Source: a virus
Taxonomy: Duplodnaviria > Caudoviricetes
Length of the DNA stretch: 64,000 bases
Reading direction: 5' to 3' (one strand)
IMG/VR virus record: IMGVR_UViG_3300042291_001013
The stretch's first letter is position 1, and the number at the start of each line of letters is the position of its first letter. The translations under genes and the position numbers were made by a program. A model generated the notes under the pieces. That model ran no database searches. It saw nothing but the letters and a program-made list of their open reading frames with translations, and was not told the origin of the DNA. Positions 1-64,000 of this stretch are shown here, in pieces.

Positions 1-404
1 GTGAGTTCATCTCGATTGTTCATGTCGGTCCACAATGTGCCACCAATAAAAGTCACGCCATTAATTACTTTGATTTCACGTTCCAGAATATACAAGTTAC
101 TCAAGTGTGCCAGTTTACGACGCACTTCACCTAACTCTGTAGCAAAATCACTGTGATAGTATTCATGGTTGCCCATGATGTAGATCACGTGGGGAAAGTT
201 TGCGGCGCAACGCTCAAAGAAATCATGAAACATTTCCGAACGCCACCGAGCAAAGCCCATGTCAGTTTGTCTACGATCGCGCATGTCTAAGTCAGCGGCC
301 ACACAGATATCGCCGCTGAGAATTAGTACTTCGGCATTGTCAGTGTTAACAATGTCCAAGTCTCCAAACTCAAGATGGATATCAGATGCTACTGCTATTT
401 TCAT
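1..404 (-). CDS. Calcineurin-like metallophosphoesterase (3' end outside window)
   Basis: Manual translation from ATG 404: MKIAVASDIHLEF...LILSGDIC...IMGNHEYY (DxH, GD, GNHE motifs); absent from the ORF track because it is truncated. Confidence 0.85.
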   Translation of the reverse strand, partial: MKIAVASDIHLEFGDLDIVNTDNAEVLILSGDICVAADLDMRDRRQTDMGFARWRSEMFHDFFERCAANFPHVIYIMGNHEYYHSDFATELGEVRRKLAHLSNLYILEREIKVINGVTFIGGTLWTDMNNRDEL

Positions 405-768
405 TTTTAATCTCTTGAAGTTGTTTTTTCAATACTTGCAATGCTGTGTTATCACCGTTATACAACGAAGCTGACTTGCCTGGATATCGTGTTTTGAATT
501 TTTCAATGATCTCATCAAGGTCAGCGCCCTGACACACAAAGTCCATGGTAAAGCTATGGTAACAAAGGTACTGATCTTGGTATTGCTCAATGGTAAGTGG
601 GATAAGACGATTTTGTGCCAATTCTTCAACCACTTCATTTAGCTCTTGACTGACATGGGCTTCAATTCGGCGTGACAACCACAGTACCAACAAGTTAAAG
701 GCTACGATTACCAGGGCCGCTACCAGGAGCATTTCGCCCACAAACATTAAAAGTTCAGACATTTCCAT
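382..768 (-). CDS. Hypothetical membrane-anchored protein
   Basis: ORF track; N-terminal hydrophobic helix; TAAATA 4 nt upstream of ATG. Confidence 0.7.
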   Translation of the reverse strand: MEMSELLMFVGEMLLVAALVIVAFNLLVLWLSRRIEAHVSQELNEVVEELAQNRLIPLTIEQYQDQYLCYHSFTMDFVCQGADLDEIIEKFKTRYPGKSASLYNGDNTALQVLKKQLQEIKNENSSSI

Positions 769-781
769 AGTATATTTACTT

Positions 782-1081
782 TCAGCCTCGCATGGATTCT
801 AGTGTGATCAGTTTGCCTAACTCAGCATTGAAGTCATGATCATCGGGCACAACATAGATCTTGTTGTCATGGCGGTCAGTCTTGTGATCGTATCGCCTAA
901 ATGAAACAATTTTTCCACCATTGGCAGTGGTTATTGACAAGCTGAGATTCTCATGCCAGTCATGCTCGCGAGCAATTGATCTACTGGCCTTGGTCATTGG
1001 CATTACCTCATTGGTAGCATTGCCTGCCTCTTCCCAGTCTTCGCGAACCCACTTAACTACTATGCGTTTCAACCACTTCAT
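782..1081 (-). CDS. Hypothetical protein (start revised to MKWLKR)
   Basis: ATGA overlap with the upstream gene at 1078-1081. Confidence 0.7.
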   Translation of the reverse strand: MKWLKRIVVKWVREDWEEAGNATNEVMPMTKASRSIAREHDWHENLSLSITTANGGKIVSFRRYDHKTDRHDNKIYVVPDDHDFNAELGKLITLESMRG

Positions 1082-1530
1082 GCTGTTTTCCTTTGCTTCA
1101 AATATTGTTCCCACTGCACCCACTGATTCCGAACCAGGAAACCCCAATCACGTTGTTTAGGGCCGGGACAGAACAAGGTCCAACAGTCCACGCCTGGATC
1201 AAGTTCCACTCTGTGGTACTGATTGGCTCGTGCCCAACGAAAACTGCCAGCCCCACACCACTTGGCAAGTTCGCCAATCTTGCGCCCTTGTGCATCAAAC
1301 TGCGGTCGCCATTCCCAGTAGCCACCTTTCAAGATCACAGTAAAGAAAGGCCAAGGATGATCATGTACATCATCCGGATCACTCTTGAGAAACTTGTGTA
1401 CAAAGATGTTGAACGGGAATCGTTTCCTATCCTTGAGAAACACATAGTAGCGTTCCAAGTAAGGCTCACCATTCACACGGTCCATGATTATGCGATATCG
1501 ACCCAATCGCTGAAAGAGTTTTTTAAGCAT
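1078..1530 (-). CDS. Cupin-fold protein
   Basis: HKFLKSD-PDDVHDHPWPFFTVILKGGYWE and YHRVEL cupin-like metal motifs. Confidence 0.65.
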   Translation of the reverse strand: MLKKLFQRLGRYRIIMDRVNGEPYLERYYVFLKDRKRFPFNIFVHKFLKSDPDDVHDHPWPFFTVILKGGYWEWRPQFDAQGRKIGELAKWCGAGSFRWARANQYHRVELDPGVDCWTLFCPGPKQRDWGFLVRNQWVQWEQYLKQRKTA

Positions 1531-1536
1531 ACAGTT

Positions 1537-1565
1537 ATTATACAGGAAAAGTTAATAGTGGTCAA
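1537..1565 (-). promoter_or_regulatory. Sigma70 early promoter, leaderless
   Basis: TTGACC-17-TATAAT-6-ATG(1530). Confidence 0.8.
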
Positions 1566-1569
1566 ATGA

Positions 1570-1594
1570 AAAACCCGGCATTGCACCGGGTTTT
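1570..1594. terminator. Intrinsic terminator
   Basis: AAAACCCGG...CCGGGTTTT inverted repeat downstream of the 1635-1901 gene. Confidence 0.75.
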
Positions 1595-1634
1595 GTACCA
1601 CTGTGGACTGTTTGGGCAGTCCAGCGAGTTTGGG

Positions 1635-1901
1635 TTAGACCAAACCAAGTGCCATAGCTTTGTAACCGGCGGCTACAATTTTACGGCTAGGTTTGCCAAT
1701 CACATACTCAGTGACCTTGACACCGTTACCAGCTTTGCGTTGGTTTGCATAAACTGCAAAACCAGCTTGGCGAACACGGCTAACTTCAGCCGAAATGTTC
1801 TTGATGCCAAAACGCTTTTCAGCCTGGCTAGCGGTAACTGCCTCACCATTGATCATGGCATTGAACAGTTTGTAAGTTTTTGTATCTTCGTTAAAACGCA
1901 T
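1635..1901 (-). CDS. Small winged-helix-like DNA-binding protein
   Basis: Start revised to MRFNED with SD AAGGAG; TASQAEKRFGIKNISAEVSRVRQAG HTH-like; promoter TTGATT-17-TATAAT upstream. Confidence 0.55.
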   Translation of the reverse strand: MRFNEDTKTYKLFNAMINGEAVTASQAEKRFGIKNISAEVSRVRQAGFAVYANQRKAGNGVKVTEYVIGKPSRKIVAAGYKAMALGLV

Positions 1902-2110
1902 GTTAAATCTCCTTAAAAAGATGCCGTTGCGTACACAGCATTTAGCTATTATATGAGATCTGTGCGACAAAATCAAGCAGTTTGGCAAAGTACTTTTTCA
2001 ATACAACTATATTTGGCCAGGCTCGCCAAAACGTGTCAACGACTGCATGGTCTGTGGCGTTATATATGTGTAGCAGGAAGGTTCTTGCTACAGTTTCAAC
2101 CTTAACCTAA

Positions 2111-2356
2111 ATGGAGAAAACTATGAAACAATTGATCACTCTCATCGCCACTACTGCTTTTGCAGTTACCGCTTTTGCTCAGGCACCTGCTGCCAAGAAA
2201 GAAGAAGCCAAACCTGCTGTTGCCGCTCCTGCCGCTCCTGCCGCTCCTGCCGCAAGTGCTCCAGCCGCACCTGCCAAGAAAGAAGAAGCTAAAAAAGCCG
2301 ACACTAAAAGTGCCGACAAAGCTGGCGATAAAAAAGCCGAAGCTCCTAAGAAGTAA
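2111..2356 (+). CDS. Secreted Ala/Lys/Pro-rich low-complexity protein (start may be 2123)
   Basis: Signal peptide ending AFA-Q; PAAKKEEAK repeated twice. Confidence 0.8.
   Translation: MEKTMKQLITLIATTAFAVTAFAQAPAAKKEEAKPAVAAPAAPAAPAASAPAAPAKKEEAKKADTKSADKAGDKKAEAPKK
2222..2253 (+). repeat. 9-bp tandem repeat (GCCGCTCCT)x3.5 encoding AAP
   Basis: Direct reading. Confidence 0.9.
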
Positions 2357-2658
2357 TCCATTTAGGCTTTCGTCAATTAGGTACCAAGGACTTGTTCCGT
2401 CTGAGGTTCTAATTGACGATGAAGATCTAATTTCGTCAACCCGAAGGCCAAGAGTTGTACATGATCAAATCAATGATGACGATGAACTTTCGGATTACGT
2501 AAAAGCAAGATTGCTAACAGCCCGGATACTGGCTATGAAAAAGTATCATGAGATTTGGGGCTGATGCCCCAAATTTCATTTTGTACGCACAATTGATAAA
2601 TACCAAGAACAGAACAATTCTGTCACTGTTCGGATCAAAAACATACAAGAGCGTAGAT

Positions 2659-3090
2659 ATGTTACACACCATCACAACCATTACTGAAGATTTAGAAACA
2701 CTGATCCTGGACGATCCTGTACGTCCCGAGATTCCTGTGAGTCAACGTGTTAATTCCAACTCAAGAATTTACATGCTCAAAGATGGAGACAAAACGTGTG
2801 CAGTCACCTGTGTAAAGTTTTTGGAAAGCATTCCAGCCGCAGTAGACGACATGGTTGGTTTGGTTGGGAGTGCCACAACTGCGGTATTTTACACCATTTG
2901 GAGTTACACCGCAGGTGCTGGACGAGATTTGATTGTTAAAGCTCAAGAATCAATCAAACAAGAGTTTCCTGGCATCCAAACCTATGTGACCTTGAGTCCC
3001 AAGACCGAGATGGCCAGAAAGTTCCATCTAAAAAATGGTGCCGGTATCTACCGCGAAAATTCCACCACTATAAATTACATCTATAAGTAA
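2659..3090 (+). CDS. GNAT-fold protein resembling the malonyl-CoA decarboxylase catalytic core
   Basis: TAVFYTIWSY..GAGRDLI...EFP.IQTYVTLSP matches the MCD-type AxFYSI...GxxLI...TLSP pattern. Confidence 0.45.
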   Translation: MLHTITTITEDLETLILDDPVRPEIPVSQRVNSNSRIYMLKDGDKTCAVTCVKFLESIPAAVDDMVGLVGSATTAVFYTIWSYTAGAGRDLIVKAQESIKQEFPGIQTYVTLSPKTEMARKFHLKNGAGIYRENSTTINYIYK

Positions 3091-3160
3091 TAGGCTCGTG
3101 TAGCAATCTTGTCCTGCAAGGGGCGGGACTTGATAACACACACATACACAGGAGAAAAAC

Positions 3161-3382
3161 ATGAGCAAAACACCTTACGAGATCCGTCTCGAACTTCTCA
3201 AACTGGCCAACGAAATCTTGTTGACACCAGTCTACCAAAAACGATCAGCATTAGAAATGGAATGGAGTCACAAGCGAGAGCATGATTCTACTGTTCCTTT
3301 TCCGACCATGCCAGAGTTTCCTGGTACCGCTGACGTAATAGTCAAGGCCGAAGAACTCAAAAAGTTTGTAGACCAGGCGTAA
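3161..3382 (+). CDS. Hypothetical protein
   Basis: SD AGGAG; TATAAGTA at 3082-3089; 5' hairpin 3111-3129. Confidence 0.8.
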   Translation: MSKTPYEIRLELLKLANEILLTPVYQKRSALEMEWSHKREHDSTVPFPTMPEFPGTADVIVKAEELKKFVDQA

Positions 3383-3388
3383 AAGATG

Positions 3389-3408
3389 AAAGCCCCGCAA
3401 GGGGCTTT
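3389..3408. terminator. Bidirectional terminator AAAGCCCC-GCAA-GGGGCTTT
   Basis: Between convergent genes; identical hairpin at 13841-13866. Confidence 0.9.
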
Positions 3409-3425
3409 CTTGTGAGTGGTACAGG

Positions 3426-3758
3426 TTACTTGTGCCAATGTCCTTCAAAACAGTGCCGCATTTCGTGCCCCAATACACTTAAAGTGGTATTGCGTCCGGT
3501 ATAGACTCTACAGCTGGTGGCGTTGAATTGAGTGCAACCCACATATCTGCGGCCTTCCATAAGCGGACTCATACCACGACAAGCCGCATCAATGTCATCT
3601 ACCACAATCCATTCCACTCGTTTGATTGGGTATGTGGACTGAGCTGTGAACTCCAAATCATATTTGCCGCTTGGGGGCATGGGTTGAGCGCCAGCGCAAC
3701 CAATCAAGCTGACCAGCATTGCAACAGATAAAAATTTAACCACGTACCGATTTGACAT
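3426..3758 (-). CDS. Putative lipoprotein with HExxH Zn-peptidase-like motif
   Basis: Lipobox LIGC; LGHEMRHCF. Confidence 0.5.
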   Translation of the reverse strand: MSNRYVVKFLSVAMLVSLIGCAGAQPMPPSGKYDLEFTAQSTYPIKRVEWIVVDDIDAACRGMSPLMEGRRYVGCTQFNATSCRVYTGRNTTLSVLGHEMRHCFEGHWHK

Positions 3759-4086
3759 GTTTGCAATCTCCTCTAAATTTGAATCCTGAACAGGTGCATG
3801 CCCAGTTGCCGTTGAGTTCTGTCACTTGGTAAACGTCGCCTTTGCTACCATGCACTTGGGTCACACGGCCTTCGGGCTCTTCCTCTTGCAGTTTGGTCTT
3901 GAACTGCACAGAGTTAACTGCAAACTTGCGCCCACGCAGATCAATGCGAATTGGGTTTTTGAATATCTTGATGGTGGTATCACGTGGACTGCGGTAAGCA
4001 TACATCTTGGTCTTGGAGTCGTTCAGCAAGTAGATGCCGTTGGGAGTGTGGTCTTTCCAATCAGTTGTTTCAGCAAACCATTTCAT
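3736..4086 (-). CDS. SWIM zinc-finger protein
   Basis: CTCSGFKFRGDCKHV (CxC-x7-CxH). Confidence 0.75.
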   Translation of the reverse strand: MKWFAETTDWKDHTPNGIYLLNDSKTKMYAYRSPRDTTIKIFKNPIRIDLRGRKFAVNSVQFKTKLQEEEPEGRVTQVHGSKGDVYQVTELNGNWACTCSGFKFRGDCKHVKSVRG

Positions 4087-4283
4087 TTGGGCATGCTTTC
4101 TATCAAGGTTTTCATAATAACTTGCATGCGAACCAGACCTTGTTCAGGTGTTTCTTGTGGCACACACGCGGCCACAACCTTTTGTTGTTGAAACTTTAGT
4201 GCCGCGGCCTCACAAGCCTGGGCAGTGGAATATTGCCCTACATTTTGTGTGCCAGTGGCCAAGATCAAAATCACAGTCCACAT
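4083..4283 (-). CDS. Small secreted/membrane hypothetical protein
   Basis: ORF track, ATG at 4283. Confidence 0.6.
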   Translation of the reverse strand: MWTVILILATGTQNVGQYSTAQACEAAALKFQQQKVVAACVPQETPEQGLVRMQVIMKTLIESMPK

Positions 4284-4285
4284 AA

Positions 4286-4408
4286 TCAAGTCCTCTTTTG
4301 CATGATACCGGCCAACACTTGCCGGGCTTGGGTAAAATCAGTGATGGGCAGTTCCATGGGAACCCAACCTGTGTAGGGCTGAGTCCAACGAATGGTGTAA
4401 AGAGTCAT
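4286..4408 (-). CDS. 40-aa hypothetical protein (MTLYTIRWTQP...)
   Basis: Manual translation; fills the gap in a tightly packed operon; SD AAGGA. Confidence 0.6.
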   Translation of the reverse strand: MTLYTIRWTQPYTGWVPMELPITDFTQARQVLAGIMQKRT

Positions 4409-4420
4409 TATTTTGATTCC

Positions 4421-4504
4421 TTAAATTTTAGTAAGAATCCAAACCTTGACAGCAAAGATCACTGCCACCACTGCCACCGTTACAAGAATTTCCAAGTCTG
4501 TCAT
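4421..4504 (-). CDS. 27-aa single-TM peptide
   Basis: MTDLEILVTVAVVAVIFAVKVWILTKI. Confidence 0.55.
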   Translation of the reverse strand: MTDLEILVTVAVVAVIFAVKVWILTKI

Positions 4505-4505
4505 T

Positions 4506-4649
4506 TTAGATTCCGGTATGAAAAGGATTGCGTCTACGCAGATGGGCCAGTGCGGCTTCTTTTGAATCAAAGCGACCACTGATGGGCGTCTGATGTGCGC
4601 CACGCACAATGTACCATCCGCCCAGTAAACCGTTGTAGATAACTTTCAT
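4506..4649 (-). CDS. 47-aa hypothetical protein (MKVIYNGLLGGWYIV...)
   Basis: Manual translation; SD AAGGAG. Confidence 0.65.
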   Translation of the reverse strand: MKVIYNGLLGGWYIVRGAHQTPISGRFDSKEAALAHLRRRNPFHTGI

Positions 4650-4658
4650 ATCAACTCC

Positions 4659-4985
4659 TTAGTCTGCTCTTGAACTCATGTATGCAGTGATGCCATGCGC
4701 CTTGAGAACATCAGCGTAGGCCTGGGCACCTGCTTCTTTGATGTCCATGCTTTGCGTAAATGAGCCGCCGGGGTTCCAAAGTTGAAGTCCGCCACCATAA
4801 GCAGGCTTGAAGCCCACAGTTTTCAGCGCACGGCCCAGTTTGGTTGACGCCTTTTCGCTCACATGCACCCAGGCAAAACCACAGTAGCCGGGCTCGCCGT
4901 GCCGGGCACGAAAGTCTGCTTCGGCTTTTTGGGCCGCCGCTGTAGCGGTGTTGTGTACAGATTCAATATTTTCTAGTGCAAGCAT
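4659..4985 (-). CDS. Hypothetical early protein
   Basis: SD AGGAG; directly behind an early promoter cassette. Confidence 0.8.
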   Translation of the reverse strand: MLALENIESVHNTATAAAQKAEADFRARHGEPGYCGFAWVHVSEKASTKLGRALKTVGFKPAYGGGLQLWNPGGSFTQSMDIKEAGAQAYADVLKAHGITAYMSSRAD

Positions 4986-5014
4986 TTTGGCTCCTGTTGC
5001 GTTAATATGTGTAT

Positions 5015-5043
5015 ATTATAACAAATTGGGAATATTTGGTCAA
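5015..5043 (-). promoter_or_regulatory. Repeated sigma70 early promoter (copy 1)
   Basis: TTGACC-AAATATTCCCAATTTGT-TATAAT. Confidence 0.9.
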
Positions 5044-5141
5044 CCACGCAACCGTTTCATCAACAACTGATTCAGGGTTGGTTTGAGTCCCAACTTCTTG
5101 CGCAAGAGTTCACCCAGAGTTGGCTTTTTTTGTTTTGGCAT
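5040..5141 (-). CDS. 33-aa basic peptide (MPKQKKPTLGELLRKKLG...)
   Basis: Manual translation; own promoter and SD AAGGA; stop TGA lies inside the next -35 box. Confidence 0.6.
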   Translation of the reverse strand: MPKQKKPTLGELLRKKLGLKPTLNQLLMKRLRG

Positions 5142-5171
5142 CTTTGTTTCCTTTTTTGTTTTCATACTCGT

Positions 5172-5200
5172 ATTATAGCAAATTGGGAATATTTGGTCAA
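5172..5200 (-). promoter_or_regulatory. Repeated sigma70 early promoter (copy 2)
   Basis: TTGACC-AAATATTCCCAATTTGC-TATAAT. Confidence 0.9.
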
Positions 5201-5204
5201 CCAG

Positions 5205-5456
5205 TTAAAACCGCAATTTTGCAAAGAAAATCCACTGTTCGTAGTTCTTGATCTGCTCCTGCAAGCGGGTTTCAATTTCTGTGTACTTTTGTGTTACACA
5301 TTTACGCCTGCGACATTCTACACTTTCTCGGCTGAGCTCTTCGCAGATTCTCCGACAATTTTGGTACATTTTGTCCAGGTCCTTGCGAGCTTGTCGCAGG
5401 TGACTTTTGAGTGCGGCTTCTGTCCGCAATTCTTCTAGCCGTTTTGCATAATCCAT
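5205..5456 (-). CDS. Hypothetical helical protein
   Basis: ORF track. Confidence 0.65.
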   Translation of the reverse strand: MDYAKRLEELRTEAALKSHLRQARKDLDKMYQNCRRICEELSRESVECRRRKCVTQKYTEIETRLQEQIKNYEQWIFFAKLRF

Positions 5457-5581
5457 GTCACTATTGTAGCATCTTGGGATTTATTGGCCAACCTAGTGGT
5501 TTGTCACTAAACTCAGTGAAAACCATGGGTTTTGTTGAAGTGCAACAGCGACTCATGGTAAATACTGATGAGGAGAAAACC

Positions 5582-5749
5582 ATGTCTGAACTGATGACAA
5601 AATTATTAGAACGCTTGGCCGAGATGTTTCCAGGTGAGAGATACCAATCTCGATTGGATGCATACATTACTAGCAGACGTCCATGTGACGTATTTGATGT
5701 TGAACGATTTGAACAAGAGTTCAACAAGGAATTCAAGGGGTGGATATGA
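5582..5749 (+). CDS. DUF3563-like small protein
   Basis: SD GAGGAG; RLDAYITSRRPCDVFDVERFEQEF resembles the betaproteobacterial DUF3563 pattern. Confidence 0.5.
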   Translation: MSELMTKLLERLAEMFPGERYQSRLDAYITSRRPCDVFDVERFEQEFNKEFKGWI

Positions 5750-5832
5750 AACAAGTATGGAATGCCCTAATAGCCTGGGCTGAGACAATGGCCAAGTATC
5801 GCAAGGCCACTCGATATCACGGATACTACTGA
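5746..5832 (+). CDS. 28-aa peptide MKQVWNALIAWAETMAKYRKATRYHGYY
   Basis: ATGA coupling to the upstream gene. Confidence 0.55.
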   Translation: MKQVWNALIAWAETMAKYRKATRYHGYY

Positions 5833-6074
5833 GGTTCTAGTAACCATCCCTGTCCTGACACTTGATGATACCATCGATAAAAAGGTTCAGAGATAGTTAA
5901 CTTGCCATCAATAGTTAGGTACTGATACTTGGGCAATATTTCAATGCTGTCAACGGTTACTGCATCGTTGACGTTGAATACCAAATGGTCATGCAGACCA
6001 CAAGTGGCAACTGTGTTATTAATTGAAACAGTCAAGTGCTGTTCAGTATCCAGCAGATCTAAAAAGTTCTTCAT
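5826..6074 (-). CDS. Hypothetical protein downstream of radical SAM
   Basis: ORF track. Confidence 0.65.
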   Translation of the reverse strand: MKNFLDLLDTEQHLTVSINNTVATCGLHDHLVFNVNDAVTVDSIEILPKYQYLTIDGKLTISEPFYRWYHQVSGQGWLLEPQ

Positions 6075-7308
6075 ATTCTGGTAGACAGGTTACAATACTG
6101 TTGCCGCGCCTGGATTCAAGTTGTTTCACAAACTTTACTAAATCTGGCAAGCGACTACTTTCATCTGGTGCATTTTTTAAATAGTTTACATAACTTTGTA
6201 AATCTTGCACTATTTGGTTGTGTGCTTGATTTGGATCACGGATGTTTAACACCACACTACCTCCAGCATCTCGATCAGCAATCCATTGCTCAAACTGAGA
6301 AATCACTTGCGCCCTGAATTCTAAGGGCAGTACTGAAGGTCTCATGAATTCTGGACGGTCTAAAAAGTTACAACTCTCAACAGCAATGCCATGATCGTAA
6401 GCATAGTCGTACACACTTAACAAATGTCTAACTGACAATGCTGTGGGCGTAGTACGAAATTGCATTAACCAGTTGTGTTGCTTGGATAACTTTTCCCACT
6501 TATCTAATGTTTCGTATATTCTAGGCAAAGTTGCAGGCCAACGTACATAATCATTTACGGTGGTGAATGCTTCTATACTCATTCCAAGATTAACGCCGCT
6601 AAACTTTGTTAATAGGTCAACAACTTCTTGATCCCAGGTAATAAGATTGGTAGTGAATCCAATAGTAGCTGTTTGGTGTAGTCCGGCTCGAATTAGTGAT
6701 TCAAGAATAATTTTAAATGCCGGTGTGATTAGAGTTTCGCCGCCAATGAAATGCAGATATTGTATGTGCGAGCTCTGTTCCAGAGTGTGAATAAACTTGT
6801 TTACCAACTCAGGATCATCAGTCCAGTTAGGTAACGGCAACTGATCAATAAAGCCCAATTGTTTCCATTCAGTGGCCAATCTTGAACTAGATTCCGGTTC
6901 GCAAAACACACAAGCAGAATTACAATAATTGCCAAGATCAATTTGCCAGTCCTGCGGCAACTGTGTAAACTCCGCAGACTTGAACGTTTCTACCCAGGGC
7001 GAACTCGCCAGAGTTTTTTCAAACTGTTCCAGCCTAACGCCAACTTTAAGTAACTGTTTTTGCCTACCGCTAACCTTGTTGTGCTGTTCCATCAAATGGC
7101 ATTCTCTACAGCCCGGTGGTGCTGATCCATTCAACATACCTGCTCGCACACTGCTCATGTGCTGTTGGAAAAATTCTAGTGGAGAAACATCTCGTATGTT
7201 GGACTGTGAAACAGTTTTGTCCGCCCATCTACAATATGTCATACCACCGTTGTTGGTGATACGCATATGGAGCCAAGGGCTAGAACAAAACTGATCTTTT
7301 AATGTCAT
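6043..7308 (-). CDS. Radical SAM enzyme with N-terminal SPASM/twitch-like Cys cluster
   Basis: CNSACVFC (CxxxCxxC); YLHFIGGE; N-terminal FCSSPW..YC..GCREC. Confidence 0.9.
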
Positions 7309-7892
7309 TGTCGTGTAGTTAGGATTTTGTCAGCAAGACCATACTCAACTGCTTCGCCAGCAGTCATAAAGAAATCACGCTCCATGTCTGCTTGCAGTTG
7401 CTTGCGAGTCTTGCTGGTGTGTTCTACGTATATATCTGTCAGTACTGACTTCCAACGCAACAGTTCTCGTGCTTGGATTTCAACATCTGTTGCCTGTCCT
7501 GATGCACCGCCCAAGGGTTGGTGAATCATGTGTCGTGCGTTGGGCAGGATATAACGCTTGCCCTTGGTACCGCAGGTGGCCAACAGTGACCCCATGCTGG
7601 CAGCCTGTCCCATCACAATAGTACTAATGTCGGGCTTGATAAATCGCATGGTATCATAGATGGCCATGCCTGCTGTGACTGACCCGCCCGGTGAGTTGAT
7701 GTACAAGCTGATGTCCTTGTCAGGATTTTCACTTTCTAAAAACAACAACTGAGCCACAATTAAGCTGGCACTGTGTTGGCCAACTTCACCATCTAGCATG
7801 ATCACACGGTCTCGTAGCAGTCGGCTGTAGATATCATAACTGCGCTCGCCTTTGCTGGTGTGCTCAATAACGATGGGTACTAAATTACTCAT
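7305..7892 (-). CDS. clpP: ATP-dependent Clp protease proteolytic subunit
   Basis: [25 protein letters not shown] (Ser), MIHQP (His), ERDFF (Asp); SD AAGGAG. Confidence 0.97.
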
Positions 7893-7943
7893 AAGGTCTC
7901 CTTGTAGATAGCATAAGTATAGCATAGATTCCTGGAAAAACCA

Positions 7944-9548
7944 ATGCGTGATTTACTCAACTTACTCGATAAAGTAGCTTTGCCCTTGATTGAAGGGGTA
8001 GGACTGTCCAATCGCAAGCCTGGCGAACGATTCAAAAACTCTGTAGAAGATATTGTTACCTTTCAAGGTTTAGAATTTTACCCACAATCAGGTGCTTACC
8101 CTGCTGATCAATTGCAGGACGCTGTGGCACAGATTGCGCAACAGATGGGCATAGGAATTGAGCAAATCCACTGGACCAATGCTGAACCACCTGGTGGTGC
8201 TGGTTTTGGTATTGCTTCGTTCACAGGCGAGGATGGTAATTCGTACTACCTGGGTCGCTACTTTAAGAATGTTAGTCCAAATCGTACACAAAACAACTTC
8301 CCACATGATGCTATTCCTGGTGACTTCAAGTACCAAAGCAAAGCAGGACAAAAGGAAAACTCTGGTCTCAAGCCCAGTGAATGGTTGACCCAATTCAAGG
8401 ACAACACTCCTGACACAATTTTACAACAGTGCATTGCCAAGTTTGGTGCAGGCAGTTCAGAAGCAACAGCATTAGATGCATTTATCAATGGAGATGTTCC
8501 GTTGCAAGTAGCCCGAGGCATGATGAATGCCGGTGCATTCCGTGACTACTTTGCTGAAGTACTACAACCCATTGCCTTGGTCATGGGCAAAAATGTATCA
8601 GGTAATGCCGCAGAAGCTGCCAGCATTTTCTTTGGCACAGGCGCAGACTATAGTGATTGCACAATCAGTTTTAATTCTAATACCATTGGTGGCCTGTACG
8701 ACAGTTTGCTGGTGAGTCCCCAAGGCAAACAGATCAAGCTGTCTAGCAAAGGCAAAGACGGTGCGTCAGCATCGGTGACCAACTTGCAGAAGAGTGTGCA
8801 AGAACTTGCCAACGTTCCTGCCGGTAAAAAGTTGCTGTCAAATTTTGCAAACGAAATTGACATACTAAACACCATTGAAAAACAAGGACACTTTGGTGCT
8901 CCACTCAAGTTGGCTGTTCAGTATGGCATGATTACCGACAAAGAAGCACAACAAGTAATGAGTCTCAAACAATACGGGCCCAATGATCAAATCATTGGCT
9001 CGGGCATTCTTAGTAAAAAATTAGAAGGCATGTATCAAGGACGTAATGCTAGAGACGCAAGTCGTATCATTCCCATTGAGCATTTGACTGCGGCCATTGC
9101 TTACAAAGTTGCTGACCATGTAAACAAAAACACCAACTTTGGCAGTGCGGCATCTCAGATTCTCAACAATGCGGCTCTGGTGCAAATGTACACTGACACC
9201 AAAGACGATGCTGAGACCATTACCATAACCAAACTCACTGCGGTATATCCCAGCCAGACAGTTACTGGTGTGTTATTGGATGCTTCAAAGGTGTACTTCT
9301 CCACAGGTGGCAAAGGCAACTACACGTTTACTATTTTGAAAAATGGTGCCACGCCACAAGATGTCAGTCCTGTAGATGGTATTGACAGTATTGAAGGAAC
9401 AGCCCCAGCCGTGCCGGCTACAAACGACCAATTGGATCAAGCTGTAGCACAGCCCAGACTGCGTGGACCTGGAGCCAAGATAGCAAAAACTGCCGCTGAA
9501 CCTAACTTTGACGAAAAAGTGCTAGGTCGTAAGAAACAAACTCGTTAA
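7944..9548 (+). CDS. Late protein, possible head-internal protein with PD-(D/E)xK-like motif
   Basis: TAAGTA at 7914-7919; LIE-G near the N-terminus; FAE helix, LYDS, KLSSK. Confidence 0.4.
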
Positions 9549-10120
9549 CGAGTCAGTTGGCTGATGTGATCACAGATGCCCAGTTGCAAGGCATCATCCG
9601 CACCTAGATAAACATCATGCGGTGGCAACAGATGTTGCTTGATTTGGTCTTCGCTTAGACCTGTACAATCTATGTAGTGCTGTACCATGCGTTTTTGTGT
9701 GAGTTCAAACTCTTTAATTGTGGCCAACAGTTCATGATGTTTGCCATCACTGCCCCAGGCATACTGGTGACTCATGATTGATGTATTGGGAGTAAGAGTT
9801 CTACGTCCCGGTGTTCCTGCCAAAAAGATCAACAATCCGGCACTGGCAATTTGCCCCAGACCCACAGCTTTGATTGGAATGAGAGAACTGCGCATGACAT
9901 CAATTAGTGCAAATGCCGAACTCATATCCCCACCTTCTGAACAAATCATCAGCAAGAGTTCTTTGCGTTTTCTCTTGGCCACAAAGTTCTCGTGCAGGAT
10001 CCACTCAATTATGGGTTTGATGTTGTCATCATCAACTTCGCCCATGAAAACGTACATTCCTGCGTCGGCCAAGGCTTGGGTATGAGTCTGCTCAATTGTT
10101 TGTGTGGTTTCGGTGGTCAT
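9545..10120 (-). CDS. Second, divergent ClpP-family protease
   Basis: CSEGGD, QIASAG (Ser), MSHQ (His), HDVYLGADDALQLGICD (Asp). Confidence 0.9.
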   Translation of the reverse strand: MTTETTQTIEQTHTQALADAGMYVFMGEVDDDNIKPIIEWILHENFVAKRKRKELLLMICSEGGDMSSAFALIDVMRSSLIPIKAVGLGQIASAGLLIFLAGTPGRRTLTPNTSIMSHQYAWGSDGKHHELLATIKEFELTQKRMVQHYIDCTGLSEDQIKQHLLPPHDVYLGADDALQLGICDHISQLTR

Positions 10121-10170
10121 TTTAAAGTAGAGAAAGCGGTGTTTTGGCACCGCTTTTATTTATACGCCGT

Positions 10171-10995
10171 TTATCTAAGTGTAATTTGTCCAACTACAGC
10201 ACCGGGCTTTTGAAGGGCCTCGTCCCGACGCCGCTTGTATTCAGCATTGTCCACGTCCAGTAATTTTATGTCACCCTGCGATGTTGGGGCAGATTCTGTG
10301 GGTTTTTCAGGTACCACAACCGGTGTCACCTTGCTTTGCGGGGCCAAACTGCGCTCTAGTGCTTGGTCAGCGTTTTGCTCACGTTTGGCATCGGCCGCTT
10401 CATTCTTGTCCATGTCACGTTCTGCGGCACGACCACGTATGTCGCCTTCACGTTGTAAACGAGACTGATCTCGACGTGTTTGGATTGCATTGGCCGCTCC
10501 CACGGGCAATCGCAACAGCACATAGACCTTGTAGGCTTGGCCATCATGAGTGACTTGACTGTCTACTCGTTGTGCTCCACTAAGCTCGCCGCGAGCATTT
10601 TTGCGTGTGACCTGCTGGTAATTCTCAACCATGGCCTGGCCACGATCAGCTCGGTAGCTGTTGGTCTGTGTGGTAATTCTAGCATACATCTGCTCAACCA
10701 GCTTGCGTTCTGCTGACATACGTGCTTTGTCGTATGCCATTTGCTCATCGCTGGATGTAGCTGTGCCCACTGCAAAGGTCATGTCTGCGGTATCTTCGGG
10801 CATGTTGACAAACCAAGCAGGAGCCTGTGCCACTGTGCGAGCCTGACGCTGGGGCAGGGCGTAGGGATGTGATACCAGTGCCTGTGCCACAGCCACTGGC
10901 TGTGCTGGCAAGGGTGCCGGAGTATCAACTGTTTTGGGATTGCTACTGCATGCCGCCAATGTTGAAACAGCCACAGCCAAAATTGAATATTTCAT
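10171..10995 (-). CDS. LPP20-like lipoprotein
   Basis: Lipobox LAAC; APAWF...AVGTATS...AYDKARMSA. Confidence 0.6.
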   Translation of the reverse strand: MKYSILAVAVSTLAACSSNPKTVDTPAPLPAQPVAVAQALVSHPYALPQRQARTVAQAPAWFVNMPEDTADMTFAVGTATSSDEQMAYDKARMSAERKLVEQMYARITTQTNSYRADRGQAMVENYQQVTRKNARGELSGAQRVDSQVTHDGQAYKVYVLLRLPVGAANAIQTRRDQSRLQREGDIRGRAAERDMDKNEAADAKREQNADQALERSLAPQSKVTPVVVPEKPTESAPTSQGDIKLLDVDNAEYKRRRDEALQKPGAVVGQITLR

Positions 10996-11039
10996 GATTA
11001 CCTCTAGTGAGTTACAATACAAGTAGTTTAACACAGTTG

Positions 11040-11606
11040 TCAAAATTTGTCAACGACTACCCAATCCGTTTTGCGAATCTGGCAAATGATGCCTTGGTAG
11101 TTGTGGATGTCCTGTCCGGTAAAGGAAGGTTCAGTAAACCAACGACATCTAGTGCCGTTGTGCCAGAACTCATTGGGAAAATTTGGATGCGGTCTAAATT
11201 GATGTAGCTGAGCATGCACACCAATTGCTACGTTTCGAGCTGGATTGAAATCGTCACGATCTGTACACACCATGACCCTTTGCGTGGCCACTTGGCTGGG
11301 TCCTGCTTGCTCACGTGCATGACTGTCTGCTCGAGTTTGGGCAATACCACATGCTTCGGCACTGGGACGATCTCCTGGCCAATCATGATAGCCTGAAGCC
11401 ATGTACCATGCACTGCCAATACGTGCTTGAAAGCTGACTTCACAGCGTTGATACCCGGCCAGTCCTGGCGTTGGCACAACATGCTGACGAATGCCCGAAC
11501 GTTCTTGTATTTGCACATTGCTGGCAGTGCTGGTGCGATCAGTCAACACACAGGCCGCTTGTACTGTTACAGGCAGTAATGCCAAAATTACTAGACGTTT
11601 TAACAT
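11040..11606 (-). CDS. Secreted Cys-containing hypothetical protein
   Basis: Signal peptide ending VQA-A. Confidence 0.65.
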   Translation of the reverse strand: MLKRLVILALLPVTVQAACVLTDRTSTASNVQIQERSGIRQHVVPTPGLAGYQRCEVSFQARIGSAWYMASGYHDWPGDRPSAEACGIAQTRADSHAREQAGPSQVATQRVMVCTDRDDFNPARNVAIGVHAQLHQFRPHPNFPNEFWHNGTRCRWFTEPSFTGQDIHNYQGIICQIRKTDWVVVDKF

Positions 11607-11944
11607 TCTGCCAGTTCCCGAAGTAGGTAGTTGATGTATTTGTTGGGATTTCCATGAGCCATGTCATAGTTGACCAAGTAAACTCTAGGGTTGGTCACCA
11701 GTTGGTCGCTACGCCACATCAGTCGCATACGTGCGGCAAACTGTTCTTCTTGAGAGAGTCGTTGTCTTTGCAAGAATTCAATTTGTTCTTGTTTGCGACG
11801 GCAATCAACTTGATAGTAGTTAAGGTCCATGGATGTCATGGGCACTCGTTCAGGCATGGGTTGCGTTGCACAGCCACTAAACAGGCTGACAGTGATAACG
11901 CAGATGCCAAATACGGTAACGAATTTGCGCACGGTAGTCTTCAT
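11600..11944 (-). CDS. Putative lipoprotein
   Basis: Lipobox FSGC. Confidence 0.6.
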   Translation of the reverse strand: MKTTVRKFVTVFGICVITVSLFSGCATQPMPERVPMTSMDLNYYQVDCRRKQEQIEFLQRQRLSQEEQFAARMRLMWRSDQLVTNPRVYLVNYDMAHGNPNKYINYLLRELAEC

Positions 11945-12122
11945 AGGCACGTTCATTTTGCAAGGGTTGACGAGGAACAGCCAGCTGGGTTTGATACCAG
12001 TTTATAATGGCCACGCGGTTGGCGCAGTCAGTGGGCATCACTGCTACTGACGCAGGAACACGTTGGTCGTAAGTGCTACAACCAACAAGTGATAACAGAA
12101 CCATGGCTAGAATTGTTTTCAT
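11877..12122 (-). CDS. Putative lipoprotein
   Basis: Lipobox LVGC. Confidence 0.65.
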   Translation of the reverse strand: MKTILAMVLLSLVGCSTYDQRVPASVAVMPTDCANRVAIINWYQTQLAVPRQPLQNERAYEDYRAQIRYRIWHLRYHCQPV

Positions 12123-12125
12123 TCC

Positions 12126-12317
12126 TTAACATTCTACGTCTATGTGACGTCCTTTGTCCGAGTCCAAACGAACATTTCGTGCAACACGTTCTGCAATGAT
12201 TCTATCAAAGTTGCGTTTCTCAACTACCTTGCGATAGTCTTCTTCACGCCGGTCTTGCAATTGAATCCGTTCCTGCCGATGCATCTGTAAGTTATGATCA
12301 ATTCTAGCAACGTTCAT
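12126..12317 (-). CDS. Hypothetical charged protein
   Basis: ATGA coupling with the 12314-12463 gene. Confidence 0.7.
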   Translation of the reverse strand: MNVARIDHNLQMHRQERIQLQDRREEDYRKVVEKRNFDRIIAERVARNVRLDSDKGRHIDVEC

Positions 12318-12463
12318 TCTTCAACTCGATTCTTGTGCTTGAGCTTGCGCTTAAAAACTGTTTTGGGCTGTTCCACACGACCGCGGAACGGCAGGTCTGA
12401 ATCGAACAGGGCTCGATGTCGACGTTCCTTTACAGGTGCTAGTGTGAAATGTATCGGCTTCAT
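12314..12463 (-). CDS. ArfA-like (alternative ribosome-rescue factor A-like) 49-aa peptide
   Basis: Manual translation: ...RALFDSDLPFRGRVEQPKTVFKRKLKHKNRVEE vs E. coli ArfA [31 protein letters not shown]. Confidence 0.55.
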   Translation of the reverse strand: MKPIHFTLAPVKERRHRALFDSDLPFRGRVEQPKTVFKRKLKHKNRVEE

Positions 12464-12472
12464 AGTAGTGTA

Positions 12473-12501
12473 ATTATAGCAAAACAAGATTTATTGGTCA
12501 A
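12473..12501 (-). promoter_or_regulatory. Sigma70 early promoter
   Basis: TTGACC-17-TATAAT, 9 nt before ATG 12463. Confidence 0.85.
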
Positions 12502-12728
12502 GTGTTGGGTTCTGCATTGCAAAACTGCCAAAATTTAAAATCTGCATCACGCAGGCCCAACAGTTGGCCTTCAAAGTCTCTGTAGGTACAGCAACCATAG
12601 GCCTCGGGATATGACCAACTGCCTGATTCCGCGGCCTTGCGGTATCGAGTCACAGCAGCCTTGGCTGGGCCCGGCTTCTTGTAGTACTTGACTAAGCGGC
12701 CGGATTTATCGTAGACTACCCATCCCAT
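12498..12728 (-). CDS. Hypothetical protein
   Basis: ORF track. Confidence 0.7.
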   Translation of the reverse strand: MGWVVYDKSGRLVKYYKKPGPAKAAVTRYRKAAESGSWSYPEAYGCCTYRDFEGQLLGLRDADFKFWQFCNAEPNT

Positions 12729-12746
12729 ATCAATAATCCTTTTTGA

Positions 12747-13010
12747 TCAACCAAATTCGTACATGTACTGGGCAACCCTTGGATCCATCTTGATCAGATC
12801 TTTTGCCGCGGCAGTCAATGCACGATAACGAGCTTGTACTTGACTACGGGGCAGTTCGCCATCGCAGGTTAAATTTTCAGGACTCAATGCAGAATCAATC
12901 ATTTGGGCCACTTGCTTGCGGCCTTCAAAAGTGTCAACTTCATATTGACGACTTTTAAAAATTGCATTGTACTGATTTTCACGATCAATATAGGCTTGTA
13001 GTGCTTTCAT
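12747..13010 (-). CDS. Hypothetical early protein
   Basis: SD CAGGAG behind a promoter cassette. Confidence 0.8.
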   Translation of the reverse strand: MKALQAYIDRENQYNAIFKSRQYEVDTFEGRKQVAQMIDSALSPENLTCDGELPRSQVQARYRALTAAAKDLIKMDPRVAQYMYEFG

Positions 13011-13040
13011 GTCTGGCTCCTGTTTGCTGTTTAAGTGTTA

Positions 13041-13069
13041 ATTATAGCAAATTGGGAATTTTTGGTCAA
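13041..13069 (-). promoter_or_regulatory. Repeated sigma70 early promoter (copy 3)
   Basis: TTGACC-AAAAATTCCCAATTTGC-TATAAT. Confidence 0.9.
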
Positions 13070-13075
13070 CCGTGA

Positions 13076-13100
13076 AAAAGCCCCAAATTCTGGGGCTTTT
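13076..13100. terminator. Intrinsic terminator
   Basis: AAAAGCCCC-AAATTCT-GGGGCTTTT. Confidence 0.85.
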
Positions 13101-13117
13101 AGAGTAGTACTAGAGTA

Positions 13118-13390
13118 TTACTTTTTAGAAGTTGCTGTGTAAGCCTTCATGATGCCTTCGCCAAATTTCACATAGTCAAATTTGGTAGTTTCTTGCACGG
13201 CTTTCACAGTTTCGCTGGCCACAGTGGTTGCGGCGTCTGTGGTAGCTTTGAATGCTTTTTTGGTGTATTCGGCTTGGTTGTCAATGAACTTGATCATTGC
13301 GTCTTTTACCAATTCGTTTGTGACGAAAGTGTTAACCCAAGTTCTTTTACCGGTTTGTACGGTGTCGATAAGTGCGTCTGCTGTAAACAT
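13118..13390 (-). CDS. Phasin-like amphipathic protein
   Basis: 90-aa all-helical Ala/Thr/Lys-rich protein; PhaR-box-like palindrome over its -35. Confidence 0.45.
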   Translation of the reverse strand: MFTADALIDTVQTGKRTWVNTFVTNELVKDAMIKFIDNQAEYTKKAFKATTDAATTVASETVKAVQETTKFDYVKFGEGIMKAYTATSKK

Positions 13391-13396
13391 AGTGTT

Positions 13397-13413
13397 CTCC
13401 TTAATTAAGCAAG
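13397..13413 (-). promoter_or_regulatory. ROSE-like RNA thermometer hairpin over SD
   Basis: CUU(G)CUU-AAUU-AAGGAG with bulged G opposite the SD. Confidence 0.6.
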
Positions 13414-13469
13414 TTTGCTATAGGACCCGGCCTATCCAGCGTCCTATGTACTATTATATATGACAATTA

Positions 13470-13484
13470 TGTTGCATTGCAACA
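13470..13484. promoter_or_regulatory. Perfect 15-bp palindrome TGTTGCA-T-TGCAACA (PhaR-box-like operator)
   Basis: Overlaps TTGCAA -35, 18 bp from TATAAT (13453-13458). Confidence 0.55.
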
Positions 13485-13533
13485 ATTATTTCTAGTGAAT
13501 GGTCACTAATAAATAACTGCATAGGAGACAAAT

Positions 13534-13842
13534 ATGTTACGATTTTTAAAAGGCTTTTTTGGCAAGGTTCGCCCGCCCGAAACCACTGCACCATACAAGA
13601 TAGACCCACCTGCACCACTCATGCCAACTGTGGTTGATATGTCCGTTTTCCCACATCTCACAGTAGACGGGCACGGAGATGTGCATGAAACCAAAAAGCC
13701 AGTGGCCAAAAAGCCAGTAGCTAAAAAACCTGCGGCTGCAAAAACACCGGCTGTTAAAACGCCTAGAACACCAGCTGTTAAACCCCCTGCAAAAACACTG
13801 GCTGTTAAAAAGCCCAGCCCCCGAAAACCCAGCACAAAATAA
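13534..13842 (+). CDS. Histone-H1-like PAKK/AAKP-repeat basic protein
   Basis: KKPVAKKPVAKKPAAAKTPAVK C-terminal half; amphipathic N-terminus; TAAATA upstream; SD AGGAG. Confidence 0.75.
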   Translation: MLRFLKGFFGKVRPPETTAPYKIDPPAPLMPTVVDMSVFPHLTVDGHGDVHETKKPVAKKPVAKKPAAAKTPAVKTPRTPAVKPPAKTLAVKKPSPRKPSTK

Positions 13843-13866
13843 AAAAGCCCCGCAAGGGGCTTTTTT
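13841..13866. terminator. Bidirectional terminator
   Basis: AAAAAAGCCCC-GCAA-GGGGCTTTTTT. Confidence 0.92.
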
Positions 13867-13888
13867 CTACTCAATTGTTGAGGTTGGT

Positions 13889-14890
13889 TTACTTGATCTG
13901 TGTCCAAACACGTTCACGGATTTGTTTTGTTAGTGCATCAGGCAAACTCACATAGTCTAGGTCCACAGCATCTTTCTTGCCATTCTTGAATGCCCAGTCA
14001 AAGAACTTTAGTACTTCGTCGCTGGTGGCCTTGTTCTTTGGCTCTTTGTACATGATGATAAAACTTGCCGAACTTATTGGCCAAGCATTGGGATTCTTTT
14101 GATCCACGATGCTCAGGCCCATGCCAGGAACTGAAAACCAGTCAGCACCGTCTGCGGCAGCCGCAAATGTTACATCATCTGGACTAACATACCGGCCTGA
14201 TTTGTTTTGTACTTGTAAGAATGTCATTTTGTTTTGTTTAACATAAGCATACTCTACATAACCAATTGCACCCTTAACTCTAGTCACGTTGGCTGCAACA
14301 CCTTCGTTGCCTTTGCCGCCCAATGAAGTGGCAGCTGGCCATTTGACTGCGGGACCACGACCTACTCGAGCCAACCACTCGGGGCTGACAGTGGCAAGAT
14401 AATCTGTCCAGTTAAATGTTGTGCCAGAGCCATCAGCACGATGAACAATGGTAATAGGTTGATCTGGTAACTGCTTACCTGGATTCAATGCTACAAGTCT
14501 AGGATCATTCCACTTGGTGATGTTGCCCAAGAACACATCAGCTAGTACTGGGCCAGTGATACGTAGTTCACCTGGCTTGAATCCGTCCAAGTTGATCACA
14601 GGAACTGTTCCGCCAATGATAGCTGGGAATTGAATCTGTCCGTTCTTGTCTAAGTTCTCTCCGCTAACAGGCGCATCAGTTGCGCCAAAGTCCACGGTCT
14701 TGGCATTGATTTGTCTAATGCCGCCTGAACTACCAATACTCTGGTAATTTAAACTTACTCCTGTGGCTTTCTTGTATCCTTCGGCCCACTTGTAGTAGAT
14801 TGGGTACGGGAAAGTTGCACCGGCACCCACAATATCCGCTTGTGCAGTAACGGCGACTGCGGCTAATAAAATTGCTAATAGTTTGTTCAC
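13889..14890 (-). CDS. pstS: Phosphate ABC transporter substrate-binding protein
   Basis: GAGATFPYP, YQSIGSSGG, DFGATD, HRADGSGTT, GGKGNEGV; GTG start with SD AAGGAG. Confidence 0.96.
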   Translation of the reverse strand: MNKLLAILLAAVAVTAQADIVGAGATFPYPIYYKWAEGYKKATGVSLNYQSIGSSGGIRQINAKTVDFGATDAPVSGENLDKNGQIQFPAIIGGTVPVINLDGFKPGELRITGPVLADVFLGNITKWNDPRLVALNPGKQLPDQPITIVHRADGSGTTFNWTDYLATVSPEWLARVGRGPAVKWPAATSLGGKGNEGVAANVTRVKGAIGYVEYAYVKQNKMTFLQVQNKSGRYVSPDDVTFAAAADGADWFSVPGMGLSIVDQKNPNAWPISSASFIIMYKEPKNKATSDEVLKFFDWAFKNGKKDAVDLDYVSLPDALTKQIRERVWTQIK

Positions 14891-14932
14891 GTGGTTCTCC
14901 TTGTTGTGACAGATTTATTTAAGGAGAATCAT

Positions 14933-14950
14933 ATTACAATTTTGTTACAA
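14933..14950 (-). promoter_or_regulatory. Pho box
   Basis: TTGTAAC-AAAA-TTGTAAT, 11-bp phased direct repeat upstream of pstS. Confidence 0.7.
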
Positions 14951-15232
14951 AATCATACGAACCAACCCTACTGTGTCGATAGTGGTCAACAGTAAATAGT
15001 TAGCCAACATGCCAAAAGATTTCCTAGTCCAACTAGCCCAAGCATACAAACTACAGCCAGCAATCCAAACAGGATAAAGAGCAAGAAGCGGGGGATTGGG
15101 GACTGTGAGTGCCATAGTAATACTGCAACCCACACTAATAGCCCATGCAACAAGCTCAATAACAAAGCGAACTCGATTAGATTTAAAGTCATCTCGTATC
15201 CAAGTAAATGTGTTAAGAAATATATTGTTCAT
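14945..15232 (-). CDS. Small multi-TM membrane protein
   Basis: Three hydrophobic segments. Confidence 0.7.
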   Translation of the reverse strand: MNNIFLNTFTWIRDDFKSNRVRFVIELVAWAISVGCSITMALTVPNPPLLALYPVWIAGCSLYAWASWTRKSFGMLANYLLLTTIDTVGLVRMIL

Positions 15233-16235
15233 AAAGTTGTTCACTTGCCAAGTTTTTGCCTTTGGCTTCGACTTGTATATCAAACTGATCACGAAAGCCC
15301 AAGACCCATGAATTCACAGCTGAATTCCAACAGAAGTCACTGTGGGCCCGGAGCTTCTGCTTCTTATAACCTCTAGCAAGAAGTTCAGCAAGGTCTGGTC
15401 GAACGTTTCGATCATGGTCGACCAAAACGTCCTCGCGACTAGTACTAAAATGCATTGCAGGACGAACACCGCGCCAGCTGTCAATAACCCGACTTGTACG
15501 AACGTCCTGCGGTTCGATGTATTCGCCTGTGTTGATCCAGTGGTGGTGTACATCCAACACAAGAGCCACATGCTGAGCCACAGCCAAAGTAGAGTCCAAT
15601 CCATTTGTCATCTCGTCATTCTCGATGGTCATCAAGTTCCTGGCCTCTGGAGTGAGGCGACCCAAGGTCTTTAGGAATTTAGCGGCACCACCTTTGCCAC
15701 TTAAATGTACATTTATCTTGAATCCGTGATCATGCCAACTTTTACCGTAACCCATCCACCGAGCCATGTCTGCGTGGTACTCGAATTCCAGTATTGATCG
15801 TTCAACAATTTCGTCCGACTCACTAGCCAGTACGCAGAATTGCCCAGGGTGAAAAGAGAGCCGCACACCAAGATCTCGAGCACGAGCACCGATCGGATCA
15901 AAGATCTTGGCACAGTGATCTTGAACATCCTGCTGTTGCCAAAACGGAATCCAATCTTCATGTGTGTATCCTTGTAGCATTTCTGAGCCTAGCCGCACCA
16001 TGCGTCGACCTTCGGGCAGGGTGGCCACACGCTCTATCATGAGCAGGGCCGCACGAGCATTGTGGTTCATGATGTCCCACTGACGCTGTTCCGCTTCGCT
16101 TTTGTGTTCGCGAAGCCACCTCATAGTAGTTGATCTGCCGTTTAGGTCACGGTCCTTTGCATTGACTTTCATGCCCCCACATTCATTAGGGTCATTGAGC
16201 CACTTGCAACAAAAGCCAATTCTAGGTGTAGTCAT
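15213..16235 (-). CDS. uvsE: UV-damage endonuclease
   Basis: RIGFCCK, VRLGS, RLSFHPGQF, IEND, LDVHH, RAHSD, VEAKGK. Confidence 0.93.
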   Translation of the reverse strand: MTTPRIGFCCKWLNDPNECGGMKVNAKDRDLNGRSTTMRWLREHKSEAEQRQWDIMNHNARAALLMIERVATLPEGRRMVRLGSEMLQGYTHEDWIPFWQQQDVQDHCAKIFDPIGARARDLGVRLSFHPGQFCVLASESDEIVERSILEFEYHADMARWMGYGKSWHDHGFKINVHLSGKGGAAKFLKTLGRLTPEARNLMTIENDEMTNGLDSTLAVAQHVALVLDVHHHWINTGEYIEPQDVRTSRVIDSWRGVRPAMHFSTSREDVLVDHDRNVRPDLAELLARGYKKQKLRAHSDFCWNSAVNSWVLGFRDQFDIQVEAKGKNLASEQLYEQYIS

Positions 16236-16241
16236 GTGTTG

Positions 16242-16270
16242 ATTATACAGCAATTTCCATTAATTGTCAA
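16242..16270 (-). promoter_or_regulatory. Consensus sigma70 promoter, leaderless uvsE
   Basis: TTGACA-17-TATAAT-6-ATG. Confidence 0.88.
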
Positions 16271-16284
16271 ATACAATCTTCCGA

Positions 16285-16292
16285 TATAAATA
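16285..16292 (+). promoter_or_regulatory. T4-type late promoter TATAAATA
   Basis: Exact T4 late consensus 8 nt before ATG 16301. Confidence 0.75.
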
Positions 16293-16300
16293 CACGCACT

Positions 16301-16618
16301 ATGACCATTAAACTTATTGACACCTATGATAGAGCCATTGTTGAGCCATTGGGCATAATTCGGGAAGATTTACTGAATGATCGCTCTGAATTTGCTATGT
16401 TCCAGCCCAATAGTCTGTCCCGTGAATTCATGCAACAACAAGTTGCAGATGGACATTTTCCATCAACTCAACAGCCCGAAGACAGTATTGTTTGGACTGA
16501 CACCGAGTGCATTGTGACCATTGTTTGGAACGACCACAGTGCGGCAACATCACACAGTGCCCGAAAGTTGGCAGCTAACTATCCGGGCATGAAAAGCAGT
16601 GTGGTGGTTGAAGACTAA
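16301..16618 (+). CDS. Hypothetical late protein
   Basis: ORF track. Confidence 0.7.
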   Translation: MTIKLIDTYDRAIVEPLGIIREDLLNDRSEFAMFQPNSLSREFMQQQVADGHFPSTQQPEDSIVWTDTECIVTIVWNDHSAATSHSARKLAANYPGMKSSVVVED

Positions 16619-17526
16619 CCGCGATTCAAATCCAGGGTAACACAATGAAAGCCGCCTCCTAGAGTGCGGCTTTGTCTTAGCCGCAAGGGAACAACTTCAA
16701 ATTTATAGCTCTTTAGAGTCTTGATTAATTCGGGTTGATCAGCATCGCAAATTACAGTGTGTGGATCTACTACCAGCATGTTCATGGCAATCCATTTTGA
16801 TGCATAGGGATACTGGTAAAAATCTTGTGCCACAACATCATTTACCCAGATTTTGTGCCAGCCATCAAACACTCGGGGCACAGTGTTGAATCCAACTCTT
16901 TGACTGTTCAGCAGTACCAGGCCTTCACGCAAGGGCACAATGGTTGAATCAATATGCACACCAGCATAAAAATTACACAGCTCTATTGTGACATCTGGAA
17001 ACTGCGCACACAACCAATCATACGCTTTTCGATTGCCTGACGCTGATTCCAAATACAACATTTTATCCCCAAGACGACAAACATTTGCCGCATCCAGTGT
17101 CATGCCTTCGTTACGGGGCATAAAGTGATAGTGCTCAGCTTCATCTACAATGTCATGATAGCATTGCAGTTCCATGTCTCTACAAGGATACATCATGGCA
17201 GGATTTACAATACTGTTACCATAAACCAGCAAACGATCACGAGGGCAGTAGTTATACATACCATCATGGGTTTGAAAGTTGAGTGGGTCTGGGCGCACAA
17301 CTTCTACACCAAGGCTTGTCAGTGTGGTTGCTAGTATATCTAAGTCTTCGTTGGCTTCATCTATGATGCGTTGTGGAGCCGGACCACGTGGAACCGGTGT
17401 TTCCTTCCAGGTGGTCTTTTCTGATTCTCGAGAAAACACAGGGTCCAGCACAGGCCAGTTGGCATGTGTAGCATCTCCCACAATCACTCGCCGAAGTGGG
17501 CTCCATTCATCATAACTTGATATCAT
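16615..17526 (-). CDS. Amidinotransferase (glycine/inosamine-phosphate amidinotransferase family)
   Basis: SYDEWSPL, CPRD, HID, GGGFHCVTLD (Cys-His-Asp triad). Confidence 0.92.
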   Translation of the reverse strand: MISSYDEWSPLRRVIVGDATHANWPVLDPVFSRESEKTTWKETPVPRGPAPQRIIDEANEDLDILATTLTSLGVEVVRPDPLNFQTHDGMYNYCPRDRLLVYGNSIVNPAMMYPCRDMELQCYHDIVDEAEHYHFMPRNEGMTLDAANVCRLGDKMLYLESASGNRKAYDWLCAQFPDVTIELCNFYAGVHIDSTIVPLREGLVLLNSQRVGFNTVPRVFDGWHKIWVNDVVAQDFYQYPYASKWIAMNMLVVDPHTVICDADQPELIKTLKSYKFEVVPLRLRQSRTLGGGFHCVTLDLNRG

Positions 17527-18041
17527 ATGTGTCCAGTAATTTGTAAAGTGTATCTAGGGGTTGAGCCTGCGTTGGCTGCCATATGAGGCGTATCATAATT
17601 CCATTCAACAGTGTCTCCGGCTTGCCAGCCTGTATAGGCTTGATCAACATACTCAGCATAGTGCCCTGGTTGCCAGTCTTCAAGAAATACAATAGCTCGG
17701 CGAATAGTACTTTCCAGTCCTTGTAGATTGAATAGTTGAATGTACTTGACGTAGCGATCCTGGTGCGTGGGCAGTATAGTGCCAGGCATCATTCTATAAT
17801 AGCTGGTGCCCACATCTTTCCACCCAAGCTCTTGATAAATTTCCACAAACCGTTGATTCCACTTGGGCTGTACTGATCGCATGTCGCACATGTCGCCAGT
17901 AAAGCGATTGGGGAAACCAAGGCTTAGCCAATTTGCCAAGTTGACTGGGTCGTTAAACTCTTCATTTATGTACAGCAGAGTTTTAAACTCGTCATCCCAG
18001 AACTGGGGAATGTGATATTTAATTGTGCCGTGTATTGCCAT
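17523..18041 (-). CDS. 2OG-Fe(II) oxygenase / Asp-Asn beta-hydroxylase-like
   Basis: PGTILPTHQD (HxD) ... TPHMAAN ... RYTLQITG. Confidence 0.75.
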   Translation of the reverse strand: MAIHGTIKYHIPQFWDDEFKTLLYINEEFNDPVNLANWLSLGFPNRFTGDMCDMRSVQPKWNQRFVEIYQELGWKDVGTSYYRMMPGTILPTHQDRYVKYIQLFNLQGLESTIRRAIVFLEDWQPGHYAEYVDQAYTGWQAGDTVEWNYDTPHMAANAGSTPRYTLQITGHI

Positions 18042-19260
18042 AGTGTACAACCTCAACCTCAGCGGTTGATTCTAGTTTGCGCCAAGGGTCAACAATGATT
18101 GATCCTGGCTCAATAGCGCAGTAGGGTTTGGTGTCAGCTTGATCGCCTGTGTACTCATAAGTGATTTTGCGATTGTGTGCCCACAAAAATATTGCAGGGG
18201 TATCAACACCATCCACCACTTTGTCTTTGTTGTCAGCCAAGGGATCAACATACACAACTGATCTACCTTCCATTTCAACATAGTGCCCTACTAGAGTAGA
18301 GTAACTACCAATGCAGTATTCTACATCAGGCTTGTAGGCTTTGCCATGAATCACAATGGGCATGTTGTTGTTCATCACACTGATATCAACCAAGAACATG
18401 GCCAAGTTTTTTGCTTGTATTTCTCTAGCATGCATCACTGTGTCAAACAAGTCGTAACCAATGTTGTATTCTTTTGCCAACCAACGCAGAGCAATGTTGT
18501 CACGTGGGTGACATGCACCTGCATCACCCATGCCTGCTGTCATGTACTTGGGCCCCATGATACGCATGGTGCTACGTGCCAGTGCGTTCGTAACAACATC
18601 CACATTGATGTTACCAATGCGCAGAGCAAAGTCCTGAATCATGTTGACTAAGCCAACCTTGGCTGAAATGAATGTATTGTAAAAGATCTTGATGGCTTCG
18701 CACTCGTCCCAGGTACCAATTTCATAACGTGGATCGTTTTGCATTACCGTGTCATACAGCTCTCGTAGCTCACCGGCTAGTGCGTTGGGATTACCATCTT
18801 CAGTACCAATCATGATCATCTCAGGGTTCACCATGTCCCACTTAACTGAGCCCATGGCAATCAAGTAAGGATTGTACAAGAACTGATGTTTGGCATCCAA
18901 CAACGGCACAAAGTGTTTGCGAGTGGTGCCGGGTAATACTGTACTAATCAACACAATCTTCTTGGGGCTGGTTGCATATTTGTTAACATTCTTGATGGCG
19001 TCAATCACAGCCGTGTGCCCAAAGTCTCTAGGCTCCATGTGTGAGCTTGGGACCGACCCATCATAGCCCTCAGTATGCGGCGTGGGCACAGCAATAAAAA
19101 TCCATTCACTTTCATTAACAAGTTCGTCAATGTCGCAGACTTTTACACTGTCACTGACTCGTGGGTAAATATCGTAACCTCTGACTTCATGTTTCTCTGC
19201 CATGACTTCAGCGCAATCAAGACCCAACTTGCCAATCCCAATAAAACCAATTTTCTTCAT
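18019..19260 (-). CDS. UDP-glucose/GDP-mannose dehydrogenase family protein
   Basis: GIGKLG Rossmann, FIAVPTP, STVLPGT, KIFYNTF, GACHPRD, KAYKP. Confidence 0.92.
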   Translation of the reverse strand: MKKIGFIGIGKLGLDCAEVMAEKHEVRGYDIYPRVSDSVKVCDIDELVNESEWIFIAVPTPHTEGYDGSVPSSHMEPRDFGHTAVIDAIKNVNKYATSPKKIVLISTVLPGTTRKHFVPLLDAKHQFLYNPYLIAMGSVKWDMVNPEMIMIGTEDGNPNALAGELRELYDTVMQNDPRYEIGTWDECEAIKIFYNTFISAKVGLVNMIQDFALRIGNINVDVVTNALARSTMRIMGPKYMTAGMGDAGACHPRDNIALRWLAKEYNIGYDLFDTVMHAREIQAKNLAMFLVDISVMNNNMPIVIHGKAYKPDVEYCIGSYSTLVGHYVEMEGRSVVYVDPLADNKDKVVDGVDTPAIFLWAHNRKITYEYTGDQADTKPYCAIEPGSIIVDPWRKLESTAEVEVVHYGNTRHN

Positions 19261-20487
19261 ATGAGTGTTCCTTTAGATAGATTATATGACTATTTGTATG
19301 GTCTTTGCAACCATAACGATATCTTAATTTATCGCTGGTATCCACATGGCTCAAGAAAAAGAGAGCACTGCCAGTGGGTTGAAGATGATATTAAAACCCT
19401 AACGTTTTTTGATAGAATTACTAGACCTTATCTTGTGTGCCATGATCAAGAGCCTTTGAATTTTGCCCTGTATCAAACCATTCCCAAAAGTACTCTGCAT
19501 GATCTAGTAGACAGTAGATATTTGGCTTATGATCGAGTGCTATTACTACACAGCGAAAAACGCAGTCGCGAGCTAGCAAAATTTGAACAAGACGATGCAA
19601 TTGGAGTATACTATTGGGGACATGCCATGATTGCGCGAGATTGGTTCAGGTATGCTGAACACGATCAACGGCTGGCCAAATCTGCACCCAAAAAAGATTT
19701 TTTGGTATACAATCGTGCATGGAGTGGCACTAGAGAGTACCGACTAAAGTTTGCTGAAATGATAGTGGACAATGCCCTTGATTTGCACTGTCACATGAAC
19801 TTCAGTATTAATGATGGATTACCCTATACTCATCATCAGTTCAAAAACTCCAATTTAAAAATTGCAAGAACGGATCTTGAACAATTTTTTATTGCCAACG
19901 AGGCCAAGAGTTGTTTCAGTGCAGACTATGCCACACAGGACTACCGACAGACTCGAATTGAAATTGTGCTGGAAACACTGTTTGACGACACACGATGGCA
20001 CTTGACTGAAAAAGTACTGAGGCCCATTGCTTGTGGTAAACCGTTTATACTTGCAGCCACTCCGGGTAGTTTGGATTATCTACGCAGTTATGGATTTCAA
20101 ACATTTGGGCAGTGGATTGATGAGTCCTATGACAATATAGTTGACCCTAGAGAAAGACTGATTGCTGTGGTCAAAGAAATGAAAAAGTTTGCTAACCTGA
20201 GCCCTGAAGAAAAACAGCAAATGTGCCAACAGATGCAAGCAGTGTGTGATCACAACCGGGCTCATTTTTTCAGTGACGATTTTTTAAATCAAGTGCTGGG
20301 CGAATTTACTACAAACCTAGACCGTGCGTTAACCATAAGCAAACAACAGTGCTCGGCTCGTTGGCTTAAAGTTGTGTTGAGATCTGCAGGGTCAGTTGAG
20401 CGTTTTGTAAACCGAGATCCTGATGGTGCCACTCGAGAAGATTTAGTAAAATTCTGGCGGTGGTTTCAAGCCCGTGATGCCAAATAA
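19261..20487 (+). CDS. Putative glycosyltransferase-like protein
   Basis: C-terminal IVLET...LTEKVLRPIACGKPFI resembles the GT10/GT-B nucleotide-sugar-binding region. Confidence 0.4.
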   Translation: MSVPLDRLYDYLYGLCNHNDILIYRWYPHGSRKREHCQWVEDDIKTLTFFDRITRPYLVCHDQEPLNFALYQTIPKSTLHDLVDSRYLAYDRVLLLHSEKRSRELAKFEQDDAIGVYYWGHAMIARDWFRYAEHDQRLAKSAPKKDFLVYNRAWSGTREYRLKFAEMIVDNALDLHCHMNFSINDGLPYTHHQFKNSNLKIARTDLEQFFIANEAKSCFSADYATQDYRQTRIEIVLETLFDDTRWHLTEKVLRPIACGKPFILAATPGSLDYLRSYGFQTFGQWIDESYDNIVDPRERLIAVVKEMKKFANLSPEEKQQMCQQMQAVCDHNRAHFFSDDFLNQVLGEFTTNLDRALTISKQQCSARWLKVVLRSAGSVERFVNRDPDGATREDLVKFWRWFQARDAK

Positions 20488-20494
20488 ATATTAG

Positions 20495-22543
20495 ATGTTG
20501 AAAAAAATAGCATTAAGTCCTTGGACGGCCTTGTTAACATTGGCACTTGTTTTAAGTATAAGAATTGCTGATCCTGTCTTTGTAGAAAGTGTAAGACTGC
20601 GCTACTTTGACACGCTGATTACTGACCGTGCTGTCACTGTGAGTGAACAAATTCACGTGGTCAACATTGACGATCGCGCCATTGCTGAACGTGGACAATT
20701 TCCCTTTCCTAGAAGTCAGTATGCTGCCATAATCAAAGCCCTTGATGATCGCAATGCTGGTGTGATTGTGTTTAACATATTCATGCCTGATGCGGATCGT
20801 TTTGGGCAAGACTCTGCCCTGGCTCGGCAACTCAAACAGAGTACAGTGGTGTTGCCACACATGGCCACCAACGAAGACGCTGTGCCCAAGTACCCACCCT
20901 ACAGACCCGGAGTTTCTGTAATAGGCTCTGGCTTGCCGGGCATAGCGTATCAAAGTATTCAACCCAACGTGAGGTTACTAAATGAAACAGCAAGCGGTAT
21001 TGGTATTGTTAACACTTTGCCTGAAATCGACGGCGTTGTACGCCGAGTCCCCCAAGTCATCACAGTTGGAGAACAAGTCTATCCCTCCATCAGTCTTGAA
21101 ACGCTTAGAGTTGCTGCCGGAGATCCCAGCTTCCAGGTCCGAGTCAATGACGGAAGCGTTGAAGCAGTTAGAATTCCACAGTTTGGAAAAATTCCAACAG
21201 ACAATCTCGGTAGAATCTGGGTGGATTGGTCATCCCAGCCGCAAGAACATTCCTTGGCTGATTTGCCAAAGGACTTCCAAGGTGGAATTGTCATTGTTGG
21301 ACTCACCGCTCGCGGGCTCAACAACCCCGTCGCAACTGCAAGAGGAGAAGTCTATCCGCACCATTTGCAAGCCAGCGTACTAGCCACTGTGGCTGCAGGC
21401 ACAAATATTGTGCGTCCAGACTACGCAGACGGAGTTGAAATACTTGCTATTTTAGCCGCAGGTGTGTTATTATTAATTTTTACAAGGTGGGTTTATGTTG
21501 GACTGGCATCGTTGGTTGGAATATGCGCTGTACTTGCGTATGGCAGTTACTTTAGTTTTGTCAATTACCTTTGGCTATTTGACGTTACCCTCCCAGTCGC
21601 AGGCATCGTCCTCGTCGGGCTACACGCCTACGGAGTCAAGTTTGTCTCAGAGTTCCTCCAAAAACAAGCAATCAAAAAACAATTCGCAGGCTACTGTTCC
21701 AAGGAAGTGGTAGAGCTGTTGCAAAAAGATCCTGACTTGATCAAGCGCGGTGTGCGCAAAGACGTATCAGTTATGTTCAGTGACCTACGTGGATTTACTC
21801 CCATTGGTGAACACTACGGCGATGACGTAGCAGGACTTGGCCGATACATGAACGGCTACATGGACAGCATCAGTCAGCCCATGTTGGACAACAAGGGCAT
21901 GATCATCAAATATGTGGGTGATGCATCAATGCACATACATGGTGCTCCTATTGAAGACTTAAATCACGCACGAACAATCGTTGCTGTTGGCTTAGAAATG
22001 CTGGATGCTGTAGACGAATATACCAAGCTGATGGAAGCACAAGGCTTACCACCAGCCGCAATGGGGTGGGGTTGTAACACAGGCATTGGCTTTATTGGTG
22101 AGATGGGGTCAACAGAACGACACAGCTATGACATCTTGGGTGACATGGTTTCAACTGCGGCACGACTAGAAGCACGTTGCAAGGCCTATGGCGTGTTGGC
22201 CATTGTTGGTGCCGAAACTTACAATCGTACTCGAGATGACTTCTTCTATTTGTTGCTAGATAACTTACAACCCAAAGGCAAAACAGTAGCAGACTTGATC
22301 TACACAGTACTACGCACACGTGGTGCGGATTATACTAAAGAACTTGAAACCCACACCAAGATGCATGCCTTGTACAAAGAAAAACAATTTGATGCGGCAG
22401 TTATCTTATGCGAAGAATTGCACGGCAAGTTTGGCGGGCAAATGGACAAGTACTACAAGATGTGGATTGAACGCTGTGGGTTCATGAAGCAACAAGACTT
22501 ACCTGACAACTGGAACGGTGAGTTTGTTGCGCACGAAAAGTAA
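20495..22543 (+). CDS. CHASE2-domain class III adenylate cyclase
   Basis: N-terminal TM, CHASE2 (LRYFD, VVNID, FPFPR, DGVVRR), 3 TM, MFSDLRGFT, KYVGD, YDILGD..STAARLE. Confidence 0.93.
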   Translation: MLKKIALSPWTALLTLALVLSIRIADPVFVESVRLRYFDTLITDRAVTVSEQIHVVNIDDRAIAERGQFPFPRSQYAAIIKALDDRNAGVIVFNIFMPDADRFGQDSALARQLKQSTVVLPHMATNEDAVPKYPPYRPGVSVIGSGLPGIAYQSIQPNVRLLNETASGIGIVNTLPEIDGVVRRVPQVITVGEQVYPSISLETLRVAAGDPSFQVRVNDGSVEAVRIPQFGKIPTDNLGRIWVDWSSQPQEHSLADLPKDFQGGIVIVGLTARGLNNPVATARGEVYPHHLQASVLATVAAGTNIVRPDYADGVEILAILAAGVLLLIFTRWVYVGLASLVGICAVLAYGSYFSFVNYLWLFDVTLPVAGIVLVGLHAYGVKFVSEFLQKQAIKKQFAGYCSKEVVELLQKDPDLIKRGVRKDVSVMFSDLRGFTPIGEHYGDDVAGLGRYMNGYMDSISQPMLDNKGMIIKYVGDASMHIHGAPIEDLNHARTIVAVGLEMLDAVDEYTKLMEAQGLPPAAMGWGCNTGIGFIGEMGSTERHSYDILGDMVSTAARLEARCKAYGVLAIVGAETYNRTRDDFFYLLLDNLQPKGKTVADLIYTVLRTRGADYTKELETHTKMHALYKEKQFDAAVILCEELHGKFGGQMDKYYKMWIERCGFMKQQDLPDNWNGEFVAHEK

Positions 22544-22544
22544 T

Positions 22545-23249
22545 CTAAGTTCTTAATTTGGCAAGACCCAGTGCTCTAAACACTGTGAGCCACATCCAGC
22601 CTGCATCAAACTCAAACCATCGTCTGCTTAGTCGAGGGTTAGCAGGATCCAAATGATGGTTATTATGCAGGCATTCCCCACCAACAATAATATCCCAAGG
22701 AACAATGTTTCTGCTGTGATCTTTAGTTTCGCCATTTCTATATCCCCACCAATGTCCAATGCCGTTGATAACACCAGCGGCCCAGAATGGAATCCAAATC
22801 ATTTGTATACCCCAAATTAGCGGTCCCCACCAGCCAAATATCAAGGTGTTGAGCACAAAGAGAATGCCAATGCCAAGTCTGCTGTGAGGAGTGTATACGT
22901 TGTGCTCCATCCAATCAGCAGGAGTACCAACACCATATGCGTCAACCATGACTTTATCTTTTGATGCTTCATGATATAAGCCTGCTCCTCGAAAGAAAAC
23001 CTGTTGAATTCCATACACATGCGGTGAGTGTGGATCTCCGGGTTGATCACTGTGCCTGTGATGCTTGCGGTGGATAGCCACCCATTGCTTTGTGACCATG
23101 CCTGTTGTGAGCCATAACCAGGCTCGCATAAAGTGTTCAAGTATGGGGTGAAATTCTATTCCTCTGTGAGCTTGTCCACGATGCAAGTAAAGTGTCACGC
23201 ACACTATGGTAATGTGTGTCATTACCAGGGTTGCTATTAGTTCTGTCAT
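22545..23249 (-). CDS. Membrane fatty-acid (acyl-CoA) desaturase
   Basis: His boxes HRGQAH, HRKHH, HNNHH. Confidence 0.92.
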   Translation of the reverse strand: MTELIATLVMTHITIVCVTLYLHRGQAHRGIEFHPILEHFMRAWLWLTTGMVTKQWVAIHRKHHRHSDQPGDPHSPHVYGIQQVFFRGAGLYHEASKDKVMVDAYGVGTPADWMEHNVYTPHSRLGIGILFVLNTLIFGWWGPLIWGIQMIWIPFWAAGVINGIGHWWGYRNGETKDHSRNIVPWDIIVGGECLHNNHHLDPANPRLSRRWFEFDAGWMWLTVFRALGLAKLRT

Positions 23250-23256
23250 CAAGTAC

Positions 23257-23604
23257 TTAACTCTTTTCTGACTTGGCAGCAATCTTATCTACTTCGTCCA
23301 TGGCTTCGTGAAACTTGGCATTGGCCGCAGATTCAACCTTTTGTGTTTCCATCACACGATCACTTTCAATCATTTTGCCACGCAGGTGCAACACAGTATT
23401 GACCTTTTGATTCAGTCGAATAAGATCATTGTCCAGCATGCGTATGCGGTCAATAAGAGCAATCAACACTGAGTTGGCATCTGAGATAACAGGCTTGACT
23501 TCTTTTGTGGCCCATTCCCACACATACTTGATGATATAGCCCATGCCCACTGCCATCACAATGGGAAAGCCATATTTGTTTACTAAATCTACTACTTCAC
23601 TCAT
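23257..23604 (-). CDS. YvrJ-like single-TM coiled-coil protein
   Basis: KYGFPIVMAVGMGY; paralog of 23990-24271. Confidence 0.55.
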   Translation of the reverse strand: MSEVVDLVNKYGFPIVMAVGMGYIIKYVWEWATKEVKPVISDANSVLIALIDRIRMLDNDLIRLNQKVNTVLHLRGKMIESDRVMETQKVESAANAKFHEAMDEVDKIAAKSEKS

Positions 23605-23788
23605 TTTTATTAGACCCTTCTAAAACAAATTGTACCAAGGGATCTACCTGGTGCAATCTTATCTTTCCATTGACTTCGATCATCTGCCAGAACTGTCCAT
23701 GCTTCCAGCCCAGTTTCTCAGTGTTTAATTCTTTGTCTGGTACAATGTATCCAGGACCCAGATCCCAATTATAATCTAGATGTAGCAT
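23597..23788 (-). CDS. Hypothetical protein
   Basis: ORF track, start revised. Confidence 0.6.
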   Translation of the reverse strand: MLHLDYNWDLGPGYIVPDKELNTEKLGWKHGQFWQMIEVNGKIRLHQVDPLVQFVLEGSNKNE

Positions 23789-23990
23789 TGTATTTTCCTT
23801 TTTGTTTTTTGGCTTCAGATACCATGCGGATCCATTCTTTTTTTGCGGCAAGATCATCTTTCATTCTGTCAAGTTTTGTAGCGCGAGAGCTACCAGTTAC
23901 ACCCAAGACCATGATATAACCCAGTCCAAGGCCTAACAAAAGATATGCAATGTAACTTAAATCCAATACAAAATTAACTTCGTAAATCAT
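23769..23990 (-). CDS. Small membrane protein
   Basis: TM segment; TGATG coupling. Confidence 0.6.
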   Translation of the reverse strand: MIYEVNFVLDLSYIAYLLLGLGLGYIMVLGVTGSSRATKLDRMKDDLAAKKEWIRMVSEAKKQKGKYNATSRL

Positions 23991-24271
23991 CAGTCTCTCC
24001 TTGCATCGTTTTTACCGTCAGCTCGTGCAATACGATCAGTATCGGGTTTGAGGCCTAGTGCGCTTGACACAATAGTGTCAATGCGGATGACATCGTGGTT
24101 CATAGTTCTGACTCGATTGTCTAGTGCAGTAATAATGCCGGCCATGCCCTTGATTGCACTCAGCACACCTGCCAGTAGTAGTTTGATTGTGAGATACACA
24201 AAGTATCCGCCAGCCAGTGCCACTGCTATTGGAAACCCTAGATCACCAATCAGTTTGAAAATATCCCCCAT
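23990..24271 (-). CDS. YvrJ-like single-TM coiled-coil protein
   Basis: DLGFPIAVALAGGY; SD AAGGAG. Confidence 0.55.
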   Translation of the reverse strand: MGDIFKLIGDLGFPIAVALAGGYFVYLTIKLLLAGVLSAIKGMAGIITALDNRVRTMNHDVIRIDTIVSSALGLKPDTDRIARADGKNDARRD

Positions 24272-24298
24272 GTCGGCTCCTTGTTTTTATAGCAGTAT

Positions 24299-25375
24299 TT
24301 ATTGACTTTGGATAATGGTTATTGTGGTGCTGCCGCCCGAGTTAATTTTTTGATACACAGGAATACCATCCTGTTGTAAATCCAAGACGGCCCCTTGTTC
24401 TCGAGGCACAGTTAATTCAAAAATATGACTGCTGTATCTAGTTAAAACCAACTGGTCTGAATCAGTTACTCGCCATTTCAAGCCTGAACTTTCATCATAG
24501 CCCGGTAGCATACTCAGCGTGGTTGACATGGCTTCTTGAGTGGCCGACAACGCGGCATTCACAGCATCCAGTACATTGGGCAACAGGTCATCTTCTAGTT
24601 CATTGCGATCCAGCCGATTAAATGCATCCAGCTGATTGTCCAAGTCTGCAGGTTTTAAGAAGTCTTGGTCAAGAAAGTTAGTGTCCAGTACATTTCGACT
24701 ATCTCGTCGGTTGTCCCGGTTTTCTTCGCTGATTTCTCGGGGCCGACTAATGATCAACATGTTGTTGATGTTGGCTTGATCAATAGTGACTATCACTGGC
24801 AATGACGGTGCCCGATCAACAGAAGCAACCAGTGTGGCCTGATAGGCCTGTGTCATTAGTATACTGCCAGCTTGATTGGACACTTCAATAGCGCCTGTCA
24901 CACATGTTTTGTCGTCACAACTGGGCAACAGCATTATTAGACTACGACCCAGTTCGTCCACGGTCATTGAAAAGTCTGTGCCACGCACAGCAATAGAAGC
25001 TGTGGGTGTAGTAACTGCAACCTGTTGCGGGGAATTTTTGGCAATCTGGCCTGAAGCATACCTGGCTGTGCCCAGGGCAACTTTCATGGCCAACTTGCCA
25101 GTGCCCGACTTTGGGTCGTACACAAAGTCATCAATTATCAGCTTTGACTGCTCGGTAATTTTTACTTTGGTAGCATCATCAAAAGTCAATTCAGCTCGAG
25201 ATCTAGCTGTGACAATTGTGTCATTCATTTCCACTGCGGTATTCACAGCACTGGATATGCTTTTTCGGGCCCGTACTATTTCAGTAGGGCCAGACTGTTC
25301 TGTGACCTTGCCTACGCCGGCCCAAGTATTAGTCAGACTGAGTAATACTGATATTAATGTTATTGCCCGAAGCAT
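24299..25375 (-). CDS. Periplasmic FecR-domain protein with acidic D/L-rich tail
   Basis: Signal peptide; DTIVTARSRAELTFDD, VTTPTASIAVRGTDF. Confidence 0.85.
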   Translation of the reverse strand: MLRAITLISVLLSLTNTWAGVGKVTEQSGPTEIVRARKSISSAVNTAVEMNDTIVTARSRAELTFDDATKVKITEQSKLIIDDFVYDPKSGTGKLAMKVALGTARYASGQIAKNSPQQVAVTTPTASIAVRGTDFSMTVDELGRSLIMLLPSCDDKTCVTGAIEVSNQAGSILMTQAYQATLVASVDRAPSLPVIVTIDQANINNMLIISRPREISEENRDNRRDSRNVLDTNFLDQDFLKPADLDNQLDAFNRLDRNELEDDLLPNVLDAVNAALSATQEAMSTTLSMLPGYDESSGLKWRVTDSDQLVLTRYSSHIFELTVPREQGAVLDLQQDGIPVYQKINSGGSTTITIIQSQ

Positions 25376-25955
25376 TGACAGTTGCACTCTGAGTATTCAT
25401 ACCACTCTGTGACACAGTGATTGCATTTGGGACGGCACCAGAACCTGACCCAGTGACATTGATTGTGGCTGAGTTAGCTCCTGAACCCGAACTGTTATGC
25501 GTCACATGGTTGTAGTCACCTAGCACTGTGATGTTACTGGTGTGCGCACCGCCGTTGGATCCCAGCAAACTTTTAACATCATTGCTGTCACCTGTTATGG
25601 TATGCGTGATCGCAGACCCGCTACAGCTGGCGCTGATGCTGGTTCCGCAAGTTATGGTCTGTTGATTGCTGTCACCTATGACCGTGGACGTCACATCGGT
25701 GCCAGCACCGTTGACCAACTTGGCCAGCTGATTGTTACTGCCCGATTGTTCAATATACACAGTGTTCTGACCACCACCAATAAAGGCCGGCGCCAGAGCC
25801 GTGCCAATGGTGTTGTTGCTGCCTGCTTGTTTTAAAGTTACAGTGGTGCCATCACCAACTTGTTCTATATAAATTTCATTTGACGCTTGAACATGCGATA
25901 AAGCCATCATGCTCAATGCAAATATTGTCCCTTTAAGAGATCTTGTTATTTTCAT
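25329..25955 (-). CDS. Curlin-repeat (CsgA/CsgB-like) secreted protein
   Basis: Signal peptide; repeated QxGxxN / GDxN units. Confidence 0.75.
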   Translation of the reverse strand: MKITRSLKGTIFALSMMALSHVQASNEIYIEQVGDGTTVTLKQAGSNNTIGTALAPAFIGGGQNTVYIEQSGSNNQLAKLVNGAGTDVTSTVIGDSNQQTITCGTSISASCSGSAITHTITGDSNDVKSLLGSNGGAHTSNITVLGDYNHVTHNSSGSGANSATINVTGSGSGAVPNAITVSQSGMNTQSATVNASGNNINISITQSD

Positions 25956-26776
25956 TTTTGTTTTGTGGGCGAGTTACTATCCTCAACCTCATTCCTTGGG
26001 AGTGTGCCCTTTTTGTATGACCAAAGTCTTCGTTTTGCTCCTTCTTGGATCATTTCATACACCGCTTGTTCAATGGCTATTCGAACAGCGTATGTGGTGG
26101 GCTCATTTGTAGCGGCCCCGTTCTCAAGTTCAATAGACGTTGTTCCAACATCAACAAATTTAAGAACTCCTTGATTGTGAGCTGTACTGAAAACAGTTTT
26201 ACTCACAGCCGTATTCAGCAACACTTCCCCGGTGTTGACCGAAATAACTCGCATGGAAATAACAATCTCATCCACACGATATTGTGTACTGGCACCAATG
26301 CCCAGTATCCTAGCACCGGTGCCGCCACTTGTGATGTTGGTGTCATAACCAATGATGCCACCTTCAATCATGAGTCCAGCTATCAACAGTGGTTTGAGTG
26401 GTTTGGCATCTTTGCCTTCATACACTTCGCGCTGATTGCGAATTAGTTGACGTTCTTTGATCAAGTTGTCCAGGCTCACACGTTCAACCACTGTGAACCA
26501 ATTGGGTGTGTCTTGCAAGGCCTTGATTAGGAACACTTCGGCACCTTGTGTGACTGCTGTGGAAAACAGTGCCAGCTTGTCGTTGTTTTTTTTCTGACCA
26601 GTCTTGTCCATAAACCCGTACACAGCAATTGGTATTCTTGGTCCATCCAATTCAGGCAGTGTGGCCAACAAGTTCTGTCGTGGCACCAATTTGGGCGGCT
26701 GCGAATCAAACTGAATTTGGTCCAGACTGGCACACCCGCTCAACATCAACAGCAATGACAACACTAGTGCTTTCAT
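25952..26776 (-). CDS. csgG: Curli secretion channel lipoprotein
   Basis: Lipobox LSGC; AVYGFMDKTGQ, STAVTQG, WFTVVER..LDNLIKERQLIR. Confidence 0.92.
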   Translation of the reverse strand: MKALVLSLLLMLSGCASLDQIQFDSQPPKLVPRQNLLATLPELDGPRIPIAVYGFMDKTGQKKNNDKLALFSTAVTQGAEVFLIKALQDTPNWFTVVERVSLDNLIKERQLIRNQREVYEGKDAKPLKPLLIAGLMIEGGIIGYDTNITSGGTGARILGIGASTQYRVDEIVISMRVISVNTGEVLLNTAVSKTVFSTAHNQGVLKFVDVGTTSIELENGAATNEPTTYAVRIAIEQAVYEMIQEGAKRRLWSYKKGTLPRNEVEDSNSPTKQK

Positions 26777-27216
26777 CAAAATGCAAAACTCGCTAGTGGC
26801 ACAGTGATCTCTGTGCGATTGCCATTGCTTTCTAGAATGGTCATGGTGACATCAGTAGAAGTTTTAACCCAGCTGATGTTGGTGCCTTGAAAATCCAAAC
26901 TGCCTGTGGTTCCACCGCCGCTGAATAGTGAGTCTGCCAACTGCTTGCTCAACTGAGCATAGATGCGACTTTCTACGTTGACTAGGAATTTGGCTATGTT
27001 GGTTTGTTTGGCCGCAAGCTCGGCCTTGGCCAATCTGTTGGCTTCTTCTTCTCGTAGTTTTTGTCGGCGTGTGGCTTCCAGTTGTTCAATCGTAAGCACG
27101 TGACTACTGTAACCGACTCCTGAAAAAGCTGGCGAATTGAACTGATGTACCAGTTCAGTGGCTCCGGCCCGCAATGCTATCACAAGCAGGGCCATTATAA
27201 TTATTATTTTGTTCAT
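26776..27216 (-). CDS. CsgF-like curli assembly protein
   Basis: Mature N-terminus TELVHQFNSPAFSG; adjacent to csgG. Confidence 0.65.
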   Translation of the reverse strand: MNKIIIIMALLVIALRAGATELVHQFNSPAFSGVGYSSHVLTIEQLEATRRQKLREEEANRLAKAELAAKQTNIAKFLVNVESRIYAQLSKQLADSLFSGGGTTGSLDFQGTNISWVKTSTDVTMTILESNGNRTEITVPLASFAF

Positions 27217-27220
27217 AGAA

Positions 27221-27249
27221 AAACCCCACCTAGTATTTACGTGGGGTTT
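27221..27249 (-). promoter_or_regulatory. Hairpin/terminator with late promoter TAAATA in the loop and SD in the 3' arm
   Basis: AAACCCCAC-GTAAATACTAG-GTGGGGTTT-TTCT-ATG. Confidence 0.7.
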
Positions 27250-27282
27250 GGATTCTTAAACGGCTTGTTTTATTGCGCTGGG

Positions 27283-27636
27283 TTAGATTCGCACTCTAGT
27301 GCCGTCCCAGTCAGCCCCGGGGTCGTTGTCTTTGTAGTTTTTTACACGACTCAGCAAATCCACGTAAAATGTGTCTACTTCGCCGTTCCACTTGCCCATG
27401 AGACCTTCTATAGCATGTTCACAGTAGTTCCATTCACGTTGCTTGTAATAGTGAATGATATCATTGTGTACCTTTTTGTACGCATCTAAATTGGCAAATT
27501 CTGTCAATGGCAGTTTTTCTATCACGCAGTAGGCAGTTTTCACAGTGCCTTCTGCAACAAAACGAAATGTGTCTAGTTCTAGTACAGTGTAACTGTTGGG
27601 TATTTCTTTAAGAGCGTCGCCAAATATAATGTTCAT
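27283..27636 (-). CDS. Stand-alone paralog of the adenylate cyclase C-terminal region
   Basis: Colinear similarity to the last ~115 aa of 20495-22543. Confidence 0.75.
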   Translation of the reverse strand: MNIIFGDALKEIPNSYTVLELDTFRFVAEGTVKTAYCVIEKLPLTEFANLDAYKKVHNDIIHYYKQREWNYCEHAIEGLMGKWNGEVDTFYVDLLSRVKNYKDNDPGADWDGTRVRI

Positions 27637-27660
27637 TGTATTTCCTTTTAAATATGTATC

Positions 27661-28449
27661 ATGAGTTTTGCATTTGATTTAATTTCTGACCTACACATAG
27701 ACACCTGGGGTCAATTTAGCTGGGAAAATCGCGCCACCTCTCCGGTGTGTATTGTGGCTGGCGACTTGGCTAGAGACCGAGACACAGTTACTCGTGCTCT
27801 GAGACACCTGGGCAAAATGTATCAGGCTGTGTTCTACATTGACGGCAACGATGAGCATACTGACTACAGAGAAAATCTTGGGGAAAGTTACCTAGATCTT
27901 GCTCGACGCATAGAACGCATACCCAACGTGGTATACTTACAAGACAATGTGGTAGTAGTTGACGGCATAGCAATTCTGGGCACCAACGGCTGGTGGGGCT
28001 TTGATTTTGATCTTACTATTGACAGTGAAGAAAGCCAGGACTGGTATGCTGACAAAGAGAACCTTAGTCCTGTAGCAATTTCCAGCATACGCAAAATGGG
28101 CAACACTGACGCCACTTACATGCTCAGCAGTGTGAAAAGATTACAAACACATCATGACGTCAAAAAGATTGTAATGGTCACACACACTGTGCCTGACCCA
28201 TCTTTAATCGAACACGACATTGACTTGGAAAATACTCCTAGATTCAATACCATGGGCAATCGTTACATGATGCAGGCTCTGGCGGCTGACACTGAAAACA
28301 AAATTGATACCTGGTGTTTTGGCCATTATCATGGATCAGTGGATCAAACCCGTTCAGGTATTCGATTTGTAAACAACTGTCGTGGACGAGCCGGTACACG
28401 GTTTGTGCAACATGTGTACCATCCCCGACGTATTGTTATTGACCTTTAG
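27661..28449 (+). CDS. Calcineurin-like metallophosphoesterase
   Basis: SDLH, AGD, DGNDEH, VTHT, FGHYH. Confidence 0.88.
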   Translation: MSFAFDLISDLHIDTWGQFSWENRATSPVCIVAGDLARDRDTVTRALRHLGKMYQAVFYIDGNDEHTDYRENLGESYLDLARRIERIPNVVYLQDNVVVVDGIAILGTNGWWGFDFDLTIDSEESQDWYADKENLSPVAISSIRKMGNTDATYMLSSVKRLQTHHDVKKIVMVTHTVPDPSLIEHDIDLENTPRFNTMGNRYMMQALAADTENKIDTWCFGHYHGSVDQTRSGIRFVNNCRGRAGTRFVQHVYHPRRIVIDL

Positions 28450-28757
28450 GTCATTGATTCCGGCTCAAGTTTGATCTGCAAGGGATAACTTTGAGCACGT
28501 GCCAGCATGGTAACTTCTACACCTTTTTGTTCGGCAACTTCATAAGGAAGAACTGCCACAATTGCTGATCCTGCTTCATGAATATCCACAGTGATCTGTT
28601 CCGCGGTGTCTGCTGTGTAATCAAAGTAGTTGATCAAGGTTTCAACCACAAACTCCATGGTGGTCTGATTGTCGTTGAGATATACTACACGAAACAATGG
28701 TGGTTCTTTGACAGCTTCTAATGGTTTGATACGTGTGCGTGTTTCGCTTTGTGGCAT
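28446..28757 (-). CDS. clpS: Clp protease adaptor ClpS
   Basis: VVYLNDNQTTMEFVV, IHEAGSA, EVAEQK. Confidence 0.9.
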   Translation of the reverse strand: MPQSETRTRIKPLEAVKEPPLFRVVYLNDNQTTMEFVVETLINYFDYTADTAEQITVDIHEAGSAIVAVLPYEVAEQKGVEVTMLARAQSYPLQIKLEPESMT

Positions 28758-28816
28758 TTCAGTTCCTTGTTGGCAGTGGCAAGCACCGCGCTTGCCACTT
28801 TATTTACACTATTATA

Positions 28817-29269
28817 TTAGGAAGTGTAGGTGATAGCAATGGTCTTTGGCTTGGCATCTTCGGGCACTTCACGCTTTAGGTGAACGCTTAGAATACCAAG
28901 TTCAAGGTGAGCATGGCTGATCTCCACATGATCCGCAAGTTGAAATTCCCTACGGAAATCTCTATTGCTGATACCTTTGTGCAAATAGGTTGGCACAATC
29001 TTTTCGCTGTCGGCTTGATATTCTTTGCCTTCAATAATCAAGAACTTTTTGTCCTTGGTAACTGAAAGATTATCAAGCCCAAAGCCGGCCACAGCCAAAC
29101 TGATCATGTACTCATCTTCATTGATTTGTACAATGTTGTAGGGTGGATAGTTTGTGCTGGATTGTTGAGCACTCACACGCATGAGTTCATCAAACATGTT
29201 ATCAAAACCGATACCAAATTTGTGAATTGCGGGAATGTCGAACGAGCGAAGGGTGAGAGTTTTTGTCAT
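28817..29269 (-). CDS. Small heat-shock protein (Hsp20/IbpA family)
   Basis: GIGFD, NYPPYNI, LAVAGF, YLHKGISNRDFRREF, GILSVHL. Confidence 0.96.
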   Translation of the reverse strand: MTKTLTLRSFDIPAIHKFGIGFDNMFDELMRVSAQQSSTNYPPYNIVQINEDEYMISLAVAGFGLDNLSVTKDKKFLIIEGKEYQADSEKIVPTYLHKGISNRDFRREFQLADHVEISHAHLELGILSVHLKREVPEDAKPKTIAITYTS

Positions 29270-29276
29270 TTGTTTT

Positions 29277-29294
29277 CTCCTTTATATAAGCAAG
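29277..29294 (-). promoter_or_regulatory. ROSE RNA thermometer hairpin
   Basis: CUU(G)CUU-AUAUA-AAGGAG: canonical U(U/C)GCU motif pairing with the SD of an sHsp gene. Confidence 0.75.
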
Positions 29295-29380
29295 ATGACT
29301 TGTGATGTAGCCCCACTATGGGCACTACAATGTTATTTATTATACGAGATTTCTTTTAGAACAAAACCAAATTGAGCAAA

Positions 29381-29605
29381 TCAATACAGTTTTCGGGGTA
29401 GACTCTGTGCGTCCAATTTCTTTTGCCAGCGATTCTTTGCGGCTGACTTTTTGCGTTTGCGCTCGGTTGTGGGTTTTTCGTAAAATTCTTTGGCACGGAC
29501 GTCATCCAGTATGCCTGAGGCCTGTATCTTTTTCTTGAATTTACGCAGTGCTTTGTCTACATTGCCATCTTGTACCAGTACGGATCTACCTCTTAATTTA
29601 ACCAT
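29381..29605 (-). CDS. rpsU: 30S ribosomal protein bS21
   Basis: [15 protein letters not shown]...[16 protein letters not shown]. Confidence 0.92.
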
Positions 29606-30800
29606 TGCTTTCTTTTAGTTCCTTTGGTGTATTTACTTGATCTGCATCAATATTCACCACTTGGATACCTTGCTTGCGATATCGCGACAAGTAAAACATA
29701 TGGGGCAATAACACACGTTCCAGTTCACTGTGCAAGCCACGAGCACCAGTTTTGTTTTTTATTGTGCGTTCGGCAATGAGTTCCAGGCTTTCGGGGCTGA
29801 ATTTCAATTCCACTTGATCACGTTCAAATAACCAGTTGTACTGACTGATGTAGCTGTGCTTGACGTCTTGCAGGATTCTCAGCAGATCTTTCTTGGTGAG
29901 CTCTTGCAAGGCAACCCAGCTGGGGAAACGACCCACAAATTCAGGGATCATTCCAAAGCGGATAAGATCTTCTGGGTTGGTTAGATCAAGATTGGCTGTG
30001 GTATCTGACGACACCTGTGCACCAAATCCAATGCTGGTACCTTTAACACGATTTTTAACAATGTTGTCCAAGCCCACAAATGCGCCGCCAGCAATAAACA
30101 AGATGTTGGTGGTATCAATCTCAATCATGTCTCCCGAAGGATGCTTGCGATTGCCTGTGGGAGTGACCCTGCACTTGGTGCCTTCTACTAGTTTAAGTAG
30201 CGCCTGCTGTACACCTTCGCCCGACACATCTCGTGTGATACTGGCACTCTCACTACGACGACTGATCTTGTCAATTTCGTCAATAAACACAATACCACGT
30301 TGAGTTTTTTCTACATCGCCTCCGGAAGCCGCAAACAGTCTACTGATCAAACTTTCTACATCATCGCCCACATAACCAGCTTCAGTAAGACTAGTGGCAT
30401 CAGCAATAACAAACGGCACATCTAGATAACGTGCTATGCTACGTGCCAACAGGGTTTTGCCTGAGCCTGTGGGGCCAAGCATGAGAATGTTGGTCTTTTC
30501 AATTTCAATTTCAGGGTTGGGATTGGCAATGCGTTTGTAGTGATTGACCACGGCCACACTGAGCACCTGCTTGGCAACATCTTGCCCAATTACATATTGA
30601 TCTAGATGTCGTTTGATTTCTTCTGGGTCCAGGGTTGCATTGACTTCAGGTTTGACTGGTAGGTCTTTTTGCAGTAGATCTTGACAAAGATCCACGCACT
30701 CGTTGCAGATGCTGACAGAATCGCCAACAATTAGTTTGGCCACAGCATCTTTGTGTTTGCCACAAAAACTGCAGGTATCAATGTTTTCATTTGTTTTCAT
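29598..30800 (-). CDS. clpX: ATP-dependent Clp protease ATP-binding subunit ClpX
   Basis: CSFC..CNEC Zn domain, [18 protein letters not shown] loop, IGF loop, GARGL. Confidence 0.97.
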
Positions 30801-32286
30801 TATGGGAATTGGTTTGTTGTAAACGTTCGGCCACTTGTTCGCGTTCAGCATTGGTCAGCAGATCAGTATCATACTCGCCACTGCCAATACGTTCAATCAA
30901 GTGATCAATATAGGCTTCATCGTAAGTATAGCTGTCTGTGTGATTTTTGTCAACTTCAATCCAGTCATTACCGTTGTACTTATAGACTCTGCTGGGCAGG
31001 TGATCAACTCTTACAAAGGTGTCACCACGACCAGGATTGGGAGGGAAAGTAGTACCAAATCCTGTGTTGGTTGATTCTGGCAATTCATTATCGGCTATTA
31101 ATTCCATCCAGGGTAGTTTTGTAATTTTACCTTGGCTCAGCAACTGTCGTTGATGCTTGAGTGTGTCATCAGGATTTTGTTCTTTCCAGGTTTGTTTGGC
31201 AGCCTTGACACGTGGATCTTCTTCAGCTTCTTCTAGAGCTTCAATTTCCTGGTCAGTAAAAGGGCGTATTTCCACGCCTGGGGGTTCGGCCACAATGTTC
31301 ATGGCAGCGTCATCGTCACTGACCTTGGCAACCATGGGTTTACTGAACATCCAACTTTCGGGATACTGGAACCCTTGCGTTAGATAAGGGTGTGTGCTGG
31401 GATGGTGCTGTGGTGGATCTTTGGACAAATCTTTGTTTGCTAGATCTTGGATTTGTTCAAGTTGTTCGTCAGTTAATGGGCCATCGTCGGGTTCATACTT
31501 GGGCTCGTCATGTACAAAGCCTCCGGTGCCTTGTCGTGCCCATTCAAACTGTTTGTTGGCGGCCAGGATCAGTGTGAGAGCAAGAGGATCAAATACCAGC
31601 ACAATCATTATGATCATCCAACGCACTGCACGTTCTAGTAGATTGTCGTCGGGATTGTCCCCGTACAACAAAGCCGCAATGTATTTTATTGGTCCAACCT
31701 CGGCTTCAACCTTGCGTACCTCGGCGGCAATAGGCGCACGGGCATCGTTAAGTTCCGCAATAGACTTTTGCGACTGTGATATTTCAGCTTGAAGGCGACC
31801 ACGCTCTTTCTGCTGGGTTCTTCGCATAGCCACAGCTTTTTCGGCACCCGTTTCTGTTGTTGAGCGGCCCAGTACTTGGTCCACTCCTTCATCCATCTGT
31901 TTAAGTGCCTTACGGTTTGCTTCAATATTCTCTTTCTCGGTCTTGATCTTTTCATCATATATTGCTATTTTACTTGTAACATCACCGCTGACTAAACTTT
32001 GATCACTGTGTGCTTTTGACAGGTATCCAAAGATACCCATACTGGTCAGTATCATGAGAAACGCCACGGCCGGTATGAGATACACCTTAAAGGCCCAACC
32101 AGCACGTTTCCAGTTGTTGTGCAACCATACTGTGGCTGCAATCTTGCCTAGTTCTAGGCTACCGCCCATGATGATAACCGGAATAGTGGCCGCACTAAAG
32201 ATGGCCACCAATCCGGCTACTGAGTAATAAGCAGCCACCATGCTTAACAACAATGCGGTGGCGAGAATAGCAAATCCAAATATCAT
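30787..32286 (-). CDS. Multi-TM and coiled-coil late protein
   Basis: Four N-terminal TMs, coiled coil, TM, acidic C-terminus; TAAATA 7 nt upstream. Confidence 0.7.
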   Translation of the reverse strand: MIFGFAILATALLLSMVAAYYSVAGLVAIFSAATIPVIIMGGSLELGKIAATVWLHNNWKRAGWAFKVYLIPAVAFLMILTSMGIFGYLSKAHSDQSLVSGDVTSKIAIYDEKIKTEKENIEANRKALKQMDEGVDQVLGRSTTETGAEKAVAMRRTQQKERGRLQAEISQSQKSIAELNDARAPIAAEVRKVEAEVGPIKYIAALLYGDNPDDNLLERAVRWMIIMIVLVFDPLALTLILAANKQFEWARQGTGGFVHDEPKYEPDDGPLTDEQLEQIQDLANKDLSKDPPQHHPSTHPYLTQGFQYPESWMFSKPMVAKVSDDDAAMNIVAEPPGVEIRPFTDQEIEALEEAEEDPRVKAAKQTWKEQNPDDTLKHQRQLLSQGKITKLPWMELIADNELPESTNTGFGTTFPPNPGRGDTFVRVDHLPSRVYKYNGNDWIEVDKNHTDSYTYDEAYIDHLIERIGSGEYDTDLLTNAEREQVAERLQQTNSHNENK

Positions 32287-32292
32287 AGAATA

Positions 32293-32604
32293 TTATTTAT
32301 TTTGTGTTTTTAATACCCTTACTGCTAGTTTAACGGCGCACCAGGTAGCAAACTTTTCTTCAGGTACATCAAACCACACAGTCTCGGCTTTTTGAGTATA
32401 CTTGTGTCGTTCCAAACGACGTTTGACATGGCTTTGACTGCGCCAGTCTTTATTATACAGTGTTCGAGCTTCACGCATCACAGTGTACCACTGTTGAGCG
32501 TTGTCAAACTCAAACCAAATACGGTGCATGACCAAAGGCGTTAATTCAAGCGAGTCAATTGATTCAGGCATGCTCAACGCAGAGGCCTCGATGTTGACAG
32601 TCAT
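32293..32604 (-). CDS. Hypothetical protein
   Basis: Start MTVNIE with SD GAAAGG. Confidence 0.65.
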   Translation of the reverse strand: MTVNIEASALSMPESIDSLELTPLVMHRIWFEFDNAQQWYTVMREARTLYNKDWRSQSHVKRRLERHKYTQKAETVWFDVPEEKFATWCAVKLAVRVLKTQNK

Positions 32605-32795
32605 TACTAACCTTTCTAGATTTATCCTCTTGGCATACCCCCGGGGTACCAGCCCAGGTTTTAGCCTATTGCTAGGCCGAGGTCCTTGTCGCAACCTACG
32701 GGATTTATGTTTATTGTGCCACGGAGCCAGACAGGCCTAGGTTATCGATTCACCCCGCCCGGCCTTTAAACGACCCAATCTCTTTGATCATGCAC
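32605..32795 (-). ncRNA. Candidate structured RNA / long 5' leader (unclassified)
   Basis: GC-rich non-coding stretch with several stems, including GCCUA-GCAA-UAGGC, behind a perfect promoter. Confidence 0.4.
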
Positions 32796-32799
32796 TGTA

Positions 32800-32828
32800 A
32801 TTATAGCAGTGGAGACTGGAGTTGTCAA
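32800..32828 (-). promoter_or_regulatory. Consensus sigma70 promoter
   Basis: TTGACA-17-TATAAT. Confidence 0.88.
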
Positions 32829-32852
32829 TAACTTGTTTTGCCGTCTTGGGGG

Positions 32853-33263
32853 TTATTCACCGTTCCAGCTTTCGCCAGTGTCAGTGTTTGTGAGCTCTAA
32901 AGGACCATAGAAGTGATACTCAGTATCGTCGCATGACCAGCCCAGGCCTTCCAGGCCATCAAAATAGTCTTCTTCCCAGGCGGCTTCAAGCTCTTGTTGT
33001 TCTTGTTTGGTCATGTCATCGGGATAAGTCCAATCCGCCCAGCACCCATCATCAAGACTGTCCAGTTCCCAGTCATAGTCAGTAAAGCCAAGCTCGTATC
33101 CGTCGGGATTTTTAAGATCAACGTCGGGACGATCTTCGCTTTCGCAATAGAATGCGCCCCAACGATAGCCTTCTTCACGAATGACTGTGCGCCCATCCTT
33201 GGTCCAAAATTGTCGTTCAACAGCGTTCTTTTTTTGGTAAGCTGACAGTTTCCAAGTAGCCAT
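32853..33263 (-). CDS. Acidic hypothetical protein
   Basis: ORF track. Confidence 0.75.
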   Translation of the reverse strand: MATWKLSAYQKKNAVERQFWTKDGRTVIREEGYRWGAFYCESEDRPDVDLKNPDGYELGFTDYDWELDSLDDGCWADWTYPDDMTKQEQQELEAAWEEDYFDGLEGLGWSCDDTEYHFYGPLELTNTDTGESWNGE

Positions 33264-33265
33264 TT

Positions 33266-33949
33266 TTAATCTTTCTTGATGCCAAACAACTGTAACAAGT
33301 TGATAAACAGATTGATAAAGTCCATGTACAGTGTAAGTGCTCCGATAACTTCTTCTCGTCCGGTATCACTGTCTACACTAACTGCTTCGCGAATCTTTTG
33401 CGTATCGTATGCAGTTAATCCTAGAAAGATAATGATAGCTAACGCACTGATAACCATTTGCATAACAGTTGAGCCAATAAAGATGTTCACAACACTGGCA
33501 ATGATAATGGCAATCAGACCAATCATCATGAACTGTCCCATGCTGTCTAGACTGCGTTTGGTAAAGTATCCGTAAAAGCTCATGGTACCAAACAAGATGG
33601 CCGCACCCATGAACGCACTCACAATCGACCCCATGGTGAACACAGCAAATATTGTTGCCATGCTCAGACCCATTAACGCCGCAAAGCCATATAGGAACAA
33701 CTGTAGTTGACTCTTGTTGAAGTTTTCACTGGCAAACGCAAAGGCCAAGATTGCCAACAAGGGTGCAAAAATCACAATCCACTTGGTGACGCCTGTGAAA
33801 AAGAACTGTAGCAACTCTGGGCTGGTGCCCACAAAGTAGCTCACAATCATTGATACAACAACTGCCAGACTCATGTGTCCATACACACGGCCCATGGCTG
33901 AGTTAACTTGCTCTGCTGAGCGATAGGTGTTTAAAGTTTCGGTATACAT
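33266..33949 (-). CDS. Bax inhibitor-1 / YccA family membrane protein
   Basis: 7 TM; LTAYDTQKI, ALTLYMDFINLF. Confidence 0.92.
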   Translation of the reverse strand: MYTETLNTYRSAEQVNSAMGRVYGHMSLAVVVSMIVSYFVGTSPELLQFFFTGVTKWIVIFAPLLAILAFAFASENFNKSQLQLFLYGFAALMGLSMATIFAVFTMGSIVSAFMGAAILFGTMSFYGYFTKRSLDSMGQFMMIGLIAIIIASVVNIFIGSTVMQMVISALAIIIFLGLTAYDTQKIREAVSVDSDTGREEVIGALTLYMDFINLFINLLQLFGIKKD

Positions 33950-33953
33950 TATA

Positions 33954-34274
33954 TTAGTCATCCTTTTCCATAGAAAGCACTTCACGTACCAAGCCTACTA
34001 ATTCGTCTTCGGTGCCGCACATGATCTTGGCAGTTTTGTAGTCATTTTCTTCATCACGACCACTGACTTCGATCATGTATCCGTTGTCATAACGATAGAT
34101 GGTAAACGATTCGCTAACCTTAGTTAGCTTGTCGTTAAATTTATTTACACTAGCAGTTTTGGCTTTGGCCATGGGGTTCTCCTTTGAAAATTCAATACTG
34201 ATTTCGTCTAGCTGACGAATAAGCTCTTGTTCAGAGAGCTCTACTATGTTGTCTATTTGCTTTTTACGCGGCAT
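33954..34274 (-). CDS. Hypothetical protein (strong internal start at 34172)
   Basis: SD AAGGAG precedes MAKAK. Confidence 0.7.
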   Translation of the reverse strand: MPRKKQIDNIVELSEQELIRQLDEISIEFSKENPMAKAKTASVNKFNDKLTKVSESFTIYRYDNGYMIEVSGRDEENDYKTAKIMCGTEDELVGLVREVLSMEKDD

Positions 34275-34731
34275 TTGATTCCTTTTGTTTGGTCAATTCA
34301 CACACCATCAAAAACTTCTCGTAAGCATCACGCACACTTTCGTGTCTCATTAATTTATCTGCTTCGTCTTGCAGTGCTTTTAAGCCTGCGTCAGCAATAT
34401 CTCGAGCACAGTCAATCTGCAGGGTAGTTAGTCCTGTACCAAACTCTCGAGCCAATTTGTTCCAAGCTCGACGTTGACCTTCTGTGATAGGTGTTGATTG
34501 TGGACGTAGTTCGCTGGCTTTACGAATAGCATCGCACATGGCATCTTCGGCCACACGCCCAGCCGCAATCAACGCGGCATGGTTAGGTTCCACGTTAAAC
34601 CTACGGCTGGAGCCTCCCGGGTAACAGAGGACCAAGTGGGCACCTCGAGGGAAACTATCCAAAAGGTCATTATCATACTCAGCCACAGGCATATACCGAC
34701 GTCCAATTTTTTCATAGTAAATTTTCTTCAT
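34264..34731 (-). CDS. Hypothetical protein
   Basis: ORF track, packed operon. Confidence 0.75.
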   Translation of the reverse strand: MKKIYYEKIGRRYMPVAEYDNDLLDSFPRGAHLVLCYPGGSSRRFNVEPNHAALIAAGRVAEDAMCDAIRKASELRPQSTPITEGQRRAWNKLAREFGTGLTTLQIDCARDIADAGLKALQDEADKLMRHESVRDAYEKFLMVCELTKQKESNAA

Positions 34732-34948
34732 TTGTTTTTCCCAAGGTCATGGGTGCATGGTCAAGTGTTGCACCCATTTCGTCTTTGTACAAAAATGCAT
34801 CTTCGTCATCGATTACCACAGTTAAGTCACAGTGACGCAAATCATAGTCTGTGAAGTTGTGATCCGCATCGTACACCCGAAAGAAGTAAGAGCCGCCAAA
34901 ACTTTCAATAATGTGACCGCGTAGGCCTTTTGCTGGTTTAGGTGTCAT
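34712..34948 (-). CDS. Hypothetical protein
   Basis: ORF track. Confidence 0.7.
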   Translation of the reverse strand: MTPKPAKGLRGHIIESFGGSYFFRVYDADHNFTDYDLRHCDLTVVIDDEDAFLYKDEMGATLDHAPMTLGKTNEENLL

Positions 34949-35175
34949 CCGCCAAAATACTTTATAACTGTGTTCAATGCTTCAACCATGCGAGTGTTGA
35001 TTTCCACATCCTCGGGGTGCATCCACTTACCGCCAGGATTGGTATCTGTGCGCGGGTCCTTTTTCCACTCACTCAGCTCTTTCTTGAGATAGCTTCTTTG
35101 CTCTTTGAGATTGAGCACAGTGATTCGGTCAGCGGCTTCGCCGTCCAGGGTAATAGGTCCTACTCGGTTACTCAT
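34945..35175 (-). CDS. Hypothetical protein
   Basis: ORF track. Confidence 0.7.
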   Translation of the reverse strand: MSNRVGPITLDGEAADRITVLNLKEQRSYLKKELSEWKKDPRTDTNPGGKWMHPEDVEINTRMVEALNTVIKYFGG

Positions 35176-35599
35176 TATGTGCTTTCAAGGGTGTGCCTTT
35201 GAGGCCAGAAATCATTTGGAATTTGTCCCAAGCGTCTTTAACTGTTGGAGAGTTTTCTAACTCGTCGTCGGCTACTATTGTTTCAAGCCAGTAGTAGGGC
35301 AGTCGGGAAGGCCGTGCGCCAAACTTACGGGGCTGGTGCAGTTTGCCGCTGTCATAGAGTTTAATACTAACGTCTCGAAACTTGGCTTCGTCTTCAACAG
35401 GATAGTCCATCCATTCTGGGTTACTAAAGGGATTGCCAAAAGTTTGGCCGCCGCCGTATCCAGACCAGATACCGGCCCACTGCTCGTCATCACGTGGGTC
35501 AAAATCTGTACGAGTGATTAACACTAGCACATCATTGATGTCTACCTTGCTATCCACAATGTCTCTAATGCAACGGCTGTAACTGAGTCCAACTTTCAT
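35168..35599 (-). CDS. Hypothetical protein
   Basis: ORF track. Confidence 0.75.
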   Translation of the reverse strand: MKVGLSYSRCIRDIVDSKVDINDVLVLITRTDFDPRDDEQWAGIWSGYGGGQTFGNPFSNPEWMDYPVEDEAKFRDVSIKLYDSGKLHQPRKFGARPSRLPYYWLETIVADDELENSPTVKDAWDKFQMISGLKGTPLKAHNE

Positions 35600-36969
35600 A
35601 CCTTTTCTCCTGCGTCAAAGTCACGGAATCTCAAGAACCTGGGGAATCGGAGTGAGTAGGTTCCGTCTTGGTTTTGGGTAACTGCGTCCGCTTGGACTTC
35701 AACCAAGTGACCAAGTAAGTGATCCCTATTGGTCCAATACTCATCACGAAGAGCATCGCTAAAGCCAGTACCAACATTAACATAAATTCTACGGTCATTG
35801 TCATCTCCTTCACAAATTATAGCACCCAACCGGCCTGCATTGCGACCAGTTCCTTCTTCAAAACCCACAATGTTCAAATCAACACTAATGGTGGGTTTCC
35901 ATTTCATCCACGAGTCTGAACGTTTACACTCGTACGGTGCATCCAGGCTCTTGATCATGATGCCTTCAAAGCCTTCGGCAACACAATCCTGTGCATACCG
36001 ATTCATGATGTCATGTCCTTCAGCTGTGTCCAAGTCCACATCCAGGCCGTTCATGATACGCAAACAATCAGTGTCCATCAACTGTGTTTTGGCACTGTCA
36101 ATCCATTCAATTCTTTTGTACTGTTGCAAGTTGCAGTGGCCTTCTTTGAGGGCATCCAAGGGCAAGATGTCAAAAATATGATACACCATGTTATCAGTTT
36201 TGGCATCGCTTTTACGATGTGCTTGCTTCATGAGTTTCTGAAAACTCTCGCCCACAATCTCACCGTCTAACACAAAGTGACCACCTGTACCGCGACCCCA
36301 CTGGAATGCCTTGCGATTATCTAAAATAGCTTCTGCAATCTGCGGGAAGTTTTCAAACTCCTTGCCATTTCGACTAAACAGTGTACAAGCATCACCTGAA
36401 ACCACAGCCAATACACGTACCCCATCCAGTTTACATTCCAGGCGTTTGATACCTCGGAGCTTTTTGGGCTGGTCTGTTGAATCCTGTGCTAACTGGCATG
36501 AGAACACTGGAATCCGGTATTCAGTCTTGCCCACAACCTTGTTAATGGTCTTTTCGGACACACCGCATCGCAAATCCTTGATCAGCACACGTCGAGCCAG
36601 GTTGTTCCATTCATCACTGTCAAACTCATCAGCACATTCTTGAATGGCGTCACGTGCGCGATGTCCACTAATACCTCGTGTGCGCAGGTCTTCTAGCAAG
36701 GCCCAAAAACGCGGCCAAGGATTATCGCGCCCGGTTAAGTCTGTAGTTTCAGGAACTTGCCGAACGTTGAACGCATAAAAAGGATTGTAGGCTTGGTAGC
36801 AGTTAAACAAAAAACACTGTGCATCGGCACTGCCCAACCTGGCCGCCATCAGAGCTTTTTCAATAACTTTCTCCTTGTGTATGCGGCTGTCCGAACTTTC
36901 TAGATCACGAATCCAGCCTGCCGCCATTACACCGCCAAATCTTTCGTTTGAGAAATCAGTTTCATTCAT
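35596..36969 (-). CDS. ATP-dependent DNA ligase
   Basis: ECKLDGVR (KxDG), VLDGEIV, FDIL, EGIMIK, WMKWKP, OB domain. Confidence 0.95.
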   Translation of the reverse strand: MNETDFSNERFGGVMAAGWIRDLESSDSRIHKEKVIEKALMAARLGSADAQCFLFNCYQAYNPFYAFNVRQVPETTDLTGRDNPWPRFWALLEDLRTRGISGHRARDAIQECADEFDSDEWNNLARRVLIKDLRCGVSEKTINKVVGKTEYRIPVFSCQLAQDSTDQPKKLRGIKRLECKLDGVRVLAVVSGDACTLFSRNGKEFENFPQIAEAILDNRKAFQWGRGTGGHFVLDGEIVGESFQKLMKQAHRKSDAKTDNMVYHIFDILPLDALKEGHCNLQQYKRIEWIDSAKTQLMDTDCLRIMNGLDVDLDTAEGHDIMNRYAQDCVAEGFEGIMIKSLDAPYECKRSDSWMKWKPTISVDLNIVGFEEGTGRNAGRLGAIICEGDDNDRRIYVNVGTGFSDALRDEYWTNRDHLLGHLVEVQADAVTQNQDGTYSLRFPRFLRFRDFDAGEKV

Positions 36970-36981
36970 ATACTTAATGCC

Positions 36982-37425
36982 TTACCATGATGAGTTATAA
37001 AACACTTTTAAGCCCATGAACATCTCGGCACGGGCATTTTTAATGAACTCAAGATCCTGACTGTAATAGTGTTGATCTGAGTCATTGCCAAAAAAGAATC
37101 CTGCTGTTGCGGGCAGTTTGTGCTTTTTGACTGCCTTCTCTAGCTCGTCAAGATCTTCAGCACCGAGTTCTAGTTCAATACCATTGAAACTACTACCCCA
37201 CTCACTTTCAGGAATGTCGCGATTGGTATCATGCATTTTGCGTTTCCACAAACTTTCCATCCAACCATGCAGGTTAGGATGCTTGCGCCAGTAAGCAATT
37301 TCTCGTGGCTTGTTTACTTTTTTGTTTACATAATCACGAGTGGCTTCGTCAAACTCGGCACCGTCGTAGTAGTCTGATTGCTGTCCAGCACGGGCGGCCA
37401 CATAAGCATACATATCAAGACCCAC
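36982..37425 (-). CDS. Hypothetical protein (MGLDMY-type; GTG start)
   Basis: SD AAGGAG 6 nt before GTG 37425. Confidence 0.75.
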   Translation of the reverse strand: MGLDMYAYVAARAGQQSDYYDGAEFDEATRDYVNKKVNKPREIAYWRKHPNLHGWMESLWKRKMHDTNRDIPESEWGSSFNGIELELGAEDLDELEKAVKKHKLPATAGFFFGNDSDQHYYSQDLEFIKNARAEMFMGLKVFYNSSW

Positions 37426-37579
37426 GACCAACTCCTTTTTGATACTGGTACTCACGTTTGAGCCACCAGCGATAACGTTGAAAATATTCTTGCATGGTAT
37501 ATCGCGGTTCGCTGTATGCATCATGCTCTTCGCAGTTCTGCCGCCACAACTCTTCTAGCCATTTGCGAAAGGGCTTCAT
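37415..37579 (-). CDS. 54-aa aromatic-rich hypothetical protein
   Basis: Manual translation MKPFRKWLEELW...; ATGA coupling. Confidence 0.65.
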   Translation of the reverse strand: MKPFRKWLEELWRQNCEEHDAYSEPRYTMQEYFQRYRWWLKREYQYQKGVGRGS

Positions 37580-37860
37580 GCGGCCTCCAGCATGTTGGCT
37601 GGCACGTTGAACAAGCCACCGTTGGTCTTGACAAGAACATATTTGATCTTGACTTTGTTCACAGTGCCAATGTATGTTAGGCCGTTGCGATTGCTGGTAA
37701 ACTTTACAGAGTCTCCTGCCTGGAAGGCACGTTTATTTTGCTTGGCCAAGCCGGCTCGTGCAAACTTCACTGCCGAAATAACACTTTCAAGTTCAACGTT
37801 AGAAAGATTACCAAACATGATTGCAGAATTGATCTGCTGGATTGTGCTAAGTTGTTCCAT
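37576..37860 (-). CDS. Hypothetical protein with KOW/SH3-like C-terminus
   Basis: GDSVKF...GTVNKV. Confidence 0.6.
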   Translation of the reverse strand: MEQLSTIQQINSAIMFGNLSNVELESVISAVKFARAGLAKQNKRAFQAGDSVKFTSNRNGLTYIGTVNKVKIKYVLVKTNGGLFNVPANMLEAA

Positions 37861-37897
37861 CTGGGGCTCCTTTGTTGCGTATGTGTATATTGTACAC

Positions 37898-38287
37898 TCA
37901 AACAGTTTTACCGTCAACCAATCTACGGATGCGGTGGGCCATGTCGTCGGGTGTGTCGCCTTTGCCTGTCAGCATGTAGGCACCGTACTCCACCATGTCT
38001 GCCTGCTTGAACTCCAGGTCAATGCCCAAGTTCTTGAACACAACGTTAACCTGCTTCAGGGTCTCTTCTACTGTCTTATGCACAATCTCTAGATGATCAT
38101 TGTCGATCTCGTCCTCATCGTATCCAACTTCGTCTGTTAGCACTTTGGTAAAGGACATTTCGTCGTCCATAATGCAGAACTTGCCAAACGCCTTGTTCAG
38201 GGCGTCGTCGCCAAAGTCCTCAATGCCCTCACCAATGTCGTTGGTGTCGATATCGTTAAGGTGTTGTTGTTTAGAAAATGTACGCAT
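37898..38287 (-). CDS. Acidic hypothetical early protein
   Basis: SD AAGGAG behind a promoter cassette. Confidence 0.75.
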   Translation of the reverse strand: MRTFSKQQHLNDIDTNDIGEGIEDFGDDALNKAFGKFCIMDDEMSFTKVLTDEVGYDEDEIDNDHLEIVHKTVEETLKQVNVVFKNLGIDLEFKQADMVEYGAYMLTGKGDTPDDMAHRIRRLVDGKTV

Positions 38288-38317
38288 TTCTGGCTCCTTT
38301 TTGTTAAACTATGCTAT

Positions 38318-38346
38318 ATTATAGCAGTTTGGGAATTATTGGTCAA
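38318..38346 (-). promoter_or_regulatory. Repeated sigma70 early promoter (copy 4)
   Basis: TTGACC-AATAATTCCCAAACTGC-TATAAT. Confidence 0.9.
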
Positions 38347-38355
38347 CCGCGTGGA

Positions 38356-38634
38356 TCACATGCTCCAGTAAGTTTCGCTAGCCGGGTTGCAACACCAAGG
38401 AGTGTCAGCATCAATTTCCACAGGCTTGCCGCTCATCAAATTCTTTACAGTGATCCGGGGTGCAGTATAGGTTGCACGAGCCACAATGTTCAGTTGACTT
38501 TCGTTCCAACCTGCTTTGTTGCAAAGACGGGTACGAGTTGCCTTAGCGGCACCAAAAGTTTTGTATGCACGGGTTTTATTGGGACCGTCTGTAACAATAA
38601 GACCTGTACCTTTTGCGACAATTACGTAACTCAT
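38356..38634 (-). CDS. Hypothetical early protein
   Basis: Start MSYVIV with leader AAACAGCAAACAGGAGCC. Confidence 0.75.
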   Translation of the reverse strand: MSYVIVAKGTGLIVTDGPNKTRAYKTFGAAKATRTRLCNKAGWNESQLNIVARATYTAPRITVKNLMSGKPVEIDADTPWCCNPASETYWSM

Positions 38635-38664
38635 TTGTGGCTCCTGTTTGCTGTTTATGTGTAT

Positions 38665-38693
38665 ATTATAGCATTTTGGGATATTTTGGTCAA
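38665..38693 (-). promoter_or_regulatory. Repeated sigma70 early promoter (copy 5)
   Basis: TTGACC-AAAATATCCCAAAATGC-TATAAT. Confidence 0.9.
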
Positions 38694-38699
38694 CCAAAG

Positions 38700-38726
38700 A
38701 AAAACCCTGCAAATTGCAGGGTTTTT
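38700..38726. terminator. Intrinsic terminator
   Basis: AAAAACCCTGC-AAATT-GCAGGGTTTTT. Confidence 0.9.
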
Positions 38727-38773
38727 GTAGTACTAAAGTATTACCTTTAGAATGTTGCGTTTTTACAACACTA

Positions 38774-39319
38774 TTAGAAAGCGCGAGTGTATGACAACGC
38801 CATATTTTTCTGGTCACTGTCGCCATTTACACGATCATAGGCCAATGTGATGCTGTCTTTCTTGGACAGAGCATAGCTCAAAGAAGTACGCACCGCACGA
38901 GTTTGGTCTGCAAAAGCCGTGTTGTCAAAGGCATCGCGGAAACGATATCCCAAGCTGGCAGTGAATGGACCAACTGGTACTCGTACGCCTGGCTCCACAC
39001 TGTAGTAATTCCAATCAGTGCTGGTAGTAAATCTACGACCAACAGCCGTACGCACATAACCGGTCACAGGGCCAAGAGGAGCAGTAGCAGTAAGGCCACC
39101 TTCCAAACGTCCGCCTACTGAGTTACTATTTTCAGTGTGTACAGTGTGTGATACTGCATCAATAGTCAGTGACTTGTTGATGGGTGCTCGCACTGCTAGG
39201 CTGTACATCTTTTGATCATTGCCAGTGGCGTTGTCAATATCAGTATAACCCAAAGTCACGCTTTGTGCAAATGCTGAACCAGTTAGGGCCAAGGCCAGGA
39301 TAGCAAAAAATTTCTTCAT
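38774..39319 (-). CDS. Small outer-membrane beta-barrel protein
   Basis: Signal peptide, alternating amphipathic strands, C-terminal YTRAF. Confidence 0.75.
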   Translation of the reverse strand: MKKFFAILALALTGSAFAQSVTLGYTDIDNATGNDQKMYSLAVRAPINKSLTIDAVSHTVHTENSNSVGGRLEGGLTATAPLGPVTGYVRTAVGRRFTTSTDWNYYSVEPGVRVPVGPFTASLGYRFRDAFDNTAFADQTRAVRTSLSYALSKKDSITLAYDRVNGDSDQKNMALSYTRAF

Positions 39320-39346
39320 AATTTCTCCTTTAATGTGAAGTAAGTT

Positions 39347-39376
39347 AGTATAACAGTTGCGTGTTGACATGTCAAC
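39347..39376 (-). promoter_or_regulatory. Sigma70 promoter with 14-bp palindrome on the -35
   Basis: TTGACA-17-TATACT; GTTGACATGTCAAC at 39363-39376. Confidence 0.8.
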
Positions 39377-39420
39377 TGTCATAGAATAATATTTACCGTG
39401 GAAACTGCAATACGGCAAAA

Positions 39421-41547
39421 TTACGAACCAGAAACCACGTATCTTGCAGGCGACGCAGTGACTTCCGCTCGATTTTTTGGATACGTATTAAACAAATCCG
39501 GGTTAGGGCGGCAATCTACAAAATTCCCGCCAGGTGCCGATCCTGTGGGAATTTTGTTGGCAGTGTTTCTAACACCCACAACGTCTAACCGGGTTTGGTT
39601 GTAGGCTTCTCTTATGGCACCAATGCCGGCCTGTCCGGTCAGTGTGGTGGTGTCAAGCACTTGGTTCAGCAAGTCCCAGGCCCCGCATGTGCTGGGGTCA
39701 CTGGCAAACTGTGGAAAACTTTCTACTAAAGAATATGTGCTTGTGGTGGTTCCAGATTGGAATACAAAATAGTTTACTCCAGCCTGACTTTGCCACTGTG
39801 CTTGTTGGTTCATGATTGTGGCCATGTAGTTCCATGCTGTGTTTAGGATTGCAACTTGTGCGTTAGCTGACAGTGCCGCAATAGCTGTGTTGGCATTGCC
39901 AATGTATGTTAACACTGTTGCATCATCGGGCGCTGTGGCAATATTGTTGTATGCAGTGTTTAGTGCGGCAAGACTACCTGCGGCCTGCAATGCATTGATT
40001 GCTGTGGTTGCTGTGTTGAGTTGTGCGGCAAAGTTGTCATGGTCAATCATTATGCCCAGCACATCACACATGGTAAGAGTGTTATAGCAGCCAGTGCCAG
40101 TGGCCACTGAGTTGTCAAAGAAATTAGTCACTGACGAATCAACTGACGCTGTCTGCGCTTGTACCAAGCCCAGATCATCCATGGTCAACAAGTTGCCACG
40201 GTCAATAGGTTGCCAATAATCAGTGTCATTGAGTGCTGTTCCTGCAGGGACGTCTTGCTGACTTTGATAAGCCTGTGGAATTACCCCGCTGTTGTCGGCC
40301 ACAATTTCATTGGGCAAGTAATCACGATTACTGTTCCATGCAGGATCACGACCTGCCGCATAAATTGCCTTGCCAAATGCCGGCCATGTTGAGTTTGAAA
40401 GATTGGGTATGTTTTGTAATGATACTTGCAGAGCTTTGTTGGCCACAGCAGTGGCCTGTGGAATAATCTTGCCCAGTTCATCACAGCCTGACGCACTTGG
40501 CAAATACAAGTTGACAATTTCTGCTGTGCCACTGTTGACATAACCTTGTTGACTGTAGACATAAATGGGGCCTTGGGGCGACTGCGTTAACAATGTGTCA
40601 TAGCTGAGTGGAAACATCACCAAGGGATCCAGCAGTTGGTCTGCACTTTCAATGTTGGGTGTGGTAATTTCCAAAATGTCCAACAACTGTTGCAGGTTTT
40701 CTCCAGTGATCAATGTCAAGCCATCGTAGGCTTTTTTCTGCAATGTGTCAAATTGATTGCTAGTAAGACCATTGGGGTTAAACACACTGACTTGATTGTT
40801 GTTGACCAGGTCCAGAATCTCAGATGGTGCAAGCCCTGACGCAATCAATGCTGATTGAATTGAAGGCAATGCACCAGACAGTTTGGCCACTTTGGTGATT
40901 TGTTGTATCAACCCAGCTGGGGTGCCGTATAGCTCAAGATTTTTTGTATCAACCAGTTTGCCCTGTCGTGATACATCAGTACCAAATCGATCAAACACCG
41001 GGTTGACTTTGACTACATCAGCCGATGTCAGCGAATCCATGGTGGTAAACGTTGGCCCAAGATAGTTGTCAGCATTGACTGCTGAGTTAATAAACTTATT
41101 TGTGGTTTGTACAAAACTGTACATGGACAGAAATCCCTGTGCAAATCGCCCCACATCAAGTCCCACGTCATTGCGACCCAGGTAAGCATTGCCAGTGTCC
41201 TGAATCAAGTTGCTGAATCCATAGGGTTGAAAGGTAGAAGTATCAGACAAACTAGGCAAATATTCGTATCTCAAGTAAGGGTAATTGCCCACTGGTGAAT
41301 AAGGTATGCTGTTGCCCAGGGCAGGACATGCAGTGCTACCAATGCTCAACAGTTTGTCCAGCGTGGATTCTGTTTTGAAACTCTGTGATGCATAATAGTT
41401 GACTGCGGTCAACCAATTGGCAATTGCTGTGGTAGCGTTGAAACTGGTGATAGCAGTTGTCAACGCTGTGGGCAAAGTTTTGATACCAGTGTTGTTTAAA
41501 AACCCGGCCAATGCTGTCAGCTGTAACGGTGTTGAAACGCTGGCCAT
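39421..41547 (-). CDS. Probable virion/baseplate-associated protein with CBM5/12-like insert
   Basis: Directly downstream of PAAR; Ala/Thr/Asn-rich. Confidence 0.5.
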   Translation of the reverse strand: MASVSTPLQLTALAGFLNNTGIKTLPTALTTAITSFNATTAIANWLTAVNYYASQSFKTESTLDKLLSIGSTACPALGNSIPYSPVGNYPYLRYEYLPSLSDTSTFQPYGFSNLIQDTGNAYLGRNDVGLDVGRFAQGFLSMYSFVQTTNKFINSAVNADNYLGPTFTTMDSLTSADVVKVNPVFDRFGTDVSRQGKLVDTKNLELYGTPAGLIQQITKVAKLSGALPSIQSALIASGLAPSEILDLVNNNQVSVFNPNGLTSNQFDTLQKKAYDGLTLITGENLQQLLDILEITTPNIESADQLLDPLVMFPLSYDTLLTQSPQGPIYVYSQQGYVNSGTAEIVNLYLPSASGCDELGKIIPQATAVANKALQVSLQNIPNLSNSTWPAFGKAIYAAGRDPAWNSNRDYLPNEIVADNSGVIPQAYQSQQDVPAGTALNDTDYWQPIDRGNLLTMDDLGLVQAQTASVDSSVTNFFDNSVATGTGCYNTLTMCDVLGIMIDHDNFAAQLNTATTAINALQAAGSLAALNTAYNNIATAPDDATVLTYIGNANTAIAALSANAQVAILNTAWNYMATIMNQQAQWQSQAGVNYFVFQSGTTTSTYSLVESFPQFASDPSTCGAWDLLNQVLDTTTLTGQAGIGAIREAYNQTRLDVVGVRNTANKIPTGSAPGGNFVDCRPNPDLFNTYPKNRAEVTASPARYVVSGS

Positions 41548-41834
41548 TATCCAGCCCTTACATCGCCGGAGCCGCCAGCTCTAGCATGTCCACATGTGTC
41601 GCCTGCGCCTGCGACCACTACAGCAACACCGCCAGCTCGCACTGTGCCAACACCGCCAGCTGTGCTGGCACTGCAATGTATGGGTGGTGCTCGACGCTGA
41701 CCGCAGGGTGGATGAGCAGTGACTCCGTTGCCGTTGACAATCACTGGACGATTGTTGACTCTTACAGAACCAACTCCCCCAGTGGCAACTCCCCCTGCAC
41801 CATTTGCATCACCTACTCGTTGTACTGCTGGCAT
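41547..41834 (-). CDS. PAAR spike-tip protein (T4 gp5.4-like)
   Basis: RVGD, GSVRVNNRP, H..C..H, DTCGH. Confidence 0.85.
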   Translation of the reverse strand: MPAVQRVGDANGAGGVATGGVGSVRVNNRPVIVNGNGVTAHPPCGQRRAPPIHCSASTAGGVGTVRAGGVAVVVAGAGDTCGHARAGGSGDVRAG

Positions 41835-41835
41835 G

Positions 41836-42138
41836 TTATCCCATTATGATTTTCTTGTCGGGTACCTTGATACCAGTGGTGGCTTCAAGATACTTCATGC
41901 GCACTGCATCGTCAGTGGGCGCATACAGTCCGACACTGTTCATATTTAGTGTGGGGTTTTCGTCAGGATCTGCGGTAAACATACTGGGTACCAGGCCCAT
42001 GCCCTGCGGGCCCGGGGCCACGCTCACAGGGTGTTCAATAGACACTGTGTTGTCGCCTTGCGCAACAACTTTGGCAATAAGTTCTTCTCCTGAGTTTAAC
42101 TTAAAGGTGTAAACTTTACCTGTTTCAATTGATTGCAT
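41836..42138 (-). CDS. Sm-like small beta protein
   Basis: TFKLNSGEELIAKV pattern. Confidence 0.5.
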   Translation of the reverse strand: MQSIETGKVYTFKLNSGEELIAKVVAQGDNTVSIEHPVSVAPGPQGMGLVPSMFTADPDENPTLNMNSVGLYAPTDDAVRMKYLEATTGIKVPDKKIIMG

Positions 42139-42140
42139 TT

Positions 42141-42812
42141 TTAAACTTTCTGTATAACGTATTGATAATTGATCATGCCAATGGCAATATGCTTTCTAAA
42201 CATATTAACAAAAGCATCAATGCTCATTTTAGGATGGTCCAACACATCCGGGGATTCATTCCACAAATAGTCGTCAAATATCATATAGCCTTGTTTTTTA
42301 AGAAGACCAAATGCCATAGTAGCATCTGCTAACACAGCATCAGAACAGTGACTTCCGTCTACATATATAAGATCAAATTCCCGACGGTCTACAATTAACT
42401 GTGCCAGGCCATGATAGCTCATGACCGGCATGACTTCAACTGTTTGTGTGGGCAATTTTGTTAGGTCTGTATTGTGCCGGTGTATGTCTTGAATAATACG
42501 TTGCTCAGGTAACTCATCGTTTTTGTATGCATTCATTGGTGTGTTACCAAACGGATCAATGCAAGTGATAGTTCCATCTTTGGCCAACAAGTTTTCCAGC
42601 ATCCAACAAGTGGCGCGGCCTTCGTGCGAACCAATTTCCAAGATACTAGATAACTTTTGTTCAGCATGTTCCTTGACAAAGTTAAAGTTTACCAAACCAT
42701 TTGAAAACCAGTCAGCTGTGAAAAAGTGTTTGGTTTCAAAGTCTGGTATATTTTGTCGAAACCAGTCTATTGTGATGTTGTCTAAATCAGGCAAGTTTTT
42801 GTCTGAGCTCAT
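42141..42812 (-). CDS. Class I SAM-dependent methyltransferase (Methyltransf_24-like)
   Basis: LEIGSHEG, DLIYVDGSH, IFDDY. Confidence 0.88.
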   Translation of the reverse strand: MSSDKNLPDLDNITIDWFRQNIPDFETKHFFTADWFSNGLVNFNFVKEHAEQKLSSILEIGSHEGRATCWMLENLLAKDGTITCIDPFGNTPMNAYKNDELPEQRIIQDIHRHNTDLTKLPTQTVEVMPVMSYHGLAQLIVDRREFDLIYVDGSHCSDAVLADATMAFGLLKKQGYMIFDDYLWNESPDVLDHPKMSIDAFVNMFRKHIAIGMINYQYVIQKV

Positions 42813-43008
42813 TGAACCCTCCCACATGTGCATCATCTAAAAAGATTTGCGGTAGTGTGCGGGCAGTTGGAACTGCTTCTAATAATTGTTCTCGGGTCCA
42901 GCCATGCATAATATTGCGTTCTTCGTATTCAATGCCTCGGCTTTCAAGCAGTGCTTTGGCTTGAACACAATAAGGACATTGATCCTTACTCCATACTATC
43001 GCTTTCAT
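42787..43008 (-). CDS. Glutaredoxin
   Basis: CPYC, TLPQIF, GGF. Confidence 0.95.
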   Translation of the reverse strand: MKAIVWSKDQCPYCVQAKALLESRGIEYEERNIMHGWTREQLLEAVPTARTLPQIFLDDAHVGGFNELRQKLA

Positions 43009-43419
43009 TCAGTTTCCTTGTTTTGATGTATCATAAGTTTGTGCAAAAATATCTTTCTTTACAACGCCATAGTCACCAGGACCATGCTTGACAATATAAT
43101 CATTGCCTTTGGTATATTCTAAATTGCCCCAGCTGGCTTTTACAACACCATCATGGTCAGCAAGTCGAGCTACCTTCATGATCTTCTTGGGTGTTGCCGT
43201 GCCGTCGCCGTTGTCATCATAATAGGCCGTAAACTTGATAGGGCTTACAGGATACCGTTCGCCCTTGGGGCCTGTAATAATCTTGTGTCCCACTGTATAT
43301 GCAACAGGACCTTCTAGTGTGTCTACTGTGCCGTTGTCTGTGGCAGTTTCATACTTGATGGGAGTAGGGTGCTTGTAGGTTTCAAACCCACCTTGTTGGA
43401 ACCATTCGTCGTTAATCAT
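43009..43419 (-). CDS. PGDYG-family protein
   Basis: KHGPGDYGVV..IFAQTY. Confidence 0.65.
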   Translation of the reverse strand: MINDEWFQQGGFETYKHPTPIKYETATDNGTVDTLEGPVAYTVGHKIITGPKGERYPVSPIKFTAYYDDNGDGTATPKKIMKVARLADHDGVVKASWGNLEYTKGNDYIVKHGPGDYGVVKKDIFAQTYDTSKQGN

Positions 43420-44516
43420 AAGTTTGGTAACTCGTCGTAATCAATATTCTCGCTCATTACACCAATAACATAGTTGGTGCTTTCATTTTCCTGTAGTGCT
43501 GTTTGCTTTTTGCTAACATCAACGTGTTTGTTAAACCAAGGAATTGGGGTGCTACGTGGTGCAGGCTCCTGGTACTTGATTCCAATTTCTTTAAGTGCAT
43601 TGACTGCTGTGTAGTCCACAAAGTCTTTGAGAATGTTAGCGTTAAGTCCAATCACGGGGCCTTTCTTGAACAAGTATTCAGCCCAGGCTTTTTCTTCACG
43701 GATCACATCCAAGTACATCTGATACACTTCAGCTTCACATTCTGCTTTGGCCTTGGCAAAGCGCGGATCTTCTTTGACAACCTGATTGATCAACCAAGCT
43801 GTCCATTCCTTGTGCAGAATCTCGTCTTGCAAGATCAAGCCAATAATATTACCATTGCCCATAAAGATGCGATTCTCTACCATGGCTAAACTAGTAGCAA
43901 AGCTAACCATAAAGCGGAATGCTTCTAGTGCATAACTAGCGTTAAGAGCCATCCAAATTGCTTTGATGTGTTCATGTTCAGAAAACTTTTCTAACAATTC
44001 TTTGCGACAGTTGATCATGTGCAACTTATCATAGTAGTTGCCCACACTTGATGCCATGTCCACAATCTCTTGTGTGTCGTGGATAGTGTTGAACACATCC
44101 TTGGGCACGTTGTAGATGTTGCGAATGATGTGACTGTAACTGCGACTATGAATGTTTGTTTCAAAGAATGTCCAGTTGTACACCAGGGCCTCTAGTTCGG
44201 GAATACTCACAACAGGTGTAAAGATTTGACTTGGGCCACGTCCTTGTAAACTGTCTAGTGCTGTTTGCCGTAGTAGATTTGATGTAAAGATATGCTTGAC
44301 AGTATCTGATGCGTCTTTGAAGTCTTGTGCGTCTTTGGTTAACGAGATTTCTTCTGGTACCCAAAAGAAGCCACGTGCTTCTTGCTCGTACTTGACTAGT
44401 TTGTTGTATTTGACTTCTTCAAATCGTTGTACTGTTACCGGGCCTGCTGGGTCCAGGAACATCTTGCGATTGAGATAGTCTGTTTTTAATTTTAAATTGT
44501 ATTGTGCTTGACTCAT
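43416..44516 (-). CDS. nrdB: Ribonucleotide reductase class Ia beta subunit
   Basis: FWVPEEI, LDSLQGR, ETNIHSRSY, EAFRF, DEILH. Confidence 0.97.
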   Translation of the reverse strand: MSQAQYNLKLKTDYLNRKMFLDPAGPVTVQRFEEVKYNKLVKYEQEARGFFWVPEEISLTKDAQDFKDASDTVKHIFTSNLLRQTALDSLQGRGPSQIFTPVVSIPELEALVYNWTFFETNIHSRSYSHIIRNIYNVPKDVFNTIHDTQEIVDMASSVGNYYDKLHMINCRKELLEKFSEHEHIKAIWMALNASYALEAFRFMVSFATSLAMVENRIFMGNGNIIGLILQDEILHKEWTAWLINQVVKEDPRFAKAKAECEAEVYQMYLDVIREEKAWAEYLFKKGPVIGLNANILKDFVDYTAVNALKEIGIKYQEPAPRSTPIPWFNKHVDVSKKQTALQENESTNYVIGVMSENIDYDELPNL

Positions 44517-44520
44517 TGTA

Positions 44521-44712
44521 TTACCAGTGTCTAATTGTGTTGGCTATGATAAAGCCACAAGTTATAACATGTATTATAACCCAAAATGTTTTAAAGAACA
44601 AGGCTATTCGAGCTTCTCGAAGTGTTAGTATAGGCACATCAGGACGGTCATGATCTGACTCGCCCATCAAGTGCCCAGTTGCTCGGGCCCAGACTTTTTC
44701 TAAGCTATTCAA
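44521..44712 (-). CDS. Small membrane protein
   Basis: C-terminal TM. Confidence 0.6.
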   Translation of the reverse strand: MNSLEKVWARATGHLMGESDHDRPDVPILTLREARIALFFKTFWVIIHVITCGFIIANTIRHW

Positions 44713-47030
44713 AGTTTACACGCCTCGCAATCTTCTTCAAGATCAAAATCAATCTCAAGTAAGGGTGCAGGTGCATCTTCTTTGACCATCTTGCTGCCAG
44801 CCTTGTTGATTAAGCTGTAGTAGAATGTTTTCAGTCCCCAGTAGTGTGCTTGCATCAAGTTCCGGGCAATCAGTGTGGTGGGAACTTTGCGGTCAGGAAA
44901 GTGTGCAGGGTTGTAGAATGTGTTTGTTGAGATTGACTGATCAACGTAAGCCGCCAACACAGCCGCGGTCTTTAAGTAGCCGTCACAGTCTTTTTGTGCC
45001 CACATCATTTGATACTTGTTTTTAAGTTTGTGATACTCGGGCACAACCTGTGTTAATGATCCTGCTTTGGATTCTTTAACAGAGATTAGACTCATGGGCA
45101 TTTCAATGCCGTTGGTTGAGTTGATAACCACACTACTAGACTCTACAGGAGCAATGGCCATCAAGGTAGCATTGCGTACCCCGTAACTGCGCATCTCTGC
45201 TCGCAAACCTTCCCAGTTTAGTTCAGGAGCAAAGTCCGTGAGCTCGTTGACCCCGGCGCTACGTCTCTCCCAAGGAAAGACACCTTTACCATACCAGGTG
45301 CGGTCTGAATCTTTGCAACGGCCCCGCTCCTTAGCAAGCTCAACTGTGGCTTCGGTAAGGTAGAAAGCCTGATGTTCCATCCAGCTTTTGACTTCGGCCA
45401 AAGAGTCCTTGTCACCATATTGGAGTCCTCGTTTGGCATGCCAGTAAGCCAAGTTAGTAATGCCGATACCAAGCGGCTGGATTTCGTCATTCGATAACTG
45501 CGATTGGATTGACAGGAAGTCTTGGTAGTCAAGGATATTGCACAAGGATCTCTGCAGAATTCTACAAGCTCTGCGCATGTCTTCAGGATTCCGGAATGCA
45601 CCCCAGTTAATACTTCCAAGCGTACAGAGCGCGATTCGCCCATCAGCGTCATCCAGGCGCTTAAACGATTTTGTAGGTAAGAGAATTTCACAGCAAAGAT
45701 TACTCTGGTAAATGGTGTGATACTCAGAGTCAAACGGACCCTGGTTCATCACGTTGTCAATAAACACAAGATAGATACGACCAGTGTCTGTTCGCTCTTT
45801 CAGTATGCCCGACTTGAAAACTTCTTCAGCACTCATGGTCTTGGTGCGTAAGTCTTTACGTTTTTCGTATTTAACATACAGCTCTTCAAAGCGTTCGGTA
45901 TTTTTATAAAACGCTTCGTATAAGTCTGGTACTTCGTTGGGATCAAAGAATGTTATGTCTTCTTTGTTTTTGAATCGTCTCCAGAAGAAAGCACTAAGCA
46001 CAACCCCATAATCCATATGACGGACTCGGGTTTCTTCTGTTCCTTGGTTGTTCTTAAGGACAATAAGGTCATCAAACTGAAGATGCCAAATAGGATAAAA
46101 AACAGTAGCACTTGCATTACGAATACCTCCTTGACTGCAACTACGCAGGTCACCAAACCACTTCTTCAAGAATGGGATCATACCTGTGTGCATAATTTCA
46201 CCACCACGAATGGGTGAACCTAGTGGTCTTAGACGACCAATCTCCAAACCAATGCCGGCACGTTTGCTGGCATACTTGGCCATCATCTCGCCACTAGCGA
46301 ATATACTATCAAGATCGTCGTCACTCCTGATAAGCACACAACTACTAAACTGTTTAGTAGGAGTGCCGAGCCCTGCAAGCACAGGTGTAGCAAGAGTAAA
46401 CAAACCATCACTGGCGGCTTGATAATATTCTTTGATATAACGCATTCTAGCTGAGTTAGGCTCTTCTTTGTGAAACACTGTAGCCGCGGCCACCATGTAT
46501 CTGACTTGTGGAGTTTCATAAATTTCCTTAGTGCTACGATTACGAACAAGATACTTTTCAATCAGTTGTTCCACTGCCGCGTAACTGTATTGCTCATCCT
46601 TGACATGATCCAGCATGTCATTCATACGGTTCCAATCAGCCTCATCGTACCATTCCAGGAGTTCGGCAGTGTACAGGCCTGTGGCCACGTTTTTCTTCAC
46701 AATCTCATACAAGTGGGGAGGCTGATAGGAACCGTATACGTCTTTGCGTAACATGCTTAGTCGTTGTTTGCCTGCCACGTATTGATAGTTGGTATGTCCC
46801 ACGTCAGGGTTTGACTCTACGTCAATTAGATCCACTATGGCTCGTAGTGTAATTCCATCAATCTCAGTTGTTGTTATGCCGTCATAAAAATGCAGTTGAG
46901 CTTTGATTTCGATCATGCTCTGACTAACATCTGCTATTCCTGAACAGACTTTTGCAATCTGCGCTTGCCATTTTTCCAATGCCAACGGCTCGCGAGTTCC
47001 GTTGCGCTTTAAGACAGTAATTTGCTTCAT
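44709..47030 (-). CDS. nrdA: Ribonucleotide reductase class Ia alpha subunit with ATP cone
   Basis: VLKRNG, QFSSC, QSNLCCEI, terminal CEACKL. Confidence 0.97.
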   Translation of the reverse strand: MKQITVLKRNGTREPLALEKWQAQIAKVCSGIADVSQSMIEIKAQLHFYDGITTTEIDGITLRAIVDLIDVESNPDVGHTNYQYVAGKQRLSMLRKDVYGSYQPPHLYEIVKKNVATGLYTAELLEWYDEADWNRMNDMLDHVKDEQYSYAAVEQLIEKYLVRNRSTKEIYETPQVRYMVAAATVFHKEEPNSARMRYIKEYYQAASDGLFTLATPVLAGLGTPTKQFSSCVLIRSDDDLDSIFASGEMMAKYASKRAGIGLEIGRLRPLGSPIRGGEIMHTGMIPFLKKWFGDLRSCSQGGIRNASATVFYPIWHLQFDDLIVLKNNQGTEETRVRHMDYGVVLSAFFWRRFKNKEDITFFDPNEVPDLYEAFYKNTERFEELYVKYEKRKDLRTKTMSAEEVFKSGILKERTDTGRIYLVFIDNVMNQGPFDSEYHTIYQSNLCCEILLPTKSFKRLDDADGRIALCTLGSINWGAFRNPEDMRRACRILQRSLCNILDYQDFLSIQSQLSNDEIQPLGIGITNLAYWHAKRGLQYGDKDSLAEVKSWMEHQAFYLTEATVELAKERGRCKDSDRTWYGKGVFPWERRSAGVNELTDFAPELNWEGLRAEMRSYGVRNATLMAIAPVESSSVVINSTNGIEMPMSLISVKESKAGSLTQVVPEYHKLKNKYQMMWAQKDCDGYLKTAAVLAAYVDQSISTNTFYNPAHFPDRKVPTTLIARNLMQAHYWGLKTFYYSLINKAGSKMVKEDAPAPLLEIDFDLEEDCEACKL

Positions 47031-47032
47031 TG

Positions 47033-47458
47033 TTACCTTAGTTGTTGTTTTATTTGTGCTAGTGTCATGCTGTGTCGAACCTTTTGAGGTTCTAGGTTGA
47101 TATTTACAACAGTATCCGCGTCCCAATTCAGTATATATTTTGATTTGTCTACCAGGACTAAATTGTCGCTATCTAGCTCAACCAACACCACATCCTGCAG
47201 ATCTTCACGATCTACAATAGCTATAGTATACAGGATTCCCAGCCCGCGAGCAAGTGGGCAATAGAGGTTGTCACTCAATAATTGCCAGGGATCTGGCCAA
47301 GTGGGTTGATCGTCCCAGTGCAAATGGTAAGCACGCCATGGCGTACCAAACCACCAGGAATTGATTAGATCCAATGCTTTTTGTTTATCGGCCTGGGCGG
47401 CTTGTTGTCTCAGTTGCGTCCAAGACTCAAGCCTTTCGGCAAAAGTTTGATGCCACAT
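47033..47458 (-). CDS. Hypothetical protein
   Basis: ORF track. Confidence 0.7.
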   Translation of the reverse strand: MWHQTFAERLESWTQLRQQAAQADKQKALDLINSWWFGTPWRAYHLHWDDQPTWPDPWQLLSDNLYCPLARGLGILYTIAIVDREDLQDVVLVELDSDNLVLVDKSKYILNWDADTVVNINLEPQKVRHSMTLAQIKQQLR

Positions 47459-49290
47459 TACCCAAGGTTTGTAATAGTGTAGTCAATTATTCCGTCAATA
47501 CCAGCAGTACAGGTGTAGCTGATGGTACAACCAGTAAGGTTGTCGGTCACTGTTAACGTAGTACCGGTACTGCTATTTTCTTGATAGTCGTCAATGTAGG
47601 TAAACCCAGCACCTGAGCCATTGTAGTTTTGCATTACTGTAACTGCTCCACGACGTGTGTTCACATCACGTTTGATAGTATAATCCATTTTAAACGAACT
47701 TAGGCCAGTTGAACCAGCACCAGTCCATCTTGGAATCGTCACAAGGTTAGCTGTGGTTGATTCGTTTACAATGTCTCTCACACTGGCCGCAACTTGATAA
47801 TTGCCAAGGTCCAGTGTGTTGGCTGGAGTATAAACTACAGCAGTGTCATAGTAATACTGAACATTATGAGAGTTCATGCTCATAGCAATGGTATTGCTGT
47901 TGTTCAGTTTGATTCTAGGATAGGTAGTGCTTTGTTGGTTGTTGCGTTGAAACATATCACCAACGCTGACGTTGTTGTCACCGTCAATGTCAATGATACT
48001 GGTGGCCGGGAGAGTCACTCCCAAGAAGCTGTTGCCCACGTCATAGAAGGTGTTGTAGGCCGAGATGTTCCGACCCACATCAGTCATTGAAATGCCGTCA
48101 GCGTAGATGTTGTCAAACACACTGGTTGTGACTCTTACTCCAGTGGGGCCTGTGGTCTGTCCCACTGCCAATGCCAAGTTAACACCACTGTACAATACAT
48201 CAAATTCACAGTTGCTGAATGTTACACTTTCGGTGTTGTCTTCATCAAGGTCCACACCATAGCTCATGTTTGAAAACAAGCAGTTGTTGAATGTTACATG
48301 GCGAACCAGCAGTGTGCCTGTTCCGGTGGCTCTAACACCAGCTGTGCCGGCACCTGCGGTATTCAAGTTGGCTTCTGTGCTTGCACCTTCAAATGCCACA
48401 GAGTCAAAAAAGCATTCAGGAGATTTTTCCAATAACACACCGCTGACATCACGATTGGTTCTAAACTTGATACCAGAGATTTCAATGTTGCCCGGTGGCA
48501 ATGCATCATTGGTGGCAATGTTTACTCCGGTTTGTTGTAGGCTGTCGGCAGTTTGCAAGATGTAATCTGGCAATCCACTGGCGGCATTGGTATTGATGTC
48601 TCCCCAATAGTAGTCGCCACCTGTGGTGGTGGCATTGATCAAGGTGCCCACAGGCACAGGGAAGTTTGCTCGATAATAACCAGCTGATGCATAGCCGCCA
48701 GTGCCGTCATAGTACACCAAGATGTTGTCAGTATAAGAAACAGTGCTGGTCCAATTCTGCACGTTCAAATAGATAATGGTGCTGTCAGCACCTTCGCCAT
48801 ACAATTTACAGTATGGAGGAATATCTAGTGTGTCAGTGATGATGTAAGTGCCTGCTGGAAAAAACACACTACGACGAACCTGTGTGGTTAGGCCACGGCA
48901 AAAGATCTGATTCAGCGCACGATTAATGTCTAGTGTTACGTCAGTGACACCATCGCCTGTGGCACCAAAGTCAGTGATCACAGCATAGCTGTCTAGTCTG
49001 CTTTGAATGCTTTGGCTAACTGGTGTGCTGGTTGTGGGACCAGTCTGCACTGTGTAGCCAGCGGCTTCGCCCTTGTAGGTGTATTCTGTAGCAAAACTCA
49101 GAATATCTGAAAATTCAGTTAGAACTTCTGTGTTGCCAACAACAGGTGCGCCGTCTAATAAATCGCCGTTGCCAATGAATAGCCTGCGTTGATCTATTGC
49201 CCAGCCAAACTCTGCACCTGCTAGAGGTGCTGGCAAATCGCTTTCTAAGCCTTTGCGTTGTGTGATTCGTGATATTTGTACAATTGCCAC
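47458..49290 (-). CDS. Tailspike-like protein (Mtd_N-type head, pectate-lyase-like beta-helix)
   Basis: LAGAEFGWAIDQRRLFIG; TDFGATGDGVTDVT; VFFPAGTY; beta-helix repeats. Confidence 0.75.
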   Translation of the reverse strand: MAIVQISRITQRKGLESDLPAPLAGAEFGWAIDQRRLFIGNGDLLDGAPVVGNTEVLTEFSDILSFATEYTYKGEAAGYTVQTGPTTSTPVSQSIQSRLDSYAVITDFGATGDGVTDVTLDINRALNQIFCRGLTTQVRRSVFFPAGTYIITDTLDIPPYCKLYGEGADSTIIYLNVQNWTSTVSYTDNILVYYDGTGGYASAGYYRANFPVPVGTLINATTTGGDYYWGDINTNAASGLPDYILQTADSLQQTGVNIATNDALPPGNIEISGIKFRTNRDVSGVLLEKSPECFFDSVAFEGASTEANLNTAGAGTAGVRATGTGTLLVRHVTFNNCLFSNMSYGVDLDEDNTESVTFSNCEFDVLYSGVNLALAVGQTTGPTGVRVTTSVFDNIYADGISMTDVGRNISAYNTFYDVGNSFLGVTLPATSIIDIDGDNNVSVGDMFQRNNQQSTTYPRIKLNNSNTIAMSMNSHNVQYYYDTAVVYTPANTLDLGNYQVAASVRDIVNESTTANLVTIPRWTGAGSTGLSSFKMDYTIKRDVNTRRGAVTVMQNYNGSGAGFTYIDDYQENSSTGTTLTVTDNLTGCTISYTCTAGIDGIIDYTITNLG

Positions 49291-49309
49291 AGTGATGGTC
49301 CTTTGGATA

Positions 49310-50026
49310 TCACATATTTAGCATGTAGTACTGTTCAACCTTTTTCCACCACAAGTTGCGGTATTTTTCAAATTCTGCGCCTTCCAGCACAAATTCCTGG
49401 TATTGAGGTTTTCCTACAATATTGTGTTGCTCATCCAGATCGGGTTTGACGCACATCAAAATTACACCTTTGCGTATTTTTGTACCGTGCAATTCATTGT
49501 GTGCTTCTGCGTAGGCGCACAGTTGCACAAAGTAGTCGTCAATCCACTCGCGCTTTTTGGGTTTGTTGGTCTGCTTGTAGTCTAGTATGGCTTCTTCATT
49601 CAGGTGTATGCCTGCGCCATCTGTTGTGCCTGCGTATACGCTGGGAAAGTATAGTGGAACTTCAATGCCCCAAAATTCATCAACGTTTTTGAGTCCATCT
49701 CTAATCACAGTTTCGGCCATGATATGACTGGGCCAACTAAAAGGGTTGGACCCACGTTCTTTTTGCTCACCTGTTTTGACATAGTGTTCAAGATAGGTAT
49801 GCATACGTGTGCCGCGGTTGGCAGCTTCTGTTGTGATTTGTTGTGCTTTTTCTGCACCCACGCGACGACGCCACTGATTCAGTGCTTCAACTTTTTCTGG
49901 GGGTTTTGTCTTGTCTAAGATTGTGGTTACTGAGGGCAAGTTGTTGCCATCGGGTGTGGCATAGTAACGCCGGCCCTCTATTGTAACTCTAGGAATGGGC
50001 TGGTAGTTAAATTTTGGATTATACAT
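49310..50026 (-). CDS. PD-(D/E)xK exonuclease
   Basis: LPSVTTIL, RGTRMH, E..AGTTD..LDYK, QLCAY. Confidence 0.88.
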   Translation of the reverse strand: MYNPKFNYQPIPRVTIEGRRYYATPDGNNLPSVTTILDKTKPPEKVEALNQWRRRVGAEKAQQITTEAANRGTRMHTYLEHYVKTGEQKERGSNPFSWPSHIMAETVIRDGLKNVDEFWGIEVPLYFPSVYAGTTDGAGIHLNEEAILDYKQTNKPKKREWIDDYFVQLCAYAEAHNELHGTKIRKGVILMCVKPDLDEQHNIVGKPQYQEFVLEGAEFEKYRNLWWKKVEQYYMLNM

Positions 50027-50056
50027 AATTATAGTCAATTATAGACAATTATAGTC
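50027..50056 (-). repeat. 3 x 10-bp tandem repeat, each carrying a TATAAT box
   Basis: AATTATAGTC/AATTATAGAC/AATTATAGTC; TTGACA at 50061-50066 is 17 bp from the middle copy. Confidence 0.9.
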
Positions 50057-50111
50057 CAGTTGTCAACTATATTTGAAAACTTTCTCCGCAACCGTTGCGG
50101 TACGGTTGAAT

Positions 50112-50807
50112 TCAGGATTGTACATTGCTTTGTTTGATTATCCAGTCATACAATGTTTGTGCAATTAATTCGTGACCTAGTTCATTTGGGTGGCTACACT
50201 CACGCAAGTATTGATTTGGTGATCTCTTTGAAAAATCTATTGGAGTTTCATACCCAAATAGTTGTAAACAAGATTTGTGATATATTTTATCAGTATCAAT
50301 CCCAGGCAAGTTTAAATTAACATCATTCCATCCAACAATGTAATAATCTTTTATTTTGTATTGTCGGCATATTGCTTGCATGCTCAACACATTTTTGTGT
50401 AGATTAAAGTTAAGTGTAGAAATTGAAGTAAAATGCTTTACATAATTTTTAGAAACTTCATCAATTTGATTGGCTCCTAAATCAACAACTTTAAAACCAT
50501 CAAGGTCTTCAACACCAAAAATAGTTTTAGTTTCATCTATAGGAGGACGGAGATCATCTAATAGTATGCATTCTCTCGTAGGGGTAGTGATTAAAAAAAC
50601 TGCTATAGAATTTTCTAAAAGTACGTCTGTACGTTTAACATAGTCAAGCAGTTGCAACACTGATCTGCTGTTGCTGGATCCGCTTATCCCTAAATTAACA
50701 AAATTGGTTGCGGATAATTTAGAAGACAGCCGTGCTCCAAATGAATCTGTTTCTAGAACGCCAAGGCCCACAGTCCAACTGCATCCAAAGACTGCTAATG
50801 CAGTCAT
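50112..50807 (-). CDS. SGNH/GDSL-like hydrolase or acyltransferase
   Basis: FGCSWT, NLGISGSSN, HPNELGH; AT-rich. Confidence 0.7.
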   Translation of the reverse strand: MTALAVFGCSWTVGLGVLETDSFGARLSSKLSATNFVNLGISGSSNSRSVLQLLDYVKRTDVLLENSIAVFLITTPTRECILLDDLRPPIDETKTIFGVEDLDGFKVVDLGANQIDEVSKNYVKHFTSISTLNFNLHKNVLSMQAICRQYKIKDYYIVGWNDVNLNLPGIDTDKIYHKSCLQLFGYETPIDFSKRSPNQYLRECSHPNELGHELIAQTLYDWIIKQSNVQS

Positions 50808-51127
50808 ACCCTAAAACTTTCCCCGCAGCCACATCGATCTCTCTCATTGGGATTTGAAAATTCAAAGCCTTCGTTAAGGCCTTGGCGCACATAATCTACT
50901 GTCATGTTTTGAAGATACACATTGTCTTTTTGATTTACTAGCACAACAAACTCTGGCTGTGCATAATTGATAACATACTGTTCTGATGTGTATTCCTTGA
51001 CATACTCTAACACATAAGCAAGTCCGGAGCAACCTGTGGTCTTAACCCCAAGACGAATGCCAGCGTAGTTCTTGGCTGTGACAAGTTTTTGTATTTTGTT
51101 TCGGGCAGTGTCAGTGAACGAGATCAT
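50804..51127 (-). CDS. iscA: A-type Fe-S carrier (IscA/HesB)
   Basis: TTGCSG, CGCGESF. Confidence 0.93.
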   Translation of the reverse strand: MISFTDTARNKIQKLVTAKNYAGIRLGVKTTGCSGLAYVLEYVKEYTSEQYVINYAQPEFVVLVNQKDNVYLQNMTVDYVRQGLNEGFEFSNPNERDRCGCGESFRV

Positions 51128-51497
51128 GCTTTTTGCGATAGTCTTCTACCGCGGCCTTGATAGCGTCTTCTGCTAGGATTGAGCAATGTATCTTAACTGG
51201 CGGGAGGGCAAGCTCTTCAGCAATCTCTGAATTCTTAATCGCTCCCGCGGCGTCGAGCGACATTCCTTTAACCATTTCGGTGATGAGCGAGCTTGAAGCA
51301 ATTGCTGAGCCGCAACCGTAAGTCTTAAATTTTGCGTCCGTAATAATGCCATTTTCTACTTTGATTTGTAGTTTCATTACGTCGCCGCAAGCAGGTGCGC
51401 CAACCATACCAGTACCAATATCAGTATCACTCTTGTCAAAAGAGCCGACATTCCGGGGATTTTCATAGTGATCAATTACTTTGTCTGAGTATGCCAT
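51111..51497 (-). CDS. iscU: Fe-S scaffold IscU
   Basis: APACGD, YGCGSAIAS, LPPVKIHC. Confidence 0.97.
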   Translation of the reverse strand: MAYSDKVIDHYENPRNVGSFDKSDTDIGTGMVGAPACGDVMKLQIKVENGIITDAKFKTYGCGSAIASSSLITEMVKGMSLDAAGAIKNSEIAEELALPPVKIHCSILAEDAIKAAVEDYRKKHDLVH

Positions 51498-51498
51498 A

Positions 51499-51813
51499 TT
51501 AGATCCTTATCAGCACTTCTTGGTAAGCACCGTTGACCAGGATCCATTGCTTGCGATATGCAAAGCCGTCAATGTAAACTATGTCTGTGGGAGGTGCAGA
51601 GACCATTGGGGGTTGCTGTACAACAACAGGTGGGCGAGTAATTGCATAAACCACTGCACCGCCGATCAAGGCAGGGCCAACCCAGCCCCAGCCGTTGCCG
51701 CCATGGCGGTGATGGTGATGTGGTGTGTGCAATGCGGAGCCGTGATATCCATTGGGTCCAGCAAATGCTGTGGTAGCGAAAAAAACTAGTACAAAAATTA
51801 ACAGTTGTTTCAT
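51499..51813 (-). CDS. Secreted His/Pro-rich small protein
   Basis: Signal peptide, HHHHRH, GxxxG helix; promoter TTGACC-17-TATACT. Confidence 0.7.
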   Translation of the reverse strand: MKQLLIFVLVFFATTAFAGPNGYHGSALHTPHHHHRHGGNGWGWVGPALIGGAVVYAITRPPVVVQQPPMVSAPPTDIVYIDGFAYRKQWILVNGAYQEVLIRI

Positions 51814-51882
51814 ATCAGCCTCCTATGTAAAGCAGTATACAATATTTAACGTTTTAGGTCAATCTTTTGTTGACCCGTTTGA

Positions 51883-52245
51883 TTAGATGTTGCGATCTTT
51901 TTTGGCCGCTGATTTGGCCGCAGCCGCCACAATGTCTTGAGCTTTGTTTACTGGCATTGGGACTGGTCCTTGTCCGGCACCTTTGAATTGGATCATCCCA
52001 GTATTGGGATCCAAGGGTTCTAAAATATTATTGAGTGGAGGTTGATTAATGATATCAGGCAAATTGTCAGCAGTGACGTTTATGTCCAGATCCTGTGCCA
52101 GTTTGATAAATGCGTCTTGGCTGATTTGTTTCTGTGCGCCGGTATCGGAGGCCCGCCCATCCAAGAAATTTACCAACCCCATCAGTGCATCTGGATCTGG
52201 AGTTGGCATAGGAGGGCCAATATCGGCTACCTCAAATATTTTCAT
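51883..52245 (-). CDS. Late protein, putative head-internal
   Basis: N-terminus MKIFE-V. Confidence 0.55.
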   Translation of the reverse strand: MKIFEVADIGPPMPTPDPDALMGLVNFLDGRASDTGAQKQISQDAFIKLAQDLDINVTADNLPDIINQPPLNNILEPLDPNTGMIQFKGAGQGPVPMPVNKAQDIVAAAAKSAAKKDRNI

Positions 52246-53177
52246 TATCTCTTGGCGCGGCCCAAGGCAGCGGCTGCTGGTTCGGCACCAGGTTCAATTG
52301 GTTCGGCGGCCATTTCGTCACCTGCGGCAGCCATGTCTGCTTCAGCACCACCCATGTCAGCACCGGCAGCGGCCATGTCAGCGCCAGCAGCCATGTCAGG
52401 TGCAACCATGCCAGCATCAGGTGGAGGTGCTGTGCCAGTTACCACGCCCAAGGCCGCGTCAAGCTGTTGCTTGGTACCTTGGAGATTTTGTAACAATCCT
52501 GTTAGTGCCGCAGTAGCGTCAGTGTTGAATTGGGTAGCTTGGTCAATACCAACTTGATTCTTGATTGAGTCAACCAAGGCTGGTAGTTCTTTAAACTGTA
52601 GTTCTGATACGTCTTCCAACATGCCTTGCATTTTATCAACCATGTCTTGAGCAGCCAACACAACTTGAGCCTGTTGAATTTCGCTTTCGTTTAGTCTGCG
52701 CATTGCTCTACGCAAACGGCTTTCGGCCTGCATCATTGCGGCGCCGGCCACTAGCTTTTGTTCTTCAGGATTCAATGTTTGACCAGCTGAACTCTTTTTA
52801 AGTGCGGCAGCTAGTTTAGGATCTTTTGCAACAGCGCCAGCCACAGCAGGCGTACCACCAGCCACAGCAGCCTGTGGAGTTGCAGGAGCGGCACCAGCAG
52901 GAGCAGTACCTGTAGGTGGAATGCCAACTGCTTCTCTGAGCTTGCTGTGCAATGCCTGTTCCATCATGACCAATTGAAGATACTGTGGATTACGCTCGCT
53001 GGTATGGCGTGCGCTGGTAGCTCTATGCTCACCAAGAATGCCACGCACCTTGACCAACATTGCCTGCGTTTGGCGGGGTGTTAATTGGTCAAAGCGAATG
53101 CGGCCACCAAAGTAACTTTCAAATACTTTGGCAATTTGCTTACTTGGCGTTGGGGCCGATAGTTCTTGCAGTTTCAT
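52245..53177 (-). CDS. Putative prohead core/scaffold-like protein
   Basis: MKLQE-L, internal KLRE/RLNE sites, coiled coil, Ala/Gly/Met-rich tail; TAAATA upstream. Confidence 0.5.
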   Translation of the reverse strand: MKLQELSAPTPSKQIAKVFESYFGGRIRFDQLTPRQTQAMLVKVRGILGEHRATSARHTSERNPQYLQLVMMEQALHSKLREAVGIPPTGTAPAGAAPATPQAAVAGGTPAVAGAVAKDPKLAAALKKSSAGQTLNPEEQKLVAGAAMMQAESRLRRAMRRLNESEIQQAQVVLAAQDMVDKMQGMLEDVSELQFKELPALVDSIKNQVGIDQATQFNTDATAALTGLLQNLQGTKQQLDAALGVVTGTAPPPDAGMVAPDMAAGADMAAAGADMGGAEADMAAAGDEMAAEPIEPGAEPAAAALGRAKR

Positions 53178-53625
53178 TATTGAATCCTCTAATTTGTATA
53201 TATTTAGCTTGGTTTACACATTTTTCAAGTTCGGTTGATACACTGTTGTATCGATCAATCTTGGTTTGTATTTTGGTATTTACTATCTCGTAAAATACCT
53301 CGTGTTTGCCACGCTCGCCCATGCTTTTTCTTGTGTAAATGTCTGCCGCTAATGCTTGTTTTTTACGGTCTAAAATCAAGATCAAGTTGGCCAGGTTGTA
53401 CTGTTGACAATTGTCGGCACTGCACCAAGCCAAGGCTGCTCGCTTGCTGACAAAATTGTGTATTACTCTATCCCATGTTCTAACCACATGATCAGTGGCA
53501 GTGCTTTCAATGTAGTATCTGCCAAAGGCAATCAAGTCGCCTTTGTCATCGGTAATGATGAGATTGTCAATATTTTTACGAAGTTCGCGCTCGGCGAAAC
53601 GTTCAAATTTTTGATTTTGTGTCAT
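53140..53625 (-). CDS. Hypothetical late protein
   Basis: ORF track. Confidence 0.7.
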   Translation of the reverse strand: MTQNQKFERFAERELRKNIDNLIITDDKGDLIAFGRYYIESTATDHVVRTWDRVIHNFVSKRAALAWCSADNCQQYNLANLILILDRKKQALAADIYTRKSMGERGKHEVFYEIVNTKIQTKIDRYNSVSTELEKCVNQAKYIQIRGFNNETARTIGPNAK

Positions 53626-53885
53626 TTAAATACGTAGTGAGTAAGCAACCAGCCCACTGTTGCTGTCAAAGCACCAATTACGCCAATGCCCCAGTTGATC
53701 AGTTGATTGTTGCGTTGTTCACTCATTCGATGCACCATGCCATGTACTATTTTGACATCTGATTTGATCTCATCAATACACAAAATCATGGAGTCTAATT
53801 GTAGTTCCAGCGCTCGGTAACGTTCAGCACACAATTCAACGTGTGCTTCCAAACTTTTCTTTTCAATGTCAGTTGTGTCTACCAT
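53622..53885 (-). CDS. Coiled-coil protein with C-terminal TM
   Basis: HVELCAERY..., C-terminal hydrophobic helix. Confidence 0.7.
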   Translation of the reverse strand: MVDTTDIEKKSLEAHVELCAERYRALELQLDSMILCIDEIKSDVKIVHGMVHRMSEQRNNQLINWGIGVIGALTATVGWLLTHYVFK

Positions 53886-53887
53886 GA

Positions 53888-54319
53888 TTACTCCAATATA
53901 TTATTTATTGATTCAAACCAAATATTTTGATCTGCGCCCGACACAACAATGGTTGGGGCAAGGCCAGACTGTTCATTGAGATTAACAATCATGGGCACAC
54001 CATTGCAATCATTTTTGAGCCCAATAAAACTGTCTTTGTGTCCAGACTGCCCGAACACACTTTCACTTTCACTAATAAACTCAAATTGCCAAATACCGTC
54101 CGTGCAGGCTGGCTTTGTGATGTCCATGGGCTGTGTGCGCAGGCCAAAGATCTGCATCAAGGTTTCCCAGTTGCGCTGTTGATTACGACTGTGATTCCAG
54201 TTTTCCTGGCTGCTCACAGCTTGACCAGCTTGGTCCTGAAACGGAATCTCACTGGGTCTAAAATGACCAGTGACACCAGTATAGGTACAATCAAATTTTG
54301 TTTTACATAAGATCTTCAT
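53888..54319 (-). CDS. Hypothetical late protein
   Basis: TAAATA upstream. Confidence 0.7.
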   Translation of the reverse strand: MKILCKTKFDCTYTGVTGHFRPSEIPFQDQAGQAVSSQENWNHSRNQQRNWETLMQIFGLRTQPMDITKPACTDGIWQFEFISESESVFGQSGHKDSFIGLKNDCNGVPMIVNLNEQSGLAPTIVVSGADQNIWFESINNILE

Positions 54320-54344
54320 CTATGGATATTTAAGGCCAAAGGAA

Positions 54345-54371
54345 AACCCTGGAGTTTTTAATTCCAGGGTT
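54345..54371 (-). terminator. Intrinsic terminator
   Basis: AACCCTGGA/TCCAGGGTT stem followed by U-rich tail. Confidence 0.8.
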
Positions 54372-54391
54372 AGCGTGGTTAACTAAACTGA

Positions 54392-54799
54392 TTACAGGTT
54401 AGTGAAGCTGGCTGTAGCAGAAACGTTGGCAGTTGGGATGCCAATGTTCAAACCACCAGTTGCGTTGGCTGTTTGAGCAGCCGCAACTAGAGTAGTTGTA
54501 GTGTACGCACCGCTTGGATAGATAGCCAAGCTGATTGTACCAGCTGTAGCGCCGGCTTGGTAAAGTGCGATTGTGCCAAGTTGTTGAATCGAAGTCAACA
54601 CGTTGTTCAAATAACCGTTTACGTTACCAGCGTTGGTAAGTGCGGCGTTAGCTGTCAAAGTGAAGAAGTCAAGTTTTGGACCTTGAATTTGAACTGGACC
54701 TTGAGCGGCCACGTTGGCTGTGCCAGCGATGGAACCGTTTGCTACGTCGATTGCGAATGACGGTTGTGTAGTACCGTTTACTTTTGTGAAAATTGCCAT
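54392..54799 (-). CDS. Probable abundant virion structural protein
   Basis: Late promoter, strong SD, own terminator; uncharged A/T/N/G-rich. Confidence 0.55.
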   Translation of the reverse strand: MAIFTKVNGTTQPSFAIDVANGSIAGTANVAAQGPVQIQGPKLDFFTLTANAALTNAGNVNGYLNNVLTSIQQLGTIALYQAGATAGTISLAIYPSGAYTTTTLVAAAQTANATGGLNIGIPTANVSATASFTNL

Positions 54800-54860
54800 G
54801 TTAAAGCTCCTTAATATATGACCTTATCGGGTCTGCTTTTATTTAGTCAAAACGGAAAAA

Positions 54861-56762
54861 TCACGCCTGTTGAGGATTATTTTGAGCACGATTTTGTGCG
54901 GCAAATGCATTGGGATCAAAGCGATTTACTGCTTTGGCATAGCCTGCAGGGGTGGCCATGACCCAGCCTTCTTGTCCCGGATGCTCTGTGTCGGCTTGTT
55001 TCAACAGGTACATTTTAACATCGTGCAACAGAATAAACGCGGTAAATGCTGCCGCAAGACCTTGTTGGTTAGATGTGGGACTTTGCAGGTATTCCACAAT
55101 GTTGCGGAACTTGCTGGGAGTGACTTTTGTCTGTAGCCAGTCGCCAAACTCAGGCAATAGTGTAGCACCGTTTAGTGGAGTTCCCACTTTGGTATTGATA
55201 AAGTCCACGCACAACTTTGCTAGATCTGTGATCTTGTGTGCTCGTAGTTCAGCAGGATTGAACAAGGTGTTTATATTGTTGCCATCATTCTTGATAATAG
55301 CCTTGAGCTGTTTTTCTGCGTTGGTTTCAGTTTGTAATGCACGTGGGCTAGCTGGCTTTTCCAACATCAGGCCTGGTACTTGGTTAAAGCCTACTCCACT
55401 CAAGGGCTGTCGTGCTTCGCCAACATCTGCGTACATTGAGTGAATAGCAATGCCAATATTACTGTTGCCAATGCGTTGTCCCAACGCACTCTTTGCTGGA
55501 ATCTTGTACTCTATAGTATTGGGCTTGAACACATAGTTGCCAGAAATCACAGGAGGTGTATCCATATACAACAAGTCGCCCTTGACATAGCCTCTAAAGC
55601 CCTGGGGCAAACTGGCTTCCAGCACAGGGAACAGTTGTGAATATAGATTGATCAGTTCAGTTCTGTCACCCGAACGTCGGCTCTGTATGTTGGCCATCAT
55701 CTGTGGGCTAGTGGCAAGACCATCATAGCCCTTGGCTTCAAAGCCGGATCCATCTGTGAGCACAAACTCACCTGTGGCGGGCTTGCGTCCAAATATCACA
55801 GCAGGCTTACCGTCCCATTTGGCTGTGACTGTACTGGGTTGTTGTGTGGAATGTTGCACAATTGCCAGCGCATCCTTGATGCCCTGTGTACCACGACGGA
55901 ACACAAGATCTTCCAAGTGTTCAATGCCCTTGGCCCTGCCACCCACTCCTGCTTGTTCAGCTTCAACCAAGGCAACATAGCCGCGGTTTACAATACGGTC
56001 ACGCAGTCGGGCCAGGAAGTTTGCATCACTTTCGGCCATGCCTGTTTGTGGTTCTTGTAGGCCTTCACGTTTGAGATATTCTCTAAAGTCTGCTAGCTTG
56101 GCATCACGGTCGGGGTCATTGGCCAGCGCCGCATAGATGCTTTCAACGTTTTGCAAATTGCTACGATCAGCACGTCCGCCCAGCAACCACTTTGCAGTCT
56201 GATCAGGATCCACGCTGACAACTTCGTTGGTGGTGCGGCTTATAACGCCATTGGCACCAACTTTGAGTCCTAGTTGTTTGGCAATTGAACTCATGAGCAC
56301 ATTGCGGTTCATGCCTTTGTAGACAGAATTAGCGCCACCGCCATAGTAAAAAATACCCCACTCTACATTGGGGAAGAACATGAAATCAGTTTGTACATAG
56401 CCCTGATTGGGATCACCATTAACAGGAGTTCTAAAATGCACTTCGCCAGCTTTCTTGACCCACTCACGTGGATCCAAGCCTTGGCTGGTCACATACTGTG
56501 TGAGCAAATTTGCCAGTTGTTCTTTTGTGACTTCGTTGGAGTCCACAGCAAGATCTAAATCGCCCGACGTGGGCTTTTTGCCTGTGCTACCCAACCAGCG
56601 GCCCGGAGTGTTGGTTAGTGAATCAATTTCAGCTGAGAAGTTGATACCAGTCAGTGCTTCTAGCCACTGCACAGTTCCTGGGACGTCAGCCTGATTGATG
56701 CGCTGAGTCAGGGGTTGCCCCTGCTTGTCTTTGAATACGTTTCCGCCTTCTAGTAGTTTCAT
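54861..56762 (-). CDS. Pol-beta nucleotidyltransferase fused to RNA-ligase-fold domain
   Basis: LGSTG..SGDLD..VQTDF; KWDG, KGDLL, QEGWV, KAVNR. Confidence 0.7.
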   Translation of the reverse strand: MKLLEGGNVFKDKQGQPLTQRINQADVPGTVQWLEALTGINFSAEIDSLTNTPGRWLGSTGKKPTSGDLDLAVDSNEVTKEQLANLLTQYVTSQGLDPREWVKKAGEVHFRTPVNGDPNQGYVQTDFMFFPNVEWGIFYYGGGANSVYKGMNRNVLMSSIAKQLGLKVGANGVISRTTNEVVSVDPDQTAKWLLGGRADRSNLQNVESIYAALANDPDRDAKLADFREYLKREGLQEPQTGMAESDANFLARLRDRIVNRGYVALVEAEQAGVGGRAKGIEHLEDLVFRRGTQGIKDALAIVQHSTQQPSTVTAKWDGKPAVIFGRKPATGEFVLTDGSGFEAKGYDGLATSPQMMANIQSRRSGDRTELINLYSQLFPVLEASLPQGFRGYVKGDLLYMDTPPVISGNYVFKPNTIEYKIPAKSALGQRIGNSNIGIAIHSMYADVGEARQPLSGVGFNQVPGLMLEKPASPRALQTETNAEKQLKAIIKNDGNNINTLFNPAELRAHKITDLAKLCVDFINTKVGTPLNGATLLPEFGDWLQTKVTPSKFRNIVEYLQSPTSNQQGLAAAFTAFILLHDVKMYLLKQADTEHPGQEGWVMATPAGYAKAVNRFDPNAFAAQNRAQNNPQQA

Positions 56763-56767
56763 AATAA

Positions 56768-57535
56768 TTACTTGACCTCTACGCCTAGCATTTTTGCGGC
56801 TTCTTGGTGCTTAGGATTAGTTTTGTCAAATGGAGCATATGAGCCATTACCTAAATCAACTTCAAATGTAGGTGGCATTGAGCCACGTTTGACTCTAATG
56901 TCAATTTCACTTTGTGATCCACGATCATAGGCCAAGGTATTTTGTGCTGGTGCAATGCCATCTTTAACCAATTCCACAAACGCAGAGTTAACTGCATTGG
57001 TGCCTGCACCATCCACAGTAGCTCTATAAATTGCTTCTATGTTTGTGTTTATGGCTGTGGTAATTTCTTGTGCGGCTTGTTTGGCCACAGGGTCGTCACC
57101 TACTGCACGACTTAAACTTTGATAGCTAAAACTGCCACTACTCGGGCTAATCATGCGGTTGATCATTTGCACAAGATCATTTCTAAGACTGTCTACACTG
57201 GGGGTTGTAACGTCTTTTAGCGATGTTGGGGGATTGCCTGCAGAATCTTTGCTGTTGGCCAAAAAGGTCTGTACTGTCTGTGCCCAGGCTTTTTGTAGCT
57301 GTGGTACCAGGGCATCAACAATGGACTGGCTGACTTTCATGCCGCCAACACGATCTGTTGGACTGCCTGCTCGATCACCCGGTGCCAGTTGCGGGGCAAA
57401 CTTCTGTACAAATTGTTTGCCGGCCTGTTTGGCTATGCCGCCAGCCACAGATGCTATACCGCCAGCCACAGCTCCTAGTATTTCATTCACTGGCTCTTTG
57501 TTTGATGGTTTGCGGGTTATTTCATGTATCTGCAT
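56768..57535 (-). CDS. Late protein, putative head-internal
   Basis: N-terminus MQIHE-I and PVNE-I. Confidence 0.55.
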   Translation of the reverse strand: MQIHEITRKPSNKEPVNEILGAVAGGIASVAGGIAKQAGKQFVQKFAPQLAPGDRAGSPTDRVGGMKVSQSIVDALVPQLQKAWAQTVQTFLANSKDSAGNPPTSLKDVTTPSVDSLRNDLVQMINRMISPSSGSFSYQSLSRAVGDDPVAKQAAQEITTAINTNIEAIYRATVDGAGTNAVNSAFVELVKDGIAPAQNTLAYDRGSQSEIDIRVKRGSMPPTFEVDLGNGSYAPFDKTNPKHQEAAKMLGVEVK

Positions 57536-57770
57536 GGGTGCGTCTCACTGATCTGCTGAATTTGCCTGAATCTTTTGTGCGAATTGCATTGAGTAATTTG
57601 CGTGTTAAATTCTCTGCTTGATCGGCAGGATACTCAGCTTCAATTTGTTCTACCAAACGTATAGCCGTCTCAATAATGTTACTGGCGCGATTCTCAATTA
57701 GCAAACGGCGATCACGTTCTACGTACAACGTGTCCAGTTCTTCCAGTATGCTCCGTGTCTTTTTTTGCAT
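57522..57770 (-). CDS. Hypothetical late protein
   Basis: TAAATA upstream. Confidence 0.75.
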   Translation of the reverse strand: MQKKTRSILEELDTLYVERDRRLLIENRASNIIETAIRLVEQIEAEYPADQAENLTRKLLNAIRTKDSGKFSRSVRRTHADT

Positions 57771-57853
57771 CTATTCAGGGGCCTTTGGATTATTTAGCAG
57801 GTTCAAGGTTCAAATAAATATCTATAGTATCGCACAGCGACAAGGAAAACCCA

Positions 57854-59170
57854 ATGACCAGTCAGATCAACCCAAACAACATAGATGGCAGCTACCCAGT
57901 TGCTGGCCAGCCCAATAACACACAGGGCTTTAGAGACAATTTTACCAATATTAAACAGAATTTTCAATATGCAGAAACTGAAATTGATGATCTGCAAAAC
58001 AAAGTTGTTCTAAAACAAGCCCTGGCCGGTGGTACTTTGAACAACAACATGAACGACAATCTCATGTATGCTGTAAAGTTCCAAGACGTTAGTTACACCT
58101 ATGTGCAAAATGCCACTACTTCGGGCACTGTGCCCTTGGATTTTTCAGCTGGTCAATATCAATTTATTACCACAACAGGTCCTATCACTCTTTCCTTTGC
58201 TAACTGGCCAATTTCAGGATCAGCTGGACTTATTCAAATTGCTGTTAATATTACCAGTACTGCGCACACACTGACTTTGCCGTCAGCAGTGAGTCTAGGT
58301 ACTGTGGGAGTACAAGGCTACAGTAGTAATGTAATTACATTTGCTCAAACTGGTACCTATCAGTTTGCGTTTAGTTCTGTCAATGGCGGAACTACCATAA
58401 CTGTGTACGATCTCAATAGACCACTCAGCTACTACACCAACCCTGTGACCATTTCCAATACCGCAGACAGCACAGGAACATCGTCTGGTGCCCTGATTGT
58501 CAGTGGCGGCGTTGGTGTAGCCGGTAACTTGTACGTGGGCGGCAACATTGTGGGCAGTATTGTTGCAACCGGCAATACTTTTGCAGGCAACACCACTGTG
58601 GGCAATTTGCTCACAGCAGGATTTGTCAGTGCCACAGGCAACATCACTGGCGGCAACATCAATACCGCGGGCTTGGTATCAGCTATTGGTAACATCACTG
58701 GCGGCAACTTAAATTCTGTTAGCCTAAGTCTAAGCGGTAACGTGATATCAGCTCTAAACGTAACTGGCAACATAACTGGTGGCAACATCATGAGTGTGGC
58801 CATTGTCAGTGCGGCTGGTAACGTTACAGGTGGAAACTTGCGCACAGGCGGCTTGATCAGTGCAACTGGTACTGTTACCAGTGCATCAAATATCACTGGT
58901 GGCAACATCACCACAGCTGGTCAAGTCAGTGCCGCAGGTAATGCAATAATTCTTGCAGGCACAGCACCACCAGCTGGTGGCACTACTGGTGCTGGCTTGC
59001 GTATGTCCAGTACTAGCAATCTTGGTTTATTCTTTGGAGCCGGTACTCCCAGCCTTAGCGCCGCGCAAGGCAGTCTCTATATCAATACTACTGGAAGCAG
59101 TACATCAACTCGAATTTATATTAACACCAACGGCTCTACTGGCTGGACGGCTGTGACTACTGCGACTTAA
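57854..59170 (+). CDS. Tail-fibre-like protein
   Basis: TAAATA and SD AAGGA; ~17-aa SAxGNITGGN repeats. Confidence 0.7.
   Translation: MTSQINPNNIDGSYPVAGQPNNTQGFRDNFTNIKQNFQYAETEIDDLQNKVVLKQALAGGTLNNNMNDNLMYAVKFQDVSYTYVQNATTSGTVPLDFSAGQYQFITTTGPITLSFANWPISGSAGLIQIAVNITSTAHTLTLPSAVSLGTVGVQGYSSNVITFAQTGTYQFAFSSVNGGTTITVYDLNRPLSYYTNPVTISNTADSTGTSSGALIVSGGVGVAGNLYVGGNIVGSIVATGNTFAGNTTVGNLLTAGFVSATGNITGGNINTAGLVSAIGNITGGNLNSVSLSLSGNVISALNVTGNITGGNIMSVAIVSAAGNVTGGNLRTGGLISATGTVTSASNITGGNITTAGQVSAAGNAIILAGTAPPAGGTTGAGLRMSSTSNLGLFFGAGTPSLSAAQGSLYINTTGSSTSTRIYINTNGSTGWTAVTTAT
58621..58940 (+). repeat. Degenerate coding repeats (GGCAACATCACTGG(C/T)GGCAAC) encoding GNITGGN
   Basis: About five copies in the fibre gene. 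Confidence 0.8.
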
Positions 59171-60635
59171 TTTTACCCAGTAACTGTTTAAGTTTGGCGC
59201 TTTGTACGTCTGCTGTGATTTTTTCTGCAACCTCGGGTTTTAATTCTTTGCCACCTGGTTGATAATCCCAAGCGTGTGTTCCTGTTGGCTTTTCCCACTT
59301 GGTGGATGTACTGTCCGTTGTTTCGGTGTCAGCAGCCTTGACTTGACTCCGGGCCTTGATTGAATCCATAATGGAACTTTGTGGTCGATTGTATCCTGTT
59401 CCTTCGTCCCCGCCTTCATCAGTAATGCGCATAGTTTCAATGTTGTACTCCAGATCGATTTTTTGACCAACGCCGGTCGAGCTTCGCGACTTCATACACT
59501 GTATTTGGTATTTGCCACGTTCCTTCATTGCTCGGCTTGTGAAAATGCCGAACACGTTATCTGCTGTGTTGATCTTGGAAATACCACCTGAAATATGCGA
59601 GTGATCAAATTCAATTTCTTCCACAGCGGATCTGTTTAACTGCGATGCAGTTACCATTAGGATTCCTAGCTCTTTGGCTAAATTACGGAGTTCTTCTGAA
59701 ACATACTTGTCTTTCACAAACAAGTCGTTGGGACTGACTTTGGCACTTACAGGCATCAGCAAATCCAGGTAGTCAATCATCACAAAGTCTACCTTCTTGC
59801 CTGTTTGAATTTGATACTCTTTCAAATAAGCACGAATGTCATTGATGTTGCTTTGTGCTGGCAAGCCCTTGACTTGATAGTTGCCCGACTTCTTGGCCAC
59901 CAACTTGACCTTGAGCTCTGTGGTGTCTATGTCCTTGCGAATGTCTTTTGTTGACATATTGGTCAACATAGCATCAGTTCGCAATGACGTAAGCTCTTCT
60001 GACAGTTCTAGTGTGATGTAGACACCGCTGAGTCCTGATTGTAGCCAGTTCAAGGCAATGTTCATCATGACCAGTGACTTGCCTGATCCTGAGCCACCTG
60101 CAAAGATGTTGAGTTCACCACGGCTGAATCCGCCATACAACAATCTGTCCAGTTGTGGCCAGCCTGTGCTTACTTGTCCGCCCGAGTTGAAGTATTTCTC
60201 AATGCGAGCCTTGGGATCAGCAAAGTAGTCTGTACCCATGTCTTTAGTAAGAGATATCTGTACTGCATCTTTGATGAGTTTTTCAACAGGTTCATATTCG
60301 CCTTTCTCCAGCAAGTCTGCTGATTTCAAAATAGCACGTTCCAGTTCTTGGCGTCGAGTAAATGCTTCAAACTCGCCCATGAACCAGTCAAAGTGACCTT
60401 CGTTCAAGTCCGGCACCGGTTGCAGTTTAACGCCTGTGGTTGCTGAAATCTGCATCCTATCAGGCATGGTCTTGTGCTTGTCTGAGTGTTCTTTAATGAA
60501 CTCAGCCGCAGGTCTCAAACTCCGGTCAAAGTTTTGCGGGTTGTAGATGTTTTGAACACGCACATAACTTGTGGCATCTTCCAGCATCATCTCTAAAAAT
60601 AATCGTTGGACATCAAGTCCGTAGTCTTTAATCAT
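59157..60635 (-). CDS. Replicative DnaB-family helicase (T4 gp41-like)
   Basis: AGGSGSGKS, ITLE, MIDYLD, TASQLNR, KSR. Confidence 0.93.
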   Translation of the reverse strand: MIKDYGLDVQRLFLEMMLEDATSYVRVQNIYNPQNFDRSLRPAAEFIKEHSDKHKTMPDRMQISATTGVKLQPVPDLNEGHFDWFMGEFEAFTRRQELERAILKSADLLEKGEYEPVEKLIKDAVQISLTKDMGTDYFADPKARIEKYFNSGGQVSTGWPQLDRLLYGGFSRGELNIFAGGSGSGKSLVMMNIALNWLQSGLSGVYITLELSEELTSLRTDAMLTNMSTKDIRKDIDTTELKVKLVAKKSGNYQVKGLPAQSNINDIRAYLKEYQIQTGKKVDFVMIDYLDLLMPVSAKVSPNDLFVKDKYVSEELRNLAKELGILMVTASQLNRSAVEEIEFDHSHISGGISKINTADNVFGIFTSRAMKERGKYQIQCMKSRSSTGVGQKIDLEYNIETMRITDEGGDEGTGYNRPQSSIMDSIKARSQVKAADTETTDSTSTKWEKPTGTHAWDYQPGGKELKPEVAEKITADVQSAKLKQLLGKIKSQ

Positions 60636-60661
60636 ATAGTATTATAGCACATAAAAAGAAG

Positions 60662-61108
60662 TTAGAATTTTATTTTGTTGCCTAATTTTAACAAATAGGC
60701 AAAAGGATCCGGGTCAAACAAATCAAACAACACACACCCATTGTAGTTCCAGGTAGTTGAACGTGTGGATGGGTAGTCAAGATATTCTTTTATGGAACCG
60801 GGTGTTTGGGTTGATACGATGGGTTTGTATTCAATCCTGGTTAGCACTATGTCTTGATTAATTTTTATGCCTGCCAACGAAACATTCAAAAGTTCTACAG
60901 ATTTTTGGTCATGACTGTTTTTTCCTGATAGTACAAGCATTACTGTATTTGGCAAATAACTCAAAATTTCAACAGTTTCTATTCCATTGTTGATTTTTCG
61001 TGTAGTTGGCAACATCTCAAAATCAGAACCATATGCATTTATAGTCATTGCATTATCGCTGTGTTTGAGATTTAAAATTAGAAGAAAGTTTGTACGTTGA
61101 ATCCGCAT
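60662..61108 (-). CDS. Hypothetical protein in AT-rich insert
   Basis: ORF track. Confidence 0.6.
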   Translation of the reverse strand: MRIQRTNFLLILNLKHSDNAMTINAYGSDFEMLPTTRKINNGIETVEILSYLPNTVMLVLSGKNSHDQKSVELLNVSLAGIKINQDIVLTRIEYKPIVSTQTPGSIKEYLDYPSTRSTTWNYNGCVLFDLFDPDPFAYLLKLGNKIKF

Positions 61109-62442
61109 TGTTGTATTACTTTAACAGTATCAATTGCATTGCGATACCTTGACATTTGATTTTGTCGGAAAGAACTATGATCAATTGTTTTTTCTAACTT
61201 TGTACCTGGCAATATACCCGGTAATGTGCATTGAACTTTTAGTACTGTGCCATTGGCAAAATCACTGTGATTTAAAAACCATTGTCTGACCTGCTGATAA
61301 TCTGACTCTGTTTCTGTTGGATATGACAGAATTATTAGCAGATTCATCGGTACCTGATATTTTTTAGCCATCTCCAAATGATGATCAAGATCTGCATTGG
61401 TAAAATTCTTACCTAGATTGATTCGAACATGCTCAATGATGCTTTCAACGCCAGTTAGTAAAAATCCATTGCTTTTTTTTATTAATTTCCACATGTCTTC
61501 TTTGTGTTGTGTTGCAGATCTAATAATAAAAGATCCTACCCAATGTATCTGGGCCTGAGCGTTTGTTTGGTCATTGTAGGCAGCTATTAGTTGCAATAGT
61601 TTTTTAAACTCTTTTAAATTACCATTGCAAATGCTACTAGCAAATTGAAATCTATACACCTTGTAAGTTTCTATATGTTTTTGTATTTGTTCAAAAATGT
61701 TTTCAGCAGTTAGATACTGAAACTTTTCCCAGAATGCAATTACATCACAAAATTCACAGGCCTGCACACAACCACGGCTATCCACAATTGGCAATGTTGG
61801 ATATCCATATCTAAACAACCTGTAGTCAGAGTAATCTGGGATAGGAAGTTTATTAAATTCTGTGTTGGATTGCCAAGCATGGGAGTTAATGCCAGGATAA
61901 GACATATTTCCACGCACATATTCAACCAAGGACGTTTCGCCATCACCAGTGATATAGTCGTCAATAAATCCTAACTTTTTAACGCGGTCAGGAAATTTAA
62001 ACAAAGAATTTTCCAATGTCTGCAATCCAGGTCCGCCAATTACTATTTTGGCGTCAGGCGCTTGCTGTCGTAACATTGCGCACAGCCAAACAGTAAAGGT
62101 CTGCGTTTGTGAGGAAAACAAACTCAGTCCAATAATAGTAGGGGCATGCGACAATATTTCTCGAGCGTAAAAATCCAGCATTATAACTAAATCGTCCGCT
62201 ATTTCTTCATGTATTTTTTGTCGATTAAAAAAATCAAGAAACAGGTTTCGTTTGGGATTGTGTTGTATTTTGTTGTATATTTCAATATTAAGATCGAGCG
62301 CCACGCATGCGATTCCGTTGGCTTGCAATGATGCTTTTAATACTGCTGGGGCTGCCAATGGAGTATCATCGTCAACAAAAGGCATCGACGCAACAACAAC
62401 TTTAACAATATTCTGTTGATTAGTATTGTAGTCGCTTAACAA
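61078..62442 (-). CDS. Cobalamin-binding-domain radical SAM enzyme
   Basis: N-terminal B12-binding fold (LAAPAVLKASL, IGLSLF, IVIGGP), SRGCVQACEFC. Confidence 0.85.
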   Translation of the reverse strand: MLSDYNTNQQNIVKVVVASMPFVDDDTPLAAPAVLKASLQANGIACVALDLNIEIYNKIQHNPKRNLFLDFFNRQKIHEEIADDLVIMLDFYAREILSHAPTIIGLSLFSSQTQTFTVWLCAMLRQQAPDAKIVIGGPGLQTLENSLFKFPDRVKKLGFIDDYITGDGETSLVEYVRGNMSYPGINSHAWQSNTEFNKLPIPDYSDYRLFRYGYPTLPIVDSRGCVQACEFCDVIAFWEKFQYLTAENIFEQIQKHIETYKVYRFQFASSICNGNLKEFKKLLQLIAAYNDQTNAQAQIHWVGSFIIRSATQHKEDMWKLIKKSNGFLLTGVESIIEHVRINLGKNFTNADLDHHLEMAKKYQVPMNLLIILSYPTETESDYQQVRQWFLNHSDFANGTVLKVQCTLPGILPGTKLEKTIDHSSFRQNQMSRYRNAIDTVKVIQQCGFNVQTFF

Positions 62443-63409
62443 GTTGCTTTTTCCTTAGTTCTATTTTGATTCGACTGGTTTCTCTAGCTGACATTATAGT
62501 TAGCAATGCTCCGAGCCGCCCCAACACAATTACCGCATCATTAACATCTTTGCAACCTTCTGGCCATTCTGGTATACTTACCGCCCAGCCAAGTTCTACT
62601 GCACGATCTATTAGTTCAAGTCCTGCTTTGTCTTGATCAGGTATTACTGTGATTTGTTTTCCAAGACTTCTAATCAGTCTTGCTTGTGTATCACTAATGG
62701 TGTTGTGCATTACTGCTAAGCCAGATATGGATAACGCACAAAATACACCTTCCATGACAAACACATGTTCCCATTCAGTCTTTTGTAAATCCGTACCAAA
62801 CACATATCCAGGTTGCATATGATTAATATACTTGGGCACCTTGTTGTCTAAGAATCTAGCAGTCCAGCCAACTACAGTATTGTTCCAAGTAAACGGCACA
62901 ACCACATGAGGCCTAATCCAATGAATTCCGTCCGTTTTAATAGCAGTCATGATAGGATAATCTTTGGGTACCTGGCGAGTTTGCAAATAATCCCAGTAGT
63001 CTGTCATTTCAGGAGTTACAACTTCTGAGTATGGTGGTAAGTCGTCAGACTCTTCAAATGTTATATCTGCTAATGCTTGAAATGTTTTATTACGGTCATC
63101 TAGAATACCGTGTATGCTACGATGTTTAAGACTTTCTAAGTTTAAGTACTCAACTTCATTTTCAGAAACACCTAACCATCCTAGTAACTTTTTTGCTTTA
63201 AAACTTACTGAACGTCCAAGAACGAAACTTGCTGTGTATGAACAATTAAAACAGTGATAGCTCCAGCCTTGTTCTGCAACTTTGATTCCGCCACGTTGAC
63301 GTTTGTCTTGGGAGTTACCGTTATGCGTACAGCAAACCGCATTGAAACTCAGCCAGCCACTGGGACTGCTTTTTCTTTTTGCGGGTAGGTAACTTAGGAT
63401 ATCCAGCAT
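62420..63409 (-). CDS. DNA primase (T4 gp61-like)
   Basis: Zn finger CC..H..CFNC, WTARF..KY, TOPRIM EG and DQD. Confidence 0.85.
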   Translation of the reverse strand: MLDILSYLPAKRKSSPSGWLSFNAVCCTHNGNSQDKRQRGGIKVAEQGWSYHCFNCSYTASFVLGRSVSFKAKKLLGWLGVSENEVEYLNLESLKHRSIHGILDDRNKTFQALADITFEESDDLPPYSEVVTPEMTDYWDYLQTRQVPKDYPIMTAIKTDGIHWIRPHVVVPFTWNNTVVGWTARFLDNKVPKYINHMQPGYVFGTDLQKTEWEHVFVMEGVFCALSISGLAVMHNTISDTQARLIRSLGKQITVIPDQDKAGLELIDRAVELGWAVSIPEWPEGCKDVNDAVIVLGRLGALLTIMSARETSRIKIELRKKQLVKRLQY

Positions 63410-63415
63410 CTATAC

Positions 63416-63444
63416 AGTATAACAGATTAGTTACACTAAATCAA
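63416..63444 (-). promoter_or_regulatory. Sigma70 promoter, leaderless primase
   Basis: TTGATT-17-TATACT-6-ATG. Confidence 0.75.
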
Positions 63445-64000
63445 CGATACTGGACGTTTTCAACCTCGCCGTTGTCAAAAATTGCCACAGCAGAAACTGG
63501 GCTTTGGAATTGCATGGGCACATAACCTGAGCCACCATTCACAATGGTTACTCCGGCAATTTGATTGTTGAGACCAATTGTACAGGTGGCTTCAGCACCA
63601 GCACCGTCGCCTAGAATTCGAATTCTAGGCGGCGCTGTGTACTGATATCCAGCATTGGTTATGGTTATACCAGTTACTACTCCATTGGCAACTACTACGT
63701 TTCCACTGGCACCATAACCAATTGAGTTGTTTAGAGCCAGGCGCAGGATTGGGTGAAATCCAACTACATTGAAATAGTCTGTGGTAGTTTGTGACAGGTA
63801 CTCACGAGATTCAGTTACATCATACCAGGCAGACTCATAGTTTTGAGCGGCTTGCACCTTGGCTGTACCGGTGTAACCCACAAGGTCAAATTTCACAGTG
63901 GTAAAGCTAGACTCATTTGTGGGCATGAAACTGGAATAGAATTCAGTTTGATAAATTGCCACTTGTGGTTGCGGTGTGTTGGCCCAGTCCGGCCAGTTGG
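63441..64000 (-). CDS. Virion structural protein (5' end outside window)
   Basis: ITITNAGYQY / TIVNGGSGY repeats typical of myovirus baseplate/tail proteins; frame open to window edge. Confidence 0.6.
   Translation of the reverse strand, partial: NWPDWANTPQPQVAIYQTEFYSSFMPTNESSFTTVKFDLVGYTGTAKVQAAQNYESAWYDVTESREYLSQTTTDYFNVVGFHPILRLALNNSIGYGASGNVVVANGVVTGITITNAGYQYTAPPRIRILGDGAGAEATCTIGLNNQIAGVTIVNGGSGYVPMQFQSPVSAVAIFDNGEVENVQYR

What the first reader, a model, noticed from the sequence alone, without database searches (positions are those of the whole stretch)
12314..12463. Unannotated ArfA-like peptide lacking the KGKGS motif
Seen: a 49-aa ORF below the track cut-off, first gene behind a strong early promoter. 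It aligns with E. coli ArfA (ALFDSDLPFRGRVEQPK--TVFKRKLKHKNR vs [31 protein letters not shown]), keeping the N-terminal core and basic tail but not KGKGS. Known: ArfA's basic tail enters the empty mRNA channel and recruits RF2 to non-stop ribosomes; host ArfA is made from non-stop mRNA and held low by tmRNA. Inference: this short, stop-terminated version escapes tmRNA control and either rescues ribosomes stalled on cleaved host mRNA (for example against RNase toxins) or acts as an inhibitor.
Basis: partly seen in the sequence, partly recalled or inferred. Interest (0 to 1): 0.65.

Follow-up and report, generated by a model that had tools for sequence, protein, structure and literature searches.

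The report
Leaderless phage ArfA-like ribosome-rescue peptide
A real, strongly conserved 49-residue early gene of an uncultured giant lake phage is a divergent relative of the bacterial ribosome-rescue factor ArfA, made without ArfA's usual tmRNA gating, and it probably frees stalled host ribosomes during infection, though no experiment has tested this.

Summary
The ORF at 12314-12463 (minus strand) is a real gene. Its dN/dS is 0.09-0.21. It has 64 close metagenomic clusters, 57 viral loci and 268 clusters at 50% identity.

It is homologous to ArfA, but only at profile level:
- PF03889 and BLASTP against E. coli ArfA find nothing.
- A family profile hits only ArfA chains in the PDB (E 0.005).
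- hhalign gives 88.5% probability (score 33 against at most 17 in 100 shuffles).
- A phage protein that passes PF03889 is 48% identical to it.

It keeps Ala18, Leu19, the Leu/Phe patch and the KH tail. The KGKGS loop is 3 residues shorter.

It has its own stop codon and no hairpin. In 35 of 44 distinct loci a near-consensus sigma-70 promoter ends 6-9 nt before the ATG, which gives a leaderless mRNA.

Both near-complete relatives (343-349 kb) carry a tmRNA, IF-1 and bS21, but no SmpB or release factor. The likely host family is Comamonadaceae-type, judged from PstS. No ArfA was found in 101 of its genomes, and its RF2 keeps the ArfA-contact residues.

The most likely function is constitutive RF2-dependent rescue; an inhibitor role is not excluded. 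This scan has already reported DUF7230-type phage ArfA-like peptides on other DNA, and JGI already names close relatives ArfA.

The parts
12473..12501 (-). Sigma-70-type early promoter: -35 TTGACC (12501-12496), 17-nt spacer, TG-extended -10 TATAAT (12478-12473). The -10 box ends 9 nt before the ATG, so the transcript has a 0-3-nt leader and no Shine-Dalgarno sequence.
   Evidence: 11 of 12 consensus matches; the same layout in 35 of 44 distinct loci; other promoters of this consensus in the window mostly have a ~30-nt leader with AGGAGCC.
12314..12463 (-). 49-aa ArfA-like peptide gene (stop codon TGA at 12314-12316), pI 11, 14 Lys+Arg. Ala18-Leu19, Leu24-Pro25-Phe26, Arg27/Arg29/Val30/Glu31 and Lys42-His43-x-Asn45-Arg46 align with ArfA Ala18-Leu19, Pro23-Leu24-Phe25, Arg26/Arg28/Val29/Glu30 and Lys44-His45-x-Asn47-Arg48.
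12126..12317 (-). 63-aa charged ORF whose ATG overlaps the ArfA-like stop codon (ATGA). It is absent from all relatives, so it sits in a variable slot and may or may not be a gene.
   Evidence: (no tblastn match in any of 57 loci).
11877..12122 (-). 81-aa predicted lipoprotein (lipobox LVGC). In close relatives it follows the ArfA-like gene directly, with an ATGA overlap.
11600..11956 (-). 118-aa predicted lipoprotein (lipobox FSGC), syntenic in relatives.
11040..11606 (-). 188-aa secreted or lipoprotein-like ORF, syntenic in relatives.
10171..11043 (-). 290-aa ORF that contains a lipoprotein signal (LAAC) and is syntenic in relatives. It is the last gene of the apparent operon.
10133..10156 (-). 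Intrinsic-terminator-like hairpin that closes the apparent operon started at the 12501 promoter.

Best explanation
The gene encodes a phage-borne, divergent ArfA-type ribosome-rescue peptide.

Shown here: it is a real gene under purifying selection. It is homologous to ArfA at profile level. It retains the residues that in E. coli ArfA form the RF2-binding hydrophobic patch and the core alanine, and it keeps the basic tail with the KH motif out to the minimal active length. It has its own stop codon and no hairpin. It is transcribed from a near-consensus host-type promoter as an essentially leaderless mRNA.

Inferred: host RNA polymerase makes the peptide immediately after infection, without the tmRNA gating that bacteria impose on arfA. 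Its tail enters the empty mRNA channel of ribosomes stalled at the 3' ends of truncated messages. Its N-terminal part recruits and opens host RF2, which releases the peptide and returns the ribosome to the pool for phage translation. It would act beside the tmRNA that close relatives of the phage encode. The probable host family was not found to have ArfA of its own.
For: Real gene: dN/dS 0.09-0.21; 64 clusters; 57 viral loci; 268 clusters at 50% identity.

Homology:
- Profiles A1 and A2 hit only the six ArfA sequences among 177,635 PDB sequences, E 0.005-0.01.
- hhalign against enterobacterial ArfA gives 88.5% probability, E 2.7e-6, score 33.2. Reversed alignments score 7-8, and 100 column shuffles reach at most 16.9.
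- Phage J2-1 ArfA (PF03889, E 1e-10) is 48% identical to the window peptide over 40 aa.
- The language-model neighbours include ArfA and DUF7230 clusters.

Functional residues, from PMC5378476 and PMC8012679: Ala18, Leu19/Leu24/Phe25, the KH motif, and activity retained down to Asn47. All have counterparts here, and they are invariant or nearly so in the close family.

No gating: own stop codon, folding z-score -0.41, no inverted repeats.

Context: both near-complete relatives encode a tmRNA, tRNAs, IF-1 and bS21 but no SmpB and no release factor, so host RF2 must be used.

Host: RF2 of the candidate host genera keeps Val198, Phe217 and Trp319.
Against: There is no biochemical evidence for any member of this family. 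PF03889 and DUF7230 do not reach their cut-offs. The loop between the A-site segment and the tail is 3 residues shorter than in ArfA, which could alter how the tail sits in the mRNA tunnel. The segment before Ala18 is strongly basic (RRHR) instead of ArfA's DNAIE, so the N-terminal minidomain may fold differently. ArfA/RF2 pairs are known to be species-specific (PMC8012679). The host is inferred only from PstS similarity.
Confidence: 0.6

Rival explanations
1. Ribosome-binding inhibitor or decoy. The peptide plugs the empty mRNA channel, on non-stop complexes or on vacant 30S/70S particles, but does not activate RF2. That would block the host's tmRNA-SmpB or ArfB, or host translation initiation, in the phage's favour.
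For: The best conserved part across the wide family is the channel-binding tail (R39, K42, H43 invariant). Ala18 becomes Val or Met and Leu24 becomes Thr or Ser in distant members. The loop is shortened and the RRHR segment differs from ArfA. Expression is constitutive and early.
Against: The close family keeps Ala18, Leu19, Leu24 and Phe26 invariant, the very residues that contact RF2 or whose mutation kills RF2 activation. The phage lineage invests in rescue with its own tmRNA, and blocking rescue would work against that. A plug for vacant ribosomes would also harm phage translation.
Confidence: 0.17
2. A basic nucleic-acid-binding or other small early protein whose likeness to ArfA is convergent: a short, Lys/Arg-rich sequence with no role in ribosome rescue.
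For: There is no pairwise similarity to E. coli ArfA. There is no Pfam hit. The protein is short and has pI 11. ArfA, BrfA and ArfT show that KH-type tails can arise independently (PMC8012679).
Against: The profile match is specific: only ArfA among 177,635 PDB sequences. It survives reversal and shuffling controls that preserve composition. It covers the non-basic ALF..LPFR.RVE block as well as the tail. An intermediate sequence passes PF03889.
Confidence: 0.1
3. A regulatory upstream ORF or leader peptide that only controls translation of the lipoprotein genes behind it.
For: It is the first cistron. Its stop codon overlaps the next start (ATGA), both in the window and in close relatives.
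Against: The amino-acid sequence is under purifying selection. The family also occurs in many unrelated viral contigs that lack these lipoprotein genes.
Confidence: 0.03

Closest known systems
ArfA (YhdL; Pfam PF03889; PDB 5MDV, 5U4I, 5H5U, 5MGP), the RF2-dependent alternative ribosome-rescue factor of some beta- and gammaproteobacteria
   Same: The active form is of similar size (49 aa against about 55). Ala18-Leu19 sit at the same residue numbers. The Leu/Pro/Phe-Arg-x-Arg-Val-Glu block, the Tyr/Phe-x-Arg and the Lys-His-x-Asn-Arg tail are shared. The profile-profile match covers 37 columns.
   Different: It is below the PF03889 cut-off. The KKGKGS loop is 3 residues shorter. It has RRHR instead of DNAIE before Ala18. 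It has no hydrophobic regulatory tail. It has its own stop codon and no RNase III or terminator hairpin, so tmRNA cannot gate it. Its mRNA is leaderless. It was found only in viral or metagenomic DNA.
Pfam DUF7230 (PF23876) and PHROG 2701/6310: uncharacterised short basic proteins, mostly from phages
   Same: This is the nearest catalogued family. 16 of 36 close relatives and 45 of the 150 best library hits match it. The window peptide hits phrog_2701 at E 0.011. J2-1 ArfA matches both DUF7230 and ArfA.
   Different: The window peptide gives no DUF7230 hit at E<=1. The copies in related jumbo phages score 17-20 bits against a cut-off of 27. DUF7230 has no assigned function.
ArfA-like genes annotated in cultured phages: Pseudoalteromonas phage J2-1 (ATN93434), Citromicrobium phage RXM g10, pelagiphage HTVC027P gp30. 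Unannotated copies occur in Pseudomonas phage pf16 and Ralstonia jumbo phage RsoM2USA.
   Same: They are phage-borne, short and stop-terminated. J2-1 has the same short loop and is 48% identical. HTVC027P gp30 is transcribed early (PMC12753301). RXM and HTVC027P infect alphaproteobacteria, a group outside the reported range of ArfA (distribution from PMC8012679).
   Different: pf16, RsoM2USA and RXM keep a KGKGS- or KGRGS-type loop. None has been tested functionally. The leaderless promoter layout has not been described for any of them in the papers I could search.
BrfA (Bacillus) and ArfT (Francisella): unrelated small RF-dependent rescue factors
   Same: Each is a small basic peptide with a tail in the mRNA channel. 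BrfA shares the KH motif (PMC8012679).
   Different: Neither has detectable sequence homology to ArfA. BrfA, like ArfA, is made from a non-stop mRNA.

Membership tests
ArfA (PF03889) | Match to the Pfam HMM at or above the gathering score (25.5 bits) | tested here: not met
   No hit at E<=1 for the window peptide. 1 of 36 close relatives hits at E 0.039. 4 of the 150 best library hits match, best E 1.8e-4. No match in five related jumbo-phage records at E<=10.
ArfA (PF03889) | Detectable homology to bona fide ArfA at profile level | tested here: met
   hmmsearch of the family profile against the PDB returns only ArfA, E 0.005. hhalign gives 88.5% probability, E 2.7e-6. Reversal and shuffle controls reach a score of at most 16.9, against 33.2 for the real pair. 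J2-1 acts as a bridge.
ArfA (PF03889) | N-terminal hydrophobic patch that binds RF2 (Leu19, Leu24, Phe25) and core Ala18 | tested here: met
   A18, L19, L24 and F26 are invariant in the close family and align to ArfA A18, L19 and P23-L24-F25. The roles of these residues come from PMC5378476. In distant members Ala becomes Val or Met and Leu24 becomes Thr or Ser.
ArfA (PF03889) | Basic C-terminal tail with the KH motif, reaching at least the equivalent of Asn47 | tested here: met
   R39, K42 and H43 are invariant. N45-R46 align with ArfA N47-R48. The minimal active length comes from PMC5378476, the KH motif from PMC8012679.
ArfA (PF03889) | KKGKGS-type glycine/lysine loop between the A-site segment and the tail | tested here: not met
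   There is a 3-column gap at ArfA K33-G35. This feature is not strictly defining: J2-1 also lacks the loop yet passes PF03889.
ArfA (PF03889) | Expression from a non-stop mRNA (hairpin, RNase III site or terminator inside the ORF), gated by tmRNA | tested here: not met
   The stop codon is in frame, TGA at 12314-12316. The RNA fold is no better than shuffles, z -0.41. There are no inverted repeats. All 57 relatives end at a stop codon of their own.
ArfA (PF03889) | RF2-dependent, stop-codon-independent peptidyl-tRNA hydrolysis on non-stop ribosomes | not testable with these tools
   This needs biochemistry. Only indirect support exists: RF2 of the candidate host genera keeps V198, F217 and W319.
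DUF7230 (PF23876) | Match to the Pfam HMM at or above the gathering score (27 bits) | tested here: not met
   The window peptide gives no hit. The copies in related jumbo phages score 17-20 bits. 16 of 36 close relatives reach E>=3.5e-4.

The most novel reading that the evidence does not exclude
The conserved leaderless layout is not just fast early expression. It replaces the bacterial tmRNA gate with direct product feedback. Leaderless mRNAs are loaded by 70S ribosomes whose mRNA channel is empty, which is the very state the peptide's tail binds. Surplus peptide would therefore shut off its own translation, and stalled ribosomes would draw the peptide away and turn translation back on. Together with the phage tmRNA, this would give a self-regulating, two-route rescue system that the phage brings into hosts lacking ArfA.
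Probability: 0.12. Interest if true: 0.7.

Novelty: new variant of a known kind. Interest (0 to 1): 0.45.

Why it matters
ArfA is described as a back-up factor of a subset of beta- and gammaproteobacteria, held silent by tmRNA. This finding shows a large, phage-only branch of the same family (268 clusters at 50% identity) with the opposite logic: it is always on, made early and translated from a leaderless mRNA. It is carried by giant phages whose close relatives also encode a tmRNA and that probably infect bacteria with no ArfA of their own.

If the peptide is active, ribosome rescue would count as a resource that phages actively supply. It would assign a function to part of DUF7230 and PHROG 2701. 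It would also offer a natural minimal ArfA, with a shorter loop and no regulatory tail, for structural work on RF2 activation.

Phage ArfA-like genes are already annotated in several genomes, and this scan has seen them before. The new points are the regulatory design and the host context, not the existence of the gene.

Tried and rejected
- Direct family searches found nothing for the window peptide: Pfam and NCBIfam.
- BLASTP against E. coli ArfA found nothing at E<=100.
- Megablast of the 3-kb neighbourhood against 50,697 phage records found no match.
- The word-indexed search with J2-1 ArfA returned only J2-1 itself.
- The family was not found in 185,579 prokaryote species genomes by pattern scan. 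Alignment A2 was too diverse for that tool.
- A2 found nothing in 101 genomes of the candidate host family.
- I looked for an arfA-like hairpin, RNase III site or intragenic terminator and found none.
- Rfam and ARAGORN found no RNA gene in the window.
- Rfam tmRNA hits in the relatives were below the cut-off, short and clustered in the tRNA arrays, so probably tRNA-like. ARAGORN then found permuted tmRNAs in both near-complete relatives, but none in the tRNA regions of three incomplete ones.
- The alternative 57-aa TTG start at 12487 was rejected, because it lies inside the promoter spacer and the MKPI start is conserved.
- The 63-aa downstream ORF was rejected as a conserved partner, because it is absent from all relatives.
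- No structure was predicted. ArfA is ordered only on the ribosome, so a monomer model would say little.
A locus handle was not accepted as a search centre.

Full report
**The object.** The minus strand at 12314-12463 carries a 49-codon ORF, MKPIHF...KHKNRVEE, with an ATG start and a TGA stop. The peptide has pI 11 and 14 Lys+Arg. A sigma-70-type promoter, TTGACC-17 nt-TATAAT with a TG extension (11 of 12 matches), lies at 12501-12473. Its -10 box ends 9 nt before the ATG, and there is no Shine-Dalgarno sequence. The stop codon overlaps the ATG of a 63-aa ORF (ATGA). Four lipoprotein-like or secreted-protein ORFs follow, and a terminator-like hairpin sits at 10156-10133.

**Is it a gene?** Yes.
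- A word-indexed search of 5.8 billion proteins found 64 clusters of 49-50-aa homologues at 57-94% identity. All have the same MKPI start, and JGI names many of them 'stalled ribosome alternative rescue factor ArfA'.
- IMG/VR holds 57 loci, from close copies on contigs of 250-350 kb to copies with 37-59% identity on smaller viral contigs.
- A profile of 41 of these (A2) finds 268 clusters at 50% identity in 1.84 billion proteins.
- Pairwise dN/dS against ten relatives is 0.09-0.21, with near-saturated synonymous change.

**Is it ArfA-like?**
- Direct tests fail. There is no PF03889 or NCBIfam hit. BLASTP against E. coli ArfA gives nothing at E<=100. PF03889 finds nothing in five related jumbo-phage records.
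- Profile tests succeed. Profiles A1 and A2, searched against all 177,635 distinct PDB sequences, return only the six ArfA sequences, E 0.005-0.01.
- hhalign against 19 enterobacterial ArfAs gives 88.5% probability, E 2.7e-6, over 37 columns. A profile of the 150 best library hits gives 87.9%.
- With one alignment reversed the score drops from 33.2 to 7-8. In 100 column shuffles it never exceeds 16.9. Basic composition therefore does not explain the match.
- The best phage hit by tblastn is the 51-aa ArfA of Pseudoalteromonas phage J2-1. It is 48% identical over 40 aa. It passes PF03889 (E 1e-10) and also matches DUF7230.
- Of the 150 best library hits, 45 match DUF7230 and 4 match ArfA. The window peptide hits phrog_2701 at E 0.011. 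Language-model neighbours include an ArfA cluster and a DUF7230 cluster.
- I conclude that this is a divergent branch of the ArfA/DUF7230 superfamily that sits below both Pfam cut-offs.

**What is kept and what is changed?** In the hhalign alignment:
- A18-L19 match ArfA A18-L19, at the same residue numbers.
- L24-P25-F26 match P23-L24-F25.
- R27, R29, V30 and E31 match R26, R28, V29 and E30.
- F37 (Tyr in most relatives) matches Y39, and R39 matches R41.
- K42-H43 match K44-H45, and N45-R46 match N47-R48.

According to the cryo-EM study PMC5378476:
- Leu19, Leu24 and Phe25 bind RF2 at Trp319, Val198 and Phe217.
- Ala18 is the site of the A18T mutation, which permits RF2 binding but blocks peptide release.
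- Residues 31-48 lie in the mRNA tunnel.
- Truncation to Asn47 leaves ArfA active, and truncation after Met40 kills it.

The KH motif is shared with BrfA (PMC8012679).

There are three differences from ArfA. One residue is inserted after ALF. The segment before Ala18 is RRHR, with R14 invariant and H16 nearly so, where ArfA has DNAIE. The short loop alone does not exclude membership, because J2-1 has it and still passes PF03889.

**Regulation.** Bacterial arfA is made from a non-stop mRNA, through a hairpin that acts as an RNase III site or a terminator, and tmRNA keeps it low (PMC8012679). This gene has its own stop codon, as do all 57 relatives. Its RNA folds no better than shuffled sequence, z -0.41, and it has no inverted repeats.

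A new point is the promoter position.
- In 35 of 44 distinct loci, including distant ones in unrelated contexts, a promoter with at least 5 of 6 matches in each hexamer and a 16-18-nt spacer (17 in 34 of the 35) ends 6-9 nt before the ATG, with no Shine-Dalgarno sequence.
- Four loci have a GGAG-type Shine-Dalgarno sequence instead. The only GTG start is among them.
- At most 2.6% of other ORFs in the same loci show the leaderless layout, and that count still includes the family copies.
- In the window, promoters of the same consensus mostly carry a ~30-nt leader with AGGAGCC. The UvdE gene and the ORF at 1078-1530 also look leaderless.

The mRNA is therefore effectively leaderless, and this is a trait of the gene family. 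No start site has been mapped, so this remains an inference.

**Genomic and host context.**
- No whole genome is held for the window. It has no close relative among 50,697 phage records.
- The gene lies in a syntenic block shared with relatives: a 90-aa ORF, the ArfA-like gene, a variable slot, four envelope ORFs and a 201-aa ORF. The 63-aa ORF occurs only in the window.
- Two relatives are near-complete genomes of 343 and 349 kb. Both encode a permuted tmRNA with the tag ANDSQFALAA and 27 and 21 tRNAs respectively in the regions scanned.
- IF-1 is present in 4 of the 5 related records, including both near-complete ones. bS21 is present in all 5 and lies in the window at 29399-29605.
- None of the five related records has SmpB or a release factor. 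A rescue peptide would have to use host RF2.
- ARAGORN found no tmRNA in the tRNA regions of three incomplete relatives.
- The window's PstS is 72-78% identical to PstS of Hydrogenophaga, Polaromonas and other Burkholderiaceae. This points to a freshwater Comamonadaceae-type host, but it is only a lead.
- PF03889 was not found in 101 sampled genomes of that GTDB family, and was found in 2 of 151 genomes of the order.
- Three genomes of the candidate host genera each carry RF1, RF2 and a short ArfB-like ORF. Their RF2 keeps Val198, Phe217 and Trp319.

**Interpretation.** The most likely reading (about 0.6) is a constitutively made, RF2-dependent rescue factor. It would return ribosomes stalled on truncated messages to the pool, acting alongside the tmRNA that close relatives of the phage encode. 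The main alternative (about 0.17) is an inhibitor that plugs the channel. The invariance of the RF2-contact residues in the close family argues against it, as does the lineage's investment in rescue. Convergent similarity (about 0.1) is unlikely given the controls. A pure leader-peptide role (about 0.03) is contradicted by protein-level selection and by the family's presence in unrelated contexts. I found no evidence for a link to RNase toxins.

**What is already known.** ArfA genes are annotated, but untested, in phage J2-1, Citromicrobium phage RXM (PMC8953757) and pelagiphage HTVC027P, where the gene is expressed early (PMC12753301). Unannotated copies exist in Pseudomonas phage pf16 and Ralstonia jumbo phage RsoM2USA. 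I found no paper on DUF7230, on ArfA in jumbo phages, or on leaderless expression of a rescue factor. Earlier notes of this scan describe DUF7230-type phage ArfA-like peptides on other DNA, and another reader flagged this same stretch. The gene class is therefore not new. The stop-terminated, leaderless design, the pairing with a phage tmRNA in close relatives, and the apparent lack of ArfA in the probable host family are the added points.

Noticed in passing
window 29399-29605 (-): A bS21 ribosomal-protein homologue, 75% identical to the PF01165-positive ORF of relative G002. Four of the five related records, including both near-complete genomes, also encode IF-1, which is not in this window.
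   Followed up: partly
window 12747-13010 (-), with its own promoter at 13069-13041: An 87-aa ORF of unknown function. It is 72-90% identical in distant viral contigs whose ArfA-like gene is only 40-45% identical (L029, L035-L037, L039, L046, L047), and 45% identical in L057, always within a few kb of the ArfA-like gene. There is no Pfam, PHROG, atlas or phage-record match.
   Followed up: partly
window 16233-16270 (-) and 1530-1565 (-): Two more genes look leaderless: the UvdE-like endonuclease (ATG at 16235) and the ORF at 1078-1530. In each, a consensus promoter's -10 box ends 6 nt before the ATG. Leaderless expression may be a recurrent device of this phage.
   Followed up: no
window 5015-5200, 13041-13069, 38318-38693 (-): A repeated early-promoter cassette, TTGACCAA(A/T)A(A/T)TTCCCAA(T/A)(T/A/C)TG(C/T)TATAAT, followed by a conserved ~30-nt leader that ends in AGGAGCC. 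Five copies lie in the window.
   Followed up: no
window 10171-12122 (-): Four consecutive lipoprotein or secreted-protein ORFs (81, 118, 188 and 290 aa) appear to be co-transcribed with the ArfA-like gene. They are conserved in order in related jumbo phages. They may be envelope or superinfection-exclusion proteins; the only hints are weak Cor and Rz-like PHROG matches for the 81-aa ORF.
   Followed up: partly
L060:2534-2656 (+) = Ralstonia phage RsoM2USA MG752970.1, about 111,850-111,970: An unannotated 40-aa ArfA-like ORF with a KKGKGSF loop sits just upstream of a tRNA-like sequence. It lies opposite an annotated 120-aa 'hypothetical protein' (RsoM2USA_176) that is probably spurious.
   Followed up: partly
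L067:11049-11527 (G002) and L068:5149-5594 (G003): The phage tmRNAs are of the permuted (two-piece) type, with the tag ANDSQFALAA. No SmpB is encoded, so they must use host SmpB.
   Followed up: partly
window 20495-22543 (+): A 682-aa ORF with a CHASE2 sensor domain and an adenylate/guanylate cyclase domain, an unusual signalling gene for a phage.
   Followed up: no

Follow-up and report, generated by a model that had tools for sequence, protein, structure and literature searches.

A conserved helical protein gene of a freshwater jumbo phage with a putative operator for the host PHB sensor PhaR in its promoter

A giant lake-water phage carries a small and very conserved gene for a predicted helical protein whose promoter holds the DNA site that PhaR, the PHB-granule sensor of the likely host, uses on the host's own phasin genes, so that the phage probably switches this gene on according to the carbon store of the host, although the protein is not a recognizable phasin. 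The window that we have analyzed is a stretch of 64,000 nucleotides from an uncultured freshwater jumbo phage (Caudoviricetes; IMG/VR record IMGVR_UViG_3300042291_001013). An original prediction, made from the sequence alone, had described a divergent pair of genes, one for a 90-aa amphipathic helical protein and one for a protein with an amphipathic N-terminus and a lysine/proline/alanine-rich tail, with a perfect palindrome covering the -35 of the first gene, and we find that this observation is correct in every element. The interpretation offered with it, that the phage senses host PHB through host PhaR and uses phasin-like and PhaM/PhaF-like proteins to coat or tether granules, possibly to draw carbon for replication, with an adjacent pstS preceded by a Pho box fitting the scheme because phosphorus limitation promotes PHB accumulation, is only partly supported, since the comparative evidence favors the PhaR site but not the proposed kinship of either protein nor the inclusion of pstS. 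The features discussed below are collected in Table 1.

Table 1. Positions of the features considered, numbered along the 64,000-nucleotide window
Position	Strand	Feature	Sequence or remark
13118-13390	-	Gene of the 90-aa phage-specific protein, predicted helical	strong SD, AAGGAG 7 nt before the ATG
13075-13100	-	Intrinsic terminator of the 90-aa gene, read from the sequence	GCCCCA-loop-TGGGGC followed by a T run on the minus strand
13397-13447	-	5' leader of the 90-aa gene with two hairpins, ROSE-like
13420-13447	-	5'-terminal hairpin of the leader
13397-13413	-	SD-sequestering hairpin of the leader	bulged G and a UUGCU motif
13453-13482	-	sigma70-like promoter of the 90-aa gene	TTGCAA (13482-13477)-N18-TATAAT (13458-13453)
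13468-13486		PhaR-type operator, inferred from sequence
13470-13484		Core palindrome of the operator, perfect 7-1-7	TGTTGCA-T-TGCAACA
13473-13484		12-mer equal to a listed B. diazoefficiens PhaR site	TGCATTGCAACA
13492-13509		Second inverted repeat, directly abutting the TAAATA motif of the tail gene	CTAGTGA-N4-TCACTAA
13510-13515	+	T4-type late-promoter-like motif, 18 nt before the ATG of the tail gene	TAAATA
13534-13842	+	Gene of the 102-aa tail protein	N-terminus MLRFLKGFFGK, C-terminus KKPVAKKPVAKKPAAAK...
14891-14944	-	Region upstream of pstS	one CTGTCAC half Pho box next to TAAATAAAT
5493-5510		Further copy of the second inverted repeat	abuts the -35 of a minus-strand 83-aa gene
5531-5549		Degenerate second box upstream of a TAAATA motif	TGTTGAAGTGCAACA
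5582-5749	+	Gene of a 55-aa micro-protein
5205-5456		Gene preceded by a TTGGCC-type promoter similar to the early-type promoters below
12465-12500, 13041-13069	-	Near-consensus early-type promoters with TG extension	TTGACC-N17-TATAAT
12314-12487, 12747-13010		Small genes preceded by these early-type promoters
29270-29345	-	hsp20 leader region	TATAAT promoter, 5' hairpin and CUUGCUU...AAGGAG SD hairpin
47938		High-scoring matrix hit	inside a coding region, dismissed

The putative operator and its counterparts on host phasin promoters

The palindrome TGTTGCATTGCAACA occurs once in the window and contains the -35 hexamer and part of the spacer of a sigma70-like promoter that was found by a promoter scan and that matches 10 of 12 consensus positions. 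By our estimate a perfect 7-1-7 palindrome would arise by chance roughly 1 time in 100 in a spacer of 143 bp such as the one that separates the two genes, and the comparative tests that follow put it far beyond chance. The window sequence TG-T-TGC-ATT-GCAA fits exactly the motif TG[N]TGC[N]3GCAA that was footprinted for PhbF of Herbaspirillum seropedicae (PMC3206438). It also fits the site footprinted for PhaR of Bradyrhizobium diazoefficiens, TGCRNYGCASMA (PMC6201568), in that the 12-mer TGCATTGCAACA matches 11 of 12 consensus positions and is letter for letter one of the sites listed for that organism, in which PHB abolishes DNA binding in vitro and one site overlaps a -35.

In order to examine the motif in the organisms that would supply PhaR we have used the pstS of the phage, whose product is 72-78% identical to Hydrogenophaga, Polaromonas and Burkholderiaceae MAG proteins, to find the likely host clade, so that the host is inferred from this one gene. 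In five genomes of this clade (Comamonadaceae/Burkholderiales) all 7 Phasin_2 genes carry two boxes of the form TG[CT]TGC-N3-GCA[AG]CA, one upstream of the -35 and one just after the -10. The motif occurs 12-29 times per host genome against 0-4 for the reversed control and, besides phasin genes, it is found among others at the start of a gene for a PHB-depolymerase-type esterase and before a gene for a patatin-like phospholipase. One PhaR is present in each of the 4 host genomes tested, no strict box was found before phaR in the four host loci, and PhaR is absent from a complete relative phage genome of 364,404 bp with direct terminal repeats, which was used for genome-wide comparison. A 19-column matrix built only from the 14 host boxes was scanned over both strands of this relative genome, and the best of 728,772 positions is the site upstream of its 90-aa gene (21.7 bits). 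The other high hits that we inspected, at 171974, 212259 and 360395, lie inside coding regions. In the window itself the best hit of the same matrix is the palindrome of Table 1 (21.8 bits).

Absence of the palindrome upstream of homologs had been named in advance as an outcome that would count against the PhaR reading, and the comparison came out in its favor. Upstream regions of 63 distinct relatives show a 17-bp element of the form ATGTTGC-N3-GCA(A/G)CAT at a nearly fixed distance from the ATG, with the promoter conserved as TTGCnn-N17/18-TA(T/C)AAT, and in 50 of 63 distinct related loci of 3.5-12 kb the best matrix hit of the whole locus lies at -92 to -114 from the ATG (in one locus at -52). 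Thirteen of the 63 loci lack a standard box; five of these have an ordinary TTGAT-type -35 and about six have a variant with a 4-nt spacer (TGCGACCGCA) in either orientation, differences that may track differences between hosts. We take these data together as strong sequence-level evidence that the element is very probably an operator for host-supplied PhaR, with binding itself inferred from sequence alone.

A second box, the third-best matrix hit in the window at 15.5 bits, lies upstream of the 55-aa gene and looks decayed, with TGC changed to TGA. The 55-aa protein has no Pfam family and 285 relatives on viral contigs, many of which carry a PhaR-type box fused to an ATAAATA late promoter together with a conserved leader hairpin (CTCAGTAGAAACCATGAG), and in 21 of 43 distinct relatives of this gene the best box of the locus sits upstream of it. 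The other inverted repeat beside the palindrome, (C/T)TAGTG(A/G)-N4-TCACTAA, occurs in the window only at the two divergent promoter regions listed in Table 1 and once in the 364-kb relative, against 0.2 in shuffles, and is conserved as TTAGTGA-N4-TCACTAA in most relatives that have the tail gene; it may be the site of a further regulator.

The 90-aa protein and its leader

The 90-aa family is large and tightly conserved, with 1198 clusters at 90% identity within E 0.01, all on viral or metagenomic contigs, of which the best 120 are 70-91% identical to the query, and with 140 clusters at 50% identity, all of them small proteins. Relatives of the gene lie on IMG/VR contigs of 214-364 kb and, where genomic context was read, in conserved phage synteny (UDP-glucose dehydrogenase, UvdE, ClpP). 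The protein is 99% identical in the complete 364-kb relative, although that genome shares only about 3% of sampled 25-mers with the window, and no homolog was found in 301 Burkholderiales genomes searched, the single weak hit lying inside a 797-aa frame. AlphaFold2 predicts three helices (2-22, 26-70 and 73-88) at pLDDT 85, and the protein is moderately amphipathic (hydrophobic moment 0.35-0.5).

Homology to phasins, however, is not shown. The protein of the window gives no hit in Pfam at E <= 1, nor in PHROGs or NCBIfam, no Phasin_2 hit was obtained in the complete relative genome, and 12 of 43 diverse family members touch Phasin_2 only weakly (E 8e-4 to 0.1). The nearest named language-model neighbors are Phasin_2, PHB_acc and PHA_synth_III_E clusters at 0.83-0.87, which can be regarded as leads only. 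In a profile comparison by hhalign with a Phasin_2 alignment that we built from 36 proteins found with the Pfam model in proteobacterial genomes, a probability of 2% and a score of 19.2 were obtained, as compared to 19.7 for the reversed alignment. Two sequences of this alignment came from an unpublished genome on which nothing else rests, and the negative result does not depend on them. Comparisons with whole, domain-cut or only small Phasin_2 members and with host PhaR likewise scored at noise level. Searches of the AlphaFold2 model against PDB and the ESM Atlas returned only generic helical hairpins, and a profile search of PDB sequences only designed helical bundles. The protein is thus phasin-like solely by analogy of size, helicity and regulation.

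From about 13447 to the ATG the RNA is highly conserved and forms two hairpins, in the second of which UUGCU pairs with the SD around a bulged G. In an alignment of 50 related leaders, nearly all with UUGCU or UCGCU, 89.6% of cells pair (91-92% over the helices) and 75 cells carry changes on both sides, against 22.9 +/- 4.4 in shuffles and 8-24 when partners are slid, with double changes in 6 of 10 pairs of the first hairpin and in 2 of 6 pairs of the SD hairpin. The Rfam model ROSE_3 (RF02523) matches over its full length at 27.1 bits, E 3e-4, which is below its gathering score of 43; none of 20 relatives passes the gathering score either, and a genome-wide search with this model was uninformative. 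The minimum free energy is -17.5 kcal/mol (z -2.6), and the energy model supports the first hairpin but not the SD hairpin at 37 C, which fits a marginally stable element but proves nothing. The hsp20 gene of the phage has a leader much like that of the 90-aa gene but no PhaR-type box. Assembled contigs from four metatranscriptome studies cover the gene and leader, one of them a 337-nt contig spanning 13104-13431 and others ending at 13447, 13440 and 13439, a few bases (about 6 nt in the case of 13447) after the -10. Because these are contigs found through this very gene, so that depth, strand and uncovered flanks are not evidence, they provide only a weak hint of a monocistronic transcript that starts where predicted.

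The tail protein and pstS

The 102-aa protein is the divergent neighbor of the 90-aa gene in about 39 of 53 distinct related loci and evolves fast, with only 26 database relatives of its N-terminal half, none of them named. Its constant features are an N-terminal amphipathic helix, replaced in several relatives by a transmembrane helix, an invariant APYK(V/I)(E/D)xP motif and a K/P/A-rich tail, and in some relatives there is also a cysteine motif (CGCGRS..C.GLH), inserted as K/RCGCGRSxTGxCVGLHKLTPEEW and possibly metal-binding, that the copy in the window lacks. The proposed kinship to PhaM and PhaF is not supported, as the resemblance is in composition only (a histone-H1-like HC2 hit at E 0.004, below cut-off) and no granule- or PhaC-binding N-terminal domain was recognized. 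The transmembrane helix of relatives points to the membrane rather than to granules, and the TAAATA motif, which is kept at the same place in relatives, suggests T4-type late expression without a PhaR box. Our best guess, and a tentative one, is that this is a late-expressed, membrane-anchored polycation that could hold DNA or another polyanion. Inclusion of pstS in the module is not supported either, since it lies within 3 kb of the 90-aa gene in only 9 of 87 related loci, at varying positions, and is missing from the syntenic relatives. The Pho box before it is only half present, as a single repeat and not as a full two-repeat PhoB site.

Interpretation and relation to known systems

In the explanation that we favor, which as a whole we regard as about as likely as not, the 90-aa gene would be read by host RNA polymerase from a promoter whose -35 and spacer lie inside an operator for the host's PHB-responsive repressor, the phage having no phaR of its own. 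In a host with little PHB, PhaR would sit on the operator and keep the gene off, whereas in a host that is making or holding granules PhaR would be drawn onto the polymer surface and the gene transcribed, the same logic that the host applies to its phasin genes. Translation would be gated a second time by the ROSE-like leader, where the 5'-terminal hairpin likely stabilizes the mRNA and the weak second hairpin hides the Shine-Dalgarno sequence. Because it is regulated like a phasin the product would most likely act at the granule surface, coating it, displacing host proteins or promoting mobilization of the polymer for phage replication, a role that is plausible but unproven and that we hold only tentatively. 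What the analysis establishes is the sequence of the operator, its position and conservation, its identity with the boxes on phasin promoters of the host clade and the covarying structure of the leader, while PhaR binding, PHB-dependent derepression, granule binding and its effect, including any draw on host carbon, are inferences for which no binding or expression experiment exists.

Of the alternatives, the one that survives best, although we consider it unlikely, is that PhaR does control the promoter but that the product is a small stress, chaperone-like or regulatory protein whose synthesis is merely timed to a carbon-replete, PHB-holding host and, through the leader, to temperature or stress. 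It is favored by the lack of detectable homology to phasins, by a leader of the type found before small heat-shock genes and by the many genes unrelated to granules in the B. diazoefficiens PhaR regulon, so that PhaR control does not prove a granule function; yet in characterized PhaR regulons the most strongly repressed genes are phasins (fold changes of 50-129), the protein is small, predicted helical and amphipathic, and weak but repeated Phasin_2 and PHA-related signals appear in relatives. It is more doubtful that the likeness to PhaR boxes is a coincidence and that the repeat is the -35 region plus a site for a phage-encoded regulator, or simply a conserved promoter. The left arm does contain the -35, a second phage-specific palindrome lies beside it and binding data are lacking, but a matrix from host phasin promoters alone picks this site first in 364 kb, the right arm is conserved without a -35 role, relatives carry the box fused to late promoters that have no -35, and there are only one or two sites per genome, unlike a phage's own promoter class. 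That the conserved operator serves mainly as a decoy, in that replicating phage DNA would multiply PhaR sites, titrate PhaR, a low-abundance autoregulated repressor in R. eutropha, and derepress the host pha regulon, with the downstream gene being secondary, is very unlikely given the fixed place of the box inside a promoter and the very strong conservation of the downstream protein.

The boldest reading, which we regard as unlikely though not excluded, is that a widespread family of roughly 350-kb freshwater jumbo phages reads the carbon reserve of its Burkholderiales host through PhaR and, together with a thermometer-like leader, uses that signal to make a phage-invented granule-surface protein (and in relatives a micro-protein operon) that remodels or mobilizes PHB for phage production. 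PHB is a major carbon and energy reserve of lake bacterioplankton, and how phages deal with it or profit from it is essentially unknown; our literature searches for phage-encoded phasins or PhaR-controlled phage genes returned nothing relevant. A phage promoter carrying the host PhaR operator would be a direct and easily testable case of a virus sensing an intracellular storage polymer rather than an external nutrient. As the gene family is very common in lake metagenomes, on contigs of up to 350 kb, the effect could matter for carbon flow during viral lysis, and the family offers a new 90-residue candidate PHB-surface protein unrelated in sequence to known phasins.

The closest system is the PhaR/PhbF/AniA-phaP circuit of PHB-storing proteobacteria (C. 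necator; H. seropedicae, PMC3206438; B. diazoefficiens, PMC6201568), with which the phage locus shares the operator sequence (a TGC-N3-GCA core with TGTTGC/GCAACA arms), its position over the -35/-10 region and a downstream gene for a small amphipathic protein, predicted helical. Here, however, the operator sits on a lytic jumbo phage without phaR, there is one box at the -35 instead of two boxes flanking the promoter, the product has no detectable homology to any phasin family and a ROSE-like leader is added. Phasin_2 proteins (PF09361) are likewise small, alpha-helical and amphipathic, but at 90 aa the phage protein is about half the length of the host phasins (180-200 aa). ROSE thermometers share with the leader the two hairpins and the U(U/C)GCU opposite the SD with a bulged G, but the phage element scores below the gathering threshold and precedes a gene that is not a small heat-shock gene, and thermometer function is by analogy only. 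The granule-to-nucleoid tethers PhaM (PAKKA) and PhaF (AAKP) and histone H1-like tails (HC2, AlgP) share with the tail protein a K/P/A-rich repeated C-terminal tail (pI 11.5), whereas the phage protein lacks a phasin or PhaC-binding domain, has an amphipathic or, in relatives, transmembrane N-terminal helix and its own invariant APYKVE motif, and is preceded by a late-type promoter motif without a PhaR box. Finally, expression of cyanophage pstS and phoA is reportedly driven by the host PhoR/PhoB system (Zeng and Chisholm 2012), so that there too a lytic phage places the site of a host regulator before a phage gene and expression follows the nutrient state of the host; in that case the signal is external phosphate and the gene is a host-derived metabolic gene, while here the inferred signal is the internal carbon store and the gene is phage-specific.

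What the first reader, a model, noticed from the sequence alone, without database searches (positions are those of the whole stretch)
20495..27636. Late-expressed trans-envelope signalling module: curli-type secretion, FecR and CHASE2 adenylate cyclase
Seen: coupled csgF-csgG-curlin-fecR, then two YvrJ-like membrane paralogs and a desaturase, converge on a CHASE2 cyclase. A cyclase-tail paralog and a metallophosphoesterase lie at the other end. TAA(A/G)TA motifs precede csgF, 24271, the desaturase, the cyclase and the phosphoesterase. Known: CsgG/F form an outer-membrane channel, FecR and CHASE2 are periplasmic sensor domains, and curli genes have been noted in pelagiphages without a function. 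Inference: an outer-membrane-to-cAMP relay active late in infection that senses outside conditions (superinfecting phage, cell density, envelope damage) and adjusts lysis timing or aggregation, analogous in purpose to T4 lysis inhibition.
Basis: partly seen in the sequence, partly recalled or inferred. Interest (0 to 1): 0.82.

Follow-up and report, generated by a model that had tools for sequence, protein, structure and literature searches.

The report
Phage curli secretion plus cAMP sensor
A giant T4-like lake-water phage carries the curli-secretion, FecR and adenylate-cyclase gene set already described in marine pelagiphages, and it probably gives infected cells a surface apparatus wired to a cAMP-producing envelope sensor whose purpose is still unknown.

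Summary
Window 20495-27636 encodes:
- a CHASE2 class III cyclase;
- a DesA-type desaturase;
- two paralogous small membrane proteins, with two small ORFs between them;
- a secreted FecR-domain protein;
- a curlin-repeat protein, a CsgG lipoprotein and CsgF;
- a copy of the cyclase tail.

The core genes travel together. In 38 of 38 distinct IMG/VR loci with enough flank, the cyclase lies within 10 kb of csgF, csgG, fecR and both small paralogs. Four gene orders occur in all. The window differs from the common order by one inversion.

A TAAATA motif sits before csgF, the first paralog and the cyclase. It is enriched upstream of starts and conserved in relatives. In cultured relatives it also precedes tail genes, so late expression is plausible but unmeasured.

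The module is not new. Wittmers et al. 2022 (PMC9599517) described "HK"-CsgF-CsgG-CsgA/B-FecR-CsgA/B-cyclase in marine pelagiphages.

New here:
- it occurs in lake phages of about 360 kb;
- the cyclase sensor is CHASE2, and FecR-CHASE2 is a known bacterial sensor pair;
- the "HK" proteins have no kinase domain;
- relatives have a variable slot for surface proteins.

The outer-membrane-to-cAMP relay is the best-fitting mechanism but is untested. A role in lysis timing is speculation. The desaturase, the phosphoesterase and the tail copy are accessory.

The parts
20495..22543 (+). Receptor-type class III adenylate cyclase: an N-terminal TM helix, a periplasmic CHASE2 domain, further TM helices, the cyclase domain and a C-terminal tail of about 80 aa
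   Evidence: Pfam CHASE2 E 1.2e-37 and Guanylate_cyc E 1.6e-13. It matches solved bacterial adenylate cyclases such as 2w01 and 3r5g. D430, K472, D476, D546, R557 and K594/K596 are invariant in 60 homologues, but S553 replaces the canonical Asn. Hydrophobic segments lie at 4-22, 311-329 and 356-374.
20485..20490 (+). TAAATA motif 10 nt before the cyclase start. It overlaps the stop codon of the upstream gene.
   Evidence: Conserved in 40 of 62 distinct upstream regions, mostly at exactly -10. The same placement (-11) occurs in Melnitz and HTVC008M, and before HTVC008M tail genes.
22545..23282 (-). Short DesA-family membrane fatty-acid desaturase. It is an accessory gene, and its likely start is the ATG at 23249.
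   Evidence: Pfam FA_desaturase E 1.2e-13. NCBIfam DesA_fam_desat 378 bits. Present beside the cyclase in 17 of 38 relatives and absent from Melnitz and HTVC008M.
23257..23604 (-). Small membrane protein, paralog A (115 aa). It is the orthologue of Melnitz gp98 and HTVC008M gp012, and is the 'HK' of the published module.
   Evidence: 48% and 47% identity to the isolates' genes. phrog_18771 E 1.4e-29, plus a weak N-terminal hit to a holin PHROG. No kinase domain even at E <= 10. Present in 38/38 loci.
23597..23857 (-). Small conserved ORF (86 aa) between the two paralogs. Function unknown.
   Evidence: Found in 34 of 38 loci. No family hit.
23769..23990 (-). Small ORF (73 aa) with one TM segment and a strongly basic tail. 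It is specific to this lineage.
   Evidence: TM at 5-23 and net charge +7 in the last 40 residues. Seen only in close relatives.
23990..24271 (-). Small membrane protein, paralog B (93 aa). It is the orthologue of Melnitz gp97 and HTVC008M gp011.
   Evidence: 57% and 51% identity to the isolates' genes. Two hydrophobic segments at 7-25 and 29-47, followed by a basic tail. Among 50,697 phage records it occurs only in the six records that also carry CsgG and the cyclase.
24296..24301 (-). TAAATA motif 30 nt before paralog B. It overlaps the fecR stop codon.
   Evidence: Conserved in 52 of 55 distinct upstream regions.
24299..25387 (-). Secreted FecR-domain protein: a signal peptide, a FecR beta-domain, an acidic low-confidence linker and a small C-terminal beta-sandwich.
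   Evidence: Pfam FecR E 2.4e-10. AlphaFold model with mean pLDDT 74. The N-domain matches the periplasmic signalling domain of PupR, 6ovk, E 7e-5, and bacterial FecR-domain proteins in AFDB. There are 198 clusters at 50% identity with E <= 1e-30.
25329..25955 (-). Curlin-repeat (CsgA/B-like) secreted protein, 208 aa
   Evidence: Signal peptide and repeated Q-x-G-x-x-N motif. 23 of 27 family members hit Curlin_rpt. Beta-solenoid model with pLDDT 85.8. The best structural match is CsgA, 8c50, Z 17.0, with E. coli CsgA 8enq at Z 14.1; unrelated beta-helices reach Z 15.
25952..26779 (-). CsgG outer-membrane lipoprotein channel
   Evidence: Pfam CsgG E 5.6e-53. Full-length match to E. coli CsgG 3x2r, E 6e-49, including the LSGC lipobox.
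26776..27216 (-). CsgF, the partner of CsgG
   Evidence: Pfam CsgF E 6.8e-13 over residues 5-140. Signal peptide present. phrog_35372 E 1e-43.
27217..27250 (-). Hairpin with TAAATA in its loop, followed by a U-run, ending just before the csgF start
   Evidence: Folds at -20.9 kcal/mol, z -3.3. TAAATA is conserved before csgF in 48/54 relatives, and in the close relatives L003, L004 and L006 the stem is kept through changed bases.
27283..27636 (-). Stand-alone paralog of the cyclase C-terminal end (117 aa). Accessory.
   Evidence: hhalign probability 95.5%, E 1.5e-8, against cyclase residues 573-677. Present in 8 of 38 loci.

Best explanation
This is the lake-water, jumbo-phage version of the phage type VIII secretion (curli) module.

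What the sequence shows about where the products go:
- In the infected cell the phage installs its own outer-membrane channel, made of the CsgG lipoprotein and CsgF.
- It exports at least one curlin-repeat protein through that channel.
- It places a FecR-domain protein in the periplasm.
- It places a CHASE2 receptor adenylate cyclase and two small, holin-sized membrane proteins in the inner membrane.

Three T4-type late-promoter-like TAAATA sites divide the module into three units: csgF-csgG-curlin-fecR, the small-membrane-protein genes, and the cyclase.

The most likely working principle is inferred, not shown. The periplasmic FecR-domain protein would couple the state of the CsgG/curlin surface apparatus, or a ligand that reaches the periplasm through it, to the CHASE2 domain. 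CHASE2 would then set cAMP synthesis in the cytoplasm. The cAMP would be read by a host receptor, because the phage encodes no cNMP-binding domain.

Identity of the parts and their linkage is close to certain. The outside-in relay is the reading I rate at about 0.45. What is sensed, and what cAMP changes, remain open.
For: Identity of the parts.

Linkage:
- In 38/38 distinct loci with enough flank the cyclase has csgF, csgG, fecR and both small paralogs within 10 kb.
- Each of five relatives' records (three of them complete, 357-372 kb) holds one CsgG and one CHASE2 gene, 4-9 kb apart.
- The set survives in four gene orders: the common one, the window's inversion, the colinear order of Melnitz and HTVC008M, and csgF-csgG-cyclase-curlin-fecR in L100.
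- Among cultured phages the small paralog occurs only where CsgG and the cyclase occur.

Direction of signalling:
- CHASE2 is the extracytoplasmic part and the cyclase is the cytoplasmic output, going by the topology.
- FecR-domain genes sit directly upstream of CHASE2 sensors in both bacterial loci I examined and in the Burkholderia operon (PMC5192318).
- Sinorhizobium CHASE2 cyclases receive their signal through the outer-membrane protein NsrA (PMC13001267).
- The FecR N-domain has the fold of the PupR domain, which binds an outer-membrane transducer.

Selection:
- The catalytic domain averages 92% pairwise identity, against 66% for CHASE2 and 50% for the TM helices. Both metal-binding Asp, the K/D substrate pair and the Arg are invariant.
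- Distances in the CHASE2 domain follow those of FecR and CsgG (Spearman rho 0.53 and 0.56; partial Mantel 0.45, p 5e-4). Distances in the catalytic and TM parts of the same gene do not (0.11-0.24).

Timing:
- TAAATA is enriched upstream of starts and conserved at three positions.
- In HTVC008M the same motif lies 11 nt before the tape-measure and DNA-end-protector genes.

Expression: marine versions were seen in metatranscriptomes (PMC9599517).
Against: - There is no functional or time-resolved expression evidence for any member of this module.
- The transition-state Asn of class III cyclases is Ser in all 60 lake-phage homologues, so activity may be low or altered. HTVC008M keeps the Asn.
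- No cNMP-binding domain was found in three complete relatives, and the host is unknown, so the output path is unsupported.
- The CHASE2-FecR covariation vanishes once CsgG is controlled for (0.12, p 0.12). Physical linkage of the 5' part of the cyclase gene to the csg block could also produce it.
- PMC9599517 reports that FecR and the cyclase are not always present in marine curli regions. One short contig here shows FecR followed by unrelated genes.
- No bacterial operon combining CsgG with CHASE2 was found that could serve as a worked example.
Confidence: 0.45

Rival explanations
1. Fibre and aggregation device. The purpose would be to coat the infected cell with curli-type fibres or fibre-tethered binding proteins. 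These would either shield it from competing phages or hold neighbouring host cells close ('sibling capture'). FecR and the cyclase would only regulate or proof-read secretion. This is the reading of the published papers.
For: - The minimal T8SS is complete, with a curlin substrate.
- In relatives the slot between fecR and the cyclase holds further surface proteins: second curlins, curlin repeats at the end of a large protein, F5/8-type-C lectin-domain proteins and autotransporters.
- The idea was proposed in PMC7029224 and PMC9599517.
Against: - Melnitz cultures showed no clumping in cytograms or by TEM (PMC9004378).
- This reading does not explain why a receptor cyclase with a highly conserved catalytic domain is kept in 38/38 loci.
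- It is not exclusive of the relay reading: the fibres could be the antenna.
Confidence: 0.25
2. Lysis-timing device. CsgG/CsgF would act as a gated outer-membrane pore, and the two small membrane paralogs as holin/antiholin-like proteins. The cyclase would delay or trigger lysis, as in T4 lysis inhibition.
For: - The paralogs are holin-sized, with one or two hydrophobic segments followed by a hydrophilic tail (basic in paralog B).
- One paralog has a weak N-terminal hit to a holin PHROG, E 4e-5.
- The word 'holin' does not occur in the Melnitz paper's text (PMC9004378).
- The genes carry late-type promoter motifs.
Against: - No endolysin or spanin lies in the module.
- The holin likeness rests on general features and 22 residues.
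- A pore of CsgG's size in the outer membrane has no known role in canonical lysis.
- There are no data on lysis timing.
Confidence: 0.1
3. Import channel. Without the CsgE gate, CsgG would stay open and admit nutrients or cofactors such as iron chelates, with FecR acting in iron sensing as its name suggests.
For: - No CsgE homologue is present in the module.
- The idea is raised in PMC7029224 and PMC9599517.
Against: - The FecR protein lacks the anti-sigma N-domain and the membrane anchor of true FecR regulators; it has only a signal peptide.
- Its conserved partner in bacteria is CHASE2, not an iron transporter.
- CsgF and curlin genes would not be needed for a plain pore.
Confidence: 0.07
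4. The Csg-like proteins are virion parts, or the genes are merely neighbours in a hypervariable region with no shared function.
For: The module lies in a variable region next to unrelated accessory genes such as the desaturase, a sugar-modification operon and clpS/hsp20.
Against: - Lipoprotein and Sec signals direct the products to the host envelope, not to a cytoplasmic assembly line.
- The core set is kept in 38/38 loci through four rearrangements.
Confidence: 0.03

Closest known systems
Pelagiphage type VIII secretion module (Wittmers et al. 2022, PMC9599517; first noted in HTVC008M and by Zaragoza-Solas et al. 2020, PMC7029224; also in Melnitz, PMC9004378)
   Same: The gene set is the same: one or two small 'HK' proteins, CsgF, CsgG, a curlin-repeat protein, FecR and an adenylate cyclase. 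Proteins are 37-57% identical to those of Melnitz and HTVC008M. CsgC, CsgD and CsgE are absent in both.
   Different: - The host phage is a T4-like phage of about 361 kb from lake water, not a marine phage of 140-150 kb or a podovirus. PMC7029224 reported the freshwater fonsimyophages as lacking the operon.
- One inversion puts the cyclase convergent to the rest of the module.
- There is only one curlin gene.
- A desaturase and a cyclase-tail copy have been added.
- The papers do not mention the CHASE2 domain. They label the small proteins histidine kinases, which Pfam does not support.
Bacterial curli system (CsgG/CsgF channel with CsgA/CsgB fibres, E. coli type)
   Same: CsgG is homologous over its full length, lipobox included. 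CsgF matches over the whole Pfam profile. The substrate has curlin repeats and a beta-solenoid model closest to CsgA.
   Different: - There is no CsgE, CsgC or CsgD.
- Of the CsgG constriction residues as I recall them from E. coli (Y51, N55, F56), only the Phe position is kept in the alignment. This comparison rests on my memory of the residue numbers.
- Amyloid formation is untested.
- The genes are joined to FecR and a cyclase, which is not the case in bacterial curli operons (PMC9599517; no adjacency in the listed rows).
FecR-domain protein plus CHASE2 sensor pairs of bacteria (Burkholderia biofilm-regulating operon and PA4035/PA4036, PMC5192318)
   Same: A secreted FecR-domain protein is encoded beside a membrane sensor with a periplasmic CHASE2 domain. 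I saw this again in two bacterial loci.
   Different: - In the described operon the output is a histidine kinase with a response regulator; here it is a cyclase.
- There is no LysM domain.
- In most phage loci fecR and the cyclase are separated by 0.6-6 kb of variable genes, and here by the inverted block.
Sinorhizobium meliloti NsrA - CyaD1/CyaD2/CyaK - Clr pathway (PMC13001267 and references in it)
   Same: CHASE2 adenylate cyclases make cAMP in response to an external protein signal that is perceived through an outer-membrane beta-barrel protein.
   Different: NsrA is not a CsgG-type channel, and the cAMP receptor Clr is known there. Here no receptor is known, no signal is known, and the system is viral.
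T4 lysis inhibition (holin T, antiholin RI)
   Different: There are no homologous parts, no evidence that lysis is affected, and the signal carrier here would be a cyclic nucleotide.

Membership tests
Phage T8SS module of pelagiphages (PMC9599517) | Co-located csgF, csgG, curlin-repeat gene, fecR and adenylate cyclase, preceded by one or two small 'HK' genes | tested here: met
   All are present in window 20495-27216. Orthology to Melnitz gp97-104 and HTVC008M gp011-019 was shown by tblastn. The gene order differs by one inversion.
Curli type VIII secretion system | CsgG-family outer-membrane lipoprotein | tested here: met
   Pfam E 5.6e-53. Match to E. coli CsgG E 6e-49, with the lipobox.
Curli type VIII secretion system | CsgF partner protein | tested here: met
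   Pfam CsgF, 49.3 bits against a 25.8-bit cut-off, covering profile positions 3-132 of 132. A direct phmmer search against PDB chains found nothing.
Curli type VIII secretion system | Secreted curlin-repeat subunit (CsgA/CsgB type) | tested here: met
   The window's own protein scores 19.2 bits, below the 20.7 cut-off. However, 23/27 family members match, the repeat motif is invariant, and the model's best structural match is CsgA at Z 17.0.
Curli type VIII secretion system | Periplasmic gate CsgE, chaperone CsgC and regulator CsgD | tested here: not met
   No such domains were found among the module's proteins. This is as reported for alphaproteobacterial and phage systems (PMC9599517).
Curli type VIII secretion system | Formation of extracellular amyloid fibres | not testable with these tools
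   This needs Congo red or ThT staining, or electron microscopy.
Class III adenylate cyclase | Two metal-binding Asp, the Lys/Asp pair that selects ATP, and the transition-state Arg | tested here: met
   D430, D476, K472, D546 and R557 are invariant in 60 homologues.
Class III adenylate cyclase | Transition-state Asn in the V-N-x-A-x-R motif | tested here: not met
   Ser553 occurs in all 60 lake-phage homologues. In the solved cyclases the aligned position is Asn. HTVC008M has Asn.
CHASE2 sensor proteins | CHASE2 domain between an N-terminal TM helix and further TM helices | tested here: met
   Pfam 130.4 bits against a 26.3-bit cut-off, residues 16-325. Hydrophobic segments at 4-22, 311-329 and 356-374.
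FecR/PupR-type anti-sigma regulators | Cytoplasmic anti-sigma domain and a TM anchor ahead of the periplasmic FecR domain | tested here: not met
   The protein starts with a signal peptide, followed directly by the FecR domain. It shares only the periplasmic fold. It belongs with the secreted FecR-domain partners of CHASE2 sensors.
Histidine kinase (label given to the small paralogs in PMC9599517) | HisKA and HATPase_c domains | tested here: not met
   No such hit even at E <= 10 for the window's two paralogs or for their Melnitz and HTVC008M orthologues. The proteins are 92-115 aa long.
Holins (considered for the small paralogs) | Small size, at least one TM segment, a charged C-terminal tail, and membrane permeabilisation | tested here: inconclusive
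   The sequence features fit, and there is a weak 22-residue PHROG holin hit. Function is untestable here.
Pycsar or other anti-phage defence cyclases | Specific match to a PycC model together with an effector gene | tested here: not met
   There is only a generic 43-bit PycC hit, no stronger than the general cyclase-domain homology, and no effector hit.

The most novel reading that the evidence does not exclude
The phage builds a sensory organelle on the infected cell. Curli-type fibres, which in relatives carry lectin domains or are joined by autotransporters, would act as an external antenna. Their load or occupancy would be passed by the FecR-domain protein to the CHASE2 cyclase. The resulting cAMP would then tell the phage programme about neighbours, particles or competing phages. 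The two holin-sized membrane proteins would be the effectors that set the time of lysis. This would be a cyclic-nucleotide analogue of T4 lysis inhibition, and the first outside-in signalling pathway made wholly of phage parts.
Probability: 0.12. Interest if true: 0.85.

Novelty: new member of a known kind. Interest (0 to 1): 0.45.

Why it matters
Phage curli genes are abundant: PMC9599517 puts them at about 0.1% of assembled viral proteins in the ocean. Their purpose has been called a mystery since 2013.

This window adds three things.

1. The same module is fixed in a large family of lake-water T4-like phages of about 360 kb. The FecR family alone has 198 clusters at 50% identity, and there are at least 274 IMG/VR cyclase loci. 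It is therefore not a peculiarity of SAR11 or OM43 phages.

2. Two points are not in the published accounts. The cyclase carries a CHASE2 sensor whose usual bacterial partner is a FecR-domain protein. The 'kinase' genes are really small membrane proteins. Together these turn a loose list of 'regulators' into a specific wiring diagram.

3. That diagram can be tested by expression in E. coli, by cya complementation, and by measuring cAMP in the two cultured phage-host pairs.

If the relay is real, it would show that phages can give their hosts a new sensory input during infection.

Tried and rejected
- Nucleotide search of the 7.1-kb stretch against 50,697 phage records found nothing. Only protein searches reached Melnitz and HTVC008M.
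- The scan of 185,579 species genomes with the cyclase profile gave eight loci. Seven are short MAG contigs. The two that I compared (L084, L088) are colinear with Melnitz and HTVC008M, so they are misbinned phage contigs. Only L090 is a true bacterial locus.
- I looked for CsgG next to CHASE2 in 401 Pseudomonadota genomes. CsgG occurs in 121 and CHASE2 in 216. The only shared contig among the listed rows (G329) has them 11 kb apart, with chemotaxis genes between, and the CsgG there is a GNA1162-associated paralog. The CHASE2 table was cut, with 306 rows unlisted, so this check is incomplete.
- The gp23 capsid genes of three complete relatives have no TAAATA within 90 nt, so that test of 'late' gave nothing. 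The isolates' tail genes did show the motif.
- Foldseek found no significant match for the curlin model in PDB or Swiss-Prot. Only the exhaustive aligner put CsgA first.
- phmmer of CsgF against PDB found nothing.
- No long inverted repeat flanks the inverted block.
- PADLOC gave no defence-system assignment.
- The sigma-70 promoter scan gave 25 promoter-like sites against a mean of 17.4 (sd 4.6) in shuffles, about 1.7 sd above, and none stands out within the module.
- The top 150 hits of the FecR profile search were all of the phage type. They did not reach bacterial relatives, so the origin question stays open.
- The distant FecR homologues P0246 and P0202 lie on contigs too short to inform.
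- No RNA run holds the stretch, so expression could not be examined.

Full report
**What is there.** The interval 20495-27636 is densely coding. On the + strand lies a 682-aa protein with a CHASE2 domain (E 1.2e-37) and a class III cyclase domain (E 1.6e-13). Running towards it on the - strand, in order of transcription, are:
- a 117-aa ORF;
- csgF (146 aa, E 6.8e-13);
- csgG (275 aa, E 5.6e-53);
- a 208-aa curlin-repeat protein;
- a FecR-domain protein of 358-362 aa (E 2.4e-10);
- a 93-aa membrane protein, then ORFs of 73 and 86 aa, then a 115-aa paralog of the 93-aa protein;
- a 245-aa fatty-acid desaturase.

The two small proteins are 27% identical (E 1e-12). The 117-aa ORF is a copy of the last 110 residues of the cyclase: BLASTP E 2e-6, and profile-profile probability 95.5%, E 1.5e-8. 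The desaturase is of the DesA family. CsgG aligns with E. coli CsgG from residue 3 to 263, including the lipobox. CsgF, the curlin and FecR begin with signal peptides, and the cyclase has the TM-CHASE2-TM layout.

**What the window is.** The same FecR protein occurs on a contig of 361 kb. The stretch is held by 24 lake-water metagenome runs. Relatives in IMG/VR include three complete genomes of 357-372 kb that encode a T4-type Gp23 capsid protein. The nearest cultured relatives of the module's genes are two marine myophages of the Kyanoviridae: Methylophilales phage Melnitz and Pelagibacter phage HTVC008M. In both, eight genes lie in one direction: paralog B, paralog A, csgF, csgG, curlin, fecR, a second curlin-repeat protein and the cyclase.

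**Linkage.** The cyclase has at least 274 relatives in IMG/VR. Among the 80 loci fetched, 38 distinct ones have at least 9 kb upstream and 5 kb downstream of the cyclase. All 38 contain csgF, csgG, fecR and both small paralogs. The usual order is: hsp20, clpS, csgF, csgG, curlin, fecR, a variable stretch, the cyclase, and then, convergent to these, the desaturase (in some), paralog A, the 86-aa ORF and paralog B. The window and its closest relatives differ by a single inversion of the block running from the cyclase to paralog B. One locus has the colinear order of the marine isolates. A distant FecR homologue lies in a fourth order, csgF-csgG-cyclase-curlin-fecR. Each of five relatives' records (three of them complete) has one CsgG and one CHASE2 gene, 4-9 kb apart. 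Among 50,697 phage records, paralog B occurs only in the six that also have CsgG and the cyclase. By contrast the desaturase is present in 17 of 38 loci, the tail copy in 8 and the phosphoesterase in 2. These three are accessory.

**The promoter-like motif.** TAAATA lies 23 nt before csgF, 30 nt before paralog B, 10 nt before the cyclase and 12 nt before the phosphoesterase. The desaturase has TAAGTA 10 nt before an internal ATG. Three of these sites include the stop codon of the gene before. Even so, the signal is real:
- In the window, 20 of 34 TAAATA sites lie within 80 nt upstream of a start on the same strand, against about 5.6% of positions.
- In relatives the motif is kept before csgF (48/54), paralog B (52/55) and the cyclase (40/62, mostly at exactly -10).
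- It is essentially absent before csgG, fecR, paralog A and the desaturase.

The module is thus read as three units. In HTVC008M and Melnitz the fuller T4-like form (T/C/G)ATAAATA sits 11 nt before the cyclase. In HTVC008M it also sits 11 nt before csgF, the tape-measure gene and the DNA-end-protector gene. In the window it precedes genes with tail-spike-like and virion-protein-like PHROG hits, but not the ribonucleotide reductase, ligase or helicase genes. T4 late promoters have the consensus TATAAATA (established knowledge). Late expression is therefore a reasonable inference, but I found no transcript data. The capsid genes of the relatives carry no motif of their own.

**The cyclase.** Across 60 distinct homologues the cytoplasmic linker and catalytic domain average 92-94% pairwise identity. 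The periplasmic CHASE2 domain averages 66% and the TM helices 50%. Both metal-binding Asp, the Lys/Asp pair that marks ATP-specific enzymes, the Arg and the KGK lysines are invariant. The position of the transition-state Asn is Ser in all 60 (aligned to solved cyclases). HTVC008M has Asn. This pattern fits a working enzyme domain with a fast-changing sensor, but the Ser leaves the level of activity open.

**The FecR protein.** The AlphaFold model (mean pLDDT 74) has three parts: a confident beta-domain (residues 22-195), an acidic low-confidence linker (about 200-290) and a small C-terminal beta-sandwich. The N-domain matches the periplasmic cell-surface-signalling domain of the anti-sigma regulator PupR (6ovk, E 7e-5) and many bacterial FecR-domain proteins. 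The protein has no anti-sigma domain or membrane anchor, so it is not a FecR regulator in the strict sense. The C-terminal sandwich gave only a weak match, to an adhesin anchoring domain (5ix9, E 0.011), which I treat as a lead. The family is large and viral: 198 clusters at 50% identity with E <= 1e-30, and the nearest clusters listed in the protein atlas are viral.

**Bacterial context.**
- The only true bacterial relative of the cyclase found in the species-genome scan lies in an Inquilinaceae chromosome (32% identity). There the CHASE2 cyclase is preceded by a 2107-aa protein that has an N-terminal FecR domain and many Ig/cadherin-type repeats. It is followed by a type I secretion ABC transporter and HlyD protein.
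- A second locus shows a response regulator, a LysM-FecR protein and a CHASE2 histidine kinase. This is the operon described in Burkholderia (PMC5192318).
- FecR next to CHASE2 is therefore a bacterial unit, and in one case it is again tied to a secretion system and a surface protein.
- CsgG next to CHASE2 was not seen in the listed rows for 401 Pseudomonadota genomes. This agrees with the statement in PMC9599517 that FecR and the cyclase are not part of bacterial curli operons.
- In Sinorhizobium, CHASE2 cyclases respond to an external protein through the outer-membrane protein NsrA and act through cAMP and Clr (PMC13001267). That is a working precedent for the direction of signalling proposed here.

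**Co-variation.** In 27 sequences, pairwise distances of FecR follow those of CsgG (Spearman rho 0.84) and CsgF (0.77). The CHASE2 domain follows FecR (0.53) and CsgG (0.56). The catalytic, TM and tail parts of the same gene do not (0.08-0.24). After controlling for the small paralogs and the catalytic domain, CHASE2 still follows FecR (0.45, p 5e-4). After controlling for CsgG it does not (0.12, p 0.12). The sensor domain therefore tracks the csg-fecR block as a whole. Co-evolution would explain this, and so would recombination inside the cyclase gene. I count it as suggestive only.

**The variable slot.** Between fecR and the cyclase most relatives carry 0.6-6 kb of co-directional genes. The ones sampled encode further curlin-repeat proteins (one has its curlin-repeat match at the C-terminal end of a 797-aa protein), proteins with an F5/8-type-C carbohydrate-binding domain, autotransporters with a C-terminal beta-barrel, a glycine-rich-domain protein and a glycosyltransferase. 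The window has lost this slot through the inversion and keeps a single curlin. The slot suggests that the module displays changeable binding proteins on the cell surface.

**The small paralogs.** PMC9599517 calls them histidine kinases. Neither the window's proteins nor their orthologues in the isolates give any kinase-domain hit, even at E <= 10. They are 92-115 aa long. Paralog B has two hydrophobic segments and a basic tail, while paralog A's hydrophobic stretch fell below the scan threshold and its tail is net acidic. They are the most conserved proteins of the module, at about 90% and 79% mean pairwise identity. One has a weak N-terminal hit to a holin PHROG. The word 'holin' does not occur in the Melnitz paper's text. 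A holin-like role is possible but rests on general features.

**What is already known.** CsgF and CsgG were annotated in HTVC008M, and the 'curli operon' of pelagimyophages was described in 2020 (PMC7029224). Buchholz et al. proposed a role in lysis timing for Melnitz and saw no clumping (PMC9004378). Wittmers et al. 2022 described the whole set, including CsgA/B-type repeats, FecR and the adenylate cyclase, in marine podo- and myophages. They showed its spread across 65 ocean stations and its presence in metatranscriptomes, and they argued for transfer of the module between phage families (PMC9599517). That paper is the only one in the library holding the terms CsgG, phage, adenylate cyclase and FecR together, and it never mentions CHASE2. 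The finding is thus a new member of a known kind.

**Verdict.** The parts and their linkage are secure. The best-supported mechanism is a phage-installed surface secretion apparatus whose state, or whose passenger, is reported by a periplasmic FecR-domain protein to a CHASE2 adenylate cyclase, with expression from late-type promoters. I rate this at about 0.45. Fibre-based aggregation or shielding is the main rival and may be the other half of the same device. Lysis timing, superinfection sensing, and any role for the desaturase or the phosphoesterase are unsupported.

Noticed in passing
window 27217-27250 (- strand): A hairpin of 9 base pairs carries TAAATA in its loop and is followed by a U-run that ends 2 nt before the csgF start (-20.9 kcal/mol, z -3.3). 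In the close relatives L003, L004 and L006 the stem is kept through changed bases. It could terminate transcripts of the upstream gene while the loop holds the promoter of csgF.
   Followed up: partly
window 20483-20490 (+) and 24296-24303 (-): The two ends of the inverted block (cyclase to paralog B) coincide with the two promoter-like sites, which form an 8-nt inverted repeat, AATAAATA. No longer inverted repeat flanks the block. Short promoter repeats may have mediated the inversion.
   Followed up: partly
window 20485-20494; L001 and L002 (cyclase, csgF, tape measure, DNA end protector): The late-type motif often ends only 4-5 nt before the start codon, leaving no room for a ribosome-binding site. 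This hints at leaderless or nearly leaderless late mRNAs in this phage group.
   Followed up: no
L048 7121-9172, L035 5929-7962, L027 6649-9945, L010 8159-9841, L025 6904-9297: Between fecR and the cyclase, relatives carry a variable slot. It encodes autotransporters, F5/8-type-C lectin-domain proteins and large proteins ending in curlin repeats.
   Followed up: partly
L090 3513-15204 (Inquilinaceae chromosome): A bacterial operon encodes a 2107-aa protein (N-terminal FecR domain plus Ig/cadherin repeats), a CHASE2 adenylate cyclase, and a type I secretion ABC transporter with HlyD. It looks like an adhesin-coupled cAMP sensor and may be a useful bacterial model for the phage module.
   Followed up: partly
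L100 544-7037 (MAG contig JAONVR010000035.1): A fourth gene order occurs here: csgF, csgG, CHASE2 cyclase, curlin-repeat protein, FecR (418 aa), then a 300-aa protein. Whether the 7.5-kb contig is viral or cellular is unknown.
   Followed up: partly
relatives, e.g. L035 759-2093, L019 3646-4935: Most lake-phage CsgG proteins are 375-444 aa long. They carry a C-terminal extension of 100-170 aa that the window's 275-aa CsgG and E. coli CsgG lack.
   Followed up: no
window 28446-30851 (- strand): Phage-encoded ClpS, Hsp20 and ClpX lie next to the module. clpS (27/38) and hsp20 (23/38) are its usual upstream neighbours in relatives, and both carry TAAATA upstream.
   Followed up: no
L084, L088 and other short MAG contigs (L083, L085-L087, L089): Contigs binned as Rhodobacteraceae and Pelagibacter (L084, L088) are colinear with Melnitz and HTVC008M, so they are phage contigs placed in bacterial bins. 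The other short contigs, binned as Chitinophagaceae, Marivivens, Algoriphagus and Bacteroidetes, were not compared. One bin (G007) holds five different CsgG contigs.
   Followed up: partly
window 22545-23282 (- strand): The DesA-family desaturase matches only the first 240 of 385 profile positions and overlaps the end of paralog A. PMC7029224 noted lipid desaturases in freshwater SAR11 phages, so this may be a freshwater-specific membrane-lipid gene.
   Followed up: no
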